Shown here piece after piece: positions 1 through 32,000 of a DNA stretch of 32,000 nt (its first letter is position 1; each line of letters opens with the position of its first letter). A program made the position numbers and the translations under genes. The stretch lies in contig NC_013202.1 in the NCBI RefSeq assembly GCF_000023965.1, positions 1,080,001 to 1,112,000 on the forward strand, read 5' to 3'. This DNA is from Halomicrobium mukohataei DSM 12286. GTDB taxonomy: Archaea > Halobacteriota > Halobacteria > Halobacteriales > Haloarculaceae. The notes under the pieces are model-generated. The model saw only the letters and a program-made list of their open reading frames with translations. It searched no databases and was not told the DNA's origin.

Positions 1-2
1 AC

Positions 3-473
3 TTTCTCAGTACCGACACCGACCACCTGCTGGTCGTCTCGACGCGGACGACGGCTCGCGAGGTCGAACAGAAGCTGGAGTACTACGAGGTCGACGAGGA
101 CCGGGCGACGATCCTCGATACGCTGTCGGTCGAACGGGGCTACACGCGCCGCAAGTCCGACAACGTCCAGTACGTCTCCGCGCCGGACGACTGGGCGGCC
201 ATCGTCGAGCAGACCGAGCAGTTCCTCGCGGACCACGAGGGCAAGCGGCGGGTGACCTTCGACTCCGTGACGGAACTGATCTACTACGCCGACGAGGACC
301 AGGCCGTCGAGGCGCTCGGCCAGCTGCTCGACCTGCTCGCCGAGTACGACGCCGTCGGGCTGTTCCACCTCGCCCGCGGCGTCCACGACGACGAGACGCT
401 CGACCGCTTCCGGGAGCTGTTCGACGGCGTCGTCGAACTCGACGAGGACGGCTCGATCACCAGCCAGTTCTGA
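3..473 (+). CDS. C-terminal part of a conserved acidic haloarchaeal protein, possibly a RecA/KaiC-superfamily ATPase-like fold; the 5' end lies outside the window
   Basis: Frame 3 is open from the window edge to TGA 471-473. Manual translation gives FLSTDTDHLLVVSTRTTAREVEQKLEYYEVDEDRATILD...DEDGSITSQF. Composition is acidic and coherent. The functional call is only a resemblance. Confidence 0.7.
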   Translation, partial: FLSTDTDHLLVVSTRTTAREVEQKLEYYEVDEDRATILDTLSVERGYTRRKSDNVQYVSAPDDWAAIVEQTEQFLADHEGKRRVTFDSVTELIYYADEDQAVEALGQLLDLLAEYDAVGLFHLARGVHDDETLDRFRELFDGVVELDEDGSITSQF

Positions 474-481
474 TACGAACG

Positions 482-545
482 GTTGTAGGCGTTTACCCAG
501 TCGACCGCACGACGGCGTGCGGTCGATCTGGTAAAGACCTACAAC
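482..545. repeat. Long imperfect hairpin (about 29 bp arms), member of an intergenic hairpin repeat family
   Basis: GTTGTAGG/CCTACAAC, TTTACC/GGTAAA, CAG/CTG and TCGACCGCAC/GTGCGGTCGA pair around the loop GACGGC. The core CGACCGCACGACGGCGTGCGGTCG resembles the cores at 5469-5530 and 17381-17430. Confidence 0.7.
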
Positions 546-650
546 TTTCCGTATGAGACGGCCCGGCCGTCGCCGTCAACGCCGAACCGCGACCGCGCTC
601 GCATCGAGGAACGAACCATTAAGAGGCCAGATTTCCTTGTTGAGAGACGT

Positions 651-809
651 ATGCCGGAATGCCAGAACTGCGGTAACTTCGTGACGGCTGACTACGCACG
701 GGTCTTCACACCCAACGGGGTCGATGCACCGCGGGTCTGTCCGCAGTGCGAGGACAAGATTCGCGACGGCGCGGGCGTTCGGGAAGCCCGGTCGACACGC
801 CGCGGATAG
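651..809 (+). CDS. Small zinc-ribbon protein (52 aa; CxxC...CPxC)
   Basis: ATG 651 to TAG 807-809 gives MPECQNCGNFVTADYARVFTPNGVDAPRVCPQCEDKIRDGAGVREARSTRRG. It is below the ORF-track length cutoff. A paralog with the same MPEC..CG..V...ARVF....CP.C pattern lies at 4977-5126. Confidence 0.75.
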   Translation: MPECQNCGNFVTADYARVFTPNGVDAPRVCPQCEDKIRDGAGVREARSTRRG

Positions 810-923
810 TCTCCGATCGTCGCGCGGTATGACAGACACGCGAACGCTGCGGTTTCTCTCGTCGCACGTCGTGCTACAGTCGAGCGCGCGTAGCGAGCGC
901 TCGGTCGGGGAGTCCCGCCGGTC

Positions 924-2237
924 TCACTCGCGGGCCCCGGCGACGGCGTCGCGTGCGATCTCGAAGGCGTCCCTCGCCCGCTCCTCGTCTCGTGCCTCGG
1001 CGGTGATCCGGACCAGCGGCTGGGTCCCGCTGGCCCGGACCAGGAACCACGCGTCCCCGAGGTCGACCCGAACGCCGTCGAGCGTCGCCACGTCGTCGTA
1101 CTCGGCCGTGATCCGGTCGGCCAGGCGATCCACGACGGCGCGCTTGTCCTCGACGGCGATACTCTCGCGGCGGATCGGATAGTCGGGCACCGCGGCGACG
1201 CGTTCCCGAAGCGGCTCCTCGGCGTGGAGCGCCACGAGCCGGCAGGCCGCGAGGGGGCCATCGGGACACAGCGTCTGGTCTGGCCAGATCCAGGCCCCGC
1301 TGGGCTCGCCGCCGAAGGCGACGCCCGGCCGGCTCGCTCGCTCGGCCACGTACACGTCGCCGACGGGCGTGTACGTCACCGCCACGTCGGCCTCTGCGAG
1401 GAAGTCCGCGACCGCGAGGCTCGTGTCGACCGGCACCGCGACGGTGTCGCCGGGCGACGCCGCTTCGCGGGCGAAGACGGCCAGCAGTTCGTCTCCGGAG
1501 ACGAAGCTTCCGTCGGCCGTCGCCGCCCGAAGGCGGTCGGCGTCGCCGTCGTGTGCCACGCCGAGTTCGGCGTCCGTGTTCGCGACCAGCGCCGACAGGG
1601 ACGCGCAGTTGTCCGCGGTCGGTTCGCTGGGACGGCCCGGAAACGAGCCGTCCGGCTGGGCGTTCAGCGTCTCGACCGCACAGCCCAGCTCCTGGAGCGC
1701 GTCGACGCTCACGCCGCCCGCGCCGTTACCGAGATCGACGGCCACCGGCGGTGCGTCCGCCGGAGCGAGCGAGACGGCGTCCGCGATCGTCCGCGCGTGG
1801 CGCTCGCGGCCGTCCCACGTCGTCCGCGTGCCGAGCTCGTCCCACGCTTCCAGATCGGCGACGCCGTCGCGGACCCGCTCGGCGATCCGCTCCCGGCCGG
1901 CCTCGTCGAACGCCTGCCCGGAGGGCTGCCAGAGCTTGATCCCGTTGTCTGGCGCGGGGTTGTGCGAGGCCGTGATCGCCGCCCCGGCGTCGGCGTCGCG
2001 CCACCCGACCGAACGGGCGACCGTCGGCGTCGCCGCCACCCCCAGGTCGATCACGTCGGTCCCGGACTCGCGCAGTCCCGCCGCCAGCGCGTCGGTCAGT
2101 AGCTCGCCGGACTCGCGAGGGTCGCGACCGACCACCACCCGATCGGCCTCGACGCCCAGCGCTCGACCCACGTCGAGGGCGAGTGCCGCCGTCACGTCCT
2201 CGCCGACTGGTCCCCGGATGCCGCTCGTGCCGAACAT
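924..2237 (-). CDS. glmM: Phosphoglucosamine mutase / phosphohexomutase family
   Basis: 437 aa. The N-terminus MFGTSGIRG, the active-site TASHNPAPDNGIK and the DGDADR Mg-binding loop are typical of alpha-D-phosphohexomutases. Confidence 0.9.
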   Translation of the reverse strand: MFGTSGIRGPVGEDVTAALALDVGRALGVEADRVVVGRDPRESGELLTDALAAGLRESGTDVIDLGVAATPTVARSVGWRDADAGAAITASHNPAPDNGIKLWQPSGQAFDEAGRERIAERVRDGVADLEAWDELGTRTTWDGRERHARTIADAVSLAPADAPPVAVDLGNGAGGVSVDALQELGCAVETLNAQPDGSFPGRPSEPTADNCASLSALVANTDAELGVAHDGDADRLRAATADGSFVSGDELLAVFAREAASPGDTVAVPVDTSLAVADFLAEADVAVTYTPVGDVYVAERASRPGVAFGGEPSGAWIWPDQTLCPDGPLAACRLVALHAEEPLRERVAAVPDYPIRRESIAVEDKRAVVDRLADRITAEYDDVATLDGVRVDLGDAWFLVRASGTQPLVRITAEARDEERARDAFEIARDAVAGARE

Positions 2238-2328
2238 ACCGACAGGTCGCGAGAGCGTGATAAAAAGTATGCGTCGTCTAGTCGCCGACGCTCGTCACTT
2301 CGGTCCACGGCACAGTCTCGCCCGCCGA

Positions 2329-2559
2329 TCACTCTGTGAGCGGGAGGACGATCCCGAACAGGAACGGAGTCACGAGCGCGATCACCAGGCCGACCAGCTC
2401 CAGGTCGAACAGCAGCGTCTGCTCCCAGCCGGGGACCGGGCCGCCGATCGCACCGGCGGCGGTCCCACCGAGGCCGCCGATCGCGAACAGGGCGACACCC
2501 AGGAGGAAGCTTCGTTTCGTCAGCGTCGCGTAGTCGACGTTTCCGTACCGTCCTGCCAT
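2329..2559 (-). CDS. Small membrane protein (76 aa, two predicted TM helices)
   Basis: Internal ATG (cat 2557-2559) of ORF 2329..2817 gives MAGRYGNVDYATLTKRSFLLGVALFAIGGLGG...LVIALVTPFLFGIVLPLTE. The upstream extension is low-complexity and overlaps the divergent gene. Confidence 0.6.
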   Translation of the reverse strand: MAGRYGNVDYATLTKRSFLLGVALFAIGGLGGTAAGAIGGPVPGWEQTLLFDLELVGLVIALVTPFLFGIVLPLTE

Positions 2560-2644
2560 GGTTGGAACTCCGACGACGGAAGCCATAGTGGTTGCGATCC
2601 CGCGAACCAAAAGGTACTCGGCACCGACTCCGGTGGATCTGTGC

Positions 2645-2902
2645 ATGGACTCGGAACTGTTCGATCTGTTTCCCGAACTCGTCGAGTTGCTCGTCGCCGG
2701 CCTGAGCACCGCCGTGCTGTCGGTCGCCGGCACGTACGTCGAGCGGTTCGCGTTCGCGACGATCCAGACCGGCGACACGACCGCGGGCGCGTGGGCCGCC
2801 TTCATGGGCGTCGCCATGCTCTTTCTCGCCTACGTCGTCGTCACCGACCGCCTCGTGCCGACGCTGTTCGAGGTCACGGGACGCGCCGGGTCGTCCGAGT
2901 GA
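2645..2902 (+). CDS. Small membrane protein (85 aa)
   Basis: ATG 2645 gives MDSELFDLFPELVELLVAGLSTAVLSVAGTYVERFAFATIQ...MLFLAYVVVTDRLVPTLFEV. It has an acidic N-terminus and hydrophobic helices, and is divergent from 2329-2559. Confidence 0.6.
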   Translation: MDSELFDLFPELVELLVAGLSTAVLSVAGTYVERFAFATIQTGDTTAGAWAAFMGVAMLFLAYVVVTDRLVPTLFEVTGRAGSSE

Positions 2903-2971
2903 GACTGCCGACTCGCGAGCCCGCCGCCTCGGAGAACAAACGTTTTGTCCGCGTCCGTGGACCCTCCGGAC

Positions 2972-3652
2972 ATGAAACAGGGCGGGAGCGACGACGCGAA
3001 GCGTGCGGCGGGAGAATCGGCCGCCGAGGCCGTCGAAGACGGGATGGTGGTCGGGCTCGGGACCGGCTCCACCGCGGCCCACGCGATACGGGCCATCGGC
3101 GCGGCCGTCGACGCCGGGCTGGACGTGACCGGGGTTCCGACCTCGTTTCAGTCCCGCGAACTCGCGCGGGAAGCGGGGATCCCGTTGACCGACCTCGACG
3201 CCGCCGAGATCGATCTCGCGATCGACGGCGCGGACCAGGTCGCTGGCGGGTGTCTCGTCAAGGGCGGCGGCGCGGCCCACGCCCGCGAGAAGATCGTCGA
3301 CACGGCGGCCGACCGGCTCCTCGTCGTCGTCGATCCGACCAAGGAGGCGGACGTGCTCGACCACCCGGTCCCACTCGAACTGCTGCCGGCCGCCAGACGG
3401 CCCGTCGCGGCGGCCGTCGAGCGACTCGGCGGGGAACCTGAGCTTCGCCGCGCCGAGCGCAAGGACGGGCCGGTGGTGACCGACAACGGTAACCTCGTGT
3501 TCGACTGTGCGTTCGGTGCCATCGCCGACCCCGCCGCGCTGGCGGCGGACCTCGCGACGATCCCCGGCGTCGTCGAGCACGGCCTGTTCGTCGACGTGGC
3601 CGACGAGATCCACGGCGGGACGGCTGACGGCGTCACCGTTACCGAACTGTAG
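2972..3652 (+). CDS. rpiA: Ribose-5-phosphate isomerase A
   Basis: MKQGGSDDAKRAAGESAAEAVEDGMVVGLGTGSTAAHAIRAIG, DLAIDGADQV and KGGGAAHAREK are RpiA signatures. ATG 2972 is preferred over the TTG at 2945 used by the ORF track. Confidence 0.9.
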   Translation: MKQGGSDDAKRAAGESAAEAVEDGMVVGLGTGSTAAHAIRAIGAAVDAGLDVTGVPTSFQSRELAREAGIPLTDLDAAEIDLAIDGADQVAGGCLVKGGGAAHAREKIVDTAADRLLVVVDPTKEADVLDHPVPLELLPAARRPVAAAVERLGGEPELRRAERKDGPVVTDNGNLVFDCAFGAIADPAALAADLATIPGVVEHGLFVDVADEIHGGTADGVTVTEL

Positions 3653-3712
3653 CCACCGATAGCGCCACGGCTGGTCGGTTCGCGTCGAAAAAATCGATCG
3701 AGGGTGTCGGCC

Positions 3713-3880
3713 TTACAGGTCGCGCGGCTGGACGGTCTTCCGGTCGTTGGCCTCGGCTCGGCGGGCGGCGTCTGCGAGCAGCTCCTCGACCTCGTCGTCG
3801 AGGGCTGTGTAGAAGTCGGAGGCAACGTTCATGTCATCGAGCTCTTCCTTCACGGCTGCTTTGACGATTAGGTCTGCCAT
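3713..3880 (-). CDS. Small DUF1931 / histone-fold-like protein (55 aa)
   Basis: Internal ATG (cat 3878-3880) gives MADLIVKAAVKEELDDMNVASDFYTALDDEVEELLADAARRAEANDRKTVQPRDL. This matches my recollection of the small archaeal DUF1931 family. The upstream ORF extension looks non-coding. Confidence 0.7.
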   Translation of the reverse strand: MADLIVKAAVKEELDDMNVASDFYTALDDEVEELLADAARRAEANDRKTVQPRDL

Positions 3881-4125
3881 ACAGAGAACGTGTTCCAGGT
3901 GCCATGTTAAATACTTTCCTGAATCATGGCCCTCTCGCCGGTATTGACGGGGGTTTGAGCCACTTTGACACTCGACACCCCATATAAATATGGCCGATCT
4001 GGCTCGCTTCGGGGTGGCCTCGACCACCGAAACCGCCGCTGGCGACCGCTGGTGTGTCGCTCGCGCGCGAACGCGGCGGGCGAACAGTTGGAAAGAGTCG
4101 AGTGTGCGCGCTCCAGAGAGTGGGT

Positions 4126-4893
4126 ATGCGCGAACTACTCGACGCCGTCGCCGCGGGCGAGGTCACGCCCGCCGAGGCCGAGGCGGAACTCGCCGGCTAC
4201 GCCACGGGTGAGGCCGGTCGATTCGACGCGACCCGGGAGCAACGCTCCGGCGTCCCGGAGGCGGTGCTGGCGGACGGAAAGACACCGACGGAGGTCGCAC
4301 AGCTGGCCGCGACCGCGCTGTCGACGACCGGTCGAGCGATCGTCACCCGGGCCGACGAGGCCCAGGCCGGTGCGGTCCGAGAGCGCCTCGACGACGTGGC
4401 ACCGGCGGCGACGCTGTCCTGGTCCGAGCGGTCCCGCTGGCTCGTGGCCCACGGTCCGGAGTACGAACGACCCGACCTCGACGCCAGCGTCGGCGTCGTC
4501 ACCGCCGGCACCTCCGACGCGGTCCCGGCGGGCGAGGCGGCGATGATCGTCCGCGAGATGGGGGCCGACGTGGAGCGCGTCGACGACGTCGGCGTCGCCA
4601 GCCTCGTCCGCGTCGTCGACCAGCTCCCGGCCCTGCGCGAGCAGGACGTGTTGATCGTCGCCGCCGGTCGCGAGGGGGCGCTGCCGACGGTCGTCGCCGG
4701 CCTCGTCGACGTGCCGGTGATCGGGCTCCCGGTCTCGACCGGCTACGGCCACGCTGGCGAGGGCGAAGCGGCGCTGTCCGGCATGCTCCAGTCCTGTACC
4801 GCCCTCTCGACGGTCAACGTCGACGCCGGCTTCACGGCCGGCACGCAGGCCGGGCTGATCGCCCGCCAGATCGACGATGCGAGCGGCGCGTAA
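4126..4893 (+). CDS. larB: LarB-like nickel-pincer cofactor biosynthesis protein (PurE/AIR-carboxylase-like domain)
   Basis: MRELLDAVAAGEVTPAEAEAEL..., VGVVTAGTSDAVPAGEAA, LIVAAGREGALPTVVAGLVDVPVIGLPVSTGYG. The start is taken at ATG 4126. Confidence 0.8.
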   Translation: MRELLDAVAAGEVTPAEAEAELAGYATGEAGRFDATREQRSGVPEAVLADGKTPTEVAQLAATALSTTGRAIVTRADEAQAGAVRERLDDVAPAATLSWSERSRWLVAHGPEYERPDLDASVGVVTAGTSDAVPAGEAAMIVREMGADVERVDDVGVASLVRVVDQLPALREQDVLIVAAGREGALPTVVAGLVDVPVIGLPVSTGYGHAGEGEAALSGMLQSCTALSTVNVDAGFTAGTQAGLIARQIDDASGA

Positions 4894-4976
4894 CGCCCTA
4901 ACTGTGTTGGCATGTGAGGCTATGGAACTGGCTCCCATACGTGTGAGTGCCGGACGCCGAGAGACCGGCTTCAACC

Positions 4977-5126
4977 ATGCCAGAGTGCGATCACTGCGGC
5001 GCGCACGTGTCGGATCGTTTCGCTCGAGTGTTCGCGGACAAGAGCGGCAACGTCCGCGCCTGCCCGAGCTGTTCGGCGAACGCTGGAATCGCCGAGGTCG
5101 CCCGAGAGCGCGCCCACAAGGTGTGA
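4977..5126 (+). CDS. Small zinc-ribbon protein (49 aa), paralog of 651-809
   Basis: ATG 4977 to TGA 5124-5126 gives [49 protein letters not shown]. It shares the MPEC-x2-CG ... ARVF ... CPxC layout with the first copy. Confidence 0.75.
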
Positions 5127-5214
5127 GGCCCGACTGGGCCACCCGTACCGTGGTACTAGTACCACGCGACGCCCTGTTCTGTCGACGAACTCCCCAGCCC
5201 CGGGCACGCGACCG

Positions 5215-5457
5215 ATGAGCGACCACTACGTCTACGTCCTGCGCTGTGCCGACGACACGCTGTACACGGGCTACACGACGGACGTACAGCGCCGCGTGGC
5301 CGAACACGACGCCGGCGAGGGCGCGAAGTACACCCGCGGTCGGACGCCCGTAGAGCTGGTCCACGTCGAGTCCTTCGAGAGCCGCTCGGCCGCGATGAGC
5401 CGCGAGTACGAGATCAAGCAGTACTCGCGGGGGCGGAAAGAGCGACTGATCGAGTGA
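5215..5457 (+). CDS. GIY-YIG nuclease family protein (80 aa)
   Basis: [27 protein letters not shown]...KYTRGR...E.KQ matches the stand-alone GIY-YIG (UPF0213-like) pattern. Confidence 0.85.
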
Positions 5458-5468
5458 TATAGTAACAA

Positions 5469-5530
5469 TTGAAACGATTTACACACCGATCGCACTGCCG
5501 TCGTGCGATCGGGTGTGCATTGATTTTCAA
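5469..5530. repeat. Long imperfect hairpin, same family as 482-545, opposite orientation
   Basis: ACACACCGATCGCAC / GTGCGATCGGGTGTG arms lie around TGCCGTC, with outer TTGAAA/TTTCAA and CGAT/ATTG pairing. Its reverse complement aligns with 17381-17430, sharing TGCACACCCGATCGC. Confidence 0.7.
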
Positions 5531-5597
5531 CGGCTACTATACTGTCGGCGGTAGCGCGGACGGGAGCTTTTTGCCGGCCGGGGTTGCACTGCCAGCC

Positions 5598-7046
5598 ATG
5601 ACAGACGCAGACGCCGAGGCCATCGCCTTCGGTACCGACGGCTGGCGGGCGACGCTCGACGAGTTCACCGACGAGCGGGTCCGCATGGTGGGCCAGGGAG
5701 TCGCGACCCACCTCCGCGAGTCGGGCCACGACGGCGAGACGGTCGCCGTGGGCTACGACGCACGCGCTCACTCCCGAGGGTTCGCCGAGGAACTGGCCCG
5801 CGTGCTGTGTGCGAACGGCTTCGACGTGGTGTTGCCCGACCGAGACACGCCGACGCCGGTCGTCGCGTGGACGGTCGAGTCCCGCGGGCTGGCCGGTGCG
5901 CTGATGGTGACGGCGTCGCACAACCCGCCGGAGTACAACGGCGTGAAGTTCGTGCCCGCCGGGGGCCAACCGGCGCTGGCCGACGCGACCGACGCCGTCG
6001 AGGCGGCGCTGGCCCGACCGGACCCGCTGCCAGAGCCCGAGTGGGGGAGCGTCGAGGAGACGGACCTGCTGGCGGCGTACCTCGACCACGCGGTCGAGTT
6101 CGCCGGAGAGAGCCGCGACGACCCGGTCGATCTCGACGGGCTGACGGTCGCCTACGACGCGATGCACGGCAGCGGCCGCGGCGTCACCGACCGCCTGTTA
6201 GAGCGGGCCGGGGCCGACCTCGTCCGCCTGCGCTGTGAGCGAGACGCCGACTTCGGCGGTGGCGCACCGGAGCCCGTCGCCGAGCGCGTCGAGGCGCTGA
6301 TCGAGCGGGTCCGAGACGGCGACGCGGACCTCGGGATCGTCAACGACGGCGACGCCGACCGGATCGGCGTCGTGACGCCCGACCGCGGTTTCCTCGATCC
6401 GAACCTCTTCTTCGCCGCGGTGTACGACGACCTGCTGGCGACACGCGGGCGCGGGCGACCGGAGGGTGCTGGATCGGCCGGCGTCGTGCGGACCGTCTCG
6501 ACCAGTTCGATCGTCGACCGCGTCGCCGCGGCCCACGGCGAGTCGGTCCACGAGACCGCCGTCGGCTTCAAGCACGTCGCCGCGGCGATGGCCGAACACG
6601 ACGCCCTGATGGGCGGCGAGGAGTCGGGCGGGTTCGGGCTCACCGCACACCTCCGCAACAAGGACGGCGTCCTGCTGGCGCTGCTGGCCGCCGCGGCCGC
6701 ACACGATCGGCCGCTCGACGAGCGCGTCGACGCGTTGCTGGCCGAGCACGGCGAGATCCACCAGGGCCGGATCAGCGTCGACTGTCCGGACGACCGCAAG
6801 GAGCGCGTGCTTGGGGCCCTGGAGTCGGCGCTCCCGGACAGCGTGGCCGGTCGCTCGGTCGACTCGGTCTCGACGGTCGACGGCTTCAAGATGACGCTGG
6901 CAGACGGCACCTGGCTCCTCGTTCGCCCCTCCGGCACCGAGCCCAAGCTCCGGGTGTACGCCGAGGCGACGAGCCGCGAGCGGGTCGACGAACTGCTCGC
7001 CGCCGGGCGCGAGATCGTCACGCCCCTCGTCGCCAGCGCGGAGTGA
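5598..7046 (+). CDS. Phosphomannomutase/phosphoglucomutase (alpha-D-phosphohexomutase family), second paralog in the window
   Basis: MTDADAEAIAFGTDGWRA, TASHNPPEYNGVKF, NDGDADRIG, GGEESGG, RPSGTEPKLRVY. The start is at ATG 5598; the upstream extension covers the hairpin repeat. Confidence 0.9.
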   Translation: MTDADAEAIAFGTDGWRATLDEFTDERVRMVGQGVATHLRESGHDGETVAVGYDARAHSRGFAEELARVLCANGFDVVLPDRDTPTPVVAWTVESRGLAGALMVTASHNPPEYNGVKFVPAGGQPALADATDAVEAALARPDPLPEPEWGSVEETDLLAAYLDHAVEFAGESRDDPVDLDGLTVAYDAMHGSGRGVTDRLLERAGADLVRLRCERDADFGGGAPEPVAERVEALIERVRDGDADLGIVNDGDADRIGVVTPDRGFLDPNLFFAAVYDDLLATRGRGRPEGAGSAGVVRTVSTSSIVDRVAAAHGESVHETAVGFKHVAAAMAEHDALMGGEESGGFGLTAHLRNKDGVLLALLAAAAAHDRPLDERVDALLAEHGEIHQGRISVDCPDDRKERVLGALESALPDSVAGRSVDSVSTVDGFKMTLADGTWLLVRPSGTEPKLRVYAEATSRERVDELLAAGREIVTPLVASAE

Positions 7047-7059
7047 TATCGTCGAGACG

Positions 7060-7440
7060 CTACGCACGCTCCAGGCGACCGCGATAGCGTGACTCGGCCT
7101 CGCCGACCGGCTCGATCGCGAACCCGAGCGTCTCGTAGAACGGCCGGACCCGCTCGTCGAACGTCGCCACGAGCCGCCCACGTTCGGCCAGCGCCCGCTC
7201 GACCAGTGCCGAACCGATCCCCTGCCCGCGTCGGCGACGGCGGACGGCGACGCTGACGATCCGATCGCCGTCCAGTACGAGCGCCCCCAGCACGCGCTCG
7301 CCGTCGTCGGCGACCGCGAGCAGGGTCTCGCCGCGCCGGAGACTCGCTTTCAGCCGGGCGGGCTCGGTCTCCAGGGCCGCCCCGTCGAGGACGTTCGCGA
7401 CGGCAGCCCGATCGGCCGGCGTCGCCTCGTGGACCCGCAT
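7060..7440 (-). CDS. GNAT family N-acetyltransferase
   Basis: 126 aa with acetyl-CoA motif A: VAVRRRRRGQGIGSALVERAL. Confidence 0.85.
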   Translation of the reverse strand: MRVHEATPADRAAVANVLDGAALETEPARLKASLRRGETLLAVADDGERVLGALVLDGDRIVSVAVRRRRRGQGIGSALVERALAERGRLVATFDERVRPFYETLGFAIEPVGEAESRYRGRLERA

Positions 7441-7490
7441 CGTCTCGTACTGGCGAGCCCCGCCAGAAAGTGTTTCCCTCTCTCGGGACG

Positions 7491-7870
7491 ATCGTGTTCA
7501 GATAAGAGATCGGTGCAGGCAGTCTGAAGCACCGAAAGCCCTCGGCTCGCTCGGCGGTTCTGCGGCGGATATCCTCACTCCGTTCGGATAGTGCCGCCGC
7601 AGAACCGCCGACCGCGCCTCGCCCTTTCATCCCCCAGGATTCGGCTGTTTACCGGTCTAAACCCTGGCGGATGAAAGGGCGAGTGTAGTTGCGGGAACCC
7701 CGACGAAGTCTGCTCACGGGCGCAAAGCGCCCGTTCGCACGGCCAGAGGGACTCGGAGAGTCCCTCTCGGCAAGCACGCGAAGCGCGCGCAGCGAGTCGC
7801 GGGACCGCAACTGCACGAGGGCTTTCGGTGTCTACAACGCAGCAAATGCAGCGGCTTATCTGAACACTAC
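7491..7870 (+). mobile_element. MITE-like non-autonomous element, copy A (highly structured, no coding capacity)
   Basis: Terminal inverted repeats are GTGTTCAGATAAG (7494-7506) and CTTATCTGAACAC (7855-7867). Flanking 10-mers TCTCGGGACG (7481-7490) and CCTCGGAACG (7871-7880) match 8/10. It is homologous to 27879-28309. Nested stems: 7530-7544/7816-7830, 7552-7568/7594-7610, 7619-7638/7663-7682 and 7684-7694/7805-7815. Confidence 0.8.
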
Positions 7871-7889
7871 CCTCGGAACGGCACCACGC

Positions 7890-8090
7890 TCACCCGCCTT
7901 TGACCAGCCGGACCACGCGGACGTGGTCCGTCTCGACGGGCTGATCTTCCGGGACTGGCGTGCCGTCGACCAGGATCGAGACCGTGTGGGGGCTGAGGTC
8001 GGTCGGTGCCAGCAGGTCGGCGTAGCTGTCCCCCGCCGCGATCTCGACCTCGCGGGTCTCGCCCCCGACGATCTCGACTGTCACGCGCAT
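7890..8090 (-). CDS. samp2: Ubiquitin-like small archaeal modifier protein, SAMP2-type (66 aa, C-terminal GG)
   Basis: MRVTVEIVGGETREVEIAAGDSYADLLAPTDLSPHTVSILVDGTPVPEDQPVETDHVRVVRLVKGG. It is a beta-grasp MoaD/ThiS-like protein ending in diglycine and closely resembles Haloferax SAMP2 as I recall it. It is the 3' tail of the artefactual ORF 7890..9221. Confidence 0.88.
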   Translation of the reverse strand: MRVTVEIVGGETREVEIAAGDSYADLLAPTDLSPHTVSILVDGTPVPEDQPVETDHVRVVRLVKGG

Positions 8091-8137
8091 ACGGTTCGAT
8101 TCGGACGGTCGCCCTTGAGCGTGTCGCCAGACGACCC

Positions 8138-9208
8138 TCAAGCCGACGGCTCGGCGTCGCCAGCGGCCGGCTCGGGGGTGGGGCCGGGATCGTCCTCGTC
8201 GCTCTGGTAGCGATCGTACATGCCGAGGACGAGCGCGCCGAGCCCGACCAGCACGACGACAGCTTCGACGAAATCGCCGAGGATCGGTACGAACTTCACC
8301 GCAGCGACCCCGAGAACGCCGACCAGTAGCGCGAGCCACCGGCTGTCTCGACCGATCCGTTGGAGGAGCCAGCGGCCGAGGGCGAACCGGCCGTACAGTG
8401 CGCCCGCCCACACGAGGAAGACGTACGCGACCATGCCGGCGATCGACAGCGGGATGCCGACCAGCGTCACGAACAGCAGCACACAGACCATTGGACCGCC
8501 GACGAGCGCGAGCAGTCCGAACGCCCCCATCCGCAGGGGATCGTCGGTCACGTCGTCGGCGACGCTCGTCGAGAAGCGGGGAAACGCCACCACGAGGACG
8601 GCCCCCGCGACGAGGTTCGCGAGGACGCCGTAGGCGGTGAAGGTCCCGGTCGGCAACGCGAACGACGGGCCACTGGGGCTGACGGTCACGTTGTCGGTCC
8701 GCTCGACTGTTCCGCCGACGGTCGCGCCGTCCGCGCGGTTCAGGTTGCCGTCGTAGGTCAGATCGCCGCGGATGTCGGCGGTCGGCCCGAGCGTGATCTC
8801 TTCGGCACCGATCTCGACGTTGCCGTCGATCCGTCCGTCGACGGTGGCCGAGCCGGCTCCGGCGGTCAGGTTGCCGCCGATCCGAGCGCCCTCGTCGACC
8901 GTCACGGAACCACCAGCCCCCTCGACGTCGCCGCCGACGGTTCCGCCGATGTCGAGAGTGCCGGCAGCCGCTTCGACGTCGCCCTCGACCGTGCCGTCGA
9001 TGATAACGGTGCCGCCGGTGGCTTCGAGGTCTCCCGTGACGGTCCCTTCGACGACGACCGTGCCGCCGACCGCTTCGAGGTCGTCGTCGATCGTCTCGCC
9101 CGGGCCGACCGTGACTGTCCCGCCGGTCCGGCTGGCTGCGGCCGCCGTCCCGGGGAGCGCTCCGACCACGAGGATCACTACGAGCAGTGCGCAGAGCGTG
9201 CGTCGCAT
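8138..9208 (-). CDS. Membrane-anchored protein with an N-terminal signal peptide, a bactofilin-like (polymer-forming, beta-helical) repeat domain and C-terminal TM helices
   Basis: Signal-like MRRTLCALLVVILVVGALPGTAAAA is followed by reiterated GGTV.V.G.V.GD repeats, then about 4 hydrophobic helices and an acidic tail. Confidence 0.8.
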   Translation of the reverse strand: MRRTLCALLVVILVVGALPGTAAAASRTGGTVTVGPGETIDDDLEAVGGTVVVEGTVTGDLEATGGTVIIDGTVEGDVEAAAGTLDIGGTVGGDVEGAGGSVTVDEGARIGGNLTAGAGSATVDGRIDGNVEIGAEEITLGPTADIRGDLTYDGNLNRADGATVGGTVERTDNVTVSPSGPSFALPTGTFTAYGVLANLVAGAVLVVAFPRFSTSVADDVTDDPLRMGAFGLLALVGGPMVCVLLFVTLVGIPLSIAGMVAYVFLVWAGALYGRFALGRWLLQRIGRDSRWLALLVGVLGVAAVKFVPILGDFVEAVVVLVGLGALVLGMYDRYQSDEDDPGPTPEPAAGDAEPSA

Positions 9209-9331
9209 ATCCGACCTTCACCGTCGGGCGACATAAAACGGAACTCGGAGCTTCTCGGTGGGAAACTGTGTCCGAGTTCGCCCGCTTCCCCGCGCGGAAC
9301 GCTTTTGAGACCGGGGGAAATGTACTGTGGC

Positions 9332-10345
9332 ATGCGAAGACGACAGGGAGTGCTCGTCGGGCTGGTCGCCGCGACGGGCTTGCTGACGATCGTGTTACTC
9401 TGGAGCGTCGTGACGACCGTCTTCTTCGCCATCACGGTCGCGTACGTCCTCTATCCACTGCGCCGGCTGCTCGTCGAGCGAGGGACCCACCGTCGGATCG
9501 CCGCCGCCGCGGCGACCAGCGTCGCGTTCCTCGCCGTCGCAGCCCTGATCGTCCCGTTGCTGTGGTCGCTGTATCGCCGCCGTGACACGCTGCTGGCGTA
9601 TCTCCGAACCCTTCCGACTTCCTTCGAGTTCGAGGTGCTGGGGATGCCGTTTGGCTTCGAAGTCGGATCGCTGGCCGCCACGGCTCGTGTCGCGATCACC
9701 AACCTCGCCGTCGAGGTGGCCGGGAGCGCGCCGATCATCGGCCTGAAGCTGTTTCTCTTCACGCTGCTCGTGTACGCGCTCCTGTTGCGGCCGAGTGCCG
9801 CACCGGCGGTCGTCTTCCGCGCGGTCCCCGAAGAGTACCAGTCGCTCGTCCGCACGATGCACGAGCGGACCAGAAACACCCTGTACGCGATCTACGTCCT
9901 CCAGGGGGCGACGGCGCTCGGGACCTTTCTCATCGCCTACCTCGTCTTCGCCGGTCTGGGTTATCCCGGTGCCTTCGGACTGGCAGCCGTGGCTGGCATC
10001 CTCCAGTTCGTTCCGGTGGTCGGCCCGAGCATCCTGATCGCGGTGGTCGCCGCGACGGATGTGGTCGCCGGAGATCTGACCGGGGCGGCCACGCTGCTGG
10101 TGATCGGACTGGTCTTCGTCGGCTTCCTCCCCGACGCGATCATCCGGCCACAGCTCGCTCCCTACACCGCAGACATTCCCGCGAGCCTCTATTTCATCGG
10201 CTTTACCGGCGGCGTGCTCTCGATCGGGATCGTCGGGTTCATCGCCGGCCCGCTCGTCGTCGCGCTGTTCGTCGAAGCCGTCGAGTTGCTCACGAACGAG
10301 CGGCCGACGGTCCAGCGACAACTGGATTCCGAACACACGGAGTAG
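9332..10345 (+). CDS. AI-2E family transporter (PerM-like permease)
   Basis: Polytopic membrane protein MRRRQGVLVGLVAATGLLTIVLLW... with the typical C-terminal GG..SIGIVGFIAGPL motif. The start is at ATG 9332, or at 9320. Confidence 0.8.
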   Translation: MRRRQGVLVGLVAATGLLTIVLLWSVVTTVFFAITVAYVLYPLRRLLVERGTHRRIAAAAATSVAFLAVAALIVPLLWSLYRRRDTLLAYLRTLPTSFEFEVLGMPFGFEVGSLAATARVAITNLAVEVAGSAPIIGLKLFLFTLLVYALLLRPSAAPAVVFRAVPEEYQSLVRTMHERTRNTLYAIYVLQGATALGTFLIAYLVFAGLGYPGAFGLAAVAGILQFVPVVGPSILIAVVAATDVVAGDLTGAATLLVIGLVFVGFLPDAIIRPQLAPYTADIPASLYFIGFTGGVLSIGIVGFIAGPLVVALFVEAVELLTNERPTVQRQLDSEHTE

Positions 10346-10364
10346 GTCCTCGACCGCCAGACGG

Positions 10365-11153
10365 TCAGTTCTCGCCGGTCTCCAGGGGACGGTCCTGTGC
10401 CGTCCACTCGGTGAGACTGCCCTCGTAGAAGGCCAGATTGTCGTATCCGAGGTGACACAGGACGACGTAGGTGTGGCTGATCCGGCGCGCCGTGTTACAG
10501 TAGAGGACGATCCGCGCGTCGGGGACGATACCGCGGGATTCGAGCAGTTCGCGGATCTCTGCCTCGGGGCGCAGCCCGCGACTGTCGTCGTCGACCAGTT
10601 CGCGCCAGTCCAGCTGGACCGCACCGGGGATGTGACCCTCCTCGTACTCCCATCCCTCTCGGGTGTCGACGATCACGGCGTCGCCGCCGACGGCTTCGGC
10701 GACCGCGTCGGCGTCGACCAGCGGCGTCTCGGCCGGTGGCTCGATCGCGTACTCCGTCGGCGTCGGCGCGGGCGTCTCGCCGGTCGTCTCGCGTTCGAGT
10801 TGCCACGCCGAGAAGTCCCCGTCGAGCAGGTGCAGCGCCGCGGGGTCGTGGCCGTACAGCGCCGCCGTCACGAGAAAGCGCGCGGCGAAGACTCCGTGCG
10901 TGTCGTCGTAGGCGACGATCTCGTCGCCGTTGGAGATTCCCGCCTCCGAGAGCAGCGCCGCGAAGTGCGCTCGCCCGGGGAGCATCCCCTCGTCGTGCTC
11001 GCCGCTCTCGTCGGCGCGAAACGCGTCGAAGGGGACGTTGACCGCACCCGGGAGGTGGCCGATGCCGTCGTACTCCCAGGCGTCGCGGACGTCGACCACG
11101 CGCACGTCGTCCAGACGCTCTGCGAGCCAGGACTGGGACACGATATCTGTCAT
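10365..11153 (-). CDS. Sulfurtransferase with tandem rhodanese domains
   Basis: MTDIVSQSWLAERLDDVRVVDVRDAWEYDGIGHLPGAVNVPFD... and a second domain with catalytic loop LYCNTARRIS. The start is at ATG (cat 11151-11153). Confidence 0.85.
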   Translation of the reverse strand: MTDIVSQSWLAERLDDVRVVDVRDAWEYDGIGHLPGAVNVPFDAFRADESGEHDEGMLPGRAHFAALLSEAGISNGDEIVAYDDTHGVFAARFLVTAALYGHDPAALHLLDGDFSAWQLERETTGETPAPTPTEYAIEPPAETPLVDADAVAEAVGGDAVIVDTREGWEYEEGHIPGAVQLDWRELVDDDSRGLRPEAEIRELLESRGIVPDARIVLYCNTARRISHTYVVLCHLGYDNLAFYEGSLTEWTAQDRPLETGEN

Positions 11154-11410
11154 TGCCCGTCCGTTTCGGACGCGACGGCTTGAAACCGTCCGTCTCGGCC
11201 GCTCGAAGATAGCGGAGATATTTTCCAGCCCGCGGCCCGCCGTCCGGACCGAACCGCCAGCAGTCGGGGAGCGCCGCCGGAACCGTGCGAAATATTCGCA
11301 TACTAATACGTCCGACAAGGGGCAGAAACTGCCGCCAGAGGGGAGGAGTGGCGGGCTATGCCGAGAGAGGGTGGGGTTATATGGACGGGGTGCATATTTT
11401 GGTCTGTATT

Positions 11411-12274
11411 ATGAGCGACTACGCAAACGACGTTCTCGTCACCGCGGACTGGGTCGAGGACAACCTCGACTCGTTCCAGAGCGACGATCCCGACCACCGA
11501 CTGGTCGAGGTCGACGTAGACACGGAAGCGTACGACGAGGCCCACGCGCCCGGCGCGATCGGCTTCAACTGGGAGACACAGCTCCAGGACCAGACCACCC
11601 GAGACATCCTCTCGAAGGCAGACTTCGAGGACCTGCTCGGGAGCCACGGCATCAGCGAGGACTCGACGGTCGTCCTCTACGGTGACAACTCCAACTGGTT
11701 CGCCGCCTACACCTACTGGCAGTTCAAGTACTACGGCCACGACGACGTTCGGCTCCTCGACGGCGGCCGCGAGTACTGGCTCGACAACGACTACACGACC
11801 ACGGACGAGGTCCCCGAGTTCTCCGCAGTCGAGTACGAGGCCTCCGGCCCGCGCGAGTCCATCCGCGCGTACCGCGACGACGTCGAGAACGCCATCGAGA
11901 AGAACCTCCCGCTCGTGGACGTTCGCTCCCCCGAGGAGTTCTCCGGCGAAGTGCTGGCACCCCCGGGCCTGCAGGAGACCGCACAGCGTGGCGGCCACGT
12001 CCCCGGTGCGAAGAACATCTCCTGGGCGGCCGTGACCAACGACGACGGCCGGTTCAAGGACTTCGACGAGCTCCAGGAGCTGTACGCCGACGAAGACATC
12101 GACGGCGACGAGACGACCGTCGCCTACTGCCGCATCGGCGAGCGCTCCTCGGTCGCCTGGTTCGCGCTCCACGAACTGCTGGGCTACGACGACGCCGTCA
12201 ACTACGACGGCTCCTGGACCGAGTGGGGCAACCTCGTCGGCGCGCCGATCGAGAAGGGCGAAGCGGACGACTGA
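11411..12274 (+). CDS. Thiosulfate/3-mercaptopyruvate sulfurtransferase (tandem rhodanese domains)
   Basis: MSDYANDVLVTADWVEDNL..., HIPGA-like GHVPGAKNISW and catalytic loop AYCRIGERSS. It is divergent from the other rhodanese gene. Confidence 0.88.
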   Translation: MSDYANDVLVTADWVEDNLDSFQSDDPDHRLVEVDVDTEAYDEAHAPGAIGFNWETQLQDQTTRDILSKADFEDLLGSHGISEDSTVVLYGDNSNWFAAYTYWQFKYYGHDDVRLLDGGREYWLDNDYTTTDEVPEFSAVEYEASGPRESIRAYRDDVENAIEKNLPLVDVRSPEEFSGEVLAPPGLQETAQRGGHVPGAKNISWAAVTNDDGRFKDFDELQELYADEDIDGDETTVAYCRIGERSSVAWFALHELLGYDDAVNYDGSWTEWGNLVGAPIEKGEADD

Positions 12275-12357
12275 GCACCGCGACGGAGTTCGCTTCGAAT
12301 CGGAGCGGAGAGGCCCTGGGCCGACCCGCGAAGAAGAGCAACTGAACTGGTTCACCT

Positions 12358-12370
12358 CGTTTTTCTTCGA
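12358..12370 (+). terminator. Candidate archaeal oligo-T terminator downstream of the rhodanese gene
   Basis: A T5 run (12360-12364) sits in CGTTTTTCTTCG, about 85 nt after the stop at 12274. There is no other support. Confidence 0.3.
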
Positions 12371-12426
12371 GCGCTGACCCGGAAGCGACGGGTACAGCAC
12401 CGCGGGGCAGCGACAGAACTTCGCGA

Positions 12427-12930
12427 CTAGCCGGTCAGCCAGTACCGCGTCTGATCGACGGTCGTCGAGAGCCACTGGCCGTGGACGCGGCCCGGCCCGG
12501 GCTCGAACACCGCGTCGAAGACGAGGTCCCGGCCGTCGATACGCAGTTCTCGGAGCGTGAGCGTGCGCTCGCTGGCCCAGGTCGCGAGGCGCGCGTCGCC
12601 ACACTCGTCGAGTTCGAAGTAGGTCGCTGGCGTCCGATCGGTCGTGAACGTGTACTCCCGGTCGCCGTAGGAGAGCGTCTCTTCGACGATCTCGCCGAAG
12701 GCGAAGGCGATCCGGCACTGCTCGCGCGGCTCGTCGGCTCGGTCGCTGTCGACGCGGCGGCGACGGTCGACGTCGTAGCCCCACTTGCGCGCCCACCCTT
12801 CGAGGAGGCGCACGTCGATCCGCGGGTCCGACCTCGACCGGCCGCCGTCCCACAGGACGTGATACTGGGACGGTCGCTCGTCGCCGAGGTGCTGGTCGAA
12901 CATGGTGGTGGGATTCGACTGAGCCATCAT
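12427..12930 (-). CDS. Hypothetical protein (conserved-looking, acidic; function unknown)
   Basis: ORF 12427..12972 has a coherent acidic composition (..YHVLWDGGRSRSDPRIDVRLLEGWARKWGYDVD..). Start candidates are 12930, 12927 and 12903. Confidence 0.6.
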   Translation of the reverse strand: MMAQSNPTTMFDQHLGDERPSQYHVLWDGGRSRSDPRIDVRLLEGWARKWGYDVDRRRRVDSDRADEPREQCRIAFAFGEIVEETLSYGDREYTFTTDRTPATYFELDECGDARLATWASERTLTLRELRIDGRDLVFDAVFEPGPGRVHGQWLSTTVDQTRYWLTG

Positions 12931-13005
12931 ATACCTGTATGGTCGTTCACCGATGCTGCCGGCGACCGACATCGCTTCAGACTTCGATAATCGGGCGGGG
13001 ACCCG

Positions 13006-13557
13006 CTATACTGCGGCTTTCGGTTCGGTCGCGGCGTTGGCCGCGACCATCCGACCGAGCGTTCGCACGCGGGCCTCGATGTCGGCGTCGACGAAGGCTC
13101 CGTCGTCGTCGAAGGCGTCGGACGCGTTGCGGATCCCGACCTCGTGGGGGAGCGTCCAGCCGTGGACCGTCCGGACGCCGGTTCGGAGGTGTTCCAGCGC
13201 CGGGCCGTAGGAGCCACCGCCGGCAGTCGCCAGCAGTCCGACCGTCGTGTCCCTGAACTCGTCGCGCCCCAGGTAGTCGAGCGCGTTCTTCAGCGCCGAC
13301 GACACCATACCGTGGTACACCGGCGTTCCGAGCACCACCGCGTCGGCGTCGGCGATCAGCGCCCGCAACGCCCCGGCGTCGCCCCGGTCGCGGTCGTCGG
13401 GATCGAACAGCGGTAGTTCCCACTCGCGGAGGTCTACCAGTTCTGTCGTCGCGCCGGCCGTCTCTGCGGCCGACAGCGCGTGTTCCAGTGCCAGACACGT
13501 CGTGCTCGTCTCGCGCAGACTACCGCTGATGGCGACGACGAGCGGGGACTCGCTCAT
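13006..13557 (-). CDS. NADPH-dependent FMN reductase family protein
   Basis: MSESPLVVAISGSLRETSTT..., AVVLGTPVYHGMVSSALKNALDYL. This is a flavodoxin-like fold signature. Confidence 0.85.
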   Translation of the reverse strand: MSESPLVVAISGSLRETSTTCLALEHALSAAETAGATTELVDLREWELPLFDPDDRDRGDAGALRALIADADAVVLGTPVYHGMVSSALKNALDYLGRDEFRDTTVGLLATAGGGSYGPALEHLRTGVRTVHGWTLPHEVGIRNASDAFDDDGAFVDADIEARVRTLGRMVAANAATEPKAAV

Positions 13558-13666
13558 GACAGCGTGTCTGGACCCCGACGGGCTTAACCCCCGTGGTGGC
13601 ACCTCGACGAGGTGGTTGTCTGTCGAATCCCGGCAGTTACAAGCCCTGGCGACCGTAGCGACCAGT

Positions 13667-14257
13667 ATGGACGCTCAGGAATTCGTCGACACGGTCAGTT
13701 CCGAGAACAAGACGGCGCTCTCGCGGCTCGGCTCCTCGAAGGCGCTGTACGCGCTCACCGGCGGCGAGATGGACGAGGGACCGATTCTGGCAGGTGCGGC
13801 CGACCGCGCGCACTACGCTGGCGAGACCGTCGACGGGTGGGCGGGAGAGACCTTCGAGGCGGCCGCCGACACCGCCAGCGACCACTACGAGACGATCGTC
13901 GACAAACTCGGCGACCACGAACCGGGCGAGCGGCCGGCCATGTTCGAGACGCTGGCCCGACAGGACGAGACGGCCGCCCGTCTCGGCGGACTCGTCGGCT
14001 GGACGCTCGTCGCCAAGAAGACCGACGAACAGCTCACGGGATTTTTCGTCGGACAGGCCGACCCCCAGACCTCGCAGGTGTTTCGCGACCTGGGTGGCGA
14101 CATCGAAGCCCTCCGCGAGCAGGCCCTCGACGCGCTGGCCGAGGACGGCGACTGGGACGCCGCCGAGGCCGCAGCGAGCGCGGTCGTCCAGGCCGCCTAC
14201 GACGACTACTTCGAGACGCTCGAAGACCTCGGCGTGAACCCCAAGCCGGTGTGCTGA
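13667..14257 (+). CDS. Hypothetical acidic helical protein (possibly ferritin/rubrerythrin-like bundle; uncertain)
   Basis: ATG 13667 gives MDAQEFVDTVSSENKTALSRLGSSKALYALTGGEMDEG.... The ORF is strongly acidic and coherent; the upstream extension is implausible. Confidence 0.6.
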   Translation: MDAQEFVDTVSSENKTALSRLGSSKALYALTGGEMDEGPILAGAADRAHYAGETVDGWAGETFEAAADTASDHYETIVDKLGDHEPGERPAMFETLARQDETAARLGGLVGWTLVAKKTDEQLTGFFVGQADPQTSQVFRDLGGDIEALREQALDALAEDGDWDAAEAAASAVVQAAYDDYFETLEDLGVNPKPVC

Positions 14258-14277
14258 TCGGCCGCTCTCGCGTGCCC

Positions 14278-15735
14278 TCACCTGAACACGTCTCGGAGCT
14301 TCTGTGCGCCGATCCGTCCGAGTAGCTTCGCCGGTCCGCGCTTTGGCGCGTCTGCGAGCACGTCCCGGGGTGCCGGTGGCTCGGGCGTTCCGAGTCCGAG
14401 GTCCCACTCGGTCGCCGCCGTGAACTGCTCGACGGCCGCGGTGGCCCGCTCGCGGACCGCTTTCGCATCCATCGTCTGAACGACCCCGTCCTCGACGACC
14501 ACCTCCCCGTCGACGACGACGGTCTCCACGTCCGAACGGCGGGCGCTGTTCGCGATCTGTGCCGGCACGTTCGTCAGCGGTGTGAACTTCGCCTGCTCTA
14601 CGTCCAGTACGATCAGATCCCCGCGAGCGCCGGGGACGAGGCGGCCGACCGACTCGATGCCCACCGCGTCGGCGCTCTCGGCGGTGAGCATTCGGACCAG
14701 CGCCATCGAGTCGTACTGCTGTGCCCCCGCGTCGAGGTTGGCCAGCAGCCGCGCCGAGCGGGCCTCTTCGAACAGGTCGACGGAGTCGTGCCAGTAGTGG
14801 TCGTCCAGACCGAGGCCGACGGCCACGCCGGCCTCGCGCAGGTCGGCCACCGGCGTCCAGGGAGTCTCCGGATCGAGGTTGTAGTAGCCGAAGATGGACG
14901 GGCAGTGTGCCACACCGGCGTCGGCCCCGCTCATCCGCTCGATGTCTCTCTCGTCGGCGACGCGGAAGTGCGCGCCCACGAGCCGGTCGTCGAGCAGCCC
15001 GACCGCGTCCAGCAGCGCGAGCGAATCGTCGCTCCCGTTCGCACGGGCCATCTCGTCGCTTTCGCCAAGCTCCAGCAGGTGCGTGTGGACGGGCACCTCC
15101 GGGTACTCGGCCGCCAGGTCTGCGACGCGCTCCCAGAGGTCGCGCGTACACGACCAGTCGTCGTGGGGACAGATGGCGGCGCTGATCCGTCCGTCGTAGC
15201 TGCCGTGGAACTGCTCGACGAACGAGCGGGCCTGCTCGAACTGTGCGTCGACCGGCCGGTCCCAGAACAGATCCGACAGCATGGGTCCCATCACTGCCCG
15301 CAGACCCGCCTCGCCGAGAACGTCCGCCCCCAGCGCTGGACGCACGTCCATCGTGTTGACCGTCGTCACGCCCCCCTGGAGGTGAGTCAGAGCCGCCAGC
15401 TCGTACCCCGCTCGCAGTAGGTCGTCGTGCTCGCTGGCCATGTCGGCGATCAGCGGCGTCATCTGGGCGAACAGCTCGACCGGTCCCATCTCACTGAAGG
15501 CACCCGTCAGCGCGGTCCCTTCCAGGTGTGCGTGGGCGTTGACGAGCCCGGGGAGCACGAGCCGTCCCGCTCCGTCGAGGACGTGGTCGGCGTCGATCTC
15601 GGCGTCGCCCGCCCGGCTCTCTCGGACTGTGGCGATGTCGCCGTCTCGGACCACGACGGTACCGGACTCGTAGACGCGGTTGCGCTCGTCGACGGTTACG
15701 ACGACCGCGTCGTGGACGACGAAGTCCGCCGTCAC
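14278..15735 (-). CDS. Amidohydrolase family protein (cytosine / MTA-SAH deaminase-like)
   Basis: 485 aa with metal-binding LPGLVNAHAHLEG and later HTHL and DDHYWHD motifs. The GTG start overlaps the upstream gene stop (GTGA at 15732-15735). Confidence 0.85.
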   Translation of the reverse strand: MTADFVVHDAVVVTVDERNRVYESGTVVVRDGDIATVRESRAGDAEIDADHVLDGAGRLVLPGLVNAHAHLEGTALTGAFSEMGPVELFAQMTPLIADMASEHDDLLRAGYELAALTHLQGGVTTVNTMDVRPALGADVLGEAGLRAVMGPMLSDLFWDRPVDAQFEQARSFVEQFHGSYDGRISAAICPHDDWSCTRDLWERVADLAAEYPEVPVHTHLLELGESDEMARANGSDDSLALLDAVGLLDDRLVGAHFRVADERDIERMSGADAGVAHCPSIFGYYNLDPETPWTPVADLREAGVAVGLGLDDHYWHDSVDLFEEARSARLLANLDAGAQQYDSMALVRMLTAESADAVGIESVGRLVPGARGDLIVLDVEQAKFTPLTNVPAQIANSARRSDVETVVVDGEVVVEDGVVQTMDAKAVRERATAAVEQFTAATEWDLGLGTPEPPAPRDVLADAPKRGPAKLLGRIGAQKLRDVFR

Positions 15736-16208
15736 TGTGACTCCTTCCCACGATCGACCGGGAGTTCCCCGGTCCGGACCCAGGTGCGAGCCGCCTCGCG
15801 TTCCCCCGGACCGAAGTACCGCATCTCATCGGGACTGACCGGCCAGACCGGCGCGATGGCTCGCCAGCAGTCGAACAGTCCTCGCGCCCAGACCGAATCG
15901 CCGACGGCAGCGTAGCGACCGATGTCGAACGACGACCCCCGTCGGAGGTCTGGTAGGATGCCGTAACAGTTCGAGAGAGCCGATCGAGCGGTCCAGTCGA
16001 CCGTCTCCTCGTAGAGGTGGACGGTGTCGTGTGCGTCGGTCGTCGCCGAGAGGAGCCGGTAGAGGTCCCTGAACCCGGCGGGCGAGCAGTCGCCGACTCG
16101 AATGGCGACGACGGCCGGTTCCGGCTCGGTCAACACTTCGAACATCGCGTCGTTCGGATCGGGCCGGTAGTCGTCGAACGCGGCCGTCACCGTCTCGCGA
16201 TCGATCAT
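15732..16208 (-). CDS. Hypothetical protein, translationally coupled to the amidohydrolase
   Basis: ATG (cat 16206-16208) gives MIDRETVTAAFDDYRPDPNDAMFEVLTEPEPAVVAIRVGD.... I recognise no family. The longer ORF extension runs into AT-rich promoter DNA. Confidence 0.6.
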   Translation of the reverse strand: MIDRETVTAAFDDYRPDPNDAMFEVLTEPEPAVVAIRVGDCSPAGFRDLYRLLSATTDAHDTVHLYEETVDWTARSALSNCYGILPDLRRGSSFDIGRYAAVGDSVWARGLFDCWRAIAPVWPVSPDEMRYFGPGEREAARTWVRTGELPVDRGKESQ

Positions 16209-16434
16209 GGTCGGCGATTCGATGACCTGATTATTAAACTGGCTGCTATTATATGGGTAATTATACGCAATCTCTAGCATAATCTTGGTTCTAAATTGTT
16301 AAACAGTCGTCTTACTTCTGCTCTCGGTCGAGGCCTGTGGCCCAGCCACCGCGCTCGCTGCGTGGCCGACCACCTGCTTTCGAGCGGGCTCGCCGAGGAA
16401 GAAGATTCATGTATCTGGTGGGACCAGTTGGGAC
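16209..16434. promoter_or_regulatory. AT-rich divergent promoter region
   Basis: A locally AT-rich stretch (TTATTAAACTGGCTGCTATTATATGGGTAATTATACGC...) with several TATA-like boxes lies between divergently oriented genes. Confidence 0.4.
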
Positions 16435-17313
16435 ATGGATAGTTCTCTCGACGCCGTCCGGGCGGACGACGACCTCGCCGTGGCGCTGTCGGTCGTCCTC
16501 GACCGTGCCGAGGCGGGTGACGGAACCGTCGCGTGGACGGATCTCCAGGGACAGATCGATCCCGCCGAGTGGGGCCGACTGCTCGACCACGGCGTCGTCG
16601 TCCCGGCTGGTGATCGCTTCGTCGTCGACGACCCGACCGCGGCTCGCGAACTGCTCGCACAGCGAGACCTCGACGGCGCGGACTCCGACGCCCCCGAGAC
16701 CGGCGGCTGGTCGCGCGCGGACAAGCTGGCAGGGGTCGGCGCACTCGCGCTGATGGCGAGCTACCAGTTGCCCGGCGGGCGCGAACTGGTCGGCCAGAGC
16801 GTCAACACCGTTCTCGGACCGCTCGCGGCACAACTGCCCTTCGTCGCGACGATCACACTGCTTGCGGTCGTGACCGCGCTGGCCTCGACGACGATTCGCC
16901 GCCGGCTCCGGTCGAAAGAACGGATGGAGCGGCTCAAGACGCGGATGAACGACGTGCGCGAGCGCCTCGACGCCGCCCGTGATCGCGGCGACGACGAGGC
17001 GGTCGAACGGCTCCGGGCCGAACAGCAGGAGCTGATGACCCGGCAGCTGTCGATGTTCAAGCACATGCTCCGGCCGATGGCCTGGACGGTGCTGATCTCG
17101 GCACCGATCTTCCTGTGGCTGTCGTGGCTGGCCGTCGCGCCCGCCGCCGCCATCGCGCCGACGGCGACGGTGTTCCCGATGCTCGGCCGAATCACCTGGA
17201 CGGCCAAACTGATCGGACCGCTGCACGTCTGGACGGTGTGGTACATCGCCACCTCGATGCTCTCGGGGCTGACGATCCAGCGGACGATGGACCGGATCGG
17301 CGTCGGGACCTGA
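16435..17313 (+). CDS. DUF106 / EMC3-TMCO1-like membrane protein (archaeal YidC/Oxa1-like insertase) with an N-terminal soluble extension
   Basis: TM helix, then a basic coiled region RRRLRSKERMERLKTRMNDVRERLDAARDRGDDEAVERLRAEQQELMTRQLSMFKHMLRPM, then TM helices. This is the typical DUF106 architecture. Confidence 0.75.
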   Translation: MDSSLDAVRADDDLAVALSVVLDRAEAGDGTVAWTDLQGQIDPAEWGRLLDHGVVVPAGDRFVVDDPTAARELLAQRDLDGADSDAPETGGWSRADKLAGVGALALMASYQLPGGRELVGQSVNTVLGPLAAQLPFVATITLLAVVTALASTTIRRRLRSKERMERLKTRMNDVRERLDAARDRGDDEAVERLRAEQQELMTRQLSMFKHMLRPMAWTVLISAPIFLWLSWLAVAPAAAIAPTATVFPMLGRITWTAKLIGPLHVWTVWYIATSMLSGLTIQRTMDRIGVGT

Positions 17314-17380
17314 TCCGGCGGCGATTTCTGTCGGATATATTTTCACCGGAGGTCGAGTCATCGCTCGTCCCCCTGGCTAT

Positions 17381-17430
17381 CGAATCTCACTGCACACCCG
17401 ATCGCGCCGACGTGGTGCGGTCAGTGTCGC
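17381..17430. repeat. Third member of the intergenic hairpin family (degenerate, wobble-rich stem)
   Basis: TCGAATCTCACTGCACACCCGATCGCGCCGACGTGGTGCGGTCAGTG aligns with the reverse complement of 5469-5530. GATCGCGCC/GGTGCGGTC and CACT/AGTG can still pair. Confidence 0.55.
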
Positions 17431-17739
17431 CCGTCGACTCCTGCCATCCGAGCCCGCGTTCTCTCGCTCGCTCTGGTCTCGTCGCTGGTGCCCGGTGTGG
17501 TATAACGCCGGCAACTCCGACGACGCTTCCCGGAGATGCGGCGTCGAACTCCCTGTCGCCAGCGCTTCGTCGTCGACCGCGAGTGGCCGCCACTCACCAC
17601 ATTCGATATAGCGTACAGCGGTTTATCACTTCGCGATCCACATTCTGACTCTCTCCGCAAAACACGGCCGAAAGCGTGGAGAACCGGCGAATTCGCCCAA
17701 AGCACACCGCTCAAGTCGATCGAGCCCTACTGTCGGACA

Positions 17740-19794
17740 ATGAGCGACTCCGGCCCACTGTCTCCGGACCGACCGGACGCCGAGACGGCGTTTCGCGTCG
17801 ATGCACCGTTCGAGCCAGCCGGCGACCAGCCAGACGCCATCGAGCAGCTCGTCGACGGATATCGACGGGGAATGGACAAACAGACCCTGCTGGGCGTCAC
17901 TGGGTCGGGCAAGACCAACACCGTCTCGTGGGCGATCGAAGAGCTCCAGCAGCCGACGCTGGTCATCGCCCACAACAAGACGCTGGCGGCCCAGCTCTAC
18001 GAGGAGTTTCGGAGTCTCTTCCCCGACAACGCCGTCGAGTACTTCGTCTCGTACTACGACTACTACCAGCCCGAGGCCTACGTCGAGCAGACCGACACCT
18101 ATATCGACAAGGACGCCTCGATCAACGACGAGATCGACCGCCTCAGGCACTCTGCAACTCGCTCGCTGCTGACCCGTGACGACGTGATCGTCGTCGCTTC
18201 GGTGTCGGCGATCTACGGGCTGGGTGACCCGCGCAACTACGTCGACATGAGCCTCCGGCTGGAGGAGGGCCAGCAGATCGAGCGCGACGAACTCCTGGGC
18301 CAGCTCGTCGACCTGAACTACGAGCGCAACGACGTGGACTTCACCCAGGGGACCTTCCGCGTGCGGGGCGACACCGTCGAGATCTACCCGATGTACGGCC
18401 GCTACGCCGTCCGGGTGGACATGTGGGGAGACGAGATCGACCGGCTCGTGAAGATGGACCCGCTGGAGGGCGAGGTCGTCAGCCAGGAGCCCGCCGTCTT
18501 GCTCCACCCGGCAGAGCACTACTCGATCCCCGAACAGCGCCTCCAGCGGGCGATCGAGGAGATCGAGGACATGCTGGCAGATCGCATCCGCTACTTCGAA
18601 CGACAGGGCGATGCCGTCGCGGCCCAGCGCATCGAGGAGCGAACCACGTTCGACCTGGAGATGATGAAAGAGACCGGCTACTGCTCGGGGATCGAGAACT
18701 ACTCGGTCCACCTCTCGGACCGTGAGAGCGGCGAAGCGCCCTACACCTTGCTGGACTACTTCCCCGAGGACTTCCTCACCGTCGTCGACGAGTCCCACCA
18801 GACGATCCCCCAGATCAAAGGCCAGTTCGAGGGCGACAAGTCGCGCAAGGAGAGTCTGGTGGAGAACGGCTTTCGCCTGCCGACCGCCTTCGACAACCGC
18901 CCGTTGACCTTCGAGGAGTTCGAGGAAAAGACCGACCGGACGCTGTACGTCTCGGCGACGCCGGGCGACTACGAGCGCGAGGAGAGCGGGCAGGTCGTCG
19001 AACAGATCGTCCGTCCGACCCACCTCGTCGATCCCGCGATCGAGGTCGCAGACGCCAGCGGCCAGGTCCAGGACCTGCTCGAACGGATCGAATCGATGCC
19101 CGACGAGGAGCGCGTGCTGGTGACGACGCTCACCAAACGCATGGCCGAGGATCTCACCGAGTATCTCGAAGAGAGCGGCGTCGACGTGGCCTACATGCAC
19201 GACGAGACCGACACGCTGGAACGCCACGAACTGATCCGGTCGCTGCGGCTGGGCGAGATCCAGGTGCTCGTCGGCATCAACCTCCTGCGGGAGGGACTGG
19301 ACATCCCCGAAGTGAGCCTCGTCGCGATTCTCGACGCCGACCAGGAGGGGTTCCTGCGGTCGGAGACGACGCTCGTCCAGACGATGGGGCGGGCCGCCCG
19401 CAACGTCAACGGCGAGGTCGTACTCTACGCCGACGACACGAGCGACGCGATGCGGTCGGCCATCGAGGAGACCCAGCGCCGCCGCCAGATCCAGCAGGCG
19501 TACAACGAGGAACACGGCTTCGAGCCGACCACCATCGAGAAGGAGATCGGCGAGTCCTCGCTTCCGGGTGCCGAGACGGACACCAGCGACGTGGCCGGTG
19601 ACGGTCCGGCCGACGCCGACGAGGCCGCCCGACAGATCGACCGGCTCGAAGCCCGGATGGCCGAGGCGGCCGACAACCTGGAGTTCGAACTCGCTGCGGA
19701 CATCCGCGATCGGATCCGCGAGCTACGCGAGGAGTTCGAACTCGACGGTGGCGACGACGGTGGCGTGCCGGCCCCCGGCCCGGGTGAGTTCTGA
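17740..19794 (+). CDS. uvrB: Excinuclease ABC subunit B
   Basis: [15 protein letters not shown], Walker [25 protein letters not shown], helicase C motifs and the C-terminal UVR domain ([13 protein letters not shown]). The start is at ATG 17740. Confidence 0.95.
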
Positions 19795-20124
19795 TACTGT
19801 CGGCTGTCTATCTGTGACGATTCCGCCACCCTGGGGTGGCGGATATCTTCACGAGGTTACAGCCAAGTGTGAGGTCCGATATCCGTTCGAGACGGACACG
19901 GCTCTCGTATTTGTCGTTACGACACATTTGACGCCGTTTACCGGCCGTTTGTGGCCGTGGCGACTGTTTTCACGGACATGCGCCTGGCCACGCTATAAAT
20001 CATTATCCGCGATATCAAAGTGGCGTCGGAACGGATTCGCCGAGCTCGCAGCGACGGCAATAGCGACCGCTCTCGTGTGCCGATGCGTGATCCGGTCACC
20101 GGAATCGAGATTGTCGGCGATCGA

Positions 20125-20786
20125 TCAGGCGTCGGCTCGCACGCCGATCTCGCTCTCGAACTGCTCGAAGAAGCCCTCCATGAAACGCCACCGCGATCTG
20201 CCGAGCCGCCGGGCCGGTGGCGTGTGTAGTTGCTCCAGCCGTTCGCGCGCCCACTCTCGGAGGAGCGAAACGTCGGGACGGTCGGTCGTCGCTTCGTGTG
20301 TCGAGGCGTCGTCGAGGTGTGCGTACTGGGTCCCCGTTCGCCCCGATCGTTCGCCGACGACACACGCGAGTCGGACGATCCCGACCGTGCCGGTCGCATC
20401 GAGCTTGTCGGCGTCGAACAGGAGCTTCGCTTCCGGGCTCTCGGGCTCTGGTGAACTCGATCGGATGCTGTGGGTCCGCAGGCAGTGTGCGATCGCGTCG
20501 ATTCGGTCGGCGGCGACGCCTTCGTCGGCCAGCAACTCCCTGGTTTCGGCGGTGGCCCACTCGTCGTGGTCGTCGATTTCGCCGACGCGCTCCAGCGGGC
20601 GGCCGATGTCGTGGAGCCACGCGGCCGCGGACAACACGTCTCGATCGACAGCGCGGTCCACCTCTCGGCGAGTCGCACGGAGAGATCACGGACCCGTTTC
20701 GCGTGGAACCGATCGTGTGCCGGGAGGGCGAGGTCGTAGTACGGCATTGCCAGCGATCGTGCGAGCGAATCGAGTGTGGAGGGCAT
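20125..20786 (-). pseudogene. HD-domain phosphohydrolase split by a single-base frameshift near 20659-20664
   Basis: The N-terminal 42 aa (MPSTLDSLARSLAMPYYDLALPAHDRFHAKRVRDLSVRLAER) are in one frame (ATG 20786). The rest (VDRAVDRDVLSAAAWLHDIGRP...FDADKLD...) is in the adjacent frame from about 20661. The H...HD...D motif is divided between the two frames. Confidence 0.7.
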
Positions 20787-21001
20787 CGCTCGGGGCGTCG
20801 TCGACCGGTAAAAAAGCGATTGTGGAACACGACGCCGTTCCCCAAGCGCCGGTTCGCGGACCGACCGATTCCGTTCTCTATCGCGGATAGTACTTTATGA
20901 CGCGTCTCGTCGGGACGGAGTTGTACCCGACGAGGAGACTGATGAGACGCCGCTGGGCGGGCAGCGCGTGGATTTTTGCTGCCGGCGGTCGTCGTCCCTG
21001 T

Positions 21002-21880
21002 ATGCCGATCACTGAGACGGTCACCGCCGACGGTCTGGCGATCCACTTCCTCGAAGCCGGCGATCCGGCGGCTCCGACGATCGTCCTCCTGCACGGCGGG
21101 ATCATCGACGCGGCTCGCGTGTCCTGGGGCGAGGTGATCGAGCCCCTGGCCGCGGACTGTCACGTCGTCGCGCCGGATCTCCTGGGGTACGGCCGGAGCG
21201 GCGTCGACAGCGAGGGCACGGACGGCCGGACGGTTCTCCCACCGGGCTCCTACCCGGTCGGCCGGCACGTCGACGCTATGACGGGGTTTCTCGATGAACT
21301 GGCCGTCGACACGTTCTCCATCGCCGGGCTCTCGCTGGGCGGTGCCGTCGGACTCGGCCTGGCACTCCGCCGTCCCGCTCTCGTCGACGATCTGCTGTTG
21401 ATCGACAGCTACGGACTGGGACGGGCGCTGCCAAACGGGCGACTCTCCTACGGCCTCGCACGTGTGCAGCTGTTCAACCGAATCGCTATCGCTCTGTTCC
21501 GCCGGAGTCGTCGACTCACGAGGGCGAGTCTCGGCGGGATCGTCGCGGATCTCGACGGCCTCTCCGAGGCGGCGGTCGATGCAGTCTACGAGGAAGTCCA
21601 GCGACCCACTGCCGGGGTCGCGTTCCGTCGCTTCCGCGAGGCCGAGGTGACGCGCTCGGGATACCGGACCGTCTACGTCGACGAGCTACCGGAGCTTGCG
21701 GTCCCGACACGACTCCTCCACGGCCGCCACGACGAGGTGGTCCCGCTGTCCTGGGCCGAGCGGGCGGCCGATCGCATTCCGGACGGTGAACTGGTGGTTC
21801 TCGACTCGTGTGCTCACTGGCCGCCTCGCGAGGCTCCGTCGACGGTGGTCGAACACGCCCGCGAAATCGCGGTTCGCTGA
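21002..21880 (+). CDS. Alpha/beta hydrolase fold protein
   Basis: MPITETVTADGLAIHFLEAGDPAAPTIVLLHGG, nucleophile elbow GLSLGG and C-terminal CAHWP. The start is at ATG 21002. Confidence 0.85.
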   Translation: MPITETVTADGLAIHFLEAGDPAAPTIVLLHGGIIDAARVSWGEVIEPLAADCHVVAPDLLGYGRSGVDSEGTDGRTVLPPGSYPVGRHVDAMTGFLDELAVDTFSIAGLSLGGAVGLGLALRRPALVDDLLLIDSYGLGRALPNGRLSYGLARVQLFNRIAIALFRRSRRLTRASLGGIVADLDGLSEAAVDAVYEEVQRPTAGVAFRRFREAEVTRSGYRTVYVDELPELAVPTRLLHGRHDEVVPLSWAERAADRIPDGELVVLDSCAHWPPREAPSTVVEHAREIAVR

Positions 21881-22065
21881 GCGCTCTCGCGGACGGTCTG
21901 GTCGCTTCGGAAGCTGTCACAGCGTGACCTGCACTCTCGGGAATATACCGATATTCGCGATACGAAAGCGCGGAGTTACCGCTGGCCGATTCGGTTCTGC
22001 GCGTCGGCCTGCGATCGCAGCCCTCTCACGGCGTCCGATCTCGCTGTTCGCGTTCGTTGCAGAAA

Positions 22066-22165
22066 GCCAACGGGGATTCGAACCCGACGCCAGACCTCGC
22101 TCTGCCTGGTCCGGCGTGATTCAAATCACGATTGCGACGCCAGCGATTTCAGCAGTTGCTCGGCG
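22066..22165 (-). other. Degenerate tRNA-like fragment (T-arm/acceptor-like 3' end plus hairpins); probable pseudo-tRNA or old integration scar
   Basis: The minus strand reads ...GGCGTCGGGTTCGAATCCCCGTTGGC, a T-loop TTCGAAT with the 5' stem strand one G short. A CGTGA-TTTGAA-TCACG arm has a 6-nt loop. I could not build a complete cloverleaf or acceptor stem. Confidence 0.35.
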
Positions 22166-22196
22166 ACAGAACGCCTCGCAGAAGTGAAAACTGACA

Positions 22197-22252
22197 AGCC
22201 TAGGCCGGAATTTGAACCCGGGCTCTCGTCCTTACCAAGGACGCGCTTTACC
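22197..22252 (-). repeat. Partial duplicate of tRNA-Thr(GGU): positions from the D-loop GGTA to the 3' end; att-like direct repeat
   Basis: 55 of 56 nt are identical to 23960-24015; the single T-stem difference is CCCGG versus TCCGG. The 5' continuation cannot form an acceptor stem. Confidence 0.85.
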
Positions 22253-22635
22253 GAGGTGGCCTTCGGCCCTGAAAGCGGCTACCCTTGCTGCGAAATCCCA
22301 CTTTGCGTGCTTCTCATCTCTCTATCAGCAACTCTATTTATAAAAGAACCGGGGACTCGACCCCGTATGCCGTCTGTGGACGCAAGAAATCGACAACCGT
22401 GTTCGGGTGAGTGTTGCCATACTTGGCACATCAGAATTCTGTGGGGTTCGAGTGGTTCAGCTGGATGGCTCCCTTCATCGAGTCGGATAGCTCTGTTGGA
22501 ACCCTCTTAGTTCGATACCTGTCCGACTGAACAGCCAATAGGTAGATGTGCGTAGTTAACTGCTCAGCTCTCTGCTAAGAAGTAGCCGCCGATCGTCACC
22601 GAAAGTACTTACAGACTCAGAAGAAAACAATTTTT

Positions 22636-22887
22636 ATGCCTGCATTCGGCATTGGAACCCCGATATTCCTCACCTTACAAGCCCTCATCTCGTCGTTCGT
22701 CTACTCTGAGGCGAAAAAGTATGGCTCACGTTCCCCGTTAGTCGTGGGAGTATCCGTATTCGTACTGGGAGTGGGCCTTGCATTCATATTCAGTACTGTC
22801 ATCGGATTAGTTGCAGTCGAATTTCTCGTCATACTTATTTACCTTCTTGGAGTGAATGCTGCCAAACGACGTTCCACATCCGCCTGA
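22636..22887 (+). CDS. Orphan small membrane protein (83 aa, about 3 TM helices)
   Basis: MPAFGIGTPIFLTLQALISSFVYSEAKKYGSRSPLVVGVSVFVLGVGLAFIFSTVIGLVAVEFLVILIYLLGV.... Codon usage is low-GC, and the gene lies inside the islet. Confidence 0.55.
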   Translation: MPAFGIGTPIFLTLQALISSFVYSEAKKYGSRSPLVVGVSVFVLGVGLAFIFSTVIGLVAVEFLVILIYLLGVNAAKRRSTSA

Positions 22888-23048
22888 ACGGTTCTGTTAT
22901 CCGTTTCTCCTGTACTTACCGAAGCTACTCACAACATCGAGGAGCAGAAGAAACAATCCACTTCGATAAGGTAGCTCACGACCGACGACAGGGACAAATC
23001 TGCTGAATCCTCTACCTGTATCTCGCCGCATCGAGGATGTTCCATTAC

Positions 23049-23333
23049 TTAGTCGTCGTCAGCGGTGTACGCGCCGTCTCGACGCTTGATACGCGCGACG
23101 ACAAGCCGCTGGTCGTCCTGACGGAAGGTCACAGAGAGCCGAAACCCCCCGATGCGTATTTTCTTGTGCGGACTGTTCTGGAGTGGCTCCCCGTAGTCGG
23201 GCGGGTCGCGCCACGGCGAGGAGACGATTTCATCGAGCTTGTCGAGTATCCGGTCTTGGTCGGCGGGGGAAAGTCCATCAAGGTCGTTCTCGGCTTTCGA
23301 GGAGAGTTCCCACGTCCACCCGTCGTCACTCAT
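23049..23333 (-). CDS. Type II toxin, RelE/ParE family
   Basis: 94 aa. W.WELSSKAENDLDGLSPADQDRILDKLDEI...KIRIGGFRLSVTFRQDDQRLVVARIKRR is a typical RelE/ParE fold pattern. It overlaps the upstream antitoxin gene by 8 nt. Confidence 0.8.
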   Translation of the reverse strand: MSDDGWTWELSSKAENDLDGLSPADQDRILDKLDEIVSSPWRDPPDYGEPLQNSPHKKIRIGGFRLSVTFRQDDQRLVVARIKRRDGAYTADDD

Positions 23334-23607
23334 CGCTCGTGCCGAACCGCTCGCGGGCTTCCTCCGCGCTCGTCGTCCGTTCCTCGCGGATGTCCTCCTC
23401 CGCTTCGAGCAGGGCGACGAGTTCGTCGCGGTCGAACGTCGGGAACTCGACGGCGTCTCGAAGCGTGTACCGGATGAACTCGCTCCGACTGTTGAACCCG
23501 CGTCCTTGCCACGTATCGTCTATCTGTTCGAGGAACGACTCGGTGAGCTTGAAGTTCACCGTGGCGATGTCGTCTCCGCCGTCGTCGTTTGTGGCCGCTT
23601 CAGACAT
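23326..23607 (-). CDS. Ribbon-helix-helix (CopG-like) antitoxin
   Basis: ATG (cat 23605-23607) gives MSEAATNDDGGDDIATVNFKLTESFLEQIDDTWQGRGFNSRSEFIRYTLRDAV.... The RHH motif sits immediately upstream of the toxin. Confidence 0.75.
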   Translation of the reverse strand: MSEAATNDDGGDDIATVNFKLTESFLEQIDDTWQGRGFNSRSEFIRYTLRDAVEFPTFDRDELVALLEAEEDIREERTTSAEEARERFGTSDE

Positions 23608-23959
23608 ATAGACGTAATACGCTGGTCTTACCAATAGTCGTTTCGGCAACACTCTATTCGCCGCGTAATCGTCGTGAATGGCCGTATCGAGGGATATTCT
23701 ATCAGTTTCCTGACTACACTTCACTCGTTCCTCTGCGAGCGCAGATTAGCGAAATCAGTGCGTCCCTGAGGGGATGCGCTCCCGGTCAACTTCGGGGCTA
23801 TCCCGCCGCAGTCTGCGGGTTGATTTGTGTGTGCTGACAGTTTGGAGGATCACTATACAGCGAGGGATACCCTGTTTAGTGAGACAAGGCTGTTTTGAAT
23901 ATGTTGTGTTCAAGACAGACAAATCCGTAAAGTGTGTACAAGGAGTGTACGGCAGAAAG

Positions 23960-24031
23960 AGCCTAGGCCGGGATTTGAACCCGGGCTCTCGTCCTTACCA
24001 AGGACGCGCTTTACCTCTAAGCTACCCAGGC
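23960..24031 (-). tRNA. tRNA-Thr (anticodon GGU)
   Basis: Manual cloverleaf: GCCTGGG-TA-GCTT-AGAGGTA-AAGC-G-CGTCC-TTGGTAA-GGACG-AGAGC-CCGGG-TTCAAAT-CCCGG-CCTAGGC-T. All stems pair, with one G-U in the acceptor. Confidence 0.9.
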
Positions 24032-24098
24032 GCGCATTCATCCGTTGTCCGGAGTTGTCTTTAGGCGTTACGATTCGGGGACGGCACGCCACTCTCTC

Positions 24099-24746
24099 TC
24101 AGTGGTCGGCCGAGGTGCGGACGCCGTCGGCGCTCGTGGCGTCGTTCGTCAGCGTCGCGAGCGTCTCGCGGACGTCCTCGTCGGCGAACGTCTCGACGGG
24201 TGGCAGCCCGTCGGTCACGAGGTCGCTGGCGTACTCACGCAGGCGTGGCGTGGGTCGGTTCCCGGCGGCGGTGACGCCGGCCACGGCGGCGAGTTCGAGC
24301 ACGTCGGCCTCGAGGTTCCGATCGAGCGTGGGGTCGTCGGTTTCGCGGCGGACGGTCTGGTCGGTACCGAACGCCCGGACCACGTCGACGGCGGCGTCGG
24401 CGGCCTCCGTTCGGGCCAGCAGGTAGAACCCACGCGAGACGAGGATGTCGGCGATGAGAACGTCCAGGTCGGCGGCGTCGCGGTCGCCGCCCGCCCAGGG
24501 GTCGTCGTGGGCGAGCGCCCGCGTCAGCCGGAGTCCCTCGTAGATCAACTGGACACCGGCGGCGCGGTCGCTGATGCCGTCGAGCTGTCCATCGCAGCCG
24601 GCGGCGCTCGCGCTGACGAGCGTGCAGACGCCGGGCGTCATCGAGGCGGCGTCGAGCCGGTCCTCGATACGGTCGCGCAGACGAGCGGGGTCGACGTCGT
24701 CGACTGCCGCCAGTGCGGCTCGTCGGACCGCAGCGGCTTCCTCCAT
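24099..24746 (-). CDS. Hypothetical helical protein; weak resemblance to polyprenyl-synthase helices without a canonical DDxxD motif
   Basis: 215 aa. GVQLIYEGLRLTRALAHDDPW...VLIADILVSRGFYLLA recalls the FARM region of trans-prenyltransferases, but the motif is degenerate and the protein is short. Confidence 0.55.
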   Translation of the reverse strand: MEEAAAVRRAALAAVDDVDPARLRDRIEDRLDAASMTPGVCTLVSASAAGCDGQLDGISDRAAGVQLIYEGLRLTRALAHDDPWAGGDRDAADLDVLIADILVSRGFYLLARTEAADAAVDVVRAFGTDQTVRRETDDPTLDRNLEADVLELAAVAGVTAAGNRPTPRLREYASDLVTDGLPPVETFADEDVRETLATLTNDATSADGVRTSADH

Positions 24747-24800
24747 TACCTTCGCCTAGCGACGGGAAGGGCAAAGACCTTTGGAAACGTCGGATCGGGC

Positions 24801-25493
24801 ATGGGGACGATACGGACCGAGCGGACGGGCGAGGTACTGGTCGTGACGATCGACCGGCCCGACAGCCGCAACGCGCTGACGGCCGACGCGCTGGCGGTGC
24901 TGCGAGATCGACTCGCGGACGCGAGCGCGCCGGTAGTCGCAGTTCGGGGCGCTGGGTCGGCGTTCTGTGCCGGCGCGGATCTGGCCACCGTCGACGCCCT
25001 CGACGGAGACGACGCGCGTTCGTTCTCGCGGCTGGGCCAGGCCGTCGCGGACGCGCTGGCTGGCTACGACGGGGCGACCGTCGCGGCCATCGACGGGCCG
25101 GCACGCGGCGGGGGCGTCGAACTCGCGCTGGCCTGTGACCTGCGGGTCTGTACGCCCCGCTCGACGTTCGCCGAGTCGGGCGTGACGCTGGGGCTGTTCG
25201 GCGCGTGGGGCGGGACCGATCGGCTGGTCGGCACCGTCGGCCGGAGCGTGGCGATGGACCTCTCGCTGTCCGGTCGCGTCGTCGACGCCGAGGAGGCACT
25301 GCGGGTCGGCCTGGTTTCGCGGATCGTCGACGATCCTCTGGCGGTCGCACACGCGGTCGCCGACAACGACGCCGGAGCGGTCCGGACGATCAAGGGGCTG
25401 CTCGCCGAGCCGGCCGACGGCGACCGCCAGTTCGAGCGGGAACGCGAGGCGTTCGCGGCCCTCGTCGAAGCGCGGGCCAAGCGCAAGGATTGA
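24801..25493 (+). CDS. Enoyl-CoA hydratase/isomerase (crotonase) family protein
   Basis: VLVVTIDRPDSRNAL, GAGSAFCAGADL, IDGPARGGGVELALACDLRV. The start is at ATG 24801. Confidence 0.88.
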   Translation: MGTIRTERTGEVLVVTIDRPDSRNALTADALAVLRDRLADASAPVVAVRGAGSAFCAGADLATVDALDGDDARSFSRLGQAVADALAGYDGATVAAIDGPARGGGVELALACDLRVCTPRSTFAESGVTLGLFGAWGGTDRLVGTVGRSVAMDLSLSGRVVDAEEALRVGLVSRIVDDPLAVAHAVADNDAGAVRTIKGLLAEPADGDRQFEREREAFAALVEARAKRKD

Positions 25494-25519
25494 AGCCGTC
25501 GCACGCGCACCACGAGACA

Positions 25520-26227
25520 ATGGTTGACTGTGAGTACTGTGACGGGTCCTTCGACAGCGAGGACGCGTACCTCGATCACCTCGGCAGCGCCCACGAGGGT
25601 GAGCTGGGGTCGATCGATCAGCGGCGGGTCGCCGAACACGACGGGAGCGACGAGAGCCCGAGCCTCTCGCTGGGGCCGGCTATCCTGATCGGTGTCGTCG
25701 GCTTCTCGATCGCGGTCGTGGTCTACGTCGTCGTCTTCATGGGCGCGGGCGGTGGTGGATCGAGTCTCCCAGACAGCGGCGATCAGGCGGTCGTCTCGCA
25801 GGTGACGACTCAGGAGTCCGAGGGGCGGACCCACGTCGACCGGGGCACGGAGCTCACCTACGAGCACATGCCGCCGACCTCCGGGCCACACTACGCCGAC
25901 TGGGCGACGGGGGGGTACTACGACGACGAGACGGCCCCGCCGCTGGGTGAGGTCGTCCACGCGCTGGAACACGGGGCGATCGTCGTCTACTACGACCCCG
26001 ACGGTATCGATCCGGACGTTCGCGAGAGCTTCCGGCAGTACGGCAATCGCTACACGGACGACTTCATGAGCTTCCTCGCGGTCCCGACGCCGGTCGAGGA
26101 CCCGGAGGCGACCTACGTCCTGACGGCCTGGACCAAGCGCCTCGACATGGACGAGTACGACGAAGAGACCATGCGGCAGTTCATGGCAGAGTACATCGGT
26201 CGCGGGCCCGAGCAGCGGGTCCGCTGA
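25520..26227 (+). CDS. DUF3105 domain protein with an N-terminal C2H2-like zinc finger and one TM helix
   Basis: MVDCEYCDGSFDSEDAYLDHLGSAH is followed by TM helix ILIGVVGFSIAVVVYVVVF, then PPTSGPHY...VHALEHGAIVVYY, typical of DUF3105. Confidence 0.75.
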   Translation: MVDCEYCDGSFDSEDAYLDHLGSAHEGELGSIDQRRVAEHDGSDESPSLSLGPAILIGVVGFSIAVVVYVVVFMGAGGGGSSLPDSGDQAVVSQVTTQESEGRTHVDRGTELTYEHMPPTSGPHYADWATGGYYDDETAPPLGEVVHALEHGAIVVYYDPDGIDPDVRESFRQYGNRYTDDFMSFLAVPTPVEDPEATYVLTAWTKRLDMDEYDEETMRQFMAEYIGRGPEQRVR

Positions 26228-26257
26228 CGCCTCGCCCGTCCGAGCCGTCACCGGCGG

Positions 26258-27091
26258 TCAGAACAGCGGGTCGGGACCCGGCGGCGCGGCGCGCTTGTGC
26301 TCGCTCCCCTCGTAGAGGGTCCTGACGTGTTCGACGGCGTCCTCGTCGACGCCGATCTCGGCGGCCGTCGCCGAGGCGGAGACGCCGCCCTCGACGTGGA
26401 GCGCGAGGATCGAATCGAGCGTCGGGTAGTCGATGCCCAGCTCCGCCTCGTCGGTCTGGTCGAGCCACATCTCGGCGCTCGCGGTCTTCTCCGCGAGGTC
26501 GTCCGGGACGCCGACGTGTGTGGCGAGCTGGCGGACCTGGCCCTTATACAGGTTCGCGATCGGGTGGCAGTCCACGGCACCGTCGCCGTACTTGGTGAAG
26601 TAGCCCACCAGCGCCTCGCTTCGGTTGCCCGTCCCGAGGACGATCGAGTCCCGGTGGTTGGCGGCGAGGTAGTTCAGTACGGCCCGACAGCGCACCCGGA
26701 GGTTGCCGACGGCGAGCTGATCGCCCTCGGCGTCGGGGTACCCGTCGAGGAAGGCGTCGGCGATCGGTTCGACCTCGATCACGTCGTACTCGATGTCCAG
26801 CAGCTCGCTGGCGACGCGCTCGGCGTCGCTCATGTTCGCCTCGCGGTTGACCTCGCTGGGCATCACCAGCCCGTAGACGTTCGCTGCGCCCAGCGCCTCG
26901 ACGGCCAGATGCGAGGTGAGCGTGCTGTCGATCCCACCGGAGAGCCCGATGATCGCCGTCTCGACGCCGGCCGCGTCGGCCTGCTCGGCGATGAAGTCGG
27001 TGATGTGGTCGCGATACGCTTCCAGTTCCGCCTCGGAGAGAGTCAGATCCAGCGGATCGTCGGCTCGCTGGACCGGTTTCGCTTCTGCCAT
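26258..27091 (-). CDS. nadE: NH3-dependent NAD+ synthetase
   Basis: 277 aa with the PP-loop GLSGGIDSTL and LGTGNRSEALVGYFTKYGDG. Confidence 0.92.
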   Translation of the reverse strand: MAEAKPVQRADDPLDLTLSEAELEAYRDHITDFIAEQADAAGVETAIIGLSGGIDSTLTSHLAVEALGAANVYGLVMPSEVNREANMSDAERVASELLDIEYDVIEVEPIADAFLDGYPDAEGDQLAVGNLRVRCRAVLNYLAANHRDSIVLGTGNRSEALVGYFTKYGDGAVDCHPIANLYKGQVRQLATHVGVPDDLAEKTASAEMWLDQTDEAELGIDYPTLDSILALHVEGGVSASATAAEIGVDEDAVEHVRTLYEGSEHKRAAPPGPDPLF

Positions 27092-27575
27092 CGTATCCCG
27101 AAGAAGGGACGCTAGCGACTAATACCCCACCGAGTCGCCCCCAGGAGTGGACGATCGGTCAGTCTCAGGTGTCGCTGCGACGTTCCTCAGTGTCGAGACT
27201 CGGCGGGTATGATATGGGCCTATGTGCAGGCGACACGTGCTTGCCGGCAGCTGTCACATTCGTCAGTGGGCATTGGATGCCCACAGACACGAATAAAATG
27301 TATCAAGTAAATCTCGAACGAGATATCCACATGTCGGGTACACTTTCTGATTGATAGATCAAGGAGTGAGCTGGCTGTAGCAAGAACTGATTACAAAGAT
27401 ATCATATATCGGCAGAGGGACACTGGAAATGAATAGTTAGAGATTTGACAGATCTACAACCTTGTTAATCATCCCGCAGTTTGGGGTGTGTCCTAGCACG
27501 GTTGAGCTGTTGATTTAGGAACAGTAGAACTGATCCCTCTCAGCTCAGTCTGACAATTGGAAGAATATCTTCTCT

Positions 27576-27830
27576 TTACGATTTCACACCAATACCAATT
27601 TGATAAAATAAAAATGGTATAAGAACTATGGAAAGTGTGAGAGAAAAAGTAACAACTGAGAGGATTATCGGGAGTTCGACGTACCAAACTGTATCGGGCA
27701 CGATTGGTCCCATTGCAAATATAATGACCACTGCGACGGCTAGGGAAACCATTCCTGCGAAGAATATCTCTAACCGGCTTGACCATGCGCTCTCTCGCAT
27801 GAGGAGATACTCTTTCGGCGGAATTTCCAT
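27576..27830 (-). CDS. Orphan small membrane protein (84 aa) in an AT-rich region
   Basis: ATG (cat 27828-27830) gives MEIPPKEYLLMRESAWSSRLEIFFAGMVSLAVAVVIIFAMGPIVPDTVWYVELPIILSVVTFSLTLSIVLIPFLFYQIG.... It is the hydrophobic 3' part of ORF 27576..28022, whose 5' part runs into the MITE. Confidence 0.5.
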   Translation of the reverse strand: MEIPPKEYLLMRESAWSSRLEIFFAGMVSLAVAVVIIFAMGPIVPDTVWYVELPIILSVVTFSLTLSIVLIPFLFYQIGIGVKS

Positions 27831-27878
27831 ATTCCACACACTAATTCGACTGTGATAAATGTGCGGGACACTCCGCAG

Positions 27879-28309
27879 GCGGTGTTCAGATAAGCAGCAG
27901 CACTGACTGACATATAGACACCGAAAGCCCTCGGCACGCTCGGCGGTTCTGTGGCGGATATCTTCACTGCGTTCGATAGTGCCGCCGCAGAACCGCCGAC
28001 CGCACCTCGCCCTTTCATCCACCAGGAATCGGCTGGTTCACCGTCTGAAACCTGGCGGATGAAAGGGCGAGTGCTGCGTGACGGCGGAGCCGTCACGTTA
28101 TAGCCGGCCGGTTCCACCGGCCGGCCCTTGCGGGAACCCCGGCGAAGTCTGCTCACGGGCGCAAAGCGCCCGTTCGCACGGCCAGAGGGACTCGGAGAGT
28201 CCCTCTCGGCAAGCACGCGGAGCGCGCGCAGCGAGCCGCGGGACCGCAACTGCACGAGGGCTTTCGGTGCCTCGACGATGCTACTCTCGATCTCTTATCT
28301 GAACACTAC
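27879..28309 (+). mobile_element. MITE-like structured element, copy B (with an extra 51-nt two-hairpin insertion)
   Basis: TIRs are at 27882-27894 and 28294-28306. A perfect 10-bp direct repeat CACTCCGCAG flanks it at 27869-27878 and 28310-28319. It has the same nested stems as copy A. The insertion at 28077-28127 forms CGTGACGG/CCGTCACG and GCCGGCCGG/CCGGCCGGC hairpins. Confidence 0.85.
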
Positions 28310-28364
28310 CACTCCGCAGCAGGTTGCAATCTTTCTGATTGGCGAGTGAATGTGGCTGCCGAAA

Positions 28365-28745
28365 TCAGTCGCTCGACTCCAGCGGCTCCACGAACTCCAG
28401 CACGTACCCCTCGGGGTCCTCGACGAAGGCGACGTAGGCGTCGGCCGGTTCGATCACGGTGGGTGCGGTGACGACGGTCGCGCCCTGCTCTGTGGCGCGC
28501 TCGACCATCGCCTCGGTGTCGTCGACGGTGAGTGCGACGTGGTCGACGTCCGCGCGGTTGGGCGCGATCGGCGTCGTGCGGTCGGGGTCGTGCCGGAGCT
28601 GCAACTCGCCGTGGTCGCCGCCGACGTAGACGTTCTCGACCCCGTCGAGCGTGAACGACCACTGTCGTTCCAGCCCCAGTTCGGTGTAGAACTCGACCGC
28701 GCGATCCATCTCCGAGACCCACAGCGCGACGTGTGCAACGTCCAT
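28365..28745 (-). CDS. VOC family protein (glyoxalase/bleomycin-resistance/dioxygenase fold)
   Basis: MDVAHVALWVSEMDRAVEFYTELGLE...VDHVALTVDD...FVEDPEGYVLEFVE. The start is at ATG (cat 28743-28745). Confidence 0.85.
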   Translation of the reverse strand: MDVAHVALWVSEMDRAVEFYTELGLERQWSFTLDGVENVYVGGDHGELQLRHDPDRTTPIAPNRADVDHVALTVDDTEAMVERATEQGATVVTAPTVIEPADAYVAFVEDPEGYVLEFVEPLESSD

Positions 28746-28796
28746 GATCGGACGTGCGCGGCCCGGTAGTTGTGTGTATCGACTCGGTAGCGCTCC

Positions 28797-28840
28797 GATA
28801 AGAGAGTGAGGGCCGAGGGCTTTCGGTGTTTGCACACCGG
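28797..28840 (+). repeat. Short relic related to the MITE (left-end GATAAGAGA fused to right inner arm CGAGGGCTTTCGGTG)
   Basis: GATAAGAGAGTGAGGGCCGAGGGCTTTCGGTGTTTGCACACCGG. The 15-mer CGAGGGCTTTCGGTG is identical to 7816-7830 and 28256-28270. GATAAGAGA equals 7501-7509. There is no intact TIR. Confidence 0.5.
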
Positions 28841-28952
28841 TATCTCGGCTGCGCATGTGAACAGGACCACCGACTCCGGCGGGCCAGTTTTCGCGGCCGG
28901 CGTGTCAGAAGCTTGCCGTTGACTACTTGGTCAGTCCCCACGACCCCCGTGT

Positions 28953-29924
28953 ATGGAGTACACGACACTCGGCTCGACCGGGATCGAGGTCTCGAAGATC
29001 TGTCTGGGCTGTATGAGCTTTGGCAGCGGCGACGAGTGGATGCTCGACCGGGACGACTCCGAGGCGCTGATCGAGCGCGCGCTCGAACTCGGGATCAACT
29101 TCTTCGACACGGCCAACGTCTACTCGACGGGCGAGAGCGAGGCGATCCTCGGCGACGTGCTCGGCGAGTACGACCGCGACGAGCAGGTCGTCGCCACGAA
29201 GGTGTTCGGCGAGATGGGCGACGATCCCAACAGGCAGGGGCTCTCGCGGAAGGCGATCGAACAGGAGCTGTCGGCCTCGCTGGACCGGCTGGGCATGGAC
29301 ACCGTCGATCTCTACCAGATCCACCGCTGGGACTACGACACGCCCATCGAGACGACGCTACGGGCGCTGGACGACGCCGTGCGGCGCGGCCAGGTGCGTC
29401 ACATCGGAGCGTCGTCGATGTGGGCCCACCAGTTCCAGCGGGCCCTGCACGTCAGCCAGCGGGAGGGGCTGGCCCGCTTCGAGACGATGCAGGACCTCTA
29501 TCACCTCACCTACCGCGAGGAGGAACGCGAGATGTATCCCGTCTGCGAGCAGTGGGACGTGGGCGTCATCCCGTGGAGCCCCCTCGGCGCGGGCTATCTG
29601 ACCCGCCCCCACGAGGCGTTCACTCGCACGACGCGGGGCGAACACGAGAAGGAGAACATCGGGCTCCCCTACGACGAGGGGCCGGGGAGTCGGGAGATCA
29701 ACGAGCGCGTTCAGGAACTGGCCGACGAGAAGGGCGTGACGATGGCCCAGATCGCGCTGGCCTGGCACTTCGAGAACGAGTACACCGACGCGCCGATCCT
29801 CGGCACGTCGAGCATCGAACACCTCGAAGCGGCCGTCGAAGCACTGGAGATCGACCTCTCGGCGTCGGAGATGGAGTACCTCGAAGAACCGTACGAGCCG
29901 GTCCCGGTGTACGGCCACGAGTGA
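28953..29924 (+). CDS. Aldo/keto reductase
   Basis: MEYTTLGSTGIEVSKICLGCMSFG..., NFFDTANVYS, DLYQIHRWD, IGASSMWA. Confidence 0.9.
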   Translation: MEYTTLGSTGIEVSKICLGCMSFGSGDEWMLDRDDSEALIERALELGINFFDTANVYSTGESEAILGDVLGEYDRDEQVVATKVFGEMGDDPNRQGLSRKAIEQELSASLDRLGMDTVDLYQIHRWDYDTPIETTLRALDDAVRRGQVRHIGASSMWAHQFQRALHVSQREGLARFETMQDLYHLTYREEEREMYPVCEQWDVGVIPWSPLGAGYLTRPHEAFTRTTRGEHEKENIGLPYDEGPGSREINERVQELADEKGVTMAQIALAWHFENEYTDAPILGTSSIEHLEAAVEALEIDLSASEMEYLEEPYEPVPVYGHE

Positions 29925-30022
29925 TACTGCCGGCTGTCGACCTGTGACCGATTTCGCCACCCGTAGCGACCCCCGCCACGCGGTAACGAACGGGGAGCGG
30001 GTCCGATACGTCACGCCAAAGC

Positions 30023-30901
30023 TCACTCGACGGCGTCCCAGCCCGGCGTCGGCGGTGCACCGTCGTCGTCCTCGATCTTGCGTGCGCAGTCGGGGTCCGG
30101 TGCCGGCTCGCCGACCGCGTCGGCGATCGTCTGCCAGCGCTCGATCGTTCGCCCGGTCCACGACGGTGCGTCCCGTGCGCGCTCGTGGTACCGCTCGTAC
30201 CAGTCGTCGCTGACGGCCCCGGTCCCGGGTGCGGAGGCAGCCGCGACGGCGACGAACTCCGCGCGGTCGGCGGCCGTCAGCTCGTCGGCGACGAGGCGAG
30301 ACACGACGCCGGAGAGGCGCTCGGGCTCGGGGTGTGCGAACAGCTTCGAACCCAGCGCGGCCGGGCCGAGCAACGGCGTAGCGCCGTCCGGCGGTTCGTC
30401 GTCCCGGAGTCGCTCGCCAGCGGCCTCGCCGGGTGCGTGCGCCTCGACGCGCTCGCACTCGGTCTCGACGGCCAGCGAGAGGTTCTCGCCGGGGTAGGCT
30501 CCACAGGTGTCCGGATACAGCTCGCCGCCGTGGAGCCGACACTGCAGGGTCACGGGATCGAGGAAGACACAGCTCTCCAGCCAGGTGGGGTCGGCGTCGA
30601 ACGGCGCGACGGGTTTGGGCGGCTTGCGAAGGCCGACGTAGAACGCCGGCCGACCGTCGATCGCGGCGACGCTGTGCCCGTCGATTCTGACGCCGTCGTC
30701 GTCGGCGAACAGGCGGGGCGTGAGGGCGTCGCCGTGACCGCGGTCGACGAACGCACGCACCTCGGCGCGGGTCAGCGGGACGAGGTTGGCGGTCTCGTCG
30801 AGCGGCTGGCGACTGCCGCGCCGCTCGTGATCGATGTCGGCGTCGGTCAGGGGCCGCCAGTCGATACAGCAGCCGGCACACCCCTCGCAGTCGACTCTCA
30901 T
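30023..30901 (-). CDS. YkgJ-family cysteine-cluster (CxxCxxCC) protein with an acidic C-terminal extension
   Basis: MRVDCEGCAGCCIDWRP... and a later C..L......C......YP..C..YP pattern, typical of UPF0153/YkgJ zinc/iron-chelating domains. Confidence 0.7.
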   Translation of the reverse strand: MRVDCEGCAGCCIDWRPLTDADIDHERRGSRQPLDETANLVPLTRAEVRAFVDRGHGDALTPRLFADDDGVRIDGHSVAAIDGRPAFYVGLRKPPKPVAPFDADPTWLESCVFLDPVTLQCRLHGGELYPDTCGAYPGENLSLAVETECERVEAHAPGEAAGERLRDDEPPDGATPLLGPAALGSKLFAHPEPERLSGVVSRLVADELTAADRAEFVAVAAASAPGTGAVSDDWYERYHERARDAPSWTGRTIERWQTIADAVGEPAPDPDCARKIEDDDGAPPTPGWDAVE

Positions 30902-30949
30902 GTTCGACCGTTCGGGCGTGCGGGAGAAAAGGCCCCGTCCCGAGACGCC

Positions 30950-31354
30950 CTAGGCGAACTCGCCCGTCGTGTCTGTCGAGGAGACCATCCCGACGTAGTC
31001 GCCGTGATCGTCCATCACCGGGAGGTGTTTGATGCCGAAGTTGGTCATCATGGCCGCGGCCTCGTTGAGTTCCGTCGTCGTCTCGACGCGCTCGACGGGA
31101 GAGGTCATCACGTCCGCGACTCGGGTTTCCGTGAGGTCCGCGCCCTCGGCGACGGCGTGGACCACGTCGGTCGTCGTGACGATCCCGGCGTCCGCTCCCG
31201 GGACGAAGAGCCCGTTGACGTTCGATTCGCGCATCTGCTCGGCGACGGCCCGGACGGTCGCGTTCGGGCTCGTCGTCTCCAGCGGTGTCGACATCACGTC
31301 CTCGACGAGGACAGTGTCGGAACTCATACCACGACTGTCGTGGCCAACTGTCAT
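30950..31354 (-). CDS. CBS domain pair protein
   Basis: VEDVMSTPLETTSPNATVRAVAEQM..., VADVMTSPVERVETTTELNEAAAMMTNFGIKHLPVMDD. A GGAGG lies about 9 nt upstream of the ATG at 31354. An alternative start is at 31327. Confidence 0.8.
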   Translation of the reverse strand: MTVGHDSRGMSSDTVLVEDVMSTPLETTSPNATVRAVAEQMRESNVNGLFVPGADAGIVTTTDVVHAVAEGADLTETRVADVMTSPVERVETTTELNEAAAMMTNFGIKHLPVMDDHGDYVGMVSSTDTTGEFA

Positions 31355-31412
31355 TGTCCTTTCCCTCCTTCGACGCCGCGACGTTCTTTGTGGTCCCGGC
31401 GCAACGTCGGCT

Positions 31413-32000
31413 ATGGAACACGTCGAAGCCGGCGGCGCGTCGATCCCGAAGATCGGACTCGGAACGTGGCAAAACACCGGGACAGCGTGTACCGAGACGG
31501 TTCGGACCGCTCTGGATCTCGGCTATCGACACGTCGACACCGCGCAGGTGTACGACAACGAGCGGGCGGTCGGCGAGGGGATCGCCGCGGCCGACGTGGA
31601 TCGCGACGACATCTTCCTGACGACGAAGGTGTGGCGCTCGAACCTCCGGCGCGAGACGGTCGTCTCGACGGTCGAAGAGAGTCTGGCGAAACTCGGCGTC
31701 GACTACGTGGACCTGCTGTTGATCCACTGGCCCCACCCGCGAGTTCCCGTCGAGGAGCCCCTCGACGCGATGGCCGAACTGCGCGAGCGGGGACTGGTCG
31801 AACACCTCGGCGTGAGCAACTTCACGCGGTCGCAGCTCCGGGCGGCCGCCGACGCCGTCGACGGCCCGATCGTCGCCGATCAGGTGCTGTACCATCCCTA
31901 CAAGGAGCAGTCGGCGCTGCGAGAGTACTGCGTCGACGCGGGGATCGCACTGACGGCCTACAGCCCGCTCGCGCGGGGGCGAGTCCTCGGAGACGATCTG
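31413..32000 (+). CDS. Aldo/keto reductase (2,5-diketo-D-gluconate reductase-like); the 3' end lies outside the window
   Basis: ATG 31413 gives MEHVEAGGASIPKIGLGTWQNTGTACTETVRTALDLGYRHVDTAQVYDNE...LLLIHWP...GVSNF. The frame is open to the window edge, and the ORF is absent from the track because it has no stop. Confidence 0.88.
   Translation, partial: MEHVEAGGASIPKIGLGTWQNTGTACTETVRTALDLGYRHVDTAQVYDNERAVGEGIAAADVDRDDIFLTTKVWRSNLRRETVVSTVEESLAKLGVDYVDLLLIHWPHPRVPVEEPLDAMAELRERGLVEHLGVSNFTRSQLRAAADAVDGPIVADQVLYHPYKEQSALREYCVDAGIALTAYSPLARGRVLGDDL

Follow-up and report, generated by a model that had tools for sequence, protein, structure and literature searches.

Introduction

Insertion sequences (IS) of the IS6 family measure 700-890 bp and are characterized by 8-bp repeats, GG tips and a TGTT motif (PMC7986276). 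Two of them, ISHmu2 and ISHmu9, are elements of Halomicrobium mukohataei, ISHmu2 being listed with GG/GA tips (PMC6807381). ISfinder holds two IS6 MITEs, the haloarchaeal MITEHarch3 (strain DL31) and the bacterial MITEBth2, of 227 and 336 bp (PMC6807381, PMC7986276). Excerpts from the accounts of Haloquadratum and Halobacterium (Dyall-Smith et al. 2011, PMC3119063; Pfeiffer et al. 2019, PMC7002104) describe MITEs that have only a few terminal bases in common with their parent IS and whose copies drive inversions, as well as a preference of mobile elements for other mobile elements and the entry of small palindromic repeats into palindromes. The MITEs, PATEs and SMRs of these excerpts are assigned to parent IS groups other than that of the element studied here; an IS6 (ISH14-group) MITE does not appear in the Halobacterium MITE table (PMC7002104), and an inverting or cross-genus conserved multi-hairpin core was not found in the excerpted descriptions of those MITEs (PMC3119063, PMC7002104).

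The window analysed here is a stretch of 32,000 nt from H. mukohataei DSM 12286 (NC_013202.1:1080001-1112000). The original prediction, made from this sequence, singled out a strongly structured non-coding element bounded by terminal inverted repeats (TIRs) and proposed for it a functional structured RNA, or else a DNA cruciform, carried by a mobile element. This element, copy A in the following, resembles the ISH29-type 697-bp IS6 elements (ISH14, ISH15, ISHarch12-14, ISHmu2, ISHmu9) in its 17-bp TIRs (GG[TC][AG]GTGTTCAGATAAG), in the 8-bp target-site duplication (TSD) and in a common host group that includes the genus Halomicrobium, and differs from them in having no transposase gene, a length of ~380 instead of ~700 nt and a non-homologous interior. 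Compared by description, at the level of ends and host, it agrees with MITEHarch3 in being non-autonomous, in its IS6-family ends and in residing in a halophilic archaeon, the DL31 host of the latter being of a different lineage. The explanation that we favour, and consider on the whole probable, is that of an IS6 MITE whose interior is a cassette of nested, flippable DNA palindromes.

Terminal Repeats and Relationship to IS6 Elements

The 13-nt TIRs of the original prediction were recovered as exact 13-mers, GTGTTCAGATAAG, at 7494-7506 (+) and 7855-7867 (-), and the pair occurs again at 27882/28294; in the window, five matches to this 13-mer are found at up to two mismatches, against 0.15 expected. 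The repeats extend to 17 nt, however, so that the true ends lie 4 nt further out than proposed (GATC.../...TACC) and form a 17-bp repeat of IS6 type, and the near-identical flanking 10-mers that had been taken as a sign of transposition reduce to a duplicated target of 8 bp, not 10 (Table 1). The two ends are asymmetric, the TIR being followed by AGATCG or AGAGAG at the X end and by C[CA][GA]C at the Y end. The subterminal segments of ~24 nt sort into subfamilies, of which X1-X4 diverge in the X segment, while TIR and core are common to all. The claim that the interior cannot encode a transposase proved right: 382 nt are too short, the sole open reading frames comprise 55-60 aa and are frame-inconsistent, and indels between copies (176-524 nt) destroy any common reading frame.

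Table 1. Parts of copy A, and the other copies present in the window (positions counted from the first nucleotide of the window).
Feature	Position	Strand	Remarks
Element A (MITE)	7490-7871		382 nt
Left 8-bp TSD	7482-7489	no strand	CTCGGGAC; 7/8 positions equal to right TSD
Right 8-bp TSD	7872-7879	no strand	CTCGGAAC
X-end TIR	7490-7506	+	GATC+GTGTTCAGATAAG, IS6-type 17-mer; tip GA, not GG
X subterminal segment	7507-7529	+	AGATCGGTGCAGGCAGTCTGAAG; differs among subfamilies
S arm	7530-7544	+	CACCGAAAGCCCTCG; 15-bp inverted repeat bounding the core; flip/flop boundary inside the repeat
Hairpin H1	7545-7617	+	17-bp stem, arms 7552-7568 / 7594-7610
H1, upper part			1x3 internal loop (A / GTG), apical helix TATCC/GGATA, 11-nt loop
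Hairpin H2	7618-7683	+	CTCGCCCTTTCATCC..CCAGG / CCTGG..GGATGAAAGGGCGAG; arms conserved in sequence, loop variable
Domain D3	7684-7815	+	~12-bp closing stem 7684-7695 / 7805-7815 around H5, H6, H7
Hairpin H5 (in D3)	7710-7742	+	
Hairpin H6 (in D3)	7743-7770	+	
Hairpin H7 (in D3)	7770-7813	+	
S' arm	7816-7830	+	CGAGGGCTTTCGGTG
Y subterminal segment	7831-7854	+	variable
Y-end TIR	7855-7871	-	CTTATCTGAACAC+TACC, equal to GGTAGTGTTCAGATAAG on the - strand
Copy B with TSDs	27870-28318		element 27878-28310; core, relative to its own X/Y ends, opposite ('flop') to that of copy A; extra hairpins H3 and H4
Copy B TSD	27870-27877 and 28311-28318		ACTCCGCA, perfect 8 bp
Relic copy C with TSDs	28778-28876		element 28786-28868; TSD ATCGACTC/ACCGACTC, 7/8

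Scanning viral contigs with GGTAGTGTTCAGATAAG led to a 697-bp IS on contig L125 that has the same 17-bp ends, an 8-bp TSD (GGTTTGAC) and a single 211-aa ORF matching PF13610 (DDE_Tnp_IS240) with an E value of 4.6e-8. It shares 81% identity with ISH29, an IS on pNRC200 of Halobacterium salinarum whose ends are GGTAGTGTTCAGATAAGC and GGCAGTGTTCAGATAAGG and whose TSD is GGCCTATC. Relatives of the L125 IS are present on 129 haloarchaeal plasmids, many of them annotated as IS6-family transposase, and include one in Halomicrobium urmianum. The 17-mer GG[TC][AG]GTGTTCAGATAAG is identical in ISH29 and in the L125 IS and nearly so in the H. urmianum IS, and its 13-nt core as present in copy A equals the ends of the first two and the right end of the third. 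The TIR of the element is of the 15-20-bp class with a GG tip and a TGTT motif, as in IS6 elements, the published traits of which agree throughout (PMC7986276, PMC6807381); the X tip of copy A is GA, and since this tip departs from GG, copy A may no longer move. The membership of the element in the IS6-family MITEs appears to us very likely.

An autonomous partner of the kind that the original prediction asked for exists in other haloarchaea and within the genus, in H. urmianum and, as ISHmu2/ISHmu9, in H. mukohataei (PMC6807381). An IS6 transposase gene was found neither in the window nor in the 176 kb searched from H. katesii, so the partner in this genome is inferred from congeners. A match of the TIR to a known IS had also been named as a sign of an ordinary deletion derivative; the match holds, to ISH29 of the IS6 family, but the derivation does not, because the TIR alone is common to element and IS. 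Comparison of element and IS gave matches of just 13-14 nt, the longest being 23 nt with 87% identity, and the interior is without homology to the IS. Such sharing limited to the TIR agrees with what the excerpted account tells of Haloquadratum MITEs (Dyall-Smith et al. 2011, PMC3119063).

As a separate observation, the right end of the IS contains a subterminal TTGAAAGGTGAGGCGG to which the H2 arm corresponds at 14 of 15 positions, a similarity of E~1 that is to be taken as a lead only.

Copies in the Window and in Halomicrobium katesii

Three copies are present in the window, namely A, B and an 83-nt relic, C, which consists of decayed TIRs, an X4-type end, one S' arm and a Y end, its palindromic core having been wholly deleted. 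When the 17-mer CACCGAAAGCCCTCGGC was scanned against one genome per species, at least 120 loci were matched; among the matches listed, ~22 are in Halomicrobium katesii DSM 19301 and others in Natrinema, Natrialba, Halosimplex and Halobacteriales MAGs, the remainder being chance matches in unrelated bacteria. Positions 24087-31306 of the window correspond to one H. katesii block at 98.0-99.1% identity. H. katesii yielded at least 16 copies with TIRs at both ends, 176-524 nt long, and these were compared together with the two full window copies as a set of 18.

Perfect 8/8 TSDs flank eight of these copies and 7/8 TSDs another four, giving 12/18 at 7/8 or better, where the chance of such a match is ~4e-4 per copy. 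The consensus of the ends over the 18 copies is GGNN+GTGTTCAGATAAG. These duplications and the many copies bear out the proposal of a transposed, non-autonomous, TIR-bounded element. Copies A and B do not delimit a composite transposon, because each is flanked by its own intact 8-bp duplication. The sole orthologous site available, that of copy B and H. katesii L042 (3001-3312), is occupied in both genomes, L042 being without a 134-nt block.

BLASTN of the element gave no match among 72,556 plasmids or 50,697 phage records, and the hairpin cassette was not found on haloarchaeal megaplasmids, where IS6 is common. A literature search yielded no paper giving the TIR sequence or describing the element family.

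Architecture and Inversion of the Interior Cassette

All the stems named in the original prediction, that is, the 15-bp stem, the 17-bp hairpin, H2 and the stem closing three hairpins, were confirmed, and they compose a palindromic cassette between S and S' that is not IS-derived. The cassette is found in two orientations. Seven copies (A, L037, L045, L053, L061, L106, L115) show the flip order S-H1-H2-D3-S', and its exact inverse, the flop order, is displayed by six (B, L020, L042, L049, L055, L084). The inversion affects the core with respect to the ends: L084 is colinear with copy A in its ends and inverted in its core, and L084 and L061 are equal in ends and length with cores that are the inverse of each other. 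The switch point maps within the 15-bp S repeat.

Module content varies around a constant H1, which was found in every full copy examined and in metagenomes; the short forms L036 and L113 retain H1 only, and L072 carries it on both sides. Copies A and B carry H5 and H6 at 100% identity, and none of the 16 H. katesii copies has either hairpin. H5 is also matched in other genera (L085, L087) and is followed in L087 by an H6-like hairpin. Copies A and B show 97-100% identity in D3, as against 88-93% in H1 and H2, which suggests that they exchanged sequence by gene conversion. Relic C shows that the core can also be deleted as a unit, and the single S arm remaining there is exactly the outcome expected if a long palindrome is excised.

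Some copies harbour nested ~84-nt foldbacks of two kinds, which sit within the H2 loop in L053 and beside S' in L005/L097; both kinds also occur standalone, including at window positions 473-554 and 5458-5541. On the other hand, free-standing repeats of the H1-H7 modules were not found in Halomicrobium, where these modules are present only within element copies.

Folding, Covariation and Strand Symmetry

The intense structure ascribed to the element is real, since both strands of 7490-7871 fold far beyond shuffled controls. Minimum free energies (MFE) for a 375-nt stretch of element A are -234 (+) and -239.5 (-) kcal/mol, with values for shuffles of -148 +/- 5 and -153 +/- 6 kcal/mol, respectively (z -16.4 and -15.4). 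DNA parameters give an MFE of -135 versus -76 for shuffles (z -12.5).

The H1 alignment comprises 19 distinct sequences, taken from Halomicrobium and from MAGs of Halobacteriales (three) and Halosimplex (one). Paired cells amount to 95.1%, compared with 81% in shuffles and ~40% with slid partners, and double-sided changes are seen in 17 of the 28 pairs, a figure reached by 0 of 500 shuffles. Random substitutions that break the stems, given in the original prediction as the sign against a functional structure, are not what the copies show, and compensatory changes across subfamilies and genera indicate that the stems are not an accident of a single copy. The apical helix of H1 also covaries, with CG replaced by UA in five sequences, and its asymmetric A/GTG (1x3) internal loop is conserved across genera. 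In H2 the arms are kept as sequence around a free loop, with covariation at 1 of 21 pairs and a single indel that one arm has in register with the other, and S is, like H2, conserved in sequence and not merely in pairing.

No strand stands out as the sense one. Watson-Crick pairs occupy 484 of the 528 H1 cells (~92%), the proportion of G-U among all pairs is ~3-5% and both strands have similar MFE. Wobble pairs in H1 comprise G-U at five positions and A-C at five, that is, five per strand without bias, and many of the pair changes are GC<->CG swaps with no wobble intermediate. The plus-strand functional RNA originally envisaged is not singled out, the strands folding equally and having no G-U bias and the core being present in both orientations. 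Strand symmetry and flip/flop are what double-stranded palindromes would exhibit if their arms were kept matched, be it by templated correction or by selection on a DNA hairpin, and sit poorly with an RNA gene having a defined sense strand; as far as sequence comparison can tell, a DNA-level palindrome or cruciform would fit the structure better than a discrete RNA.

Proposed Mobilization and Upkeep of the Palindromes

According to the favoured explanation, an IS6 DDE transposase (PF13610) acting in trans would bind the ends of the element and move it by the copy-in (cointegrate) route of IS6, and the resulting cointegrate would be resolved by the host, through homologous recombination of the two copies with each other. 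The perfection of the stems would be owed to their nature as DNA palindromes, in which one arm would be corrected from its partner by template switching or repair. Selection on the element itself possibly contributes to stem upkeep, with the putative benefit of favouring end synapsis or short copies that recombine well enough to resolve cointegrates. Flip/flop likely reflects recombination or gene conversion across the 15-bp inverted repeat. If the interior has a function, it probably exerts it as DNA, and palindromization together with nested insertion, inversion and gene conversion would have produced its architecture.

The same explanation has its weak points. Arm-to-arm correction predicts symmetry, but it predicts neither the 1x3 loop of H1 nor its covarying apical helix, and these features count against it. 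Together with the sequence conservation of H2 and S and the reuse of the hairpin unit in a second repeat, described below, they suggest that something recognizes the hairpins, a feature that the favoured explanation takes as optional.

Relatives in MAGs and Hypersaline Metagenomes

Relatives in MAGs keep the plan of S, hairpins and S', with diverged IS6-like ends (GTGTTCGGAGAAG, GTGTCGTGACAAG, GTGTTCGGGTATG). In metagenomes, the H1 apical motif matched at least 120 loci; among the matches listed, 96 have full flanks, and an S-like motif is found 5' of H1 in ~88 of these 96. Two architectures are distinguished among the matches listed. The first is the palindromic IS6 MITE, with 11 distinct copies among those matches, near-exact inverted repeats, a TSD of at least 7/8 in 6/11, and the end combinations X..Y, Y..X, X..X and Y..Y. 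The second is an oriented repeat of ~260-300 nt, with ~38 loci among the matches listed, which is devoid of TIRs, of S' and of the H2 3' arm. Its S-like motif, H1 and H2 arm form one long imperfect hairpin, followed by more covarying hairpins and by a conserved 3' end (AGCGCGCGCCAC). Compensatory changes occur in 24 of its 58 predicted pairs, H1 is flipped in some loci, and Rfam contains no match to it.

The presence of the unit S - H1 - H2 arm in the oriented repeat makes the MITE core look like a head-to-head doubling of that unit, and in L072 both sides still carry an H1. The core could plausibly have originated by snap-back duplication of one IS6 end together with an adjacent copy of the unit, an event that would also account for the residual similarity of the X and Y segments.

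A functional hairpin module is possible because H1 and its flanking motifs recur in these oriented, TIR-less repeats, and the asymmetric features of H1, as well as the use of the unit by a second repeat family, leave room for a module that is recognized by a protein. That S-H1-H2-arm acts as such a module in folded DNA or RNA, bound by a protein and recruited at least twice (by IS6 MITEs and by the oriented repeats), nonetheless seems to us rather unlikely. If true, it would add to the mobile DNA of haloarchaea a class of conserved hairpin cargo that is new, and the hairpins might render short copies recombinogenic, as resolution of IS6-type cointegrates requires.

A more specific version would have the S-H1-H2 arm recognized on single-stranded DNA or as a cruciform by an HUH-type transposase or a host factor, with the IS6 ends as a second vehicle. 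Recognition of hairpins by HUH-type enzymes is known from the ends of IS200/IS605 elements and their PATE derivatives. The frequency of the H1 apical motif and of its S-like companion in metagenomes, the covarying oriented repeat and the asymmetric internal loop kept across genera would all be in line with it, and recognition at the DNA level would tolerate the flips of H1 and core that place the hairpin on the other strand. It is also favoured by the many IS605-type elements of haloarchaea, the PATEs with near-terminal palindromes and the MITEs nested with them, as reported in the excerpted account of Haloquadratum (PMC3119063). Against it, a conserved ORF or an HUH, TnpA or TnpB gene linked to the oriented repeat was not found within 3.2 kb, the Halomicrobium modules lie only inside IS6-bounded copies, and TSDs and TIRs fully explain the movement of the window element; we judge this version improbable. 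If the hairpin unit were nevertheless recognized by a protein, it would constitute a shared cis-acting module of haloarchaeal mobile elements, one that could explain how very short IS6 derivatives finish their recombination-dependent transposition. The window element itself is no IS200/IS605-type element or PATE; these have no TIRs and no TSD, subterminal hairpins and linked TnpA/TnpB, whereas it has TIRs and a TSD, and a linked ORF was not found even for the related oriented repeat.

Gene Neighbourhood and Possible RNA Roles

Copy A has as its neighbours a GNAT acetyltransferase gene (7060-7440, -) and a SAMP2 gene (7890-8090, -) and lies, TSD counted, ~10 nt downstream of the stop codon of the latter; copy B is 47 nt downstream of a glyoxalase gene (28365-28748, -). 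All 18 copies are intergenic. L084, L106 and relic C adjoin gene starts, and the H1 strand runs with or against the adjacent gene depending on the copy.

The same IS6 MITE might carry a cassette that acts as a cis RNA on read-through transcripts, as a 3'-end stabilizer, a terminator/insulator or a processing site, roles that have been proposed for the bacterial REP, ERIC, Correia and BOX elements. Copies A and B, directly downstream of stop codons, would be well placed for this, the stems covary, and a palindrome gives the same helices from either transcribed strand, so that flip/flop and either insertion orientation would be tolerated. Nevertheless, an intergenic position is expected of any surviving insertion, the copies beside gene starts do not suit such roles, and for a selected RNA the scarcity of G-U pairs is extreme. 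Archaeal termination depends, furthermore, on T-tracts, and the element has none. A role of this kind is doubtful.

The least probable of the readings considered, to which we give very little credence, is the one preferred in the original prediction, in which the core is a discrete structured ncRNA gene with its own promoter, transported as cargo of the MITE: the very stable fold, the covariation of H1, a U-G pair that persists on the H1 'sense' strand in 13/19 sequences and the conservation of H1, S and H2 across genera speak for it, and they are opposed by equally foldable strands with wobble 5 versus 5, by a core inverted relative to the ends in about half of the copies and in mixed orientation relative to neighbouring genes, by module content that varies even between orthologous copies, and by the lack of an Rfam match and of a conserved TATA-like box. 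Regarding the last two points, Rfam 15 at gathering score contains no match to the element, a tRNA being the only match in the window, and a permissive search returned chance miRNA-like hairpin matches of 15-22 bits versus cut-offs of 42-137, in agreement with the original statement that no known RNA family is involved. As to an archaeal promoter inside the element, a single TTTA-type stretch was seen, which falls within the variable H2 loop and is not kept from copy to copy. We found no evidence for an RNA gene in the element, and the observations are explicable without a separate RNA product.

Two RNA motifs considered for H1 were likewise discarded. A K-turn in its internal loop would need the GA/AG rule, which is obeyed on neither strand, and a tRNA-like T-loop is ruled out, ARAGORN finding only tRNA-Thr at 23959-24031.

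Parallels with Other Repeats and Use in Genome Comparison

The bacterial BOX, ERIC, Correia/NEMIS, RUP and REPIN repeats are short, multi-copy, intergenic, strongly folding and modular with variable module numbers, and the element is like them in all these traits. BOX/ERIC-type repeats depend on other or unknown mobilizing enzymes, several of them acting as RNA within mRNAs, and we know of no description in them of a core that flips between fixed asymmetric ends. Flip/flop isomers are known for the terminal hairpins of parvoviruses/AAV and for segments bounded by inverted repeats in the 2-micron plasmid and in plastid genomes. The cassette and the AAV-type hairpin are both stem-enclosed branched palindromes found in two orientations; the palindrome in the window is, however, internal to a chromosomal transposon and is not a replication-priming telomere.

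As regards their meaning, the data tie an unannotated, strongly folded Halomicrobium repeat to a known mechanism, which would be trans-mobilization by ISH29-type IS6 transposases, in a family whose ISfinder set includes one haloarchaeal MITE only (PMC6807381, PMC7986276). They also call for caution, as extreme foldability and covariation are no proof of an RNA gene when flipping, self-correcting palindromic DNA mimics both.

Finally, the copies mark sites of inversion and gene conversion and are useful for comparing and assembling these genomes. The copies without TSDs come in sets with swapped flanks, L049/L055 and L005/L097/L113. L049 and L055 are 194 kb apart and inverted, and their swapped flanks are compatible either with recombination between copies or with intramolecular replicative inversion of the IS6 type.

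Copies of the MITE and their surroundings

In the second full copy of the IS6-family MITE, copy B, the core (the palindromic interior bounded by the 15-bp inverted repeat S/S') displays an orientation relative to the ends opposite to that in copy A, and two extra hairpins, H3 and H4, are found. A stretch of 134 nt of this copy (28075-28208) is missing from its orthologue in the close relative Halomicrobium katesii. The relic copy C has lost its core and its inverted repeats are decayed, but 18 nt that include the S' arm are perfectly preserved. It sits in the divergent promoter region of the glyoxalase (28365-28748, - strand) and aldo/keto reductase (28953-29924, + strand) genes. Copy A, for its part, is directly adjoined by the gene for the ubiquitin-like protein SAMP2.

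Coordinates of the features described in this section (window positions unless a locus is named)
Feature	Position	Strand	Remarks
Copy B, second full MITE copy	27870-28318		perfect 8-bp duplication
Copy C, 83-nt relic MITE copy	28778-28876		between glyoxalase and aldo/keto reductase genes
SAMP2 gene	7890-8090	-	66 aa, ends in GG; Pfam PF21965, E 6e-30
84-nt foldback element, TATAGTA... ends	5458-5541		directly after stop codon
82-nt foldback element, TACGAACGGTTGTAGG...CCTACAACTTTCCGTA	473-554		3-bp TGA repeat on flanks
tRNA-Thr(GGT) gene and partial duplicate	23959-24031 (gene) and 22197-22252 (duplicate)	- (gene)	
Oriented dispersed repeat, ~260-300 nt (examples)	L129 9800-10170; L193 3300-3650; L229 1700-2050; L203 6200-6480		metagenome loci

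Flanking 8-mers were found to be exchanged among the MITE copies of H. katesii (block L049 7364-7728 with L055 5418-5782, as well as blocks L005, L097 and L113). Such swapping implies that either a ~194-kb inversion and other rearrangements would have occurred between copies, or the draft scaffolds would be misjoined.

Insertion of small hairpin blocks

On the Halomicrobium urmianum plasmid NZ_CP084092.1, the transposase gene of one IS6 copy is interrupted at IS positions ~346-404 by a 58-nt insertion. This insertion is made up of two GC-rich hairpins, with a 7-bp direct repeat (ACGGCGT) on its flanks, and shows that the genus Halomicrobium does acquire insertions of small hairpin blocks.

Two small foldback elements of the window were found both standing alone and nested within the MITE. 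The 84-nt element has 90-98% identical copies, which stand alone in five H. katesii blocks and lie within the IS6 MITE in L005 and L097; a partial relative is located at window 17382-17427. This element is probably a separate MITE family. Regarding the 82-nt element, its flanking repeat lies where the ORF upstream of it has its stop codon. Copies of it (97-99% identical) likewise stand alone in five H. katesii blocks, and one in block L053 is inserted in the H2 loop of the MITE with a TCA duplication. Its TNA target suggests a partner of IS5 type.

A related repeat in metagenomes

The oriented metagenome repeat shares with the MITE core an S-like segment, H1 and the arm of H2, and exhibits additional covarying hairpins. 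It has no terminal inverted repeats, linked ORF or Rfam match, and is often followed by a second repeat ending in T-tracts.

Strain-variable and duplicated patches

The region from window ~27200 to 27880 is strain-variable: H. katesii contains at ~27200 a low-GC insertion of ~890 bp (L042 3995-4885, in the block orthologous to the copy B region) that is absent from the window, and 27500-27880, immediately left of copy B, is AT-rich. Finally, the partial duplicate of the tRNA-Thr(GGT) gene (56 nt, 98% identical, 1.76 kb from the gene) looks as if an att site had been duplicated on either side of a small remnant of integrated DNA.

Follow-up and report, generated by a model that had tools for sequence, protein, structure and literature searches.

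The window, a stretch of 32,000 nucleotides from Halomicrobium mukohataei DSM 12286 to which all positions given here refer, carries a repeat family represented by copy B (27878-28310, 433 bp) and copy A (7490-7871, 382 bp). The family is best explained, with a probability of about 0.8, as a non-autonomous MITE of the IS6 family (ISH29/ISH14 group) whose palindromic core acts at the DNA level. The fold of the core is kept by compensatory change in the variable stems, and a strand-specific host RNA function is not likely to be the cause of this conservation.

The element consists of a 17-bp terminal inverted repeat (TIR; GGNNGTGTTCAGATAAG), a linker of ~24 nt, one arm of the inverted repeat P1 (CACCGAAAGCCCTCG), a core made up of hairpin H1, hairpin H2 and domain D3, the complementary P1 arm, a linker and the second TIR. 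In copy B, where all of these parts are given on the plus strand, the left TIR (GGCGGTGTTCAGATAAG) occupies 27878-27894 and shows the IS6 signature of a GG tip together with cTGTt. It is followed by a 24-nt linker (27895-27918), which varies among copies, and by the P1 5' arm CACCGAAAGCCCTCG (27919-27933), which belongs to the invariant 15-bp inverted repeat bounding the core, where 0 of 15 pairs are doubly changed. H1 (27934-28005) has an outer stem that covaries, a conserved inner stem in which T27952 stands opposite G (T·G) and, within the same interval, a conserved apical loop (GATATYCTC...ATAGTG). The stem of H2 (28006-28071; CTCGCCCTTTCATCC...GGATGAAAGGGCGAG) is invariant in sequence while its loop varies. 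An optional 51-nt block at 28077-28127 comprises two perfect GC hairpins (28077-28097 and 28103-28125) and precedes D3 (28128-28254), which has the outer helix TTGCGG.../...CCGCAACTGCA and contains an optional 62-nt two-hairpin block at ~28147-28208. The copy ends with the P1 3' arm CGAGGGCTTTCGGTG (28255-28269), the right linker of 24 nt (28270-28293) and the right TIR CTTATCTGAACACTACC (28294-28310).

Copy A lies on the plus strand, with TIRs at 7490-7506 and 7855-7871 and P1 arms at 7530-7544 and 7816-7830. The two copies are 84% identical from tip to tip and align with a single gap, the 51 nt at 28077-28127. Within the core 18 of 300 shared positions differ, and these changes affect 8 of 233 stem positions as against 10 of 67 loop positions (Fisher p=0.0016), in keeping with the preliminary description of this DNA, in which the remaining substitutions were said to fall mostly in loops. 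The sequences and positions on which that description was built all proved correct. A third, decayed copy (28786-28868, plus strand) has lost its core; what remains is a TIR-like 13-mer at 28790-28802 (10/13 matches), a P1 3' arm at 28814-28828 and a 24-nt linker, and it ends in a degenerate TIR with TGAACA at 28858-28863. The same remnant is kept in Halomicrobium katesii, which is 98-99% identical to the window around copy B; the sequence CP045142.1 (GCA_009217585.1) is 100% identical to the window.

Copy B had been described as flanked by a perfect 10-bp target duplication, and CACTCCGCAG is indeed present at 27869-27878 and 28310-28319. The true target-site duplication is 8 bp (ACTCCGCA, at 27870-27877 on the left and 28311-28318 on the right, with no strand assigned), the outer C and G of the 10-mer coinciding with the terminal C and G of the element itself. 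This length was set from the family, because in 42 non-redundant copies the identity of the flanks stops at 8 positions: left and right flanks agree in 71-88% of copies at the 8 tip-adjacent positions and in 12-48% elsewhere, and 28 of the 42 copies match at 7 or 8 of the 8. The flanks of copy A, CTCGGGAC (7482-7489) and CTCGGAAC (7872-7879), match at 7/8. The earlier conclusion that a transposed element with a target duplication is present is therefore borne out, and the duplication is seen family-wide.

The preliminary description had suggested a search for a transposase with matching TIRs, and one was found in an ISH29-like element of the IS6 family. A search for the end motif in viral and proviral contigs identified locus L195 (2944-3640), where two inverted end motifs 697 bp apart are bordered by a perfect 8-bp duplication, GGTTTGAC. 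The 211-aa ORF between them scores 199 bits on NF033587 ('IS6 family transposase', NCBIfam, cut-off 125), also matches Pfam DDE_Tnp_IS240 and is 80.6% identical to the ISH29 transposase. Bases 1-17 and 417-433 of copy B are the two ends of this IS (17/17 at each end, the right one being also an end of ISH29), and the similarity is limited to the terminal 17-18 bp. The same ends are found on ISH29 of pNRC200, which is bordered by the 8-bp duplication GATAGGCC, and on an ISH29-like copy in a Halomicrobium urmianum plasmid. Homologues of the transposase occur on 5 Halomicrobium plasmid records, which is support at the level of the genus. The TIR consensus of the repeat family is GGNN[G/C]TGTTCA[G/A]ATAAG, with GG at 28 and 30 of the 42 tips. 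The IS6 family is characterised by GG tips, cTGTt and caaa motifs and an 8-bp duplication (PMC7986276), ISH29 is listed with 697 bp, 211 aa, GG ends and a TSD of 8, and the IS6 elements ISHmu2 and ISHmu9 are listed for H. mukohataei (PMC6807381).

The element thus shares with ISH29 and its haloarchaeal IS6 relatives identical 17-bp TIRs, GG tips, cTGTt and an 8-bp target duplication. ISH29 differs in that it encodes a transposase, whereas the element has none, is unrelated in its interior and carries conserved hairpin modules. Family-matching TIRs, the 8-bp duplication, the IS6 end signature, a length too short for a transposase and insertion at many dispersed, unrelated sites are features by which a MITE of the family is recognised, and all were found. 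The short similarities between the arms of the element and the ends of the IS suggest a correspondence of sides: the arm with a AGATCGAGAG-type linker and a GGCG tip may correspond to the transposase-proximal IS end, and the arm with a C-initial linker and a GGTA tip to the other end. The possibility that the transposase binds P1, as a subterminal site that the parent IS would share, was ruled out by the absence of P1 from the IS.

No transposase gene lies within the window. In 1.4 Mb of fetched loci tblastn with the IS26 transposase returned nothing, and the same loci contained no TIR pairs 550-2500 bp apart of the kind expected of an autonomous element. Neither an IS6 element nor a matching TIR was present on Haloarcula pNG400.

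An element so rich in palindromes might also be PATE-like or derived from IS200/IS605, with single-stranded hairpin ends or a remnant of a TnpB guide RNA, and such elements are numerous in haloarchaea (PMC3119063). By definition, however, that class is without TIRs and target duplications (PMC3119063), and the element has 17-bp TIRs with an 8-bp duplication, its ends being equal to IS6 ends. The TIRs and duplications rule out this identity, to which we attach a negligible probability. The PATEs and SMRs of Haloquadratum likewise differ from the element in lacking either TIRs or target duplications, where the element has both, and the supplementary tables of the Haloquadratum repeat catalogue contain no sequence of the element family (PMC3119063). 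The MITEs of Haloquadratum walsbyi are closer: they have only terminal bases and duplication length in common with the parent transposon (PMC3119063) and, like the element, are transposase-free haloarchaeal repeats with the same relation to the parent.

About 100 copies were found, in H. katesii, Halovenus salina, two Halobacteriales MAGs and hypersaline metagenomes, and all are non-coding. The loci comprise the two copies and the remnant in the window, 7 in H. katesii, 11 in the MAG QS_4_62_28 and 83 in metagenomes. The genome scan covered one genome per species and used the pattern CACCGAAAGCCCTCGKGC, which matches the D3-side P1 arm alone and gives one match per element; the metagenome scan used an end-plus-P1 pattern. 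In all 80 complete copies the P1 arms are at most 423 nt apart, with no transposase. Copy A had no blastn match among 72,556 plasmid records, a collection that does not contain pHmuk01 (NC_013201) or CP045143, and the P1 15-mer gave only single chance matches in IMG/VR viral contigs. An empty site for copy A was sought in other assemblies, all of which either had the same insertion or broke inside copy A. No MITE of this sequence is named in the literature, and copies of the element are probably already in automated MITE catalogues, since large censuses report MITEs in great numbers from QS-type Haloarculaceae and Halovenus MAGs (PMC11602168).

The preliminary description had recommended collecting homologues and examining their covariation. 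An alignment (A2) was made from the 31 copies with the commonest architecture, the structure being the RNAalifold consensus, and its covariation lies well above that of shuffled and slid controls. The proportion of paired cells was 98.1%, compared with 92.0% in shuffles, and 22 pairs were doubly changed, compared with 11.7±1.4 in shuffles (0/500) and 3-7 when the partners were slid. The covariation centres on the outer half of H1, in which a run of seven pairs exists in many alternative, perfectly complementary sequences. It is also seen in the H1 apical stem (TATCC/GGATA versus TATTC/GAATA) and in D3, including pair 227/271, which is the pair previously singled out as a double compensatory change, A7703/T7797 in copy A to G28142/C28236 in copy B. 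That change is confirmed, and the 31-copy alignment (columns 227/271) has 19 copies with A-U at this pair, 11 with G-C and 1 with G-U. In contrast, the sequence itself is invariant in P1 (15 bp), in the 20-bp stem of H2, and in both the loop and the inner half of H1. A K-turn in the internal loop of H1 was considered and dismissed by inspection, and no stable tetraloop motifs were found in the element.

Covariation of the kind expected of a structured ncRNA is therefore present in the family; intrastrand DNA pairing predicts the same signal, and covariation alone cannot separate the two. The covariation is real and means that pairing matters to something, and an RNA role on either strand keeps a low probability.

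Relative to the arms, the core can lie either way round. Each linker type stands next to H1 or next to D3 equally often (48:47, n=95), and near-identical copies differ only by a flip of the core between the P1 arms, as in L055 and L088 compared with L058, and in copy A and L065 compared with L075. Inversion also affects the loop of H2 between its two arms, in 3 of 35 copies. Among the copies are some with two H1 hairpins, one at either end, some with a tandem duplication taking in a P1 arm, and some with an additional module and a second, degenerate P1 arm. The P1 arms might accordingly be read as sites for a site-specific recombinase, with the core as a programmed invertible switch, since both arms are invariant in sequence across genera and the two orientations are equally frequent with breakpoints at P1. 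No recombinase gene is linked to the element, however, all loci being small and intergenic, and flips also occur inside H2, which points to a general property of inverted repeats. A dedicated switch therefore seems very improbable.

Hairpin-associated small inversions, in which a loop flips between short inverted repeats, are known from the non-coding DNA of chloroplasts. The element resembles them in having two segments, the core flanked by the P1 arms and the loop flanked by those of H2, that each occur in both orientations among close relatives. It differs in that the flipped segment is a multi-hairpin core of 140-350 nt within a transposon, and in the conservation of the 15-bp arms across genera.

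Two wobble sites had been taken as a sign that the core is selected as a plus-strand RNA, namely the change from TTCTGCGGCGG in copy A to TTCTGTGGCGG in copy B opposite an unchanged G, and T7686 opposite G7813. Both sites are present in the sequence. In the family, however, the first is a single inherited site, T·G being the ancestral majority state (50 of 64 H1 hairpins) from which the C-G of copy A is derived, and T7686·G7813 is a singleton. Under the reading in question the core would be a structured RNA, functional on the plus strand (H1-first) and carried in a transposon, with its fold under purifying selection. Significant covariation agrees with this, as does the greater variability of loops than of stems between copies A and B. 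The T·G site, at H1 position 5, is replaced in some copies by C-G and T-A, as expected of a G·U site, and G·U is found at 217/280 in 6 of 31 copies.

The remaining mismatches argue against the plus strand. A·C or C·A, equivalent to G·U when the opposite strand is read, recurs at H1 position 3 (13/64 hairpins) and position 20 (8/64). With the T·G site excluded, the 18-bp H1 stem has 9 G·T-type versus 28 A·C-type mismatches in the 64 copies, and alignment A2 has 30 plus-type G·T versus 26 minus-type A·C (p=0.69). RNA folding gave the more stable structure on the minus strand in 43 of 48 cores, by a mean of 5.6 kcal/mol; because the copies share ancestry, this is read as no more than an absence of plus-strand signal. 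Relative to co-directional neighbouring genes, which were called crudely from codon usage, the element has the same orientation in 16 cases and the opposite one in 14, and within the element itself the core stands inverted against its arms in half of the copies, and some H2 loops are flipped as well.

The genomic setting also speaks against a plus-strand transcript. The linkers next to the core, including those upstream, are not conserved, and there is therefore no conserved promoter in them. Both copies in the window sit between minus-strand genes, copy A between the stop of SAMP2 and the start of a GNAT gene and copy B between the stop of a glyoxalase gene and the start of a 114-aa ORF, so that read-through would give minus-strand RNA. 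At gathering thresholds Rfam 15 recognised only tRNA-Thr in the window and no family for the element, and a permissive Rfam scan of 27800-28400 gave only generic hairpin matches below threshold. The marks of a strand-specific ncRNA, that is, a match to a curated RNA family, G·U/A·C asymmetry, and consistent orientation or a promoter or terminator of its own, were all lacking. We therefore regard the plus-strand RNA as improbable; action of this kind is not supported, as nothing in the evidence shows it. The earlier claim that the fold is under selection stands in so far as compensatory pairing exceeds that of the shuffled and slid controls, but its extension to selection at the RNA level on the plus strand lacks support.

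The hairpins could instead act in RNA of either strand, where co-transcribed GC-rich stems would stabilise, insulate or process mRNAs in the manner of REP, ERIC or Correia repeats, and an effect at the level of the host or of the element would keep the pairing. Copies A and B fold with z ~ -14 relative to shuffles on both strands, the positions are short intergenic ones tens of bases from gene ends, pairing is conserved, and a symmetric function fits the missing orientation bias. Generic hairpin effects, however, need no invariant blocks such as P1, the H2 stem and the H1 loop. Intergenic sites were divergent in 16 cases and convergent in 3, although stabilisers of 3' ends would favour convergent and tandem sites, and neither copy A nor copy B has T-runs that could form an archaeal terminator. 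On balance we consider a strand-neutral effect of this type unlikely, if somewhat less so than a plus-strand RNA.

In the preferred reading, a MITE of the IS6 family with a core acting as DNA, an ISH29-like transposase supplied in trans would bind the ends and insert the element by the IS6 route, in which a cointegrate is formed replicatively and the two copies then recombine. The palindromic core would act as DNA, recombination or template switching between inverted-repeat arms flipping segments, and conversion between copies would shuffle modules. Conservation would then reflect the cis needs of the propagating lineage, such as bringing the ends together or promoting resolution or recombination. 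The core is unrelated to the IS, since the IS at L195 is without P1 and hairpins, and for this reason transposase binding does not explain the conservation of the P1 arms, the H2 stem, the inner part of H1 with its T·G, and the H1 loop.

A further reading, which we put forward tentatively and consider unlikely, is that the multi-hairpin core between the P1 arms works as a structured nucleic acid which IS6-type MITEs need in cis. It might be, for example, a cruciform or recombination hotspot by which an element of 300-400 bp completes the resolution of cointegrates, or an RNA of either strand; the P1 arms would be the recombination site and the core a flip-flop segment. If true, this would account for the conservation across genera of P1, the H2 stem and the inner part of H1 with its T·G, as well as for the covarying outer stem of H1.

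The nearest analogues are bcr1 of Bacillus cereus, ERIC of enterobacteria, BOX of pneumococci and the Correia elements of Neisseria, which are small dispersed intergenic repeats folding into long stem-loops. Compensatory changes are known in bcr1 and ERIC, BOX is built of modules in variable number, and there is transcript evidence for several of these repeats. The element is likewise small, dispersed, intergenic, folded into stem-loops, compensatory and modular, and differs from them in its hosts and transposase family. We know of no counterpart in these repeats to a P1-bounded core that flips relative to its arms, and the unusual part of the element is this conserved, modular, invertible palindromic core.

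Elements of the IS6/IS26 type drive genome rearrangement, and very few IS6 MITEs have been described. ISfinder lists two, MITEHarch3 and MITEBth2 (PMC6807381), with quoted sizes of 227 and 336 bp; compared with them by description, the element is of similar size. Three features go beyond ordinary descriptions of MITEs: an interior far more conserved than the transposase-binding ends, the shuffling of hairpin cassettes, and flipping between short inverted repeats. If the core is needed for mobility or recombination, it would offer a new insight into how short IS6-type elements finish transposition. Otherwise the element is a cautionary case, showing that a repeat may covary strongly and seem to contain a G·U wobble, and that these signs cannot on their own identify a strand-specific RNA.

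The turnover of modules can be followed between close relatives. The 51-nt insertion of copy B had been described as two perfect hairpins placed precisely at a helix junction. Its position (28077-28127) and the two perfect hairpins are as reported; the block does not lie at a pre-existing helix junction and instead splits the 5' arm of the 12-bp outer helix of D3 (GTGC|AG|TTGCGG becoming GTGC-[53 nt]-TTGCGG). That the hairpins behave as modules is confirmed by the H. katesii copy L058, which contains the same 51-nt two-hairpin block; neither copy A nor the H. katesii ortholog of copy B has it. This ortholog has the same target duplication as copy B and flanks that are 98-99% identical, and in it 21 nt replace 28075-28208, so that the 62-nt two-hairpin block of D3 is missing as well. 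A single conversion tract from another copy would be the simplest account of this change.

The cores of the MITE, that is, the hairpin modules between the two arms of P1 (the invariant 15-bp inverted repeat), differ between strands in their folding. The plus strand had been proposed as the RNA strand in the preliminary description; in 43 of 48 oriented cores, which include those of copy A (window 7530-7830) and copy B (window 27919-28269), the RNA folding energy is lower on the complementary strand, a systematic asymmetry with a mean difference between strands of 5.6 kcal/mol.

Additional modules are found in some copies. An extra module of ~57 nt (TCGCTCGACTTTCGAG...CACGAGAC) is present in 10 MITE arms (L112 6328-6383, L167 5625-5681 and eight others), where it lies between P1 and the linker, the stretch of ~24 nt separating P1 from the terminal inverted repeat (TIR). 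The module brings its own degenerate P1-like arm, which indicates that P1 arms can duplicate together with modules. In Halomicrobium urmianum, an ISH29-like insertion sequence on plasmid NZ_CP084092.1 has its transposase gene broken by an insert of ~61 nt (L202 699-759), which consists of two small hairpins and has the short direct repeat ACGCCG at its borders. This tiny inserted hairpin pair recalls the block of two hairpins that is optional in copy B.

Based on crude gene calls for all oriented copies at loci L033-L174, the MITE was found between divergent gene pairs in 16 cases and between convergent pairs in 3. This excess suggests a preference, of targeting or of survival, for promoter-side intergenic regions. 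The window also contains a decayed third copy (28786-28868), located in the intergenic space from which the glyoxalase and aldo/keto reductase genes diverge. The remnant retains a TIR-like 13-mer (10/13 matches), a single P1 arm and a linker of 24 nt, followed by a degenerate TIR, but no part of the core; the same remnant, with its P1 arm at 2479, is present in the orthologous region of H. katesii (L051). The same H. katesii region carries an 892-bp low-GC segment (L051 3995-4885) that is missing from the window genome, the equivalent point being window 27200, while the surrounding sequences of the two genomes are 98-99% identical. The segment does not represent an IS6 element.

In short-read assemblies of related samples, the Logan contigs L204-L207 and L209 break exactly within copy A, with L209 terminating 33 nt inside its core. 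Such breaks are typical of multi-copy repeats, and their position within copy A shows that this insertion is common to those samples.

Elsewhere in the window, the 3' portion of the minus-strand tRNA-Thr(GGU) gene at 23959-24031 is duplicated in a 56-nt direct repeat (22197-22252 and 23960-24015; 98% identity). The repeats enclose two minus-strand ORFs, one encoding a ParE-like toxin (23049-23333; PF05016) and the other a weak ribbon-helix-helix match (23326-23724). The region 22197-24031 has the appearance of a relic of a small element that had integrated into the tRNA gene and bore a toxin-antitoxin pair.
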